A stretch of 48,855 bases of DNA, the filler included, from Sphacelaria rigidula (taxonomy: Eukaryota), in the NCBI GenBank assembly GCA_964200075.2. It is 3 parts of 3 records of this genome, joined end to end, with 100 filler letters (N's around TTAATTAATTAA, not from the genome) between each part and the next. Parts side by side here need not be neighbours in the genome. Positions count along the whole stretch, not along the records: positions 32,639 to 48,855 come from CAXNAA020001440.1; 2 more parts are not named here. The stretch is one strand, 5' to 3'. The translations under genes and the position numbers were made by a program. Under the pieces are notes generated by a model. That model was not told the DNA's origin. It made no database searches and saw nothing but the letters and a program-made list of their open reading frames with translations. This document shows, in pieces, positions 1 through 48,855 of the stretch (positions are counted from its first letter, which is position 1; every line of letters starts with the position of its first letter).

Positions 1-65
1 AAAGGGGGGGGGGGGCGCGCCGGGTTCTTGCGGGACCGGGCCGAGGGGGGGGGGGGGGGGGGGAC

Positions 66-126
66 TCATTTGTTGCTTGCCTTAGTCGCTTGACCATTGA
101 CCACGCATCCCTTTCGAGACGGAGCA
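66..126 (-). mobile_element. 3'-end fragment of the same LINE family as 47712-47800
   Basis: CTTGCCTTAGTCGCTTGACCATTG..CCACGCATCCCTTTCGAGACGGAGCA aligns with CTTGCCGTAGTCGTTTGACCATTG...CCACGCACCCCTTTCCAGACAGAGCA at ~47732-47790. Confidence 0.7.
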
Positions 127-529
127 AGGTGGCGTCGGTGGCGGGTTGGGGGGAGGGAGGCGGTTGAACAGATGGCGGGGGCCTACTTGCTGACAGCCGA
201 AAAGCTCACCAAGTCAACCCTATATGTTTTGGAAGTTCCCCGCGGAAGATCATAGGCCATGGATCATGTATTCTTCTCCCCGTTGAAGTTGATGCCGATT
301 CAACACATGATCTACTCTTGCTGTCAAAGGGTTAATCACTACCCCTACAGGGTTGTTTCGTGTTTAGAGGAAGGAGAAAAAGGACTTGTAGGCACCCAGT
401 GTAGCCAGGCTCGAACCCCCTACTCATCTACATCATCGAGAATAATGTTTTACCCCTCCACACACGTACTCAGCACTTTCGGTTGTTTAACAGCCTGATT
501 CTTGCATCCCTGACAGGTTTCCGCCAACA

Positions 530-741
530 TTAATCCTTCGAAGGCGAGAGTAGGTCATCTGTTCAATCGGCCATCAATTTCACTTGAGAAAAGTATGGAT
601 GATCCAGATGGACTACCCCTCGCGGTCTAACGGTTATTATCCCTAGACGGCGAGAGTAGGTCATCTGTTGAATCGGCATCGATCTCACTCAAAAAAATAG
701 TGCATGATTCAGATGGGATACTCTCGCGGCCGAAGGATGAA
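530..741. mobile_element. Tandem pair of ~105-bp piggyBac-like MITEs
   Basis: Units 530-636 and 637-741 follow the consensus TTAA-CCCTTTGACCGCGAGRGTAG...GAATCGGCATCAATTTCAC...GATCCAGATGG-CTACCCTCGCGGTCAAAGGG-TTAA. A partial inverted copy lies at 261-335. Confidence 0.75.
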
Positions 742-1029
742 TGCAAATCGGGATCAATTTACCTCGCAGAAGTTAATGTGGAGATCCCGGTCGTACGCAT
801 GACCGAAGATTACAGAAGACCCCACGGCTCAGGGAATAGGGGTTGCATGATGCACTGAGGAAGTCTCTGCTATTGTGCTCGACGACACATGCTCCGCCAG
901 ACCACCAGCTTCTGGTGAACCCCTCTAGCGCCGAAAGTGTTCATTTGTAGAATCGGCATCATTATTACTTGAAAAGGGCCCGAAGTAATGCCGATTCCAC
1001 AAATTATTTTAGTAATGGGTTCCCTGGGT

Positions 1030-1601
1030 GACATTTGCTGCGATAGCCCCCCCAAAAAAGACGTGGCTGGTTTGGAAAGGCAAAATCTACACGTCAATCG
1101 AAATGAAATAAGCCGAGCATAACGAGCAGCTGATGTGTGGAATCTGCATCATTTTCACTTGAAAACTGGATGAGATTTAGGCCGATTCCACAAATGACCA
1201 CCTCCGGCGGTTGAAGGGTTGGGATTGATGGCGTAGGACAAAGCACCCTGTGACTACGAGAGCTCCAGAATAGTCTCGGTGACTCTTTCTGCCATAGTTC
1301 CCCCCCCCGAAAGTGGCTGGTTTGGAGAAGCAAAATCTACACGTAAATCGAAATGAAAGAAGCTGGGCACAAAGAGCAGCTGATTTGTGAAATCGGCATC
1401 ATTTTCACTTGGAAAATACGTAAGCCGAGCACAACGAGCGGTTGGGAAGTCCCACTTTTGGGTTCGTTTTCGCCAATGTCACCCATATATAGCGCTTCAT
1501 GCAGCCTGAAACCAAACATCAGGCGCCCTGTGGCCCTTTTCTTCGTGAAACTTTTAGGCTGGTTTGGGGGACGGGGGCAGGGGGGTATCGCAGAAAGCGT
1601 C
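1030..1601. mobile_element. MITE family 2 (TIR GAC..TTTCTRCGATAGCCCCC), with an internal ~120-bp duplication
   Basis: TIRs GACATTTGCTGCGATAGCCCC and GGGGGTATCGCAGAAAGCGTC; 1041-1165 is repeated at ~1291-1416. Related copies lie at 10516-10769, 16322-16452 (inverted) and 32432-32470. Confidence 0.65.
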
Positions 1602-3278
1602 CGGTGCCCCAGTGTTTACTATCTGCCTTCATCGACCGGTGACGGTTGGGGTTAGGGTTAGACTGTGGTTGGGTCAATCTATCAAAGATTTGGATATGTT
1701 ATGGAGAGAGAAACTGACGACAAAGTTGAACCCTTTGCCGGCCTCTCGTTAAATAGGAATCACTCTCAGGTTTCTTTCAAGCAAAAATAAACAGTGGTGG
1801 TCACTGGCACGAAAGGGGGGTCAAACGGCTGCGAGCATCACTGGTACCGGAGAGACATGCAGGTTCCGTTGCATTGACTGGTGAGGAGAAAGTCACTGGT
1901 GCAGGGGAAATAGGGTGCGTTACATATTCGATGAGGGGAAGGTCAAACGGCTCGGCACGTCACTGGTGGTGGACGTTCCGCGCGGTAAATTCTCAGGAGA
2001 AGAAAGAATTGAAGAATGCCACGGGAATAGGTTGCGTCAATTCCGAGAGGGAAACGTGAGATTCTGGTGGCTCGTGAAGTCACTGGTCCCAAAGTAAATT
2101 CCGCCTAGAGAAGGGCAAATTTCGCGAAGGGAAACGGGAAAGTGCGGATACAGAACGAATTCTCCCCCAAAAGGCGGGAGAGCAGGAACGGAAGAATGAT
2201 ATAGTGGCTGCTGGTGCGTAGGACTCCGGAGGAATGCTTCTCAGGCATCGTCACTGTTGCACCTGCGTGCCGGAATTCGAAATGCGGATAAACCTAATGT
2301 ATAATAGGGGTGAAAGGTTTTTGGCGCTTCGCGACACCGCTCGAGGGAGCGTTTCCCAAGGCAAAGGATACTGAGGAGTGTTCCTACCGGCATCAGCCGT
2401 CGCCCACATACAGGAGTGCTCAGAGGCGAAGATATGGTTCAGAGATAACTCTTTTCACACGAAGACGTTATTCAGAGATAACTCGTTCTCCTTTTTTCGT
2501 CTCTTTGGACTTTCAGTCATCGTCGAGACGATAAAACCCGACGGAAAAAGAATCAAAACGAGGCAGAAGTTACTGATCCTGCACAACGAAAAAGCTACGC
2601 AGATTCCGCCGTCTCATGAGTGCTTCGAGAACAGACGAAGGGGCCAACGCGCATCGAGACAGGGGAGTTACGATAGCGCACCTACTGCATTGTTGAAATT
2701 GCTACGGCCACGGCAATGCAGCACAGTGCTGCTACTGAGGGTAGTTGAAAGTACATCACAGTGCAATGCAGTAGAGTAGAGTGCGATGCAAGCGAGGTAT
2801 TACAGTGCCGCGTACAGATAGGTCAGAGTGGGGTACGTACTGTAACAGACGGTAGCTACAGAGGAGCATATGTGGCCGATCACTCCGACCAAAAACTCCA
2901 CGTTAAGCCACGTCATATCAGCTTCCACTATGAACGTTTTGGCGTACACTGTGAAGTTTCAATGCTTCCACTCTGCACTATGACTCTATGCTCAGAGCTT
3001 TTCTTGCCGAAACTCTCTAATATTGTTTAATATTTCCAGTACATAGTTACTGATCGATAGCCCCGTGGCCTTTCCGACTTTCCCACTGCCTCGCCGTTTC
3101 ACAGGGAGGTCACGAACACGATACTGACTGTAGCTTGAACCGCCATACACGTGCAGGCAGTATCGTCTTGTTCACTATGCGGGGTCGTTGCTTGGCATGG
3201 GAGCGAGGGATGGGTAAATCGTATGAAGCTGCTTGCTCTTGTGCAACGAACAAACTTTCCAAAAAAGCCGGTTTTGCT

Positions 3279-3636
3279 GATTCAGTGCCGATTTTTGCCG
3301 GTATACGCGGTTCGGAGGATTATTCCACCTCATAAAAGAATTGCCACTGTTCTCCCTTGGAGGATTGTAGCCCAGTTTTTCGAACTTTCGTGCACCCAGT
3401 TCGACTTTTGGCCGGATTAATAATTCGTCGACCAGTCCACAAAAACGATTTCGCAAGTGACCCAAAAAAGGCGGAAAGCCCCGGCTATGAGTCAAAGTGA
3501 ACGTACGAAAAGATCGGAAAGGCCGCTGGAACCCTCTCGCGGAGAAGTACAGTAAGACCTTTCGAGATGTCACAATCGGCAAAGCCTCGAACTGCTCGTA
3601 CTACTGTTGTACCCTGGGGAAAATTGGCACTGAATC
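3279..3636. mobile_element. Putative MITE with ~25-bp TIRs
   Basis: GATTCAGTGCCGATTTTTGCCGGTATAC at the left and GTACCCTGGGGAAAATTGGCACTGAATC at the right are reverse complements. Confidence 0.55.
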
Positions 3637-3940
3637 GCCTGAAAAAATTGTATTAGTAGATATTTTCATTTGAATTTTCGCGCGACGATTTTGTGACCCA
3701 TTTTGCCGCACATCAGCTACATGCCGATACAGGTGGTAGTTCTTGTATCACGAGTGTTTATGCAGTGCCAAAACACGACGCACATCCCGCAACAGCACCC
3801 ATCCAAACAAACGGTCAGAAACATCTGAGACGGAAGCAAACGCCACCAAGTAGAAATTCCGCAAAGCATTCGCTCTATCCTCACAGGGAAATTCACGCCA
3901 GACGTTGTCACGAGTAACAGCAGTCTACCTGTTCCCCACA

Positions 3941-4459
3941 TTCAACCTTTGACTACGAGCATATAGATAAGTCACGCGTTTAATCAGCATCAAGTTGACT
4001 TGGAAAATAATCACATAGAACAACATGTTTGTGAGATTAGGATTGGATTATTTCCGGAACGGAAGAGTTTTCGTGATTTACACCAAGGCGGTTAAATCGT
4101 CCGAAACGGCCGTCGCCCCCTAAAAGCCCGTGATCTGACGGGAGTTGTGATGCAAAAACATGTGAAGTAGACTTGACCAGTACAGAGCTATAAGGGAAAA
4201 TGTGTCCAAAATAGGGGGGGAAACAACTGCACATTTGAGACGTATCTCATGGGAGACATCACCGCGATGTAACTCTGATTGCGCTTCATTCCCGTCAGAT
4301 TACGGGCCTTCAGGGGGGTGACGGCCGTTTCGGGCGATTAGCCCGCCTTGTTATAAATAACGACAAAAGATTCCGTTCCCAAAGCAAAATCCGTTCTTCA
4401 TCTTGCAAACATGTGGTTATAGCCAGGTGATCCACCTGCCCTCGCAGTCAAAGGGTTAA
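3941..4459. mobile_element. piggyBac-like MITE interrupted by a long-TIR foldback element (~4020-4418)
   Basis: Outer ends are CCTTTGACTACGAG and CTCGCAGTCAAAGGGTTAA. Inner arms ~4022-4155 and ~4279-4415 are reverse complements (CGAAACGGCCGTCGCCCCCTAAAAGCCCGTGATCTGACGGGA vs TCCCGTCAGATTACGGGCCTTCAGGGGGGTGACGGCCGTTTCG). Confidence 0.75.
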
Positions 4460-4880
4460 GCGAATCCGTTCAAGCTTGGGTTCGTGGCTGAGCTCCTCGT
4501 ACATATATCGAAACGCATGCCTCATGTGTTCGGCACCGAATCACAGCTGCTTTCGGGTACTTGGAAAACAAAAAATGCCCTTCGTGACGCAGAAAACCAG
4601 TGATAAATTACATAATTTAATTCAACGCAACATATTTCATCCTCTGGCAGTTAGATGTTTGAACATAGTACACCACATCACTGTTTGAAATTGCGTGTGT
4701 ACTGTAGGACTGTGCCATTTTTGCTCCATCTTGCTGTACGACTCCTGCACTGCCCCCAAGAGCGCAGTGACCAAGGGTTGCTCGATGCGCTCAGATATTG
4801 ATGCCGGTATACATTGTGCTGATGCATGTGCCGTGTTAATGATACCAACTATTTTAACCTTTGGCCGCCACCATATGTAA

Positions 4881-5165
4881 TGGGTCATCTGTTGAATCGT
4901 CAATGGTCCAGATGGCCTACTCTGTCGGTCAAAGGGTTTACCCTTAGACCACGATACGGGTAACCCATCTGGATCATGTATACTTTTCCCAGTGAAATTG
5001 ATGCCGATTCAGCAGGTGATCTACCCTCGCGATTAAAGGGTTAACCGTTTGACTGCGAGGCTCAGTCATCTGAATTAAGCATACTTTTTCAGGTGAAATC
5101 AATGCCTACTCTCGCCGTCAAAGGGTAAACCGCTTGACAGCGGCGGTAGTTCATCCCGGGTCATA
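4881..5165. mobile_element. Array of four (partly deleted) piggyBac-like MITE units sharing TTAA-like junctions
   Basis: Junctions AAAGGG-TTTA-CCCTT (4937-4940), AAAGGG-TTAA-CCGTTTGAC (5041-5044) and AAAGGG-TAAA-CCGCTTGAC (5126-5129). Units are in mixed orientation. Confidence 0.75.
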
Positions 5166-5289
5166 CACAGCCATACAGAGCGGTACGGTAGGTAGGCGAC
5201 TGAAATGATGTGCAGAAGAAATCGTTGCCGACGTGCCCGGCGCCAGGCGCTTCCGCCGACCACGGTTACCCGATGTGGCGAAATCACGC

Positions 5290-6774
5290 CGTCACGGTTG
5301 ACTATATAGTGGATCCTGGATGATGACCAGGGGACAAGGGCATCCTGTGGATTATGACCCTTCCTGTGTAGCCCAGGCCTGATGGTAGGCTACAGGTGTT
5401 TACTCCGAATAATGATAAGGTGTTGTAAAGGCTGGCAACTGAGACCTTGAGGCCAGTGGAGCTGGGGAGTCCCTCAACAGCATTTAGACGTTGCAGTACT
5501 AGTAAACCTGCTAGCGTCACAATATCGATATTAGTGCTAGTGCTGGCGTGCTAGCAGATGCTATCGTTTGAGACTGCTGAAACATTTTAGCAGGGAGAGT
5601 CTGGACAACTAGTGATTAGCTTCGGGCACAGAGCTTCATGGACGCGTGAGGAGGCTTCAAGCTGAGGTAGCTGAAAAGGCGGCTGGCCTGTGATTGATCC
5701 ACACTGGAGACTTGCTGGAGCTGTGTACAGCGGGTGTTTATACAACCCCAGGGCTGTGTTGGAGCGGCGAAGCAAGCAGGTGTGAACTGAAGTTCCAGAA
5801 GGCTTGAGAAATCTTCTATTCAGGCTCAAGAATGTCGACTATGGAGGTACCAACAATAGAGCCAGCAGAAACGACTGTAACCCCAGTTGTTCTAAGGGAA
5901 GAGTTGCGGCCGCCCAGTTACGGGAGTTTATATTCTGAGGGTGCCTCTCGATCGTTTTATACAAGATACATGGAATACAAAAAGAGGGTGGAGCATGCGA
6001 ATGCAGGGGGTGCGGTGAGGCATCAGGTGGTATTGATGGCGCAATTAGGACCGACACCCTTGCAACGCGTCTTCGCGAGACGGTTCCATAAAAAGCATAC
6101 CATAACGCCGCTGCAGTTGGCCGCAGCGATAAAGAAGCACGCAGGGCATGCGGCGGGCGCGGAGGTAGAGCTTACTCAGGCGTCCGCGGCCGTGGCGAAG
6201 GCTGTCGCAATGAACCACAAGGGGACGACCATGCGTGAGAGGGTGGAGCCCATAGTGGGTAAGTTGGAAACGTATTTTGCGGAAAATCCCAACGTAGAGA
6301 TGATTTATCGTTCGTCCGATGGGAAATTTCGCCCAGGGCCCGCTGCGGTGGTCACCAAAGCGATGGTGGAGGGTCTAGCACCGGCGGAATTCAAGCAGGG
6401 GTGCTTGTACAGTTACAGCACAAAACAAATTGGAAGTCGGACCCGTATTTAGTCATGGATACCGTGGTGGTTGAGGCTCAGGCATGGCGGCGCGTCGAAG
6501 TATTCGGAAAATCATCCACTTCGTCGCCGTAGTCTTCGAGCTCGCGTAACCGCTGATCAAAATCCGCAGGCAGTACCGCATCCAATTTTACTTGCTTTAA
6601 GTGTGGCTAGGTCGGTCACATCGCACGGAAGTGCCCAACGCCTTCTGACGGGGAGTCTGGGCAGACGAATGCCGCAAACCCTCGCAATCACAAAATACGA
6701 GGTAGTCGTGGTGGCGGCAGCGGCGGATCCTCCAGCGGCGGATCCTCCAGCGGTGGAGGTGCACAGTCAAGTTC

Positions 6775-6817
<43 letters not shown>

Positions 6818-8917
6818 GGGCAGCGGCGTCAGCAGGGGTCCGGTTCTGGGAATGGTTCAGCCGCATTATCAGCTGCTGCTCCACAACGGGCGGTGCAGGT
6901 GGGACCGACCTCTCTAGTGTCGGGCTCGGTGCCGGCGCCGCCGGCAGCAGAGCAAGGCGAGACGCCAGCTGCGGAGCCGACCGGTTTTCAGCTGAAATTT
7001 GAATCCGCTGCTGTGCCGGCCGGGGTACCGCTGCACTTTGGTTCTGCGGGCGGGGCTTCGTACCCGCCGGCGGTGCCGGTGACCCCAGCGGGGGCGTCTC
7101 TGCCTGCGCCGCGCGCGCAGCCGTGACGCCAAGTGGGGATTACGAACAATCAGTCGGCGGAGCAGGTGCCGGTCGAAGACCAAGACAATTATGTCCCTGC
7201 CGAGTTATATCTGCCCGATCAACGGGCGCGGGGAGCGATTTCGGTCAAAGCGGTGTTGGATTCAGGCGCCCACTTCACGAGCACGTCGGTGCAAATTGTG
7301 GAGATGTTGGAGCGTCTACTCCCCGGTGAGCAAATCCGAATTGCGTTTTTGCTCGGGGCGAGGTAGGCCATCACCGCATCGGGGCAACGTATAAATGTGA
7401 CGGAGCGTACGATTCCCCTACAGATAGCGTTCCTGACTACTTGGGGGCCAGCAAAATCACCCCCAATATCGTTTGCGATCATTCCGGGAACGGGTAGTGT
7501 CGTTCTGTTGGGCCTACCGACGCTTCGGGGACTCGGAGTCGATCCGTATGATCGGTTGTTGGAGTCCCTAGTAACGAAAATGCCGTCGCCTGGTTCGAGT
7601 GTCGAGACGCCTGCTTTTTTGGCCAGTCGCAGGGTAAGCTTGTCGGTTGATGCTCTCCAGGAGGCGGGGGGGGCAGGTGTCCGAGGAGCGTGATGAGGCG
7701 GTGGAACGCTTGGTGGAGCGTGGCTCAGAGAATTTTTTTGATTCGGCGGATGAGGAGTCCGCTCGGGAAGTCGCGCTAGAGGAGAGCGTGACGAATGCTG
7801 GAGCGAAAAGCCTCAGCGTCTCAAAAGTGGAGCGCCTGCATGGCATATTGCACCGCCGCGTCAACGCGTTTCGTCGTGCGCTGCGGAGTGATCCCCCTGC
7901 GCGTGTGGAGCCCATGCGTGTTCAGCCAAAACCTGGGGCGTTCGCTGTGAAGACGAAGCCGCGGCGGTACGATCCAGTGAAGCCGAGTTGGTTGGCATTG
8001 TGCATGGCGGCTCTTTTCGAGCTCGGGTTGGTGTCACAGAATTTTCAGGCGGGATGGTCCCGTCCGGATAGTGTGTTTCAGAAGAAGGCTGCATCGCGGA
8101 CGGAGGGCAGGCTGCAGGCGTGGGCGGCAGCGAAGGATCTGGTGGCTCATGCCGGGAGACTGCTCCATCCTCGTCCAGATTGTCAGGTGTCAATGTTTCC
8201 GGATGCATTTGAGTGCAATATGGGTAGTTTTGTAACGCAGGTGCCTGATGCAGAAATGCAACAAAGGTTGCCGGTTGAAGACATGACGCATGAACCGCTG
8301 GCTTTTCTGGGTGATAATTTCAAGGGTTCACAGATGCGTTGGGCAAAAAGTGAAAAGGAAGGTTTTGCTATCGTGAGCACTTTTCGTCGTCTTGAGCATT
8401 TTTTGTGAATTGGCGTACACATTCACACGGATCACCGAAATCTAGCGTACATTTTCAACCCGGAGGCATGCGTGACGTCTGTATGGAAGACGTTGGCACA
8501 GCGATTGGAGGGGTGGAAAGGTGTATTAGGACAGTATCGGTACACGATTTGCCATATTTCGAATGCGCGTAACGCGTGGGGTGACTTGCTGTCGCTCTGG
8601 GTAAATATTTCCACTTTGCCTGCGCGCGCTGTGGCTGTGTATGGCCCGTGCGAACCTGATGACTCGATGCCGTCCAAATATGTTGTCCGCCAAGCGCAAC
8701 GAAAACACCTTGGGGCCGAGGATGCGAATGTGCAATCTTTCGAGTCGGACGTTGGTACTGCTATCTTGGACAATGAATGTCTGTTTTGTGTGCATGTGCG
8801 TGGTCGAAACGTTTTGTGGATTCCGAGTGCTGACAAGCAGTTGCAGGTACGCTTGATGATTTGTGCGCACATGCGCGATGCCGGGCATCGTGGTGTGGCT
8901 GCGACGCTAGCGTCACA
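5290..8917 (+). mobile_element. Degenerate Ty3/gypsy LTR retrotransposon (gag-PR-deleted RT-RNase H-truncated IN)
   Basis: Gag-like ORF 5832-6452. Zinc knuckle CFKCG*VGHIARKC at ~6593-6634, with a stop codon. Protease VKAVLDSGA at ~7245-7270. RT N-terminus (PRRYDP...LGLV) with no YxDD core. RNase H (FPDA...HEPLAFL...RW...EKEGFAIV...HTDHRNLAYIF). Integrase zinc-region start HMRDAGHRGVAATL. Many stops and frameshifts. The putative 5' LTR 5290-5521 ends GCTAGCGTCACA, and this 12-mer recurs at 8906-8917. The left boundary is uncertain. Confidence 0.9.
6777..6812. repeat. (AGC)n microsatellite within the gag-protease linker
   Basis: About 12 uninterrupted CAG/AGC units. Confidence 0.9.
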
Positions 8918-9438
8918 GTATAGGCTAATGCCTGCTCGGCGTTCACTAGGTTTGCAATGATTCACTTGCGGTAGTTCGTTAAGATGCTTCGTAGCTTGGT
9001 TTCGACAATGTATCCCAGATACCACACGGACGCGGGAAGTCGCCACAGGAGTGGTTGAGTCACACCAGAAGGAAATCAAACACCCTGCTCGACCGCACAG
9101 ACAGCTCTGTATTTTCTACTCTGCGGGTGTTTCCCGAGTCGGGTTCGACGTGAACGGTAGCGTACTGTGCAGATAATATACAATGCAAGTGTGGTTGTGC
9201 GTCAGCGTGTAGTACCGCCTACTCTTTACTTCGGTTTACTCGCTCCGCGACTTCACGCGGAGACTGAGTGAACATATGCTGTACTATTACATGGGAGTCG
9301 GGGGTGCTCCGCGTCAGTAGCATGACCTGCACAAAAACCGCCATACCACCTTTTCCTAATGATTCATACATAGGTGTACATTCATCTGATGCGAACACAC
9401 TGGTTATAGATCATACTGTATTCGCTGCCCGAGCTTAC

Positions 9439-12400
9439 GTGGAAAATGAGTCCAGGCTGTACTGGTACATGAAGTCAATCGTGCTGAGTTTGAGCAGCAT
9501 GAAGTACATCATAGACGCCTCAGCTGCCACCGGTCGGTACACTTCCCGAGCCTGCAATGATGACCAACGAACACAAGATTCAGGGAAAATGACAGTCTTG
9601 GGACGTGAGTGAAACGCCGATGTAAATGTACCATATCAATCGGTGTGATTTTACTCGCCTTGCAGGATGTCGTTGGATTCGACCTAACCTCGTTGCACCT
9701 GTCGTCGGTCGAATATACTGGGGAAAGATCAACTGCATGCGGATCCCCCAAGCGCGATATATACACCGTCTTGTATGGAGTGACATGTTGCCATCAAAAT
9801 GTGTTCATTCGCGCTGGGATGGTGTGAGGGGGAGATGGGACACCGTAGTGGGGGGCTTAGGCTCTTGACTACGAGCCGCACTTGTTGTACCCTTGCCGGG
9901 AACTCTTTGTGTACCTTCCTCGAGCATTTTGACGTGTACTCGCTGTCGCTCCGACTACTATGAACACTCGGTGGCTCGACATGCTAAGAAGATACCCGTA
10001 AGTCTACGACCCACGCTTCTTTGCAGTCACAATGCCTATTTCCCCACCTCCCGTGCTTCGTGCGGGAAGGTATCTTAGTTTGTTGATGATAGACCGTGTC
10101 TTGCCAAAGGCAAACTTGTACTCGTGTCCCTCTCTCGCGGAGAGCAAGACGCGTGATCGGTAACCAGGATAGCAAAGTAATAGCAAAGCGTGTTTGCTTT
10201 TCACTTTGATTTTGTCGGAACACTCTCGTTTATCGTCGCTGGTAAAGTTCTCCTATTTCAAGCTTTTGAAAATAAGCTTCACCTCGTTGATGCCCGCCTC
10301 CGTCTCCTTTCCGAGCACGACAGCCTCATTGATTTCCCTAGCTGTTTGCTTCATCTCTTCCAACCCCTGCCGAACTCAGGGGCGATCAATGAATAAATCA
10401 CAAAACCGGAGACAAGACAAGTTTGGAATCATTTCTTTTGTGTCAGGCACGTCCTTGCGAAGTTTCATGTCCACCAGAAATGCGATTCCAAGCTTGCTCC
10501 GCAATGCATACGACTGATGCCGCGATGCCCCCCTCCCCCCCCGCCCCGCCCAGAAAAATGGTCGGGTTGAGGGGGAAAATCTACATATAAATCAAAATGA
10601 CAAAAGCCGATCACACCTAGCAGTTGGAGACTCCCGCGCTAGGGACTGGTTTCGCCAATGTCGCGTATATGAGGCACTTTCTCCGGTCTGGAACCAGCTA
10701 TCACACGCTTTATGGCCGCTTTCTTCATGACAGTTTCGGAGCTGATTCGGGAGGGCTATCACGGCATCACCCATGCGTCAGACTCTAACGTTTTGTGGCG
10801 TGCGTCTTATTCCATTGATTTTTCACATGGACGAAGCGTGAGATCTGTTAGATGCTAGTGGTACGGTGCAGTTCCGCGATCGAAAACCTGGTCGATATTC
10901 GACCGTTGTGATTCGCATACTGACTGTAGAATCGACAGGCGGAAGGTCATTCCTGGTCCACGTACCAATGCCGTACAGAATGCTACTGATCTTCCGCAAC
11001 TCACGTTCAACCGAGGGCTCTACCAGCTATAGTTGAATCACCGCACACGTGCCAACGGTTTCCGGTGTCCTCCCTACCCTTTCGAAACTACTGTCCAGCA
11101 GTATGTAGGAAAATCAGCACACAAGACTGTGAGTTTATATTACCTCAATTAGGCTGACGTCGGATAGGATATCGGCAGGCGCATCGGCCAATCGCTGCAG
11201 CAGCTGGTCTTCCAGTCCTTCCAGTTGGATCTTGTATAGATTGGACGCCTGTCTCACGTGACAACGGAACCGACAAAAGAGATGCACTCTTGCAACACGA
11301 CATCGTTAGGATTGCGGTTGACAATGAAGTTGCCGGGTAAGGGTGGTGGTGCCCGTCGGGTCACAGCTGAAAGCCAACGTCAATGGTTAGTGCTAGCAGA
11401 TTGCAAGGCTCATGCATCTGAAACAGAGCAGGTTACGGTGATTGCTTGATTTGGTTGATTGATGTACTTTGTTTCGCATTTTTCGTTTTCCTTTGTTCGT
11501 TGCAACCATATGAACTATTTCTGAACAGTTTCGACGAATTAGTCGCACTACGGTTCCAAACAGAACCGAGTTGCCGCTCCGGTCCAAGTCGAGCGCGTCG
11601 CTTGTCTACATTTCCTCAAGGTCACGCACATATTATGCTGCCAGAGCACAGAACAGCATCCTGCGAGTAGAAAAATCCGACTACGGTGCGCGTTCTCTCG
11701 CCTGAACAAGATCGTTCTTCGTTTTCTCCAAATCGGGCTGTTCAGCTCCGACCACAGCCGCTAGCAACTGATCCTCCAACCCTCTGTCGATACACGTTTT
11801 GCAGATGAATTTTCCTTTGAACTCAGCGGACAAAGCCATCACCGACGGATGTTGAAAAACGGCAGTAAAAAAGCCATGAAGTCCATGTCTGATCTATCTA
11901 TATCTTACATTACTCTGCCAACAATATCGCTGCATGTGAGGTGGTCGTGAAAGGGTCGGTGTCCGTGCTTTTCGGGACAATGCTGAATATCCAGGAAAGA
12001 TGAGACATATCCGTTGATTGTGACGGGAAACTTGTTGTCATCTTCCAACGCATTCGAGAAGGCAAGCTAACGTAGGGGCAACGTCCCTAGCCGGAGGGAC
12101 AACGAAGTTTAATGCGACGAACATAAAATGATCGTATATTCACTTTTTGTTCGAGCTGCGCGATACCTTTTATTGGATATTCTATACTCCTCCCATCAAT
12201 GCGTATGAATGCAGTCACCGAACGGCAAGTTTCACTCGTGGGAAAGACAGCCAAGCGGACAATGTTCGAAATCATGTAATCACTATGCCTTTTGTGTTCT
12301 TGGCGCATTTACCACGGAAGGCACGTGATACGCTTGACATTCCGAGTCATTCGTCTTCGATATGTACTCATGTAAAACAAACGAACAGCAGCAGCAGATG

Positions 12401-15400
12401 CTCCGCTCTTCGCCCCCTCTCTCTCTTGCCTCTGTCTCACCTCTCGGTTACGATGAAGTTAATCAAGGTGCACGTAGCGAACACCTCGGGCCGGTAGTGC
12501 GGGTTTGATAAACGGGTCTGCAAGTACAGCCTAAAACGGGGGTCATACTCGCAGTCCTCCCCACCCATCCGCAGGAAAAGGTTGCTCCCTTTCCGAATCA
12601 CAGCTCTCTGCGATGGTTGCCGTCAAAACAAGATACACCAGAAGTGTTGGGTTGTGCGATGGGAACCTTTCATGTTCGGACGCACCGGACAAGGCCGGGC
12701 AACGGTATTCGCTAAATGCTCCAAGAACAAGTGATTCGTGGGGATGAGATTCAACTATGCAAAATGAATTGCAAACAGCATTTGACAGCGCCAACTGCGC
12801 CGCGTGGGTTGTCTGGTGCAGTGTGTCCATGTGTGACAGTACTTTGCCTCTGCGACACCGAGTAAAGTGTCATCATTTTGCTCGTACGCTTAACTGCCGT
12901 ATATTTTTACCCACTTGAAGATTGGTGAGTACGTTTGTACCTGAAGTACTGGATTGAGCGAGGCGTCGATATCTTCTGGGCAGTTCTCCACTATCACCGA
13001 GTCACCGTTCTGGATGGCGCCAAGCACTTTCTTCATCCAGTGCGGCTTGAGTGTGCATTAGAAACCAGGGACGCGCTCATACGTCAAACAGGCACCGAGT
13101 ATTAGTGGACCAGACAAGAACGTTTAGGAAGGTCGACAGGTTTTCATCCACGGACTGTTTATGTCCGGGTCGTATCTGCAGTAGATAAACTCGTATTCCA
13201 AGCTTGCCGAATCGTTCATCAAATACCACAGTGCAGTGTTGGCTGGGGGATCGGTGAGGGGTCAGTGACGACACGCAAGTGTTCTAAGCGAGGCCTTTGG
13301 TCGGAAATATCGTAGGTCATATCAAACTGACGCAAGCGATGACGTAGAGCTGTTTTTATCAAATGGTATCGGAGTAAGGTAGCTTATGCACATAGCGATA
13401 GTTTCTGATGGGGAGGACACAGGAAACTTACGCGCTGCCGCCCGCCATCTTCGTGGTCCCTCGACTGCAAAACCAAAATTGAGCGTATGTACTGAGGAAG
13501 CATTCATGTACGAAAAATCAAGTATTGTAGGAAAACGTTCAGAATGGCCTTGGTTTATGTACTGCAATGGAGTCTACCGCAATCATACCGTGACGTGCCG
13601 GCACAAAAAGCCCCGAAATAAGACGCACCACACATCGCTGTACGTTACCTCGCCCATCTGCAGAACGTGGAGAGTGCGGCCGCTGGCCGTTGTCGCATCT
13701 TCTTCGTGCCGACGCAACCACCTGCTCGCGGAGAGCAAACATCGACCGACTCGAAATGACCGAGTTATTTCTGTGACCTATCCCAACCATAACCAGAACC
13801 CGGGGTCGCAACCCCACTCCACGTATTGACCCCGAAAAAGCCGTCTCACAGTAAAGGAACCGTGTCGGGGGTGGCGGGTTTATGGGCCTTTGCCGTGAAT
13901 GCTCTACGTGATAGAAGTCTTAATCGACCCTCTGATCGAAGAGTCACCATATTTCTTATGATTGTATCTTCGTCGCACATACGTCGCCGTCTGGTGAGTA
14001 TCAACGTCAGTCCAACACATGGCATTGGACACAGGAATTTACTCACCGGATTCCCTGCAGCTGAGGATCGACCATGAGAGGCCAGCGCTGACACTGTGTG
14101 ATGATCCCGCCGTTTTCAATGCTGATTTGATCCGAAGGAAGTTGCTCGTTCTGCCACTCCGCCACCTGAAGTTTCAATCGATTAATGAATTTTGACGACG
14201 TTGCGGCATGGCACTTGTTCACAGGTTTACTACATACCGTAGGAGGTTTATGTCGGTGACGCTTCCACGCGGCCACTCTTAACGCCTCGGCCCATTCTGC
14301 AGAATTGAATGTCTAGGAGAATATCCAGAAAATTATCATGGCTGGTATAGGGTGTACTCATGATCATGCATGCCATAGTCATGAGATGCTGCTACAGGGT
14401 GGGCCGAGGAACAAGGCATGATCCGAAACCAGATGGAAACGATTATGGATCCGTACATAGTTGATACTGCCACCTCTGGGTCGGCGTAAGTTTGTACATG
14501 ATAACCGTCGTCAATAACGAATGATTACAGTCGGGTTTTTTTTCCCGTTTGTACTCGGGGGAGCTACGAACTCCTCACAGAATTTCGTGGCGTCTCTCGT
14601 CTTTTGATTTTTGGTAATATGTTTTAGAAGAAATAGCAGGGATGGTATCGGGAAGACGAGCCTACGTCTGTGGCCACGCGTTCGTGAGATCGAACTAATA
14701 ATAAAAACGGTGATGCTGTAAATAGAAGCCCCGTAAAATTTGGCTCCAACTATTATTATTAATAGTCTGATGTGGTACTAGTACGTCACAGGAGAAAATC
14801 GCATAATACTTCCTCTGTGCCATAAGTAAAGTCCGTTATGGGGGGCAGACCGTATATCGTCAACGGAGTTGCTCACGGTGATATAGTTAGGGTTTTTGAA
14901 AAGCTGCTGATGTGCTGATGCTTGCTAAAGAAAAATCTGAGCCGAAATTATGGAGAATTAGTGGGTCGAAACATGGGCAAATTCGACCAAATTCGACCAA
15001 TTTCGACCACATTCTACCATTTTCGGCAAATTTTCGACTTTCTCCCCCTGTTTTGTAACCAAATGGAGACAGCTATGTGACCAAGTGGTTTTGGACGAGG
15101 CGTGGGTATCGTACAAAGTTGATGAATCGGACGTACGTGCTTATTTCGACGTTTTTTTCGCGATTTTTTTAGGTTTGGGGGGTTTCCAGTGTTCTTCGCT
15201 GTTTTCCAGAAACGAGCATAATACGGCCTTTCTTGGGTCGACTAATTTTTTTCGACCGTTCATGCATGCATAAAGTTGCGCGCAGAAAAGAAAAAAGATT
15301 TCGAATCTGAATGACAAAAACACGAAATATTTCGAAAAATTATCGCATTTTGCATCGGTGACGGTTAAGGGTCTGTGTAGCCATAGCGACCTTTACTATT

Positions 15401-15982
15401 GGCACAGAGGGAATAGCAGGCGTAAAACTCCACCAAAACCTCACCTGGCTATCCGTCGTGAGCATTTGAAGGGGGTCCAAGTTCGCTCGCAGAGGAATAC
15501 CCTTGGCCGTGAGATCAGGCAGCCACCTGACAAGAGATATATCAACGTCAGAATGTCTACTTCTCATGGACGGGGTGCGAGAGAGCTGACACCCCTAAAT
15601 ATCTCACAGACAACACTGACAATGTATGCTTTAATCTGACATTTGCTCACTTCTTTGCTGTAAAAAAATGTGTTGCTTAGTTGTCCCTACCCTGAAGGCG
15701 CAACCAGTGACATTGGTATATCACATTCCCTGTTTCCCGTCAATAGTTTTGAACTCATGGGGGACTGCGCATGGCCTGTTTGGGAACAAAGCTACCGAGT
15801 CTTTCCGAGCAGAATGCCTTCCATATACAAACATGCAGCACTCGATAGTCCATGATCTGCGCTATGAAACGGACAGGGGATACCTAGTTCGCCACAGCTC
15901 TTCTCGATAGGTTTTGCTGAATGCTCCGGCGTAGCTGACAAACGCTGCCGCCAGCAACACGTCGCCCACCGTGCTAGCTCCC
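9439..15982 (-). CDS. Axonemal dynein heavy chain, partial (end of stalk, AAA5 region and following helices); tentatively outer-arm type
   Basis: Ten phase-consistent exons: 15884-15982, 15445-15526, 14047-14165, 13649-13721, 12941-13045, 12441-12607, 11702-11783, 11144-11248, 10283-10366, 9439-9551. Motifs: [138 protein letters not shown]. The 5' part is cut by the contig end, and I found no further 3' exon in 1-9438. Confidence 0.93.
10516..10769. mobile_element. MITE family 2 copy in a dynein intron
   Basis: TIRs TGATGCCGCGATGCCCCC and GGGCTATCACGGCATCA. The interior (AAAATCTAC...AAGCCGA...TTTCGCCAATGTC...TTTCTTC) aligns with 1320-1560. Confidence 0.65.
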
Positions 15983-16221
15983 CTATACAAAGTACACCGT
16001 GATGGGTAATACCGGGGCACGCGGTTATAGAGCATGAATACACGGTTGCGGATTAATGGTTTGAACGATTTCGATGTGACCAACAACAGCTGTACGTCTT
16101 GGGCATTTCAGTACTCCAGATCTTGAACGAGGACAAACCAGACGGCTTCAGTGGGATGTTTCGGTAGGGAGGAAGGATGTACTCATGATCATGCATGCCA
16201 TAGTCATAAAACCGTTGACCT

Positions 16222-16321
16222 NNNNNNNNNNNNNNNNNNNNNNNNNNNNNNNNNNNNNNNNNNNNTTAATTAATTAANNNNNNNNNNNNNNNNNNNNNNN
16301 NNNNNNNNNNNNNNNNNNNNN
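16222..16321. other. Artificial contig linker (N44-TTAATTAATTAA-N44)
   Basis: Exactly 100 nt, with the six-frame-stop spacer at 16266-16277. Confidence 0.95.
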
Positions 16322-16622
16322 CTAGAACGAACCCAAACGTGGGAATTCCCAGCTTCTCGTTGTGCTCGGCTTTCCCCATTTCGATTCACGTCAAGATTTT
16401 GCCTCCCAAAACCATGCACTTTTCTGGGGGGGGCTATCGTAGAAAGTATCACTCTTCGAACTAAGCTTTTGCTCGCCTAGCCTTAGCGATCTGCATCATC
16501 GATGATAATTCGTACATAGCTATGTTGTGTGCTGCCAGCTGCACGGTTGAGCACAACCTCAGACGCTAAGCAGCTAGGCAGCGGGGAGGATCTAATCCCC
16601 CTGTTTCGGTTACCAAAGCTAC

Positions 16623-16953
16623 ACACGCGGCCATTTGGCTACCCCCCAAAATACCTCCGGAGGGATGCGCGGCCCTCCAGAGGCGAAACAAGCCTCCGGA
16701 GGCCTTCAATACCTCTGGAGGAAACCAAACACTACCGACCTGGAGGGCCGCGCACCCCTCCGGAAGAATGTGGGGATATGCGCGGCCCTCCAGAGGCAAA
16801 AACAAGCCTCCGGAGGCGTTTAATCCCTCTGGAGGAAACCAAAAAATCTCCTCTGGAGGGCCGCGCACCCTTCCGGAGGCGTTTAATTCCTCTGGAGGCT
16901 CGAAAAGTTCACCCACCTGGAGGAATTTTAGGGGTAGTCAAATGGCCGCGTGT
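16623..16953. mobile_element. TIR element packed with CCTCYRGAGG palindromes
   Basis: TIRs ACACGCGGCCATTTGGCTACCCC and GGGGTAGTCAAATGGCCGCGTGT. The interior has a ~113-bp unit twice (from ~16665 and ~16778) and about a dozen CCTC(C/T)(G/A)GAGG-like decamers. Confidence 0.75.
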
Positions 16954-17340
16954 CATCCCCCTGAAATCAGTACATACATATTTCGCAGGTACCTATACAT
17001 GGAGAGAGCAACAGCATCGTGATGACGAGCAGACGGTACCGTCAGTTCCTGTTGTGGGTCATCGTGCTTTTCGACATAATGGAATGCAACGCTGTACGTT
17101 TTCTGCGCATTTTTGGAACCTGCAGACCTGCCCTGCTTGTTGTAGATGCAGATATCAAGTATGGCAGGAAAAACCATCATCCTCGGTGTGGTTTCTACTC
17201 TCTGTGTGCGGCATTGTGGTGGGTCGCTCATCGAACACATGATCAGTCAGACCGTTCATTCTGTGTGGGACGCACAAAACACATGAGATGGACCCCGAAA
17301 AAATGGGAATAGATTTCTTTGATGGGAATGGCAATATTCC

Positions 17341-18092
17341 TTTTGGGGCCAGAGATGAGGCCAAAAGACAGCTGAGCCCCCCCTTCCGCCCGCGCCGTTT
17401 TTTTTTACTCGACCTCGTTTCTTCCCCGGCCTCGATTTTTCTAATGTCATTGATCTCCCCTCCCCCTCTCCCCCCGGTTGCTCTCTAAATTTGATGGTGC
17501 TCGGGGTTGTGCGAAGTCGTACCTCCCATGGGGTGTCATACATGAACCACTTTGGTTGGGGTTTTCCGTGTTGTCTGCCGTCTACTTTCGAAGGTAGTTT
17601 TTTTTAGGAGGAGAGTAGATGCGTGCCGCAGGTTGAAAGTACGGCACCCTTTGCGAAACGATAACGTTCACGTTGGTAAGGACCATACCAGAAGTTTGCG
17701 AGGCTACTCGAAGGTACCTCAGCGGGGACCATTTGCCGCAAACTTCACCTTCTATCCATCATAATATTGTCGGCTCATGTAAGGCTCCTCACACCCTACC
17801 GTTCGGAGCACGCCCACATTCCTATGATGTACCTTCGAAGAAAGACGGCAGACAGCATAGAAAACCCCAGCAACAGAAGGTGGTCCAAGTAGAGTGCCAT
17901 ACGGGGTATGACTTTGCACAACCCCGAGCATCGTGACAGTAGAGGGGCGACCGGCGGCGGGGGGGGGCTGGGCCTTGCGGGTACAAAACAAAACTCGAGG
18001 CCAGGAGAAAATTGACGTCGGGTAAAACAAACACGACGCTGGCGAGAGGGGGGGTAAGATACGTTTTGGCCTGATTTCGAGCCCCCCCAAAT
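17341..18092. repeat. Foldback element, ~270-bp imperfect inverted arms
   Basis: GGTGCTCGGGGTTGTGCGAAGTCGTACC...GGGGTTTTCCGTGTTGTCTGCCGTCTACTTTCGAAGGTA vs TACCTTCGAAGAAAGACGGCAGACAGCATAGAAAACCCC...GGTATGACTTTGCACAACCCCGAGCATC. Confidence 0.8.
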
Positions 18093-18277
18093 CTCGTCCT
18101 CACACAACACGTTTGTTGCCATCTTTCAGGATTCCATGTTCAAATTTGAACAAAGGTCAAAGAAAAAAGAAGTGTTGCTTGTACAACTGTAGAAATCTCC
18201 ACATTGCCGAACCTCACATCTGCAGCAGTACCAAAGATACCAAGAATATATTGTAGTACCCCAGGACCTCCTCCCCA

Positions 18278-18391
18278 TTAACCCTTTGACCGCGAGGGTA
18301 CATGGGTCACCTGCTGAATCGGCATCAATATTCACTTGATGAGAATATTCATCATCCAGACGGACTACCCGCACCCCGGTCGAGGGGCTAA
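18278..18391. mobile_element. piggyBac-like MITE copy
   Basis: TTAACCCTTTGACCGCGAGGGTA...GAATCGGCATCAAT...CATCCAGACGGACTACCC...GGTCGAGGGGCTAA; it lies ~0.7 kb upstream of the Myb-like start codon. Confidence 0.75.
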
Positions 18392-19103
18392 GCTTCTCTA
18401 CCGACTGATTGATGATCCTCGACGCACACCGTATGTAGTGCATCCTGGTCGAGCGTTTAGTAGCCGAGGAGGTTTGTACCGTATGCTGATGACTTGTTGT
18501 ACAACCGGTACTGACTGGAAGGTGTGCTGCAAACGTATGTCTCATGCACAGGGGCTGTCTCGGTCTGTCTGCGTACTGTGCGGTCTGTACACCACAATCA
18601 ACGTTTGGTTGTTTGGACTAGTTGTGCCGAGGGTATCCGATACAACTGTTACTTAGAAGACTTGCGTGTATACAGGCACGTTCCGTGCGTTCGCGGTCGA
18701 GTTAGGTGCTTATGCCCTCATGATATGTGGCCTGAAAGTCGAGCATCGCATAGAAAAAGATACCAGATACGAGCCAGATACCACCAAAGGAAGGGACATT
18801 ATCCATCAATGGAACATGACTATTGGTAGATGACATACATTGCGTTTGAATGTGAGTATTAACTGTTGAAAAAATGAATTCCCTCTCCCCAAAAAGGTAA
18901 AAAAACAAAAAATATAAAACAAAAAAAAACGGAAAAGGCCAAGAAAACGTGCTTCAACTACTGTACTGTACTGTAGTGTTGTACTGGTATTGACACGGGT
19001 GTAGTTCAAACGCAACAGGGACGCGATCTATAGGAGCAACGAGAAGAGTGCCTGCCGCCGCTGTGTCCCCAGCACCTGAATTTCGGCTGCCTTGGGGCCT
19101 GGC

Positions 19104-22100
19104 ATGGAAGTTGCGGCACTGGTGTCCACGAGACACGAACAACTTTTTCATCGCTACCCCACTGAAGCATCGCAGCAACGTAAGAGTACCTGTAATCAGA
19201 AAGCGCCAGACTTCCGCTCAACAAGCAACACAAGTGGCAGAAGAAAGGCTGCCAGCCAGGCAGCTGCGGTTTACCTGTCGGCCGTTGTGCGGTCGCGTGG
19301 GCTTGAGAGCTCGCTGGCTTCTCCTCCGCTTGCCGAAGTGGCAGGAGGACAGGCGGAAAGGAGCACAACGCCTAGAGTCATGAAGGATGAAATCTTAACG
19401 TCTGCGGCGGGGGCTACACCATCAACGGAAGGTGTTGGTGGTGGGTGGCAGCCTGTGCCGTCGCCCGATACAAAAGCAACTGCGGAGGTACCCTCAGAGG
19501 AACCGGCTGCGCCGCCACCGCCACCCCCCGAAACGAGCAGTCAACTTGACCCAAGGGCCCCCGTGCGCAAGGGGAAATGGACACCCGAAGAAGAGGTGTA
19601 CACTACCAGGATCATCAACGATTTCAACAAGGGGTTGCTGCCGCTGGCTCCTGGCACAACTCTCCGTTCGTACCTGAGCGAGAAGTTGAACTGGTGAGGG
19701 TTTTTTAGTGTACGCATATGTAGCTTGTACTACAACTACAGTAGTACTTTCACACCCCAAATGATTTACACTTGTTTCGGCTGGGCCTATGTTCTGTGTT
19801 TGTCGGATGTCTTACATTTGGGGTTGTTGCATGGCTGTTTGTCCGGTTATGTGCTTTGCATGTGTGGTGTGGAGATAAGGGTCGGATATAGAAGGTATTG
19901 CATCATACCAACTGCTGTTTGAGGATGTGATGGGCGTGTCATGATGGGTTGATGTGTCTTGGCAGGATGAAGTTGCGCCCCCTCGCCCACCTCCTCCTCC
20001 CGCGCCCCTGGTTCAATCTGTACGTTGCATAAACGGATCCTAATTTTTGAGGGAAGGCAAAAGGTTGACCATGATTTTCTTCGAGACACGGAGCAGCATT
20101 TACGTTGCAGTTTTCAATGTTCGTTGATTGTTTCGCGTTTTTTTGCGGGGGCGGGGTGCGGGGTGCGGGGTGCGGGGGGCGAGGGGTCCTGTATGACAAG
20201 GTCGGGACATCAATCCGTCTTGGGCCATACCTGCAACTTGATAGGTCGTGGCAGCTGATGCACACATGTTTCTTGGTTCCCCACCACATTGGCCCATCTG
20301 CCCGATGGACGATACCAAGGCTTTTGAGTTTGTTTCAAATGTACCTTACGGTAGTGTAGTACTTCACTGAGTGTCGGTTGCAGACTGGAGCCATGCACGA
20401 TGCGGGCTGTTGGTGCCAAGTCGCAGTGTAGTATACAGGAGCATTCAGTGCACGATGGGACGACAATCGTTACTGTCGGCACTGTCTTCGTCCGTGAGGT
20501 GAATGCCCACGCTGCCTCCACACCCAGGCTTCTGGCACACATAAGTGACACCACCGCCAACCCCCGCTACCGTTTCCGACGTCTGTTGCACACGTATCCC
20601 TTCAACGTACGATCGGGCTAAACCGCAACATCGACAACAGCGACCCTATGCGCATCACCAAAAAATTCGCGGGCGCGTCTTGCATTGGCAAGCGCGTCTT
20701 CATGCCGATTGAGCTCACGCCGGAGAATGTCGAAGAGACAGCCCGCAGCCGCCGTGATCTAGAGGAGATGGCACGCAAGTTCCACATCCGCCTGGAGAGC
20801 ATGCGCCCAGGCGGTGGCGGCGGCAACAGTGGCCGCTCGAACTCTGGATCTTCCTCGAAAGGTGCGTCGAGTTCCAATTCAAGCCCTAAAACACGGAAAT
20901 CTTCGGCGTCAGTAGCCGGCACAGGGGGGGGCGGCGGCGCCGCCTGCGGCACAGCCAAGGCCAGCCAGGGAGGGGGCGGCGCGCGACGCGGAGAAATCGT
21001 TGCTCCTTCGCTCTCTGGCGCAGGGGCCGAAGGGGATGGGGAAGGGGGCGTGCGGCGTGAGAGGTCGCCATCCCCGGGAGCACACGGCCCGCATTCAGCG
21101 TGCGATGACTCCGCCCCTCACCCAGAAGGCTCGCCCAGCCGCCGGCAGGCCAGCTCGTGGGAGGAGCGAGATGACGCTGACGGGGAAGGGTACGGCCATT
21201 ACGATCCCATGGACCAAAGTCTAGACTCGGATGCGAGCTCGTCATCTTCTAGGGCCACGGGATACCCTGGACGGGTGCAACAACCGCCACCGGGCGGCGG
21301 GGGTGGGGGTGGTGGATATGGCGGGGCGGCGGTCGCTGCCGCCACTGCAGAATACAGCATGCACGGAGACCGCCGCGATCATGTCATGGGGTATGACAGG
21401 TGCCAATGGGACGAGCGCCTGAGCGGCGTCGACGGGGCAGTCGGGGGCGGGGGAGTTGAGCGCGGGGGGGGTCGAGACGGCGGGGTACCAGATGATGTGA
21501 AGGCCAGGTACGGAGGGCAACATCAACAGCTGGACCGTCAGGCTCAACCGCAGCAACATGGGCATGATGGATTCTACGGCAACCAGAGTGGTGCGCGGCG
21601 CGCCTACAACTTCCAGCTTGGCTCCGCTCCTGCCACTGGAGGCGACACCGATGCTGTCGAAAGAGAGGGGGAAGATGAGGATGGAGAGACAAGTACGGGA
21701 GCGGGGTTAGGGCGCATGTCACCTAGGCCAGCTTCACCCCGAATGGGGTCGTGGGCGCGCCCAAGCCTGCCGGGGAGTTTAGGTCCCGTCGGCGGGGCGA
21801 CGAGGAAGCCGCCTCCTTCGGCGCTCTCTGCGACCGTGATTAGGGATGGAGCTGGCGGGGGCAGTGGGGCTCGGTCCCCTACCTGGCCTTTACCCAAGGT
21901 CATTCCGGAAGGCTCGGAGATATCTGACCACGATGCGGGGGGGCTGTTGATAGGCTTTTTCCAAAAAGTACACGAGAAGGCGCAAACGGCTGCGGACGAG
22001 CTGGGGGAGGTAAGGAGTGGAACTGATCTGGTTTTGCTCTCATGTTTGAGGTTGCAGTTCGATGCTTGTGTGCTACTTGGATTGATTGTTGTGCGTCGGT

Positions 22101-25100
22101 AGCTATCGCTACTTCTGCGAGGTCCCTTGCCGTCCCTCGTTTGTCACCAACTATACAGTGGTATTTTGCGGTTCCTGACGTAAGGAACATGGTTTCAGCG
22201 ACGTGTGCAGATGATATGCTTCCAGCGTAGCACATTAGAACCAACGATACACGAGCACTACGTGTAGTACCCGGATTCCTGCACAGACACGCTGGACAGA
22301 CGCAGTGAAGTGGTCGTAGATCGCGACGTATAATGATTGAATAATTGCTTCCAATTGGTCGGTTAGGGCCCGTTTCCAACGAGACAAAAAAAGCGACGAG
22401 ACAAATGAGAGAGTAAGAGGGACCATGGCGGTTTTGGTTATTTTGTTTTTCTCTTTGTCCTTCTGATTGGTTGAGAGCTTATGGGCTACGAATTGGAAGG
22501 ACAAGGGGAATACAAGAATCACGAAAAACTCCGGAATCCCTGCCATTCTCGGATTTGATTCACACAGGCCCTCAGCGATTTATATTCCTCAGACGCCGGA
22601 AACAGCCACGTTCAATACGTCATTAAACCCTCTACTCTGAAGTTCCCCGTACTTCTGTTGTCAAGTATGGTACCGTCCATCAAGTGATGGCAATCACGAA
22701 GCTGTCGCTTGAGGGCGAAAATGCCAGGAAGGTGGAACTTAGAAGGTAACCCGTCATTCTGCCTTCATTTCTGGCGCTTTGACCACTCCCTGAAACGTAG
22801 ATTTCAACGCCGGGGGCCCTCGCTGGTAGACGAATTACAACGGTATGTACTCGTCTCATGATGCTCAACCCTAGGCCGCTTCTCACGGCAAACCAGGATG
22901 AAAATCTGGAAGAGTGTTTGTTCGGAGCTTTTTCGTCGTTGTACGCCCTAAGTAACATCTAGGCGGGTTTAGACGCCCTTGGAATGCCTCACTGTACTCG
23001 TGGAGACCTTTCCAGCACATCTGTGCGTTATTTCTCTTGGTCGCATTTTTTTTCTTGCCCAAACTTGTATTTTCCTCGAAGACCGCCACTCATTTTTCTC
23101 GGATACCGGTCAAGTGCAGAAAAGAATTCGAGTTTCGTTTTGACTTGACCGGTCTCCGAGAACAACGAGCGGTCTACTAGAAAAATGCAAGTCTGGGCAA
23201 GGAAAAATTGCGGCTACTGGGAAAACGCAAGGGTTTGCTGGAACCGTGCTCAACGAGTACAGCGAGGCATACCAAGGTGTTACAATCCGCCGCGCTCTCT
23301 TTCGGAGCGCAAAACAACGCAGAAGCTCCCAAGAGACAGTTCTTCAGGTTTCAATTCTTGTTTGCCGTTACAAGTGGCCTTAAACAGCGAGAGTAGGTCA
23401 TACGCTGAATCGGCATCAATTTCACTCGAAAAAAGTATTTATGATACGGATACACTACCCTCGCGGTTGAAGAATTAATGAATATGTGATGTCCTATAAA
23501 ACTTGTAGGCACTGCGCACTGAAGTATTCTTGAATTGGCGGAGCACCTTCGCGCCATCGTTATTTTCTACTCAGCCGGCGCTTAACTGCAGATTTGAAGG
23601 CCAACCACAGTGACTTGTCTTGAAGTGTATTTTGGTAATGATCCAGCAAAACACGAGTTCGGGCGTAAATGATGATGCGTTCGTGTTTTGGTTTTTGAAG
23701 GCGTCAACAAAGACCATAAATTATCAACAGCTTTTTGACGACTTGTCATGTTTTACAGGTTTTTGTATACGCCGGCGAGGATCACGTCAAGCTATGTGCT
23801 TGTTTGACGGCTTGCACCCCGCATACCGTAGATGAACCCTATATCGACCAACGACCGGAAATATGTGAAGTACATGAGTGAGTAGCGGGAACCACGAAAT
23901 GCACGGCATGTTGTCGTTGGAATGGTGCTCTTGAACGAAAGAGGCTGCTCAGCTATAGCGTCGCCCTCACTGGCGGTAGAGGTCAGCCGGTGGAACTATT
24001 CCGAGAAGAGGACTGGGTTCCGGGGGATTGACACCTTTGGAACATCCGAATCCCTAGGTGGACACCATGCGTACGGGCTTTTGGAGGGAGGGAGGGGGGG
24101 GCGGGGGGCAGTTCAGAACAGCTGTTTTGGTGCAAAGGTGACGCCTGCATAGAAGAGGCCTCCATCACGAATGATATACAGGTCATAATTTGTTGATGTA
24201 TGAGCCGCGGCAATCCTGCCAAGGCCTACCATTTACTGTGGAACTCGCGCTTGTTCTGGGTCGAATATTCTTTTTGGGACATTCGAGAGCTGTTGGCCTC
24301 TCAAAAAGGGAACGTCCCTACCACGTGTCCTGGGGACACTTTGCACTATCCGTTTCCTCACTGATGAGAGTCTAGGTCACTAACCCGATTTGCTAGGCCT
24401 CCACGTTTTGAGCATGGCCTCTGACGATTATCCAACTGTACGTGGGAAATGATGGTGTCTGTAGAAATGATATTTTTCAAATCTTGAACGTGGCCTTCCC
24501 ATTTTTTCATGTCCAGTTGTGTTTTTGTGCGAACATTCTCGAAACTTTCGAAACGTTGGAGCCGAGCACATCGAAATCGTGGGCTAGACTCCTATCAGTG
24601 AGGTAATGGATGGTGCAAAGTGTCCGAGACACCTGGTGATGTTCCCTGTTAGGGGGTCAAGAGTTGTGGTGCCGAACCTCCGAAAATGAAAAATTCAACC
24701 ATGAGGAAACCCAGGTCGCGTAGAAGGCGGCATGAGCGCCCGTACCTTTATAGCGTCCACCTATGGCTACTCCAAAAACTTGCATCCACACGAGATTCAT
24801 CGCAGCATCAGAAACGTACTCGAGGTGTCGCAGGCAGCTTTGCTCATGACGTACTAAAACTGCTGGAGAATGGACAGAAAATATCTTATTTGCCGTATAC
24901 CGCAGCACTATTACAGTATTTAACTTGTAACCATACACGCGATGAAAAATGGGTTTCAAAGCCGAAAAGTGTAAACTTCACTCGGAATCGGTCAGGAATT
25001 GTGCACTAATGAAACCCATCCAAGATACATCCACCTCTTGATGTGATCAGTAAACAGGCATGCGGTTGTTAATACGCGATAGTCCCGAATCCGATTTAGC

Positions 25101-27187
25101 CGCGGGCGATCTTTGTCCACGTGCGGGATGTGTGGGGGTCTCTCAGCCAAAGGAACAAGGCTTACCGACGCATGCTATTTTTTCTCATAATTTGTTCATA
25201 TTTTGGCTTCATTCGAGCCTTTGAGCATCACTTCCATGATGGAAGTACGTTTCCGAAGTGCTACGAGCAGCAAAGAATATTATTCGCTGAGAGTTTCTGT
25301 TGGAATATTTGCAAACAAGAAAGGTGTTGACACGAATTCCCACTATTGAAAAAACGGAACTTATTATTATTATTATGATTATTATTATTATTATTTCCGC
25401 ACATTACTATTATCGTAAAAATGTAAAAGATGTTCCGGCGCAGCAAGTGCAAGCCGAAGAGACAGCAAGGCATTCGCGGCCACTGGTGAGTTCAGCCATA
25501 GAGCAGCATGTCGAGCAGGCTCCATTACAGCTGTGTACCGATATATTGGGGTCGTTACTGACGAGACTTTTGATTTCACACCTTGTCGACCGACTTCTCT
25601 ATTTTTTTGCTGAAGAACAGTCTAGCACTATATTTATTGTACGAGTAATATGTATTCCGTCTTGATATAGTCTATTTCTAGACCTGGCTCAAAGAGATGC
25701 TCTGCGTACTTGTCACACATTTGTGGTTTGGCGGTGAACTGCGTGTCTTTCTGTGGGCTGCCTAAGGAGGTTCGAAGACCGTCAGGCGGTCGCTCATTGG
25801 TGAAGATCTCGCCTATCCTCACCCTGGCGTGCGAATGCTCGATGACTTAGCAAGTACTGTATTGGAGCATTGTACGGTATGACTGTGTGCTTGGATTGCC
25901 ACTCTGTGGCTCGAGTTGTCGATGGGTAGGGATGTGTTGATGTGTTCACTTGTACTCTCCGAGTCGCCAAAACGCGGCACAATATTCGTTCTGAAAAAGT
26001 TTCACGGCACAGCTTGTTGCGCCGGAACCGTTTCACGAAAAATGATGACTTTTTTGGATCATGACAAGCGACCTCAGAAGATTTTTCTTCACCTCCGTGG
26101 CGAACAAAAGCCATGTTCACAACATTTTTCTCCGCGCCCCCCCCCTCCCCTCCCTGCATCTAGATCATTTTTTTTAAATCTTGAATATAACTAAGCAGTC
26201 TGTCCCCATTTTTTTGGGGGAGTCGGCATAATCTACGGGAAACGCCTTTTTATTGGTGAAACAATACACGTGGCATAGGGTTTTGTGGTGCGGATAGTTG
26301 GTTGTCCTTCAAGCCCCGGGCGGATCAAGATTTTGTAGAATGTACAAAATTTATTGTCGATTTGACTCGAATGCCGTGACTGTCGTACTCCGTTAGCCGT
26401 TGCGCGAAGGCATTTTGAGGCTGCGTAAACGTAGGTAGGAAAGGTTCAAGCACTCCGAGATCCATGATCGGTGGAGCACCATTCTTTGACGTGATCGTTC
26501 GGAACATTGCTGTCTGCCTCATGAGCGTTGATACCGCCAGAACCATGAATTATGACCGCTGCGTGCTCTAGATTGTCGGTCGTCGTCTCGATGAGCCATC
26601 CCGTGATCCACAACGAAAACGCTCCTGAGGTCAGGTCAGGTCAGGTCGGGTAGGGGGGTATCGTAGTACGTTTCACATGGGCCATTTTGAGCGTTCTCGG
26701 GTTTGGCTTATTATTTTGTACCCGCGGCCCATCCGGCAGGACTGCCAGTGTAGGCTTTGGAGGCTTCTGAGACATCCCATGTTAAGTGCCCTCCTGTGTT
26801 AGATGGGACTTTCCCTAGCGTAGTTGAGTAGACTGAGCGTATTTCCTCGCCCCCGTTGTCGAAGTCCTGCTACAATGGCTTTAATAGTGCCTGGTTCCGC
26901 ACACCCCGCCCTTTTTTTTGTGTGGTACTCATACTCCCCATCGCTTGGCGACTCTCTCCTTGCCCCCACCCCCATGCTGTGCGCACGCGATACTGCAGGC
27001 ATCATCATCAGCCACGGAAGAGGGATCAACAAAATCCGCCTCGCTGCACCCGCTCATGGCGAGCAAACGCGGCTGTCGGTCCATTTCGTCTCCGGCATTG
27101 ACGCAATTCGCGCATTACGCAGAACAGTTGCCCAGGATGCAGACCCCGACCTTTAAGCGCAGAAAGAGTGTATCCTCCTTTGTTTAG
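19104..27187 (+). CDS. Uncharacterised stramenopile protein with Myb/SANT-like RKGKWT...CDPMRITKKF domain (putative transcription regulator)
   Basis: Exon 19104-19693 (ATG follows an in-frame stop at 19077) splices via GT-AG to 20641-22009. This rebuilds PVRKGKWTPEEEVYTTRIINDFNKGLLPLAPGTTLRSYLSEKLNC|DPMRITKKFAGASCIGKRVF, followed by a Gly/Ser-rich region and a GGLLIGFF motif. A putative last exon 26999-27187 has a pyrimidine tract plus CAG, is phase 0 and ends KRRKSVSSFV*. A 42-nt micro-exon at 25444-25485 is possible. The first two exons are solid; the 3' structure is tentative. Confidence 0.8.
22871..23382. repeat. Foldback element, ~245-bp arms with ~26-nt loop, in the Myb-like gene intron
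   Basis: The centre is CTCGGATACCGGTCAAGT-loop-ACTTGACCGGTCTCCGAG. Arm pairing continues outward (CTTGCCCAAACTTGTATTTT / AAAATGCAAGTCTGGGCAAG; ACGGCAAACCAGGA / TCTTGTTTGCCGT). Confidence 0.8.
23378..23478. mobile_element. piggyBac-like MITE copy (left end eroded)
   Basis: GCGAGAGTAGGTCA...GAATCGGCATCAATTTCACT...CTACCCTCGCGGTTGAAGAATTAA. Confidence 0.65.
24291..24662. repeat. Foldback element
   Basis: GGACACTTTGCACTATCCGTTTCCTCACTGATGAGAGTCTAG vs CTAGACTCCTATCAGTGAGGTAATGGATGGTGCAAAGTGTCC. Confidence 0.75.
25361..25395. repeat. (ATT)n microsatellite
   Basis: TTATTATTATTATTATGATTATTATTATTATTATT. Confidence 0.9.
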
Positions 27188-30100
27188 ACCAACCCAATCC
27201 CGACGAAGAAATGAAGATACAATAAAAGGACAAGCAAGCCCCGGCGGTACTTGTAGTTTATTTTTGTGTTGCTGAGTCATAGCATTTATTGTCAGCCTTG
27301 TCACGCCTTAGTTTTGTCGTCTACATGGCCGTGTTTATTCCGTGCTCTGCCCCACATACTTTGGGAGAATGAGCAGGCTTTGTAACTCACGCCACGTTTT
27401 TTGACCCAACCCAACGGAAGGAAGACAAGGCGGGCAGAAGAGTGGGGGAGTGTACCGCAGAGACAGTTGGATATTGGTGTGGTTTTCTCTTACCGTACAG
27501 TAAAAGAGATGGTGTGTTGGAATTCAGGGCGGAGGATGGGGGCAGGCGTCACTGACATGTGTCATTTCCCCCAATATGGCAGCTATCCAGCGATTCGGAC
27601 TTCGAGCCGATAGTTGGGGCATGTGCTTTCTCCGGACTTGAGCTGGTGTCGGCCGTGGGGAGGGGGGGAGGGGAGCAGCTGGGGCACTAGTGTGGCGCTG
27701 ACTTTCTGTGCGCAGTTTTTCCCTCGTGAATGGTCAGCAATAGCACATGAAGCGGGAATGCCGTGGAGCTCAAGCGCTCAAAACCAGATACGCCGAGTTT
27801 CTCATGCAGTGGCTGAGTTTCGAGTGGAGCGGCTTCCCCCCTCCACATCATAGCATGTACCAGTAGCCCACGCCTGTAACTTGCTGTGACAGCAGTGATT
27901 TCGATACTGTTGCGGCAGAAGTTGCATGTTGTAAAGGAGACACTGGAGTCGATTCCGGAATCGGGCGCGAAGACGAAAACAAGTCGTGTCTTGGCGATGA
28001 CGTGTGATATGCGGGGCGGGTGACAGCGAAGTTGGACTGACGGTGTGTGTGTGTGTGCAGGGGATGTAGCGCCGAGGTTTATGTGATGGAGAAAATACAA
28101 GCAGCGTGTGACGTGCTCGATCTGCCGCGTAGGTGGCTGAGTTGTTTCGGCGTTGTGGACACACGAGGAGATAGGAAAGGGGTCAGTTCTTTCGTGCATG
28201 CGCTAGGTGTAATGTATTTGTTCCCGTGGTCTTGTTCTGAATATGGCTGAATTTTCTATTATTGTTTATCGAGTGTATGTTTTTTTCTGTGTACGTGATT
28301 TCGTTTCTGTTTCCTCCCTCCCCACCCCCCACCCTGTCCCCTCCTCTCCACGGTGCGCTGGTAGAAGCACGTCGGCGTGATTTCACGTACGTCCTCAACG
28401 ACGTTAGCCGGCAATCGTGGTTGTTGTGAACGCGCAGGAATACCCGCGAAGAATCTGGTAAATGTGGTGAATGTCGTACAGTAACTTCTGACGGAAGTGA
28501 GATATATTTTTTTCCTGCGTGCGCGCGAAAATTTCAGAGGTCGCGTGCTGATGGCAATGGCAGTCAAGACGAAAGGCGCGACTTTTCACTGCGATTGCGA
28601 ACAACGAAAAACGGCGTAGCGCCAGTGCTTGTAGTTGACCGCATGTTCCCCATCTAGTAGAGCACAGTACAAGCCGTGATTTTCCCCCGGGTTGGGTGAC
28701 GTGTGTAGTCCAGTTGCTGCATAAAAGTAGAGGTCATGTCGGAGTGACTGTGTGAGCTCTACTCGGCAATATTGCCACGTTCTAGAGTTGAGGCCCTGTC
28801 AGGAATGACCATGACTGATGTGGTTGTGACGAGCACTTACTGTTACTTCGCGGTAGATTGATTGAATACTTCGAATACACTTTTGTGCTGGGGACATGCA
28901 CTGTTCGTAAGACTGCACGAGCGGGCTCTTCCGCGGATATTAAAAATGAGGGGCTCCTACCCTGCGTTAATGTGTGTCATTTCTGAATATTATTTTCTGT
29001 GAGTTTTATCTTCTTGTTGCCAACTTGTCGTGTTGGCACGTTTTCTTTTCCCTTTAATACAGACAGTTCCCTAACACCTTCACCTTCACCTTGCCATTTC
29101 TCGGGCGAGCTGTGTGTGTTGGTGTGTTTCCGTTGGATTGGGTGTCATCTTCTGGTACTAGCGCCGGCATCACGCGGTTGTCTTTTGGTGCCCGAAACGA
29201 TATCGCGTTTGTTTGATCGAGAAGAGGATATACTGGTACTGTAGCAACGTCGCGTGGTCATTTATTCCGGCGGAGGGTGAAGCTGTGTGCCGTGATTCGT
29301 TGAGCAAAGTGGGAGTATCTCGAGTTGGCTGTGCATCCCTCGTCATGTGCTCGGGGTGGTGGTTGGCAGCGTTTCGCCGCTGTTCAGGAGCGAATTGCGG
29401 TTGGGGTTGACCCGGTGTGGGTACCGGTGTCGGTATCGGCTCACTGCCTTGTCGCGGGTAGCATTCTAATATAGCATATTATAGCATAGTACGATGCGGT
29501 CGGTTGTGTGATATTGTTCATAGGTTGGTGATTGATGGTGAGAGGACGGGAGGAACGGGGGGTACGGCATGGGAGCTGTTGAGAAAAGTAAGCAAGTGTT
29601 GAATTGAAGGCTGAAGTAAAAAGTGTCCCCGAAACAAGGATGACCAAGGGGCAAAAATCTCGAATCTTACTATTATATTATTATCGTAATGTTGTCGATG
29701 GACACATATGTTGAAAATATATGTGCGTGCTCGCTGCCCAAGATGACGGCACTGGAGTACATGAGGCCGAGTATATACACAAGTTCGGCAGTGAACCGAG
29801 TCAGTTAGTTGCAGTGCCGGAAAGCACCAACCGACCCTGGCTCACGACTTACACGGGGTGCTGTTTTGGGTTTTTTCAAGAGGGCAAGTGGACGTTTTGG
29901 ATTAGGGTTGGGCAGGCGGGGAAGCAGGAGAGAGGGGGCATGGGTAAGTATGCAAACGTAGCAAGGTGAACGATCGAAATTATTTCGTCATTTCTTTCTC
30001 ATGTGCTTGTGTGTTGAGCGATGCGTGTTGCTAGGTTGAGGGCTACTACTGCTACTATTACTACTACTATTGTACTGCTGCTGCTCCTTCACTACCATAT

Positions 30101-30549
30101 ATATATACATACATACATGCTTACACGGTTTGCCGAAAATACTCGTCAGGTTCCTCATAGTTTTGTTGTCGTTCATCCGTTTGTATAAATGCCACTGCCA
30201 CTGCCCCTGCCACTGCTACTACTGACACCATATAACAATGTTTTCGTGAGACTGAGAGTAGAGGATGCGATTGAGAGTGGAAAACGGTCGAATAGTGGAT
30301 GAATCGTTTTAGTTCCGAAATTCCCCTTCCCGAGGTCCAATATGCTTTCTGTAGTTGATTGCCACTGAGGCCCTTGATATCCCTGAGTAGTATATGCACG
30401 TGTAGCTGTGAACACACGTCAGTGATGATGGCAAAGAAAAGCACACACGGAAGGCAAGATGGGCGAAGTTAAAGTGAGTGATCAAAGCCACTCTCAATCA
30501 GCACTCTTCTCTCAATTTCACGAAAACGTTGTTCCGATTCCAATTCCAA

Positions 30550-30660
30550 TTTCACAAAGTGAATTTGGTTTCTGCTGCGGGTAAAAGTTTGACGAACAGG
30601 TTTTTCGCGACACGATTTCTGCGACTTGATTTCTGCGGCTCGATTTCAGTGACATTTGTT
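30550..30660. repeat. Dispersed repeat; inverted copy at ~34390-34505
   Basis: TTCACAAAGTGAATTTGGTTTCTGCTGCGGGTAAAA vs TTTTACCCGCAGCAGAAACCAACTTCACTCTGTGAA. Confidence 0.65.
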
Positions 30661-30665
30661 TTGCT

Positions 30666-31121
30666 AGCTAACACGGGATCATACAAATTGAGGATGGGTC
30701 CTTTATATTGGGGATGACAAATCCGGAGAAATAAAATCCTCGTATCTGCACTAAATCTTCGAAATATGGTTCCATTTCTTCACCAACCGATAGCTATTGA
30801 TAACTGCTACACGCCATGAAAATTTGGATATCGATAGCCGAAACGTTGTGGCCCTAGATCAAAAACCATTTTTTGAGGAATTCCGGGTGTTCAAACGGAC
30901 GCCAAAATGGTTCCGAAATTAGTTTTTCACCTGGGACCCCAACATTTCGGTGATCGAGATCCAAATTTCTATGGCGTGTAGCAGTTATCAATAGCTATCA
31001 GTAGCTGAAAAAATGGAACCATATGTCAAAGATTTGGTATGAATACGAAGATTTTCATTCTCCGGGTTTCTCATCCCCAATGAAAGACCCATCCACAATT
31101 TGTAAGATCTCGCCGTTAGCT
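30666..31121. repeat. Foldback element, ~205-bp arms
   Basis: GATAGCTATTGATAACTGCTACACGCCAT vs ATGGCGTGTAGCAGTTATCAATAGCTATC (29-nt perfect match); termini AGCTAAC and GTTAGCT. Confidence 0.85.
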
Positions 31122-31165
31122 TTTTTCACTCTAGAACCCCCATTGATTTCGTTTTTTTCAGGGCT

Positions 31166-31360
31166 CTTCACGTTACATGTTACATCACAAATGTGATGTA
31201 TGAAAAATTATACGTTACGTCACGTCACATTTTTTCACCGGTACGTCACGTGAGCTCACACTTGTGACGTGTATGAAAAGTTAAACGTTATGTCACGTCA
31301 CATGAACGTTTTTTGGAACGTTATTATTGTGACGTGTAACGAATAACATTCGTTACGTCT
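31166..31360. repeat. Cluster of GTTAC/GTCAC pentamers (ACGTCA/TGACGT-rich)
   Basis: CGTTACATGTTACATCAC, ACGTTACGTCACGTCACA, GTACGTCACGTGA, GTGACGTGTA, ACGTTATGTCACGTCACA, GTGACGTGTAACG. Confidence 0.7.
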
Positions 31361-32538
31361 GTCTGTGATGTGTACAACAAGCTGGTTCAGATTAAACGCA
31401 CAAGATTTACACCCCGGGAATTCCCGTACGCAATTCTTTATCAATATGGACAAATTTGGTATCGTAGGAAAGCCCAGGAGAAGATAAAGAGGGTGACATG
31501 GCTAGATTTTCGAGTTCGGCGGTGGGCTTGGCGCTACGGAAGAAAAAGAGTATCAGCCAATCAGAAGCCTTGAAAAATGGCCAGTTCCGCCGCATTTTGG
31601 TAATTTCGCCGCTGTTTGTTCAAACGCGGCGCAGCCGTTAGGTATTGTTTGTTTTTGATCTCAGCAACACACCTGCACACCAGCACAGCGGTACGCAACT
31701 AGAAGCGCGATGGCGACCCCACTACAACCCGTGGATGTCAATACACCAGCTGCCAAGCGTAAAGTGTCAACAATCAAGGTCATGCAGCATGTGCGCACAC
31801 GAAAGTGGAAGCTGCGGTGCATGGTACACACCCGCAAGGGAGCGGCGGGTGTGCGGAAAGAGATCGGGGGATACCAATTGACGTTCCAACGATTTCTCAT
31901 GGCCTGATTCGCAAGTTTGATGCTCTCGGCGCGTGCTGTCTCAAATGATCGCCTGCACCTGGCGGAGGAAACAGGTCACCCTGTTTCGGGACCCCATGAA
32001 ATCGGTCAAAAAGCAACATTCAAAACAAAAAACTCCCTCCTCGGGGGGGTCTAATCAACATTCGTGCAATTTCTCACGACCAAACTCGACGAGATTGTAG
32101 TAGAACTGCTCATGTAAGCCTAAATAACCCGCAAAAACACCCAGAGTATACTGTAATCGAGTAATCAGGGGGGCACGCAGACATTTTCATACTTCAGCGT
32201 ACGTTTTGGAATTTCCTCACGCCGTTTCTTCGAGTTAGATCACCACATTTTGCACACATGTTCTGGACGGCAGTATCGAGTTTTTTTTTTTTGATTTTTT
32301 TTTTGGTGGCCGGTTATTCAGGGTCCTGGCTGGAGTACTTGACCGGGGGGGGATCAGATCCCGGCTATCTCGACAGCGAAGCCCCAAATCAACCCCCCCC
32401 CTCTTCGAGTTTAAAATATTGCCTTCCAGAATGACACTTTCTACGATAGACCCCCCCAAAAAGTGCATGGAACAGCCAATCATCTATGTTGAGGATGGTG
32501 CGTTTGATTGAGGATGAGAACCCGGAGGATTAAAATCT

Positions 32539-32638
32539 NNNNNNNNNNNNNNNNNNNNNNNNNNNNNNNNNNNNNNNNNNNNTTAATTAATTAANNNNNN
32601 NNNNNNNNNNNNNNNNNNNNNNNNNNNNNNNNNNNNNN
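32539..32638. other. Artificial contig linker (N44-TTAATTAATTAA-N44)
   Basis: Exactly 100 nt, with the spacer at 32583-32594; identical design to the first linker. Confidence 0.95.
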
Positions 32639-32871
32639 CCCCCCACAAGGCGGGGGGGGGGCCCGCGGGGTCCTCGCGGGCCCGGGGGGGCCGGCGGGGG
32701 GGGGGGGGGGGGGGGAGGTACATGGGCTCTCGGGGTTTTTTGGGGGGGTACTCTCGGTATGAACCATATATTTCCAATGATGGGACACCATCGGAACGGA
32801 AACAAATGATACCAACCATGAACATGATACCCCCGATTGACTCTGCTTTCCTGGCGTCGGGTTCAGGCGAT

Positions 32872-33560
32872 GTCTTATCAGAAGTAATTATCACTTTTCG
32901 AAAAATCACTTTTGTAAAAAACGACCGATGATTGGTTGCTGCGATACCACCCCCCAAAAAGTGCCAAAAAATCACTTTCGTAACAGTGATTTTGTGACAC
33001 CTCGAACGGGAACATACAACATCCCGTTGACAGGGGCATAACCGAAGGCTTGACAGACAAGTCAACACAATCAAACCTGAACCTGAGGATTGCATCAGCC
33101 TCTCAAACCCAAACACACTGCTCCATTCATTGATGCTCATCAGCTGAGGACGCTGTGCGTGACCTTGTTCAAATCGGGTCAGAATTCAGTGAGAAGTGAT
33201 GATTTGCGTGAGACGTGCGCACAACAGACGCTCAAAAACAGTCAGCAACAGCACGTTTTGGGTTGCTAGTTGACACGCAAGCGGCCGCCTTTCATCTAAT
33301 ACTGGACGGATTATCTATCCGTCTGTTTTCGTGGCTAGGTGTGTCGGCGCTGTGTTACCTCTTTGCGTCTTGTCCGCAGCAGTACAGACATTTTAGACTA
33401 ACGGCCACTTCCAGAACCGCCGCATGTTTTACCTCTGCGCAGACCTGGGCTTCGATCTGAACAAAACTGCCTGTCGATAAGACACAACACTGGTCGTTTT
33501 GGGGGCAATCACTTCTCCACAAGTGACTTTTTGAAAAGTGATCATCACTTCTGATAAGAC
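32872..33560. mobile_element. TIR element with ATCACTTT subterminal repeats
   Basis: GTCTTATCAGAAGTAATTATCACTTTTCGAAAAATCACTT at the left vs AAGTGACTTTTTGAAAAGTGATCATCACTTCTGATAAGAC at the right. Confidence 0.7.
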
Positions 33561-33801
33561 GCTGCCGCCTCAACGTGTCCGTACGCACCCACTTTCGCGC
33601 ACAGGACTGTACACTGGCATGCTCCATCAAATCAAGAGGCCGTCAAGATGCACTACAATAACAGTAGAAGTGCCTCATACCTGTAGAATGCATGATGCCT
33701 ACAAGCGTTCCGCGCACGCGATCGCTGAGGCCGTGCCTTCCCCGTGTGGGATCCATCACACCTCGCGCTTGCGTCACCTGGGGTAACAGTACCGTTGTAG
33801 A

Positions 33802-33897
33802 TGTTTTTGTTGTCTTCAAATTAATAACCGTTGCGATATCTGCGCGGTACATTCGTACTGGGCATCTGATGCGGACGCCTTCCGTGGTCACAGGCTA
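33802..33897 (-). mobile_element. Second copy of the (ACA)n-tailed short retroposon
   Basis: TTGTTGTCTTCAAATTAATAACCGTTGCGATATCTGCGCGGTACATTCGTACTGGGCATCTGATGCGGACGCCTTCCGTGGTCACAGGCTA matches ~47932-48022 with a handful of mismatches. Confidence 0.8.
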
Positions 33898-35936
33898 TCA
33901 AAAAAGCCATAGAGATCAAAATAGACCCAGATTCAAAAACTCCCAAAACGCGATACAAGCAAAACAGGAGTAAATAATACTGAGGAAAGGGACTACACAT
34001 GGCTGACACGAAAGAATACTGTCAATCAACAGGGTATATGAAAGACGGTGCTGTATACAGTTCGTCTCTGTCAGCAACCTTCATTTGTCCTAACATCTCT
34101 CTCACCTAATGTTTCCATAGACACTCTGCAGACGGATCATGGGTGGTTAGCTGGGAATGATATCAGAGGGGGATGACTAGTCTCGGGGGCCAGAACGAAG
34201 TTGGCTCGTTGGAAAATTATACCACACGCTGGGTTCTTCACTCAAATATGTATTCGGAGAGTAATGCTTCGCAGGTATTGGCATACCCTGTGTGTCCAGA
34301 TGCCCCTTGCAGCAGGATGCGTTCGGTGTCCGTTTGACGAAGTCATGCCCAAAAACACGAAATTGAAAAGGGTTCTAGACAGAAATAAAACATTACAAAA
34401 ACTATCGCAAGGATTCCATCGCAAGAACAACGGCGCGATATTGGAGTCGTCAAAAACCTCAGTCGAGTTTTTACCCGCAGCAGAAACCAACTTCACTCTG
34501 TGAAGTCACCCCGTTAGAGTTTCAAGATGACGCAGTCCCCCAGAATGTACTTGGGTGTCCCATCTGCTCGTACAGTCGAAGCATTGGTTACTCGGAAACG
34601 ACCCGTATTTAGTCATGGTGGGATGTGAAGTGATCCAGATTTCAAGTCCTCCCTTTCCCTATTCCGAGATCATGTGTCGTGTGGAAAATCATCTTCACCG
34701 TGATGCCCGACGGCTGTGAGTGCCACATCCCTCACTCACGCAGGACTCGAACCTGGTGAAGGAAATCAGTTCACCTTCGTTTCAAATCTTGCCTCAATTT
34801 GTTGGTTTTAGCTTATGGGACAGTTGTGTGTGACCGTGTTTCAAGCAGTAGGAAGCATGAGAAGTGAAACCCTGGCGAAGTCAGATCAGAATCAGATTTG
34901 CCTCGAGTCAGTCAACGCCAATCTTCTTGTCTCACATCTCAACAAGTCAACGGAGTAACAAGGGGATTTGACTCGACAAGCCCCCCCGAACATCATGATC
35001 ATGCGGTCGGTGGTAATGTTTCAGCCAAGCACGTTACGCGTGATCTTGCTAGTATCTTCAAGCTTCGTGAAACGATTTGATCGCAATGCCCGCATACAAA
35101 CGATAATGGGCGCTCACATCTCCAGCTAGTAGGCTGTTTTGATCCTGTACTGCCGAAAACGTTACATCAGGTATCTACCCGATATTTCCCCCCATCTGAT
35201 GATACCCTCTAGAACAAGCACGATCGAGCACATGAACATACCACGCTGCTCAACATGACGTGTGCGTCTTCAGTACGTCTTGACCCCAAATCGACGCAGT
35301 GCGCTTCACACATGGTGACTTTCGGTCGTCCCTGGCATACGCTTGCGCATTGCTCCTCACGAAAAATGAAAGATGAGGCATCATCCTCGACATTTTCGTC
35401 TGCTCGCATATAATATTTTCATAGGTCGTACCACGATCATGGGGAGTGTGGCGCATCCCCCGACAAACCATGGACAACCTTCTAATTCCCGTTACATGTT
35501 TCCACGCAACAACACAACAGTAACCGAACTATTTACTTTCCTGCTCGATGAAACCTGCGGCAAATCCTGCCCAGACACCAATTCGTTACTCGAAGCAGGA
35601 TCTCTCACGCGACAAAATTCACCACGGGCACAACTACAGCCGACGAGGCGAAGGAGTACATACAGTGGGCTGGACAAAACGGTGAAGCAAGCCGAGTAAC
35701 ATCAAATCAGTCCTCTTGCGACGACGAGGTGATCGCGGCGGCAGCAATTGCATGATTCGGCGCTTCGAAGGCTCCACGGGTGACGCGATTCATCACGAAG
35801 TATATCATCACGCGTCGAAATTTCACCAGACTCGACCCAACCATCGAAAGTCAAGACGTCAAAATCTCCGAAACCCGCCAAGATCATGATACTAAACACA
35901 GCTAGATTGACCAATACCGCAATACAAATAAACAAA

Positions 35937-38900
35937 TCACGCCTCCCCCATCGCTGTCGCCGATGCCCCTGCCCCGGCCTTCTTCTTCTTTTTGTTCTTC
36001 TTCCTTCTTGATACGGTGTCCAATATTGTTTGGGTTTCCGCGTCCACAGACTTATCCGAGCTGAACGAAGCGGGGATGAACTCGATTCCCGTAATCTGTT
36101 ACGAGCCCAGAAAAACATCCACATATTAGCTCGGGCGGCGCACAGAGATTACGGTGACTACACTGCCCACAGCTCAGCAACCTTTTGATCACGGAAACTA
36201 TCGTGGGTGACAGCCACGAGGAACATCACGATACCCGACTCGAGTCGAGTATCGCTTGTAGACTCAGGTATTTGTATTCCGCCTCTTCTTCGGGTGGCTG
36301 ATGAAGGGATCGAAGGCTCACCCGAGTAACATTCGACTCGACTCTCGGAATACACATGTTTCTCCTTCCGAATTCCATCATCCGACACATAACAACTATT
36401 TCATCATTTCCGCACAAGTGTCCTAAATCCAACAGTCACGCAATTGTAAGATCTTCGCAAGTACATTGATGCTGAAACGAGAGCTCCCGCGGCTAGTGAC
36501 CAAAAATCCACGCGCATTATCCAGGGCGCCAATATTTCGTAAAATCATATCACGGAAAGATCCGACGAGGGAGTTGACCGTTGGCTCTAATAGTTCTTCG
36601 GTCAACTCGAATGTGTATATTCTGCATAGGTCGGTCATGCACAGACCAAGATCGTTACTCTCAAATAAACCGTGATGGGCATCAAAAAGCTTCATCTCAT
36701 CATTTGTATACACATACTCTCGAGCTTCACGCATGCGAAGTTTTTCATACACCGCACCGGATACATGAACGCGATACATACACAGAGCTGAAGGTAAGAG
36801 TATCTTGGCCCCTACCTTACTGGTGCCTGACGCCAGGAGGAGAACGGTGCACTTGAAGTGCGCGACGGTATCTCCCCTGTGAGCAAACATGACTGGATAG
36901 CTCGTGAGAAGCTCGTGAGATGCACACTCCACAACTCCCAATCGTGCCTGTCGAGGAAATGGGAGAAAATATTTCGAGAGCGAGAAATGATTTTTCACGT
37001 TTACGTCACGCGATAAACATGTTTTTACACAATTGACGCATCGTCTTCATATCCCGGAGCTCTCGGCCAGGTCAATCTGTACCATGTAAGTACTACAGCA
37101 TAATGTGTGTTTAGCCCGCGACTAAAAAAAAATGTGCCGACCCACAACTAATGAGTATACTAATCCCGCACTCGCAATGCGAGCTCCAATCCCCATGATC
37201 ACCTGTTTTTCATCGTCTAACGCCCGTAAGCTAAACGGCATACTCGGGAACCGCTGGTTGACCTCATTGTAGAGGTACCTGCAGGCGGGGTGGCGACGGA
37301 AGGCGAAAATTTCGAACAACAGTTCCATGAGTGAGAATCAGCTACCGTTTCGGAGCGACCCGAGACGAAAAACATGTAGAAAGGCATGGTCCTTCGACTT
37401 TTCCGCATGTGTGGCGCAACATCAGATTACATGAGCCGAAAGTATGGATACGCCAGATTTATCCTGGTCATCCATGAAACCGGATGTGCTGAGCACCTGT
37501 ACCATATACGGACAATGAAAATGTCACGGTCAGGACGCCAGCAATTTAGAGACAGAATCTCACCGGGACGCCTTCATCTTGAGATGATAGCTCTTGTTGG
37601 GGTCCTTCTTGAATACTGTTGTCCGCACGTCTTGTTCTCGCACCTTACCGTCACCGGAACTTACGAAGACGTTCACCGCGTATACCTGCACGGCATATTT
37701 CGTCCCGGATTTCAGTAGGAAGTTTCGGCAACGAAGTGGAGCTTTCCGACTACAAAATCATCATATTCGAATGAATCGATGCGTCCCGGTACTACTGTAC
37801 CCACTCCGAGTGGTGAGCCAAGCTCGAGGTGGCCTCCGGAATTGCAGCCATCCGTGTCCACTCAAGACAACATGAACAAAACCCGCTCGAGGGGGGAAAC
37901 GATGTAGCTGCTTCCCGGCTTTTTAAAGAGAAACAACATTATAACATGTTCACCAGTGATTTAGTAGGCACTACCCGTGAGGTCCGGGCGGCACCCGTGG
38001 AATAGGTGAGCGGTTGTCTGGCCGCTGCCGGCGCGACGCAGCCTTGCACTGGTGCTTTTCAGCTCCAGAGAGGCTGCGGCCGGCGGTTGATCTAGGCGTT
38101 GGCGATGCGTTTGTGCTGGCACGATGGGAAGCAATGCCCTCACGGGTAGTGTTACATGTCAGCTTCAACACATCTACACGCCAGGAGAGAAAGTTGACAA
38201 CTAAGCAGGGATGAAGTACGACTCAAAATATCTCTTTGTTGGGGGGGCTACTTATGGAAGTGGAACGCCGTATATTTCTGTAGCGGCAAATCATTTCACT
38301 GCATCATCCCACGGACTACACGCGGGTTGCCTAACGACTCCAGGACCCCTGGACGAGAAAGGAAAGGCGCCACCCTTCGGATCCGCTTCCCTGACCCAAG
38401 ACAGAAACGACGATTCTCGAGGTTTTTCGCCCTACAAAACGTTTTGACCTCATCATGATCAAAGGTTACACGTTTTGTTTTGGGCGGCGGGAAATAAGTG
38501 GGAAATGCTTCGTTCCCTGTTTGCCCACAGCTCACCGAAGTGTACACGCCGAAACCGAGAAAAATCTCGATAACGATGGGGGGCACCCTTTTTACATGCT
38601 TGGTTGAGTAACCGCAGGATATCTGGTAAAAAAGTGACGCAAAATCTTGCACTAATCGATGAGGTTGTAGATGCTGCGGTACACATGAGGCTGATGGGTG
38701 GGGGAGTATACGCTGCATCTTTTTTGCATGTAGCCCTGTAAATATTGATCTCATATTCCTACAAGGACACAGCGCGTCGGGTTTTCGCCGGACCAGGCTT
38801 CATGACCCCATGGAAGGTGGTGACAAGTCCGTCATAACTCAACGTTTTCTCGGACGAACTTTGTTTTGTTCAACCAAGATATTCCACTCCTAGTTTGGGA

Positions 38901-41900
38901 CTCCAGTCAAGATGTACTCGCGCACCTCGTTCGCCTCGAAAGTAACCTCCTTCTCTTTGTCCTCGCTGTTGAGGGCGATTGTCTTTCCGCCGAGGCCGAA
39001 CCTGCATGTTGAGAGAAAGTGAAGCAGCGGCAGCACAGAGGCCGTCATCCTCAGAAACCGCACCACGGTCATCTCAAGCATGGAAACAATGCGCTCAGCT
39101 TCATGTAATCCAGTAAAAACCCGCGACTTGCTGACAAGTTGTTTCCCATGGCGAACAAGGGAAATATGTGAAAGTGTCTGCATGAAGAACCTTCTGCGTC
39201 ATTTACGCGCCAACGTGGAGCTAGGCGAATTTTGAGAGCTGAAAAGCCCCTTGCTGTACCCGTCGAGACGATCCCAGGTCACCTGCGCAATTTCAACATA
39301 ATCGTGATTTTTTTGCCCGAATGTGCGATTCCCTCGGACCCCTCTATTTCCTCGGAGATCAGTTGAGCCCAACAGATACTGCGACTCAGCACTTTTGTCA
39401 GCGCGTGAAGAGATACAGAAGCTCCCAAAACGCAATCTTCCACATCTTCATCCGTATCTGTAATACGAAGAGGCTCAAGGCATCATTACTCATTTCAACC
39501 TCATAAGCCATCACAGTGCAGATGCCTACGGGACGACGCACACACCTCAACCCAATCCCCAACTGGCGGGCTTCATCTTCGCATGTGTCGCGGGTTCAGG
39601 CACTTTGTTATTGGAACGAACCGTTTGATTCCTGACGGTTTCAGCTCATTGTTGCCAAGTATCGCGTAACAAAAACCTGTATCCCGTCCGTCAACACCAC
39701 ATGTGGGTGGCATTCGCGAACACAACAGCGTTTGTCTACTCGCTACCGGAGCTACAGTCAACCTCGTCGTTCCTTCCAGCATTGTCCGAGTGCCGCAGCG
39801 GGTTTTTGGTCCAGGTGACTGCGACAGGCTTGTGGAGGACGTCCACAGTAAGTGGAGGACGTCGATAGTGATGAGTTCTTGCGGTAGTCTTCACGAATTT
39901 GAACTTTCGAATCGCAGTTACAGGAGATGAATTCGTCCCCGACGAGGTTTGTCGGGCACGAACCCATCCCCCGATCACCCTCAAATTGACAGGCTCATCA
40001 TCTTTTCTTATATGCAAACGTAGCTCAGCACTGGATGATGCACGCCCTCTTGAATATAACGCTCATTTTTATCCGTCAGCATCGTGCTTAAATCAAGACG
40101 CGATGTTTCCCATCCCCCGATGAACAAAGAGCGGCTGCAGTACTTCAGAGGCGTGAGGGATTCCTGTTTACTCACCGTGTAAGCTGCTCCATTTGTGTCC
40201 CCGCGATGAATTTAACGCCGTACGCGTCTGCTACTTTTTTCGTAGCCTCCGTCACCTGTGGGCCAAACCGACGACACACGTGACGACGCTCGGTGTTCGT
40301 GATACGATCATTACGCACTCGCTCGATCTATACCATCAGGTACATCACGTCGAAAATCCTGCTGATAAGTGTGCGTGATCTAGATATAAGATTACCCACA
40401 CCGCGGTAGGAGAGTTGACAATGGGCGGAGGACGGAAAAGAAGCATGCATCAACAAGACTCTAATGAAACGCGAAGAATTTCTCGGTTCACCGAATTTTT
40501 TTCTTCCCCTCATTTATCATTGCAGTTTCTTGGCTCTACAGGGACGGGAGGGAGGGCCACCCTGGATGGTAGGGTGCTTTTTTCTCGACACCACGAAGGG
40601 CAAGCAACGGGGCTGTCGCACCGCACGATACTGTGGCGAGAAAACAACCCAGACAAAACAGGCAACATGTCGAACTTTCTACTGCACCGAATACTCGGCA
40701 ACGTGCACATGTTCACCAGTGATTTAGTAGGCACTACCCGTGAGGTCCGGGCGGCACCCGTGGAATAGGTGAGCGGTTGTCTGGCCGCTGCCGGCGCGAC
40801 GCAGCCTTGGACTGGTGCTTTTCAGCTCCAGAGAGGCTGCGGCCGGCGGTTGATCTAGGCGTGGGCGATGTGTTTGTGCTGATACAACAGACGTCGTTGT
40901 CCTTGCGGGCAAAGGCGACGTGCTTGACAGCCCAACCTCATCAAAACGCCAAGCTATTTCGACTTTCAAAACTGGAACTTGCCGGGCAAGATATACACAC
41001 CTGTTCCACCACCAACGAGAACGACAAACGGGAGTGCAATATTCCCGTCATCCTTTTGCTCACAACACGGAACCGCTCCCGGTGGGAGTGATTTCCGTAA
41101 CCGTATAACCAACGACCAGGAGCAGCGAATACAATCAAGACAGAGTTCACGACCCGAAACATCCCGGCTGAGCAACTGGGGGGGGAAGGAACAAGGATAT
41201 GCACTGGACGAACCTGTGTGTTTGTATTCCCCGCTTTGATCGTCTTGGCCGCCACCTCTGCTGCGTAGTATGCAGCAAGCACAACGTCGGCTTCGACTCC
41301 CGTCACAGCACCCGCGACTGTGGGATCCATGCCCACCTTAATTGTGTGAGCCACGACCGCCATGTAATAGTCCACGTGGCAGCCCAGCTCGATCTTTACC
41401 CAATCGCCCGCCTTTAGGGGCTCCTACTTTCGGCCAAGGACCATCCGTTGCAACATACGATGAAGGCATGTTGTGCAATGAGGCTCACGTTTCCATCAAC
41501 TGTCCTGGGCAAGAGGAAACTGCTCAACAAAAGATGAGTGCAGTATCAACGGATCGTGACATCAGGGTGGTACGAGCGAGCAAACTGACTGAACTCATTT
41601 GGTCGAGGCGTGTCTGATTTACATTCATGTATACCTCCGCCTCAAGTCAGAATCGAGAGAGCATTTGTTTGAAGTGACTTCTCTGAACGGTCAACCCAGT
41701 CAAGTTTCTTGTGTGACAGTCAGCTTAGACTCCAGAAACGGTTGAACCAAGGTCACAACGTTGCAGGGTTAGCATCAAAACATTATTTTCACCACGATAG
41801 CGTCCATTTCTTCACCATGGGTATCCACCGTGTACGACGGGCTGAGGAGCATGGCTGAAATACGGTGATAATATGGGAGCCAAACGTCCGTCAGAGGTTC

Positions 41901-44900
41901 AGTAGCTGCTTCGACACAATACGGCCAAAAGTACGGTACATCTACAGTACGCCGAGAGGAAGCACACAGCATCACATAACCGTGTTGTGCCACGTAGAAT
42001 GCATGACTCCTCACGGCGTTTGGCCGTGGCGACAGAATGAAAACACGTCCTAACCCAGCCACGACAGGCAAGAAAAATCACAACTATCTTCCATCACATA
42101 GCCAGGTCAGCATACGAGAACCCAAACAAAACAAGGCATGGCACGTACAGTAGTGGGCGGTTTGACCACTCATTTGGTGGCATTTCGTGACTTTTTCGTG
42201 ATTGGCAATTTGTTGGGCTTCTTTCGCTCGTTACCTTTCACCACATCGGGGATCTGAAGATGTTTGTACCCGCTCCACATTCCAAAACACAAATGTAGTC
42301 CATGAAAAGTGACCGACGGGCTGACCGGTTATCGGGGATACTGCCACGTCTCAGCTCAGGTCCTCACTCTTCTGTATTTTCGGTCAATCGAGCCCGTGCC
42401 GATCATCTTCATGACGAAATGTTTAGTTTCATTTTTTCGAATCTTCACCTACTCATTGAACTGGAGCCAAAAAACTGTGTTTCACGGTCGATGACACGCT
42501 ACTGATTGAAGGGGTAATTACTTGTATCGCCCGTTAATATCAGTCAACACTGACTTGGGCACGGTGTTTCGATGATGATCCATTTTTTATACCAAAATCC
42601 ACCGACGCCAGTAATTTCGACATCTATCGAAGAGTATCAAGAGAGGAAAGTCAAAAAGCACCCCTGAATAGTTGGACCGCCCACTACTGTATCAGGGTTC
42701 TTGCAACATGTTTGGCGGGGGAGGAAGCCGGAAAGACGTGTCAAGGCCCATGGAAACAGCGGGGCTCACTGCTCCAGCCAACTCCCGTACGTCAACGCCG
42801 TCAGAGCAGGCGCAAACTCAAACACTCAAGCTTCGCGTTTCCTGGCAAGAGACGCGGAGCGAACGCGAGAGCACCGCACTCCTATTAATTTTCTGGGCTA
42901 GCGGACAGGCGCTCAGTACTTGCTCGCCACGCTGGCAGAACCGTACATCCCCTGTCCTTCTTCTCGCCCCTAGTCATCCCAGAGGGAATCAACTTGGGGT
43001 TGTGTCGAGAAAAATCCAGGAGAGCACTGAGATCTCTGCTGCGGGCAAGCTATCTTGAGAACCACGGATGTCCACCCAGGTGGTTCGCGAATTTTACTTT
43101 CGCGTGTTACGCTACGGATCAAGTATTTTCATCCCATTCCTCGGGATACACATCCAGTCGGTACCAACCCAGCAAAAGAGTGGCTGACCTACTACAGACG
43201 GGGGTACTACTCAAAGTCAATCACAAAATCTTTGTGCGGGTCCTCGGAAAATTCGCCTGGTTGACTCATCGATCATATTCTAGAGGGTACTTTCATCGAG
43301 AAAAAACACCGTTAGTTGTGGCTCCGTCACGGGTGCGGCAACAGTTACTCCGGCCAATTGTTGTATGACGCCACAGGTCATGAAGGGTATACATCAAGAA
43401 ACCAGAAGAGTAGAAATATATATATCAAGCACCGCGATCATTAAACCTCATCATGTGTGGTGTGGCTCAGCACATATCTCAGGGGAGAAACACTCAAGTT
43501 ACACGCAATTTCCAATTTCACTTCAAAATTCACCATCCTCACGTGTTTGGATGCCTCCGACTCGAGGGGGCTGTTGTTCATGACGCACTCGTTGACAGAT
43601 ACGCAGGTCGGGAACGCGATGCCTTTGGCCACTGCGACACCCTTGACCTTACTTCGGAAGATCTGCGAGCATCTCTGTACTCTCGAGGATGAGAAGGGGA
43701 AGATGAGGGGAACGGAGGCGCAGCGGGGAAATCGTGGAGGGGCGGGAAAGGGGTAGAACAAGAATGACTTAGTGAACGCGATAAAAAGACGATAACCAAT
43801 TGAACGGATGCGACTTCCGTGGCCATGTTTTGAATCGAAGCAGCCTCATTACTCGCTTCCATCGGGGGCAAGGTAGAATCACCGTGGCCGCTCCAAGTGG
43901 ACGTTGTACACATTTCCGGGGTGCCTTAGACATGTTCGCAGCGGGGTGAGGGGAGGAGTGGGGGGGGGGGGATAGCCTCAGATTCTCCTTGGGGGCAAAC
44001 AACGAATTGCCAGAATATGGGCCGAGAGTGACAAGCTGGCATTCGGGTTTTCTCGATGGCCTCGGCATCAACATCCAATCTTGGATATAACGTCCTGAGA
44101 TGTTATCACGGTCGTCGCATCATTTTGGGATGAGAGCGATCATACCGCAAATGGATACAGAGTTGATGGCTCGACACCACGGCAACGGTTGGACCGGGTC
44201 GCCCGGCATTTGTACCAGCGATGTTATTGATTATATATGTGAAGCAAGTCATACCGGCTTTCATCCATGCCCAGCATTTCAAACGAAGAGGGTTTCGTGC
44301 GGGGGAAAGATGTGATTTGAAGATATTGCCACGGGCGCATACAAGACGTTCAAAAGCAGCTCCAGAGGTCGCGAGCGTCACCATGAGCTGCCAACTACAA
44401 AACTGGTCCTGGCAAGCTCGGCTCATATACGTATGCAGTGACGGTGGACCAGCGTTGGCGAAGCTTAGATCATTCACTCGTCATGTTCACGAGGGATTGA
44501 ATATGGTCATGACTAGATATCACGTGCTCTTGATTTCAGGTCATCAAAGTACTGTAAAAGCTCTCTTCTTCGAGAATGATGACACAAGTCATGCGCAACA
44601 ACGTAACTTTCCGGTCTGTGGCTCGTTCCGGGTCAGTTCAAATTCATGAGGCTAGGGCAGTAGGCGATCTCCGCATGGTTTGCAGAGCTCATTGGTCATC
44701 GTACCATCCGTCACACATGGATACCCTCGAGATGCACACTACCGGCTACGCACTACAACTGACTTCCCTCACCTGCACAATGACGGTGTCCCCAAACTTG
44801 CAAAGGTCATTAATCTTGGCTCCTGGCACGCACATCTGGACCACACCCTGCATGGTCAAGTTGGCAATCTTGGCGGCCTCCTGGTACTTGGTGGTCACGT

Positions 44901-45789
44901 CCGAGTTTGACAGATTCTCTACTGCTCCCGCCTCCGCCTCTTCATCCTGTTGAAATGGGGAGATTCATCCGGGACTGTGTGAGGTGATATCTGTACCAAA
45001 ACAGGCTGTACAATCATCAAAGACTGTACTGTTGTGGCTGCACGGTACTGCTGTACAGCCAGAGGGATGTCAGTCCATGCATGAATCATACCAGTACAAC
45101 TGGCAGCTACAGATGAAATGGGGATCGACAAGCTACCACAATATCTCGTCATCGCAGCCACCTCTGGGTTGCGAACATCATTTTCACGACCAGTTTCGAT
45201 CGGCAGTCGAAAAGAACGTGCGGAGGTAGGTGCGGGGCGAGGGAAACGTGAATCATGCTCAGGTCAGTTGCCCAACTTACTCTTGCCGTTTTCACTGAAC
45301 CCAGCCTGACCCGTCTGTCAGGAAAGGGGGGCTTTACCAGGGCTGTCACACGATCTGCTGCAACCCTCAGTCAAGATGGCGCTTCTCTGGGATGAAGAGG
45401 GACCTTGATCCACATTCATGACCAAGTACGATAGAAGCTTCGAAATACCACATACCATGCGGCGAGCGGCAGGAGCGCCATCACTTCAGGTGCATGGCAC
45501 AAGGCGCCTGGCTTGCGTCAAGCGGAGAACAGGAGCACGAGAAGAGCCCCCAGTACAAAAAATATGCGGCCTGAATTGCTCCAAACAACGCGACATCAAA
45601 ATTACTGCTGTGTACCGAGATGATTCGAAATAAAAGCATGGTGCCAACAGAGCACACGACACGTGCAAGCTTTCATCACGACCCTCATCGGTACAATAAT
45701 AATTCTCCCATCATGGAGGGAAGCACTGCCCCCTTAGTATGTTGTCGCACCTCTTGCTCCTCCATTGGGTCTTCTGCTTTGGCAGCCAT
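35937..45789 (-). CDS. PA2G4: Proliferation-associated protein 2G4 / EBP1 (M24/MetAP2-fold ribosome-associated protein), complete, 10 exons, 399 aa
   Basis: Manually spliced exons, all GT-AG with consistent phases: 45751-45789, 44773-44946, 43543-43674, 41214-41423, 40176-40255, 38926-39001, 37564-37685, 37203-37278, 36816-36947, 35937-36095 (1200 nt). The translation has EBP1-type motifs: LSNSDVTTKYQEAAKIAN, KGIAFPTCVSVNECV, PLKAGDWVKIELGCHVD, KAGNTNTQVTEA, FEANEVYAVNVFVSSGDGK, RTTVFKK, YHLKMKASR, RFPSMPFSLRAL, ARLGVVEC..HELL..YPV, VAHFKCTVLL and a Lys-rich tail RRKKNKKKKK. Confidence 0.95.
37944..38184 (-). ncRNA. Candidate U17/snR30 (SNORA73)-like box H/ACA snoRNA, copy A, in PA2G4 intron 6
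   Basis: Sense to the host gene. Order on the - strand: 5' hairpin, middle hairpin with GAAA loop, H box AGACAA (38019-38014), 3' hairpin with m1-like UAUUCCA (38004-37998) and m2-like AAAUCAC (37962-37956), ACA box (37949-37947) plus 3 nt. A near-identical second copy lies at 40707-40953. Confidence 0.8.
40707..40953 (-). ncRNA. Candidate U17/snR30 (SNORA73)-like box H/ACA snoRNA, copy B, in PA2G4 intron 4
   Basis: Same architecture as copy A: H box 40782-40777, m1-like 40767-40761, m2-like 40725-40719, ACA 40712-40710. I count 3 substitutions versus copy A over ~175 nt. Identity stops exactly 3 nt after ACA. Confidence 0.8.
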
Positions 45790-46766
45790 TTTGACGAACG
45801 CGCTGCAAACTGGGTGCCCTGCGTTGTCACGCGAAACTCTAATGCTAGTGCAAGAGGCCTCAGGTATTTCTTTGATCACGGCTGAGGAAGAGGCGGCGAA
45901 GAGGTTTGTTCAGTGGAGCGCGGCTGAATGTACAAGGGGTGCTTGTGTGGGTAGACGTCCGGACGCAGAAATAAACAAGAGTTCAGGAATGGCGTACACG
46001 TGCCCCAGTGGTCGAATAGTCCTTTCTCAGACCCGATAATATTGGTAGGTGCTGCACAGACCCGAGGTCGACAGTGACAGCAAAATTCCGTGCATCACGT
46101 TCGTGTCCGGTTGGTTTTAACCACGATTCTAACAACTATCAGTAAATTTAATTATGTCCCATCTTCTAGTAATTTTGTTACGGTAACATAATACTGGCGT
46201 TCACCAGGTGAACGTCCGCATCTCGGTGCGGGTGTGCATTGTAGATAATGACCCAACAATAACCCGCCGCCAGGTGATCACGCATTTCGGAACGATGGTG
46301 TTCTTCGCGTTGTCTGATATTTTGAAGGAATTTAGGAATTTCACCAGTCCAATCAGTGGCGAACGAGGCGACAATTCCCGGAAGATATGCCCCAAAAAAA
46401 TCAATCAAAAGTTGGGAGATGTGGGGGCGGGGTGGTGTTGTAGGCATGCTGCTGTGCCATTTTCCGCGATATCGCAGCTGCACAATTTCATTTACAAAAG
46501 ACGTGCTACAATGATGCGTGTAATCCTCCTGGACGCCGCGTGATAAGCTCATAAACCAACCGTGAGAATTCCGTATATATTCTGCCCAAAAACGAATATA
46601 CGTTGCCGGAGCACTGCCCGAACTGTGAGGAAGCCGCATTTAGCTGGAAACAGTTGGGGAAGATCCGGGTTCGGCCGAGAACAAACTGAGACAAACCCGC
46701 ATCAAACACGGGATTTTACATGATTGAGGACGGATATTTTGTATTGAGGGTAAACCTTGGGAACTG

Positions 46767-46852
46767 TGACGGTTTAAGAGACTACCAACTAGACTGCTGA
46801 CAAGTCAGCGCTGACTGGTCAGTAGTCTAGTTGGTACTCTCTTACACCGTCA
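46767..46852. repeat. 86-bp loop-less near-perfect palindrome
   Basis: TGACGGTTTAAGAGACTACCAACTAGACTGCTGACAAGTCAGC|GCTGACTGGTCAGTAGTCTAGTTGGTACTCTCTTACACCGTCA; 4 mismatched pairs out of 43. Confidence 0.9.
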
Positions 46853-47711
46853 TAAAAATTAATCGCTGGTTCGCTTCCCGTCGGACGCACTTTCTTTGAA
46901 GAAAAAAGAGGAGAGAAAACCTCTGGTGAAAAATTGACCCCAAGGAGAGAAAGCCTTAGTAAAAAATTGGCCCAAATAGAAAAAGGGTGGATACAATCTC
47001 CAGCCGTGGTGTTGTGTGGCCCCGCTCATCCTCAAAAATACCCATCCGCAAGTTGTAAAATCCCGTGTTTTTCAACGTCTTAGTCTACTATGTATGCATG
47101 TATGTCGTTCTGTTCGACTTTTTTTCGGTTCCTTTTTTTCTTCAGCGACTGTTTCAGTTTTGCTTTTCTTGGGTGGGTCTATCATGCGAACACGGCTGGA
47201 CCCATGGGTGGCCAGTTCAAGTACGACAATCAATCAATCAAACCATACCGAACAAACCCGATCTCCGTTCACTCCGGTAAAAACCTGCTGTTCCTTCTTA
47301 TTTGCCAGGATCCCTTCCTTGTCAATTATCAAGAGACCACACGTCAGTTGCTGATGGATTTTTTCGGGGGGGGGGGGGGGGGGGCAGGAGGCCGCCCAAC
47401 CAAAGCGGGGTTGTGCGTTGCATTTGTTTTGAATTCGTAAGNNNNNNNNNNTGTGGAGTCTCCTCCAACCGAACGCTGCGAGTGGGGCAGCGTTGGTGGG
47501 GTGGGGTGGGGGGGGTCCGGTTCAGCGAGGCCACACATCAAAGCCGGATACTGCAGTGCATTTGCGTTTAGATTTCGAGGATATTCCGATGCTTGCTGAG
47601 GTTTCCAAGGTTCATCCCCAGTAAAAAAGCAATCCTCTCAATGTGTACAGTCCCGTGTTACTCTGCTCGAAGTGATCGGGGGGTGGGGAGTGGCGGGGGG
47701 TGGGGGGGGGT

Positions 47712-48832
47712 GCTTATGTGTTGCGTATGTCCTTGCCGTAGTCGTTTGACCATTGGCCGCATGTCCACGCACCCCTTTCCAGACAGAGCACCGCTCCTAC
47801 TCCTAATAGATAAACCTCCAATATTTCGGTACTCATTAAGTTTCTTCCATACATTCCCCAAATCCTTCTACACATCTTATCCCCGTCCTGTTTCGCCGTC
47901 TGTGGCTGTGGCCACCATCTTGTTGTTGTTGTTGTTGTCTTCACATTAAAAGCCGTTCCGATATCTGCGCGGTACATTGGTACTGGGCATCTTATGCGGA
48001 CGCCTTCCGTGGTCACAGGCTAGCATCCACCTCCTAGTATTATAGCTATCGTTTCCTCCCTACTGTCTAACGCATCAAACGATTCCATGCCACCTTCGTT
48101 CACGTCCCGCATTACCCTTCTATCACGTCCCGTTCCTCCTTGTTGTATACTGTAGTTCACATTCTGCCACTATGTGACTTCTGCTATCTATTGCTTTGCC
48201 ACAGAGGCAATTCTGTGCATCTACTTCCTCCTCCTCTCGACCATACTGGTACATCTCTTCTTTCTTCTTTCTGGAAGGTTCAAGTCCCCCACCCGAAATC
48301 GCAGTTTCATCTTATTCGCCGCACCTATTGGGCCATGCAGACATGTTTTCATCCCTATCCCGTCTCTCAACCCGTCGTATATCTGCAATTGTTCTTTCTT
48401 CCTCGTCTACTTTGCGTCTGAGCGTTTATTTTGCCCTTATTCTATCGTGTCTCGTACTGTCATCCTGTACCCCGCACCTTCACCTATGAACAGTATTATT
48501 TCGTCTTGGTCTCCTCCAACCTCCTTCCATACTTTCTCGACTTCTCTATCCCACCTTATTTCAGCCTCCCATTTCGTCATTTTCTTCCATACAGCCCTTT
48601 CGAGTATGGCTGGTAATCTCTTTCGCTGCAAGTTATTTACGCTATATTGTCATCTCTATTTTCTCATGTATCTGCTTGTTTCAAGTGGGTGTATTCCCAA
48701 CTCTGCTTCCGATGCCGTATCACTCGTCGTTTGCGAGTATCCAAATATTTTCTGAGCTGCTGCCATCTGTCCTGTTTCCAACTTCTTCACCAGCTTAAAG
48801 TTCCCCTCCCGTACTTCTCCTGCATATTCCAG
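47712..48832 (-). mobile_element. Decayed non-LTR retrotransposon (LINE), 3' part of ORF2 and 3' end
   Basis: The minus-strand translation gives LEYAGEV...KKLETGQMAAAQKIFGYSQTTS...AELGIHPL (post-RT region) and a CCHC-like CLCGKAIDSRSHIVAEC. It resumes as RWWPQ..AKQDGD after an insertion. Multiple stops and frameshifts. Confidence 0.85.
47921..48030 (-). mobile_element. Short retroposon (SINE or 5'-truncated LINE end) with (ACA)n tail, inserted into the LINE ORF
   Basis: It ends on the - strand in GTGAAGACAACAACAACAACAACA and splits the LINE sequence ILG|RWWPQ. A close copy lies at 33802-33897. Confidence 0.75.
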
Positions 48833-48855
48833 GGAGGGGGGGGGGGGGAGGCGTA

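What the first reader, a model, noticed from the sequence alone, without database searches (positions are those of the whole stretch)
37944..38184. Candidate U17/snR30 18S-processing H/ACA snoRNA hidden in a PA2G4/EBP1 intron
Seen in sequence (- strand): a 5' hairpin (GGCGU..GAUGUGUU..GCUGACA / UGCCAGC..AACGCAUC..ACGCC), then a middle hairpin (GCCGGC-CGCAGCCU..GCU-GAAA-AGC..AGGCUGCG..GCCGGC), then H box AGACAA (ANANNA). The 3' hairpin reads UCACC-[UAUUCCAC]-GGGUGCCGCCCG-loop-CGGGUAGUGCCU-ACU-[AAAUCAC]-U-GGUGA and is followed by ACA plus 3 nt. Established: U17/snR30 is the H/ACA RNA needed for 18S processing. It is defined by m1 (AUAUUCCUA) and m2 (AAACCAU) on the proximal side of the 3' hairpin's internal loop, ~7 nt before ACA, which pair with 18S ES6 sequences (GGAAUA and UGGUUU). 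Here UAUUCCA is complementary to the conserved 18S UGGAAUA, and AAAUCA pairs with UGGUUU using one G-U wobble; m2 lies 6 nt from ACA. The 18S motifs are recalled, not present in the window. Inference: this is the U17/snR30 orthologue of this lineage. I know of no description of one in brown algae, but I could not search.
Basis: partly seen in the sequence, partly recalled or inferred. Interest (0 to 1): 0.92.

Follow-up and report, generated by a model that had tools for sequence, protein, structure and literature searches.

The report
Intronic pseudouridylation guide RNA, not U17
[quoted passage not shown] It is best read as a relative of the plant snoR143 family that guides one conserved pseudouridine in 18S rRNA helix 34, not as the long-sought U17/snR30 processing RNA.

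Summary
A 239-241 nt three-hairpin H/ACA-type RNA lies on the minus strand at 38182-37944. A second copy lies at 40950-40707. Each sits in sense orientation in a spliced intron of a PA2G4-like gene.

The U17/snR30 reading is not supported:
- No U17 model matched.
- The only Rfam match is weak and to plant snoR143.
- A model built only from plant snoR143 3' domains finds exactly these two copies in the window (E 4e-6 and 3.5e-5).

The parts shared with plants are the distal pocket strands UCCAC and ACUAA. They pair canonically with 18S helix 34 around the U that is pseudouridine 1290 in yeast (13 bp in the alga; 3 of 3000 shuffles do as well).

The "m1" likeness is a by-product. The helix-34 strand and ES6 rm1 differ only by G/A transitions, so one U-rich guide fits both. 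The "m2" string is a perfect 8-nt complement of helix 34, better than its fit to ES6.

The conserved hinge (GGCCAGACAA) is also complementary to the adjacent 18S bases. It may be an accessory antisense element.

Not tested: accumulation of the RNA, this species' own 18S, and the pseudouridine itself.

The parts
37944..38182 (-). Copy A of the H/ACA snoRNA (about 239 nt): 5' hairpin, box, internal hairpin, conserved hinge, 3' guide hairpin, ACA + 3 nt
   Evidence: boundaries coincide with the limits of similarity to copy B
38095..38182 (-). 5' hairpin (GGCGU...ACGCC base), no canonical pocket; sequence diverged but stems kept in copy B
38088..38093 (-). AGAUCA, an ANANNA motif 1 nt after the 5' hairpin: candidate true H box
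   Evidence: read; inference
38027..38084 (-). Internal hairpin (CCGGCC...GCCGG); its apex is about 30 nt shorter in the related organism B
   Evidence: loose end at 40803
38011..38029 (-). Conserved hinge GGCAGCGGCCAGACAACCG, shared with land-plant snoR143. It contains AGACAA (38019-38014). GGCCAGACAA (38023-38014) is complementary to 18S UUGUCUGGUU
37950..38009 (-). 3' guide hairpin: lower stem UCACC/GGUGA, pocket, upper stem GGGUGC.GCCCG/CGGGU.GUGCCU
37997..38004 (-). It pairs with 18S helix 34 GUGGAGUG (8 bp, 6 Watson-Crick). The next best 18S site is ES6 AUGGAAUA (7 bp)
37955..37965 (-). 3' strand of the pocket, ACUAAAUCACU.
37944..37949 (-). ACA box (37949-37947) plus 3-nt tail. Similarity to copy B and to organism B ends here
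40707..40950 (-). Copy B of the same snoRNA (244 nt). Pocket strands at 40767-40760 and 40728-40718, hinge at 40792-40774, ACA at 40712-40710
37684..38923 (-). Host-gene intron holding copy A (GT..AG on the minus strand)
   Evidence: spliced contigs of runs X4 and X7 (one study), joint 37683/38924
40254..41211 (-). Host-gene intron holding copy B
   Evidence: joint 40253/41212 in X4, X7 and X10
41212..41423 (-). Exon of the PA2G4/EBP1-like host gene
   Evidence: best solved-structure matches are PA2G4, E 1e-12; Peptidase_M24 at E 2.4e-4, 21.4 bits, just under the curated cut-off of 23

Best explanation
[quoted passage not shown] It belongs to the family known in plants as snoR143 (Rfam RF01432). 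Its 3' hairpin works as a canonical pseudouridylation guide. The distal pocket strands ACUAA and (UAU)UCCAC pair with 18S rRNA helix 34 on either side of an unpaired U-G. This places the U of ...UUAGU-U-G-GUGGAG... (yeast position 1290, guided there by snR83) in the Cbf5 active site, 16 nt from the ACA box. Shown: the fold, the two intronic copies, splicing of the host, homology to plant snoR143 3' domains, and the complementarity. Inferred: that the RNA accumulates, that this alga's 18S carries the near-universal helix-34 sequence, and that the U is converted. The family's published target prediction (U2 snRNA) would then be wrong or secondary.
For: Homology. The only Rfam match at E up to 10 is snoR143. 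It covers the full model (1-169) over 38118-37944, with 15 of 15 identity across GCGGCCAGACAACCG. A pattern scan of metagenome contigs gave 50 matches in 40 loci; I judged 48 H/ACA-like by eye and 2 chance. 7 of the 8 loci tested reach Rfam's gathering score for RF01432 (12 matches, 51-180 bits); L027 does not. A covariance model built from 28 of these plant 3' domains, with no algal row, finds exactly the two window copies (30.2 bits, E 4e-6; 26.6 bits, E 3.5e-5). There is no other hit at E up to 10 in 48.8 kb. It also finds L027 at 46.4 bits.

Structure. On 48 distinct sequences the lower stem is 93% paired, and 6 of 8 pairs show changes on both sides. The three pairs that close the pocket read AU 37/GU 8, GC 40, and AU 38/GC 2/UA 1. 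The pocket is therefore UCCAC / ACUAA in plants and alga alike.

Target. Scanning a real non-plant 18S (locus L045), the alga's pocket has its best site at UUAGU[U]GGUGGAGUG. That is 5+8 = 13 bp, 11 of them Watson-Crick; 3 of 3000 shuffled pockets reach 13. The plant pocket picks the same site on a plant 18S: 10 bp, all Watson-Crick, 105 of 3000 shuffles. This U lies 10 nt 3' of the C of the CCG in the same motif. ac4C1280 and pseudouridine 1290 (snR83) are 10 nt apart in yeast helix 34. The U falls at 1285-1297 in the 8 contaminant 18S copies whose 5' end was found.

Conservation pattern. In organism B (run X10) a 237-nt contig matches 40709-40803. Its changes lie in the apical loop, at one G-U to A-U change in the stem, and at the most basal pocket position but one. 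The distal pocket, hinge and ACA are unchanged.

Context. Both copies are in sense orientation in introns defined by spliced contigs of a PA2G4 homologue.
Against: - No RNA data show a discrete 240-nt species.
- The species' own 18S and its pseudouridine map were not available; the 18S sequences used are contaminant eukaryotic rDNA in prokaryote assemblies.
- The pocket-to-ACA distance is 16 nt in the alga and 18 nt in L027, at or beyond the usual 14-16. Plants have 14.
- The model's E-values are inflated. The plant rows were retrieved with a pattern that fixes the hinge and pocket motifs, which the alga also carries.
- The Rfam match alone is not significant (E 1.8).
- The basal loop nucleotides (UAU and AUCACU) are not needed for a guide. 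They do fit ES6 rm1 (7 Watson-Crick bp) and rm2 (6 bp) with the 7-nt spacing to ACA that defines U17.
- Whether Arabidopsis has a pseudouridine at this site is in supplementary tables I could not open.
- The published target for snoR143 is U2 pseudouridine 38.
Confidence: 0.68

Rival explanations
1. It is the U17/snR30 orthologue. The basal pocket strings UAUUCCA and AAAUCA pair with ES6 rm1 and rm2 of 18S, and the RNP chaperones early 18S processing without modifying anything.
For: UAUUCCA is a perfect 7-nt complement of UGGAAUA in a real non-plant 18S. AAAUCA pairs with UGGUUU 35 nt downstream, close to the 34-nt rm1-rm2 spacing in yeast. Both strings are on the correct strands and abut the lower stem. 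AAAUCA ends 7 nt before ACA, the invariant U17 spacing. Length (about 240 nt) and a three-hairpin layout resemble Tetrahymena U17 and yeast snR30. U17 has not been identified in Arabidopsis, so a diverged form in non-opisthokonts is conceivable.
Against: - No U17/snR30 model matched at E up to 10.
- m2 is AAACCAU in all 14 tabulated species, including a ciliate. Here it is AAAUCAC, and L027 has AAAUGUCAC.
- m1 changes to UCUUCCA in a closely related organism whose flanks are otherwise identical.
- The plant homologues have no basal loop at all. Plant ES6 has different rm1/rm2 (GGGAUAAC, UUGGCCUU), which they do not match.
- The m1 likeness is expected from the helix-34 guide: 2 of 64 extensions by chance, more if the extension is selected to pair with GUG. 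The rm2 fit is nearly automatic (2944 of 4096).
- AAAUCACU fits helix 34 better (8 Watson-Crick bp).
Confidence: 0.08
2. It is a Cajal-body H/ACA RNA guiding pseudouridylation of the branch-site recognition region of U2 snRNA, as published for Arabidopsis snoR143 (U2 pseudouridine 38; human equivalent guided by ACA45).
For: Chen and Wu 2009 predicted this target for the 3' pocket of snoR143 (passages read). In most plant sequences ACAGAU and CUAC could pair on either side of that U. This is my reconstruction, using a recalled U2 sequence.
Against: - This register needs the three pocket-closing pairs to be open, yet they are paired in most of the 48 distinct sequences and covary.
- It gives only about 4+5-6 bp.
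- It puts the target 17-18 nt from ACA in plants and about 19 nt in the alga.
- In the alga the left guide would be ACGGG (two G-U pairs), taken out of a G-C-rich stem.
- Several plant variants (ACAUAU, ACUGAU, ACAGUU) break the U2 pairing.
- It does not explain the conservation of UCC, of UAA, or of the hinge.
- No conserved CAB-like UGAG loop is seen in the two copies.
Confidence: 0.07
3. The copies are relics or orphan H/ACA RNAs with no current modification target. The conservation reflects recent duplication or gene conversion only.
For: The two copies are nearly identical over 175 nt, which gene conversion could produce. No expression data exist for the mature RNA.
Against: Similarity ends exactly at the predicted RNA ends, while the flanking intron sequence is unrelated. 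A different organism keeps the hinge, pocket and ACA and varies the loops. The 3' domain is conserved as far as land plants.
Confidence: 0.1

Closest known systems
Plant snoR143 (Rfam RF01432; Arabidopsis, 171 nt, seen on northern blots; Chen and Wu 2009, PMC2685112)
   Same: Same hinge GCGGCCAGACAACCG. Same pocket strands UCCAC and ACUAA with the same 29-nt spacing between UCCAC and CUACUAA. ACA follows the lower stem. Partial similarity also exists in the 5' part (GCACAA.CGCAU, AAAGC.CCAGUGCAA).
   Different: The alga's RNA is about 70 nt longer, with an extra or extended 5' hairpin and a long internal hairpin. Its lower stem is 5 bp rather than 8-9. Its pocket is larger (8 + 11 nt rather than 5-6 + 5-6), so the distance to ACA is 16 nt rather than 14. 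It scores only 17.2 bits against the curated model (gathering score 50). It is intronic, whereas Arabidopsis snoR143 is listed as lying in a CDS.
Yeast snR83 (guide for 18S pseudouridines 1290 and 1415)
   Same: Same predicted target nucleotide in helix 34.
   Different: No second pocket for a 1415-type site is evident in the alga's 5' hairpin.
U17/snR30 (SNORA73)
   Same: H/ACA class, about 240 nt, internal hairpin, 5' hairpin without a pocket. Basal loop strings resemble m1 (6 of 9) and m2 (5 of 7), with 7 nt from AAAUCA to ACA.
   Different: m2 is not the invariant AAACCAU. The m1-like string varies between close relatives. The conserved elements are distal, not basal. Homologues in plants lack m1/m2. 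No model match.
Human ACA45/SCARNA15 (U2 pseudouridine 37 guide)
   Same: Named by Chen and Wu as the functional equivalent of snoR143.
   Different: Only a predicted functional analogy. The U2 register fits this RNA poorly (see rivals).

Membership tests
Box H/ACA snoRNA (class) | Hairpin-hinge-hairpin-tail with ANANNA in the hinge and ACA 3 nt from the 3' end | tested here: met
   Folds. AGAUCA and AGACAA are both present. ACA + 3 nt coincides with the end of similarity between the copies and with organism B. The true 3' end of the RNA was not measured.
Box H/ACA snoRNA (class) | Pseudouridylation pocket whose top lies 14-16 nt from the box | tested here: met
   3' hairpin: 11 + 5 = 16 nt, at the upper limit. 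The 5' hairpin has no such pocket.
Box H/ACA snoRNA (class) | Stable RNA bound by Cbf5/dyskerin, Nop10, Nhp2, Gar1 | not testable with these tools
   Only contigs of public runs were available.
snoR143 (RF01432) | Reaches the curated Rfam gathering score (50 bits) | tested here: not met
   17.2 bits, E 1.8; no gathering-level hit in the window.
snoR143 (RF01432) | Shared 3' domain: hinge GCGGCCAGACAACCG, pocket UCCAC/ACUAA, ACA | tested here: met
   Plant-only model R1: 30.2 and 26.6 bits, E 4e-6 and 3.5e-5, the only hits in the window. Caveat: the plant rows were retrieved with a pattern that contains these motifs.
Guide for the helix-34 pseudouridine (yeast 1290 site) | Bipartite complementarity flanking an unpaired U-N at the top of the pocket | tested here: met
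   5 + 8 bp in the alga, 5 + 5 bp in plants, the top-ranked site on real 18S sequences. Not tested on this species' own 18S.
Guide for the helix-34 pseudouridine (yeast 1290 site) | The target U is actually pseudouridine in this organism and depends on this RNA | not testable with these tools
U17/snR30 | [quoted passage not shown] | tested here: not met
   CUAUUCCAC (6 of 9) and AAAUCAC (5 of 7), against 14 of 14 tabulated species with AAACCAU. The m1-like string differs in organism B and in L027.
U17/snR30 | m1/m2 lie 7 nt upstream of ACA | tested here: met
   AAAUCA is followed by CUGGUGA (7 nt), then ACA. In L027 the spacing is 9 nt.
U17/snR30 | Complementarity to ES6 rm1 and rm2 | tested here: inconclusive
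   7 bp and 6 bp (one G-U) on a non-plant 18S. The same strings fit helix 34 as well or better, and the fit is largely expected by chance once the guide is fixed.
U17/snR30 | Match to the curated U17/snR30 covariance models | tested here: not met
   No such match at E up to 10 in 751 nt around copy A.
U17/snR30 | Required for early 18S cleavages | not testable with these tools
   Needs genetics.
scaRNA guiding U2 snRNA | Canonical pocket pairing around the U2 target at 14-16 nt from ACA, and a CAB box in a terminal loop | tested here: not met
   The register needs three covarying pairs opened and gives 17-19 nt. No conserved UGAG loop. The U2 sequence was recalled, not fetched.

The most novel reading that the evidence does not exclude
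The hinge GGCCAGACAA, conserved from land plants to this alga, is not (only) an H box. It is an accessory antisense element that pairs with 18S UUGUCUGGUU, 2-5 nt downstream of the pocket-bound segment. The snoRNP would then clamp about 27 consecutive nucleotides of the 5' strand of helix 34 (5 + 8 + 10 bp). In the alga a further 8-nt perfect complement (AAAUCACU to AGUGAUUU) lies in the basal pocket. The RNP would act both as a modification guide and as a folding chaperone for the 18S head domain. That could be the kind of role snR30 plays at ES6, in lineages where no U17 has been found.
Probability: 0.3. Interest if true: 0.55.

Novelty: new member of a known kind. Interest (0 to 1): 0.3.

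Why it matters
This removes a tempting false positive for the missing non-opisthokont U17/snR30, and it shows why the motif looks like m1. The evidence extends the plant snoR143 family to an alga, although the algal copies score below Rfam's gathering cut-off, and it suggests the family guides a conserved 18S helix-34 pseudouridine rather than U2. It also flags an unusually conserved hinge element that is complementary to the rRNA next to the target. That makes extra base-pairing in H/ACA guides directly testable.

Tried and rejected
- **Whole genome.** None is held for this window. I could not fetch the species' 18S or U2, nor scan for a canonical U17.
- **Sequencing runs.** No listed holder is on record as RNA. 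Contigs of X4 and X7 show the host spliced. They cover the introns, including both snoRNA copies, only thinly. Contigs cannot show a discrete small RNA, so nothing follows for expression.
- **Word-complementarity test.** The RNA has 27 7-mer and 5 8-mer perfect complements in a 1520-nt 18S fragment, about the number expected by chance. Single 7-8-mers, including UAUUCCA to ES6, carry little weight. Two 8-mers falling in the 41-nt helix-34 window occurred in 59 of 2000 shuffles. Clustering of 7-mers in any window was not significant (165 of 1000).
- **A mini-stem GCGG/CCGC around the hinge loop.** Variants are not compensated, so it was dropped as an explanation of the hinge conservation.
- **A second guide register using AAAUCACU as the 3' pocket strand.** No matching 5' strand was found.
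- **L027 host.** It is not a PA2G4 gene; the contig carries an unrelated ORF and an RGG-rich ORF.
- **Earlier findings.** Nothing on record.
- **Papers.** I saw passages or named sections only: PMC2685112, PMC10473218, PMC5464676, PMC8351944, PMC9045821, PMC5699541, PMC7038934, PMC6793436 (passages); PMC2664660 (sections 3, 6, 9, 10); PMC7601244 (section 7). For the 68 papers holding the 17-nt 18S string I saw the search listing only.
Full report
**What is there.**
There is a 5' hairpin, a long middle hairpin and the string AGACAA. The 3' hairpin has lower stem UCACC/GGUGA enclosing an internal loop (UAUUCCAC on the 5' side, ACUAAAUCACU on the 3' side). ACA follows, then three nucleotides.

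RNAfold gives this three-hairpin structure at -97.9 kcal/mol (z -3.51; 0 of 200 dinucleotide shuffles as stable). A 22-nt probe from the 3' hairpin occurs exactly twice in the window, against 0 expected. The second copy at 40950-40707 folds the same way (-98.7 kcal/mol, z -2.74, 1 of 200).

The two copies differ at only three positions over the 3' 175 nt. Their similarity stops three nucleotides after ACA. The 5' hairpin has diverged strongly in sequence yet keeps its stems. The unit of conservation therefore has the ends expected of an H/ACA RNA.

**Context.**
Spliced contigs from two runs of one study (X4, X7) define GT..AG introns on the minus strand at 41211-40254, 40173-39000 and 38923-37684. 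The first is also bridged in a run of another organism, X10. Copy B lies in the first intron and copy A in the third, both in sense orientation.

The exon at 41423-41212 has its best solved-structure matches in PA2G4/EBP1 (E 1e-12). Pfam gives Peptidase_M24 at E 2.4e-4, 21.4 bits, just under the curated cut-off of 23.

In the DNA-like run X1 the contigs over both copies have word depths of 15-51, against about 28 in the flanks. A 36-nt element at 38764-38799 in the same intron reaches about 87,000. As far as contigs can tell, the snoRNA is not a dispersed repeat.

**Which family.**
Rfam at gathering thresholds finds nothing in the window. A permissive search of 751 nt around copy A (E up to 10) returns a single match. 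It is to plant snoR143 (RF01432), 17.2 bits, E 1.8. It spans the whole model over 38118-37944. It shows 15 of 15 identity over GCGGCCAGACAACCG, plus UCCAC and CUACUAA at the same spacing. No U17/snR30 model appears.

On its own this match is not significant, so I looked for relatives. A gapped pattern of the three shared motifs found 50 matches in 40 metagenome contigs. Two (L024, L034) are chance matches without stems or ACA. I judged the other 48 to be H/ACA 3' domains by eye.

Of 8 loci submitted to Rfam, 7 reach the gathering score for RF01432 (12 matches, 51-180 bits). L027, which is cut at its 5' end, does not.

I then built a covariance model from 28 distinct plant 3' domains only. It finds exactly the two window copies (30.2 bits, E 4e-6; 26.6 bits, E 3.5e-5) and nothing else at E up to 10 in 48.8 kb. 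It finds L027 at 46.4 bits. These E-values are optimistic, because the retrieval pattern fixed the motifs that the alga shares. Even so, the match covers the full model and ends at ACA.

**Structure of the guide hairpin.**
The model was run over the window and all 40 metagenome loci. It gave 74 matches, 48 of them distinct, including paralogues that my pattern had missed.

On the resulting alignment the lower stem is 93% paired, with changes on both sides at 6 of 8 pairs. The three pairs that close the pocket read AU 37/GU 8/other 2, GC 40/other 7, and AU 38/GC 2/UA 1/other 5. That alignment is fitted to the model, which favours the structure.

The alga has GGG/CCU where most plants have AGA/UCU, and one plant copy has AGUUG/CAACU. 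In all of them, therefore, the pocket is bounded by these pairs and consists of ...UCCAC on the 5' side and ACUAA... on the 3' side.

**Target.**
It is present in 68 papers (search listing only). It retrieved 49 contigs from prokaryote assemblies, 38 of which are contaminant eukaryotic 18S.

I scanned one non-plant 18S (L045) with the rules of H/ACA guiding: contiguous pairs from the pocket top on both sides of an unpaired U-N. The alga's pocket has its best site at UUAGU[U]GGUGGAGUG. That is 5 + 8 = 13 bp, 11 of them Watson-Crick, with the runner-up at 8 bp. Three of 3000 shuffled pockets reach 13.

L027's pocket picks the same site (12 bp). The plant pocket picks it on a plant 18S (10 Watson-Crick bp; 105 of 3000 shuffles).

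The U lies 10 nt 3' of the C of the CCG in the same motif. It falls at position 1285-1297 in the eight 18S copies whose 5' end was found. In yeast, helix 34 carries ac4C1280 and pseudouridine 1290, made by snR83. That ac4C sits in a CCG context is my recollection. I therefore equate the predicted target with the yeast 1290 site.

The distance from pocket top to ACA is 14 nt in plants, 16 nt in the alga and 18 nt in L027. The usual range is 14-16.

**Why it looks like U17, and why I do not think it is.**
U17/snR30 is defined by three features:
- those motifs lying 7 nt from ACA;
- pairing with ES6 rm1 and rm2.

The alga has CUAUUCCAC and AAAUCAC at the right places. AAAUCA is 7 nt from ACA. On a real non-plant 18S, UAUUCCA pairs perfectly with UGGAAUA, and AAAUCA pairs with UGGUUU 35 nt downstream. 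That is a genuine resemblance. Five observations argue against it.

First, the helix-34 strand GUGGAGUG and rm1 AUGGAAUA differ only by G/A transitions. A guide with U at those positions pairs with both. With UCCAC fixed by the guide function, 2 of 64 possible three-nucleotide extensions give 7 bp or more to rm1. With ACUAA fixed, 2944 of 4096 extensions give 6 bp or more to the U/G-rich rm2 region.

Second, AAAUCACU is a perfect 8-nt complement of AGUGAUUU in helix 34. That is better than its 5 Watson-Crick pairs plus 1 G-U with rm2.

Third, the conserved part is distal. Plants have no basal loop. Plant ES6 has different rm1/rm2, which the plant RNAs do not match. L027 has AAUUCCAC and AAAUGUCAC.

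In organism B, a 237-nt contig is identical to copy B over 40709-40803 except at a few places. One is an A-to-C change inside the m1-like string. Another is a G-U to A-U change in the upper stem. The apical loop is rewritten. The internal hairpin is also shorter.

Fourth, m2 is invariant in all 14 tabulated U17/snR30 sequences, including a ciliate.

Fifth, no U17 model matched.

**The published U2 target.**
Chen and Wu predicted that the 3' pocket of snoR143 guides U2 pseudouridine 38. As I reconstruct that register, using a recalled U2 sequence, it uses ACAGAU and CUAC. It requires the three covarying pocket-closing pairs to be open. It yields about 9-10 bp and puts the target 17-19 nt from ACA.

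Several natural variants break it (ACAUAU, ACUGAU, ACAGUU). In the alga the left strand would be ACGGG, taken out of a G-C-rich stem. I rate this reading low, but it is not excluded as a second target.

**The hinge.**
GGCAGCGGCCAGACAACCG is shared by the alga, L027 and land plants. That is unusual for an H/ACA hinge, where only ANANNA is normally conserved.

GGCCAGACAA is complementary to 18S UUGUCUGGUU (10 of 10 pairs, 8 Watson-Crick). This is the single best site in 1520 nt. It begins 2 nt after the segment bound by the alga's pocket, or 5 nt after in plants, and it runs in the antiparallel sense expected for one continuous rRNA strand. UUGUCUGG is present in 30 of the 38 18S fragments.

An ANANNA also follows the 5' hairpin directly (AGAUCA in the alga, ACAGAA in moss-like copies). 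AGACAA therefore need not be the protein-bound H box.

Paralogues found by the model without my pattern give further hints. The hinge variants CUAGAUAA (two C-to-U changes) and CCGGACAA (one A-to-G) keep wobble pairing with the 18S strand. CAAGACAA does not.

Against over-reading this: 8-mer complements between the RNA and 18S occur at the chance rate overall (5 seen). Two of them falling in the helix-34 window happens in 59 of 2000 shuffles. I treat the accessory-pairing idea as a hypothesis with probability about 0.3. How the 8-nt basal complement could pair at the same time as the canonical guide is unexplained.

**Verdict.**
The RNA is a real, conserved, intronic box H/ACA snoRNA. The U17/snR30 assignment is not supported. 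The best reading is an algal member of the snoR143 family that guides the conserved helix-34 pseudouridine of 18S rRNA.

Still open are accumulation of the RNA, the species' own 18S and U2 sequences, the modification itself, and the lineage label 'brown alga'. The Arabidopsis pseudouridine tables that could test the family-wide prediction are in supplements I could not open.

Noticed in passing
window 38764-38799: A 36-nt element in the same intron as copy A has a summed contig word depth of about 87,000 in run X1, against about 28 for the flanks. It is also very deep in X4, X7 and X10, with many different loose ends on both sides. It is a very high-copy short repeat of unknown kind.
   Followed up: partly
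L004, L006, L002, L010, L017, L023 (metagenome contigs): Moss-like contigs carry several snoRNA copies each, up to 5 in L004. Among them is a paralogue group with the hinge variant GCUAGAUAACC and intact pocket, and decayed copies that have lost the hinge or have UCCAG/ACGAA pockets.
   Followed up: partly
L027:36-129 and downstream: This is the only alga-like relative found. It has left loop AAUUCCAC, right loop ACUAAAUGUCACA, and 18 nt from pocket to ACA. It lies upstream of an unrelated ORF and an RGG-rich ORF, not in a PA2G4 gene. The contig is cut 35 nt upstream of the hinge, so its 5' half is unknown.
   Followed up: partly
window 40709-40803 as seen in run X10 (organism B): In organism B the contig carrying the snoRNA homologue has a word depth (6.1) similar to or above the spliced host-exon contigs of the same run (2.6-6.0). 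In X4 and X7, exons exceed introns several-hundred-fold. Contig depths cannot rank expression, so this is only a lead that the RNA may be stable.
   Followed up: no
L041-L089 (prokaryote genome assemblies): 38 of 49 contigs retrieved with a 17-nt eukaryotic 18S string from bacterial and archaeal assemblies are eukaryotic rDNA (plant-, fungus- and protist-like). This is contamination in the public assemblies.
   Followed up: no
window 38088-38093 and 40851-40856: A second ANANNA (AGAUCA) lies directly after the 5' hairpin in both copies. Which of the two boxes is the functional H box is open.
   Followed up: partly

What the first reader, a model, noticed from the sequence alone, without database searches (positions are those of the whole stretch)
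40707..40953. Second intronic copy shows structure-preserving divergence, a signature of RNA-level selection
The two copies differ at only 3 positions over ~175 nt. Similarity ends precisely at ACA+3, the expected mature 3' end. The apical part of the 5' hairpin is completely different in sequence between copies (+ strand A: AAGCAATGCCC-TCAC-GGGTAGTGTT; B: ACGTCGTTGTCC-TTGC-GGGCAAAGGCGACGT), yet both fold and both close with the same GGCGT/ACGCC, GATG/CATC and GCTG/CAGC stems. Both copies are sense to the host, one per intron (introns 4 and 6). Multi-copy intronic U17 in ribosome-related host genes is known in vertebrates, and EBP1 is a ribosome-binding protein, so PA2G4 may be an unreported U17 host (inference).
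Basis: partly seen in the sequence, partly recalled or inferred. Interest (0 to 1): 0.8.

Follow-up and report, generated by a model that had tools for sequence, protein, structure and literature searches.

The report
Intronic H/ACA snoRNA pair, not U17

Summary
Two minus-strand copies (37944-38118 and 40707-40881) share 172 of 175 nt. Identity stops exactly 3 nt after an ACA. Each lies in sense orientation in its own intron of a spliced PA2G4-like mRNA.

The upstream flanks have diverged, yet both pair with the same three core segments: 13 of 13 nt in each copy, against 6 of 1500 random window pieces. Structure-preserving divergence is therefore supported.

The U17 label is not supported:
- Rfam gives no SNORA73 or snR30 match.
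- The m1/m2 look-alikes match only 6 of 9 and 5 of 7 letters of motifs that are near-invariant from yeast to Tetrahymena.
- U17-style pairing to 18S is not above chance.

The only Rfam match is snoR143, at 17.2 and 13.9 bits against a cut-off of 50. The copies share with it an exact 15-nt hinge holding the H box, the pocket letters, the closing pairs and the spacing to ACA. A pattern built on those letters fetched 61 relatives from metagenomes, scoring 30.7 to 179.5 bits.

Across nine representatives, the only shared canonical target is one U of 18S rRNA. Pseudouridylation there is inferred, not shown. The published prediction for snoR143 (U2 snRNA) remains a rival. Overall: an ordinary kind of gene, a new distant member, with moderate interest.

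The parts
40707..40881 (-). Copy B, the 175-nt core shared with copy A: 3' strand of the first hairpin, a possible box AGAUCA, the second hairpin, the hinge holding H box AGACAA, the third hairpin with its pocket, and ACA plus 3 nt
   Evidence: Repeat. Fold. Rfam snoR143 at 13.9 bits, E 5.8, over 40707-40839. Exact 15-nt hinge at 40774-40788.
40882..40953 (-). Copy B, diverged 5' strand and apex of the first hairpin. Its inclusion in the mature RNA is inferred.
   Evidence: Pairs with 13 of 13 nt of core CAGC, CAUC and ACGCC, against 6 of 1500 random pieces. Flank-shuffle z -1.58, 26 of 500.
37944..38118 (-). Copy A, the 175-nt core, differing from copy B at core positions 11, 19 and 72
   Evidence: Repeat. 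Differences. Rfam snoR143 at 17.2 bits, E 8.5, model 1-169. Hinge at 38011-38025.
38119..38184 (-). Copy A, diverged 5' strand and apex of the first hairpin. Its inclusion in the mature RNA is inferred.
   Evidence: 13 of 13 core nt paired. Flank-shuffle z -2.77, 2 of 500.
40774..40788 (-). Invariant hinge GCGGCCAGACAACCG with H box AGACAA (copy B). The same hinge in copy A is at 38011-38025.
   Evidence: 2 exact matches in the window, 0.07 expected. Identical to the snoR143 consensus block and to the metagenome relatives, although there the search pattern itself required it.
40722..40773 (-). Third-hairpin pocket of copy B: left loop UAUUCCAC, upper stem GGGUGC.GCCCG/CGGGU.GUGCCU, right loop ACUAAAUCACU. 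The lower stem UCACC/GGUGA abuts ACA.
   Evidence: Fold. Model R1 aligns 40722-40766. Closing pairs and 16-nt spacing to ACA.
40254..41211 (-). Host intron holding copy B
   Evidence: Spliced contigs of runs X1 and X4 join 40253 to 41212 with GT..AG ends on the minus strand.
37684..38923 (-). Host intron holding copy A
   Evidence: Spliced contigs of runs X1 and X4 join 37683 to 38924.
41212..41423 (-). Host exon of the PA2G4/EBP1-like gene
   Evidence: PDB PA2G4 chains at E 3.8e-13. Pfam Peptidase_M24 at 19.5 bits, below its cut-off of 23. High-depth spliced contig.

Best explanation

Shown:
- The sequence, the folds, the intronic sense position and the splicing of the host.
- The likeness to the snoR143 family.
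- The complementarity of the pocket to 18S rRNA.

Inferred:
- The RNA is released from the spliced intron and trimmed to the RNP-protected ends, the 3' end lying 3 nt after ACA.
- The mature form probably has three hairpins, about 241-247 nt. The first hairpin is free to change sequence as long as it pairs.
- The 3' 175 nt are kept nearly identical between the copies, by constraint and probably by gene conversion.
- The third hairpin is a canonical pseudouridylation pocket. Its right loop ACUAA pairs with UUAGU of 18S rRNA. Its left loop (UAU)UCCAC pairs with GUGGAG(UG). One U plus one further nucleotide are left unpaired under the upper stem, 16 nt from ACA, where the H/ACA pseudouridine synthase would convert that U.

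The RNA is a distant relative of plant snoR143 and is not U17/snR30.
For: H/ACA anatomy:
- A hairpin, then the hinge with AGACAA (fits ANANNA), then a hairpin, then ACA plus 3 nt.
- Folding z -2.9 and -3.6.

Family:
- The only H/ACA match in Rfam is snoR143.
- It shares an exact 15-nt hinge; the window has 2 matches where 0.07 are expected.
- A pattern of that hinge plus UCCAC found 81 matches on 77 metagenome loci. Of these, 61 have the same third-hairpin layout, giving 31 distinct sequences.
- Of 12 such loci scanned, 10 gave snoR143 matches of 30.7-179.5 bits; 7 of them have matches above the cut-off of 50, and 2 gave none.

Structure across relatives (32 distinct sequences, the window's included):
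- The two pairs closing the upper stem are standard in 32 of 32 and 32 of 32, with AU, GU, GC and CG types.
- The lower stem covaries, for example pair 4 is AU in 20 and CG in 9.
- On the 29-row alignment, 82.4% of cells are paired against 74.3% in shuffles (0 of 500 as high) and against at most 57.8% when partners are slid.
- The right loop starts 14 nt from the box in 22, 15 nt in 6 and 16 nt in the window copy.

Target:
- In 18S, 5.8S and 28S from fetched, Rfam-confirmed rDNA, the only site with at least 3+3 contiguous pairs in guide topology is one 18S U. This holds for all 8 representatives.
- With 20 alternative pocket borders and two U2 genes added, that U is the only site shared by all 9 representatives, and it is top or tied top in 7 of them.
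- The window's guides reach 5+6 or 5+8 pairs. Shuffled guides reach that score in 18 of 2000 trials.

Relative's substitutions: the three listed for run X5 are structure-compatible.
Against: - Both copies fall far below Rfam's snoR143 cut-off (17.2 and 13.9 bits against 50).
- The 5' half of the Rfam alignment differs between the two copies, so it says nothing about the 5' end.
- A model of the third hairpin alone, built from 29 relatives without the hinge, ranks the two copies first but only at 11.5 bits, E 1.3.
- The relatives were fetched with a pattern that already required the hinge and UCCAC, so those letters are not independent evidence.
- RNAalifold predicted no structure on the MAFFT alignment.
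- No cognate 18S or U2 of this organism could be read. The 18S sequences used come from other eukaryotes.
- The target site lay inside the pattern used to fetch those 18S loci, so its universality is not shown here.
- The passages read on Arabidopsis 18S mention four 2'-O-methyl sites and no pseudouridine in helix 34 (PMC8351944). I did not map the predicted U to a helix. The site tables are in supplements I could not open.
- The published prediction for snoR143 is U2 pseudouridine 38 (PMC2685112).
- Expression of the mature RNA in this organism is not shown. The poly(A)-like runs X1 and X4 cover the introns only at depth 2-5.
Confidence: 0.62

Rival explanations
1. U17/snR30 orthologue. The loop of the third hairpin would carry m1/m2-like motifs that dock on expansion segment 6 of 18S and promote 18S processing without modification.
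For: - The left loop holds UAUUCC, the core of m1, and the right loop holds AAAUCAC, which resembles m2 (motifs from PMC7601244 Table 1).
- The three-hairpin layout recalls yeast snR30 with its internal hairpin (recalled, not checked).
Against: - No SNORA73 or snR30 match at E up to 10.
- Only 6 of 9 and 5 of 7 letters match motifs that are near-invariant in the 14 listed species, Tetrahymena among them.
- The spacing of the m2-like letters to ACA is 6 nt, not the invariant 7.
- Relatives conserve the distal pocket letters, not the basal ones.
- U17-style pairing to 18S is reached by 233 of 300 shuffles. The same scan finds GGAAUA and UGGUUU, 29 nt apart, for the true U17 motifs on a fungal-type 18S.
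Confidence: 0.04
2. A Cajal-body guide for U2 snRNA, as published for snoR143. The third hairpin would open three more base pairs, so that CUAC pairs with the branch-site recognition region and ACGGG pairs with UCUGU, directing a pseudouridine in U2.
For: - Chen and Wu predicted U2 pseudouridine 38 for Arabidopsis snoR143 through its second pocket, with human ACA45 as the equivalent guide (PMC2685112, passages).
- A review lists snoR143 among plant scaRNAs (PMC10473218, passage).
- The UCUGU stretch is present in a fetched U2 gene (L120).
Against: - The model needs the two closing pairs to be broken, yet they are standard in 32 of 32 relatives.
- The three letters after CCAC vary (AGA, GGA, GGG, GGU, ACG, AGU, AGG) while mostly keeping their own partner.
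- By my reading, GGU, ACG and AGU cannot pair with UCU, and CCAC, GUAC or CUUC replace CUAC in three relatives. This uses the recalled canonical GUAGUA motif.
- The spacing to ACA would be 18 nt in the window copy.
- No U2 site appears among the top four for any of 9 representatives. This is not a fair test, because both fetched U2 genes have unusual branch-site regions.
Confidence: 0.17
3. Copy B is a recent, functionless duplicate or a decaying copy, and the near-identity only reflects a young age or gene conversion.
For: - The copies differ at only 3 of 175 positions.
- Copy B scores lower than copy A on the Rfam model (13.9 against 17.2 bits).
- Copy B's first hairpin is less exceptional (z -1.58, 26 of 500).
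Against: - Flanks on both sides are unrelated, so this is not a simple recent segmental duplication.
- No target-site duplication or A-tail was found.
- All three differences lie in loops or in a G.U position of the folds.
- Copy B's own flank still pairs with all 13 core nt.
- A close relative's RNA contig matches copy B for 171 nt with 7 differences and runs 8 nt into copy B's own flank.
Confidence: 0.12

Closest known systems
snoR143 (Rfam RF01432), a plant box H/ACA snoRNA of 171 nt in Arabidopsis
   Same: - Exact 15-nt hinge with H box AGACAA.
- Left-loop UCCAC and right-loop (CU)ACUAA.
- Upper stem closing directly beside those letters.
- Lower stem abutting ACA.
- Total length of the conserved core is 175 nt, against 169 model positions.
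   Different: - Scores are 17.2 and 13.9 bits, against a cut-off of 50.
- The lower stem is 5 bp with entirely different letters.
- The pocket is larger (8 and 11 nt) and lies 16 nt rather than 14 nt from ACA.
- The second hairpin is a 60-nt G+C-rich hairpin, and a further 5' hairpin is likely.
- It is intronic in a protein-coding host. The plant-like loci instead lie beside snoR125-like genes, and the Arabidopsis gene is listed in a CDS.
U17/snR30 (SNORA73), the essential 18S-processing H/ACA snoRNA
   Same: - H/ACA class.
[quoted passage not shown]
- Partial look-alikes of m1 and m2.
   Different: - The m1/m2 letters are not met.
- The conserved letters are distal, not basal.
- The spacing to ACA is that of a modification guide.
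- There is no Rfam match.
- The predicted 18S site is not in expansion segment 6.
ACA45/SCARNA15, the human guide for the U2 position equivalent to the published snoR143 target
   Same: Named as the functional equivalent of snoR143 in PMC2685112.
   Different: No Rfam match of the window to it at E up to 10. The U2 pairing is not kept across the relatives.

Membership tests
box H/ACA snoRNA | Hairpin-hinge-hairpin-tail layout, with an ANANNA box in the hinge and ACA 3 nt from the 3' end | tested here: met
   AGACAA sits between the second and third hairpins. ACAUGU lies exactly at the end of the identity block. The true 3' end of the RNA was not mapped.
box H/ACA snoRNA | Internal-loop pocket whose top lies 14-16 nt from the box | tested here: met
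   16 nt in the window. Among relatives, 14 nt in 22 and 15 nt in 6 of 32 distinct sequences.
box H/ACA snoRNA | A stable RNA bound by dyskerin/Cbf5, Nop10, Nhp2 and Gar1 | not testable with these tools
   Only contigs were available. The intron is covered at depth 2-5 in runs X1 and X4.
snoR143 (RF01432) | Reaches Rfam's gathering score of 50 bits | tested here: not met
   17.2 bits (copy A) and 13.9 bits (copy B). Metagenome relatives form a graded series: 179.5, 103.3, 100.1, 96.3, 66.3, 66.1, 65.7, 60.1, 59.4, 56.2, 39.4, 39.0, 34.3 and 30.7 bits.
snoR143 (RF01432) | The conserved hinge block and pocket letters in the family's register | tested here: met
   15 of 15 hinge letters, UCCAC 9 nt later, CUACUAA, and both closing pairs standard.
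snoR143 (RF01432) | Detected by a model of the third hairpin alone, built from relatives | tested here: inconclusive
   The two copies are the top 2 of 4 matches, but at 11.5 bits, E 1.3.
U17/snR30 | m1 AUAUUCCUA and m2 AAACCAU on opposite strands of the 3'-hairpin loop | tested here: not met
   CUAUUCCAC (6 of 9) and AAAUCAC (5 of 7).
U17/snR30 | [quoted passage not shown] | tested here: not met
   6 nt lie between the m2-like letters and ACA. The letters conserved family-wide are the distal ones.
U17/snR30 | Complementarity to rm1 and rm2 of the cognate 18S | tested here: inconclusive
   On three non-cognate 18S sequences, pairing is not above chance (233 of 300 shuffles). The cognate 18S was not available.
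U17/snR30 | Match to the Rfam SNORA73 or snR30 models | tested here: not met
   No such match at E up to 10, and none at gathering score in the whole window.

The most novel reading that the evidence does not exclude
The snoR143 family may not be a plant U2 guide at all. It may instead be an ancient H/ACA RNA, shared by land plants, brown algae and other protists, that docks on one short stretch of the 18S rRNA at two places:
- through its pocket, on UUAGU-U-G-GUGGAG;
- through its invariant H-box hinge, on UUGUCUGG 12 nt further 3'. This is the only 8-nt complement of the hinge in about 6 kb of rRNA.

Such two-point docking would make it a folding or assembly aid as much as a modifier. In lineages where no U17/snR30 has been found, it could carry part of that role.
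Probability: 0.1. Interest if true: 0.7.

Novelty: new member of a known kind. Interest (0 to 1): 0.35.

Why it matters
- It corrects a tempting mislabel. This is not U17, so the finding does not identify U17 in this lineage.
- It extends a family so far curated only from plants to a stramenopile-like genome, where it sits in the introns of a ribosome-associated host gene. None of the five papers listed for 'PA2G4, snoRNA, host gene' is on that topic by title.
- It yields a testable alternative to the published U2 target of snoR143: one specific U of 18S rRNA. An Arabidopsis knock-out combined with pseudouridine mapping could settle this.
- The two copies are a clean small example of concerted conservation of an RNA core beside a hairpin that keeps only its pairing.

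Tried and rejected
- Phage collection search with copy B: no match, and irrelevant.
- Own genome: not held.
- RNAalifold on the MAFFT alignment of 29 relatives predicted 0 pairs. I then counted pairs on a structure I supplied and by distance from the box.
- RNAduplex of the hinge against rRNA does not pick the neighbouring site and is no better than shuffles (386 of 500). Only the exact 8-mer count supports the hinge idea.
- Sequence similarity of the 5' flanks is not significant on its own.
- Target-site duplications and A-tails: none convincing. One 7-nt pyrimidine repeat lies near copy A only.
- PA2G4 exons on the 77 metagenome loci: none found by tblastn, so host conservation elsewhere is not shown.
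- Pfam on five exon translations: one weak Peptidase_M24 match below its cut-off and four with nothing. The PDB search named the host instead.
- Run X6 (organism C) holds about 50-nt contigs of the core (40749-40802) with summed word depth above 1e5, against about 1e3 in exon bins. The tool warns that contig depth cannot rank parts of a gene, so I use this only as a weak hint of an abundant RNA in a relative. Its loose-end consensus for the right loop is thinly supported, and I did not build on it.
- Introns without raised depth in X1 and X4 are not evidence against the RNA.
- The two U2 genes fetched from contaminant contigs have atypical branch-site regions, so the U2 rival could not be tested fairly.
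- Supplementary tables of PMC2685112, PMC6793436 and PMC8351944, which would list Arabidopsis pseudouridine sites and guide pairings, could not be opened.
Full report
**1. What is there**

The window holds one direct-repeat family in 36000-45000: 37944-38118 (copy A) and 40707-40881 (copy B), 175 nt, 98% identical. The functional strand is the minus strand. Read on it, both copies end in ACAUGU, and similarity stops at that point. The three differences are at positions 11 (G/A), 19 (A/C) and 72 (G/C) of the 175-nt core. The exact 15-mer GCGGCCAGACAACCG occurs twice in the window, once per copy, where 0.07 matches are expected.

**2. Host**

Contigs of two RNA runs of the same organism join 37683 to 38924, 38999 to 40174 and 40253 to 41212. 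The ends are CT..AC on the plus strand, that is GT..AG on the minus strand, and depths are 840-2540.
- Copy A therefore lies in intron 37684-38923 and copy B in intron 40254-41211. Both are in sense, with one intron (39000-40173) between them.
- The exon 41212-41423 matches PA2G4 chains of the PDB at E 3.8e-13. Pfam gives only a sub-threshold Peptidase_M24 match.
- The next exon upstream ends at 43543. The exon at 44746-44964 has no in-frame start.

**3. Fold**

The 247-nt and 241-nt stretches fold into three hairpins, with z -2.92 and -3.61 against shuffles.
- The first hairpin is closed by GGCGU/ACGCC, GAUG/CAUC and GCUG/CAGC. UAGAUCAA follows it.
- The second is a 60-nt G+C-rich hairpin, followed by CC-AGACAA-CCGC.
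- The third has lower stem UCACC/GGUGA, left loop UAUUCCAC, an upper stem and right loop ACUAAAUCACU. ACA follows immediately.

**4.

The 5' strand and apex of the first hairpin lie outside the identical block.
- By alignment score the two flanks are not significantly alike. The local score of 17 is reached by 65 of 1000 shuffles and by 15 of 90 other window pieces. A global score is no better than shuffles.
- In both copies the flank nevertheless pairs with all 13 nt of the three core segments. Only 6 of 1500 random 72-nt window pieces do that with the same core.
- Both apices read CCC-GNRA-GG.
- No target-site duplication or A-tail flanks the copies.

Pairing has therefore been kept while sequence drifted. 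I could not map the 5' end. The Rfam alignment starts at the repeat boundary in copy A but at 40839 in copy B, so it is not informative on this point.

**5. Identity: not U17**

- Rfam finds nothing at gathering scores in the whole window.
- It gives no SNORA73 or snR30 match at E up to 10 around either copy.
- U17/snR30 is defined by m1 AUAUUCCUA and m2 AAACCAU. These are near-invariant in the 14 species tabulated, Tetrahymena included (PMC7601244, passages). [quoted passage not shown]
- Here the look-alikes match 6 of 9 and 5 of 7 letters.
- A scan for U17-style pairing on three 18S sequences is reached by 233 of 300 shuffles. The same scan recovers GGAAUA and UGGUUU, 29 nt apart, for the true motifs on a fungal-type 18S.

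**6. Identity: a distant snoR143 relative**

- The only H/ACA match is snoR143 (RF01432): 17.2 bits, E 8.5 for copy A and 13.9 bits, E 5.8 for copy B, both far below the cut-off of 50. On its own this is weak.
- The alignment does contain 15 of 15 identical hinge letters that include the H box.
- A pattern made of that block, a 5-11-nt gap and UCCAC found 81 matches on 77 metagenome loci. About 20 look bacterial and are chance hits. The other 61 have the same layout downstream, giving 31 distinct sequences.
- Of 12 loci scanned with Rfam, 10 gave snoR143 matches in a graded series from 179.5 down to 30.7 bits. Seven of the loci have matches above the cut-off, and 2 (L028, L054) gave none at E up to 1.
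- The family thus grades away from the plant seed, and the window's copies sit at the far end.
- Caveat: the pattern forced the hinge and UCCAC, so only the remaining features are independent.
- A model of the third hairpin alone, without the hinge, ranks the two copies first in the window but only at E 1.3.

**7. Independent features shared with the relatives**

Counts are over 32 distinct sequences, the window's included.
- The two base pairs that close the upper stem directly beside CCAC and ACUA are standard in 32 of 32 and 32 of 32 sequences. The types are AU 22, GU 9 and GC 1 for the first pair, and GC 31 and CG 1 for the second.
- The right loop begins ACUAA in 18, ACUAU in 7, ACUGA in 4 and three other forms in 1 each.
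- The right loop starts 14 nt from the box in 22 sequences, 15 nt in 6 and 16 nt in the window. Three outliers come from uncertain box calls.
- The lower stem abuts the box and covaries. The window's five pairs use letters different from the plant consensus on both sides.
- On the 29-row alignment with my structure, 82.4% of cells pair, against 74.3% in shuffles (0 of 500 as high) and at most 57.8% when partners are slid. Eight of 12 pairs show a change on both sides, a count that 31 of 500 shuffles reach.
- RNAalifold alone predicted nothing on that alignment.

**8. Likely function**

With the pocket defined by those closing pairs, a canonical guide would select 5'-UUAGU-U-N-GUGGA-3'.
- I fetched eukaryotic rDNA that contaminates prokaryote assemblies (41 loci). 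Six of six tested are SSU and/or LSU rRNA by Rfam.
- In one 18S, one 5.8S and one complete 28S, the only site with at least 3+3 contiguous pairs is one 18S U: nt 1294 of the L102 SSU. This holds for all 8 representatives.
- With 20 alternative pocket borders, a second 18S and two U2 genes added, that U is the only site shared by all 9 representatives, and it is top or tied top in 7 of them.
- The window's guides make 5+6 pairs on 18S with GGAGC and 5+8 on 18S with GGAGU.
- Shuffled guides reach the window's score somewhere in the rRNA in 18 of 2000 trials.
- Three protist-like relatives extend the left-hand pairing to 7 pairs.
- Limits: the target site was part of the pattern that fetched the 18S loci; the organism's own 18S was not available; and no pseudouridine at this site is documented in what I could read (supplements closed).

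**9. The published alternative**

Chen and Wu predicted that Arabidopsis snoR143 guides U2 pseudouridine 38 through its second pocket (PMC2685112, passages).
- That pairing needs the closing pairs to open.
- It is not kept in relatives whose letters after CCAC are GGU, ACG or AGU, or whose right strand reads CCAC, GUAC or CUUC. This argument uses the recalled canonical GUAGUA motif.
- The two U2 genes I could fetch have unusual branch-site regions, so the direct test was not fair.
- I keep this rival at about 0.17.

**10. Hints from relatives' RNA**

- A metatranscriptome contig (run X5) matches 40719-40889 with 7 differences in 171 nt. The three differences listed are a G.U to A-U change in the upper stem, an A-U to G.U change in the lower stem, and a bulged base.
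- Run X6, from another relative, holds the 54-nt core at very high summed depth. Contig depth cannot be compared between parts of a gene, so this is only a hint that the RNA is abundant there.

**11. Verdict**

- The RNA-level-selection reading is reasonable.
- The U17 label is wrong.
- The element is a new, distant member of a known kind: a box H/ACA snoRNA of the snoR143 lineage, in a new host and lineage.
- It carries a testable 18S target that differs from the published U2 prediction.

Noticed in passing
window 40774-40788 and 38011-38025 (minus strand); L102 SSU nt 1306-1313: The invariant hinge contains CCAGACAA. Its complement UUGUCUGG occurs once in about 6 kb of rRNA, 12 nt 3' of the predicted target U. 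Of the 41 fetched 18S loci, 32 carry that 8-mer, 5 read UUGUCUGC, 3 read UUGUCAGG and 1 reads CUGUCUGG. An RNAduplex test was not significant.
   Followed up: partly
window 40722-40732 (minus strand); L093 SSU nt 1292-1300: The basal part of the window's right loop (AAAUCACU) is complementary to AGUGAUUU of the GGAGU-type 18S, directly 3' of the GUGG that the left loop pairs with. This gives a third complementarity to the same 30-nt stretch of 18S. It cannot form at the same time as the canonical pairing.
   Followed up: no
window 41122-41170, minus strand: A weak SNORD26-like match (17.8 bits, E 3.4, cut-off 44) lies in the same intron as copy B. By eye it lacks a clear D box and is probably chance.
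   Followed up: partly
L005, L004, L020, L032 (metagenome loci): In plant-like contigs the snoR143 genes lie a few hundred bases from sub-threshold snoR125-like box C/D matches, and several contigs carry two to three snoR143 copies. That is a clustered, non-intronic organisation, unlike the window.
   Followed up: no
L120 (and L121, L123) 1501-1692 minus strand; L119 1501-1690: U2 snRNA genes on eukaryotic contaminant contigs score 144-151 bits. In place of the usual GUAGUA branch-site recognition motif they read GUAUUA and GUAGAAAUAA.
   Followed up: no
One 18S among them has a group I intron (L113).
   Followed up: no
window 37787-37943 joined to 40707-40926: One contig of run X4 joins copy B's 5' part to copy A's 3' flank across the shared 175 nt, skipping 2763 nt at depth 3.7. 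It is most simply an assembly switch within the repeat, not a transcript.
   Followed up: no
window 38770-38906: Runs X1 and X4 show very high summed depth (about 17,000-20,000) in a bin inside the intron that holds copy A, with many loose ends at 38764/38765 and 38798/38799. This suggests a short repeat or an unrelated abundant sequence of about 35 nt there.
   Followed up: no
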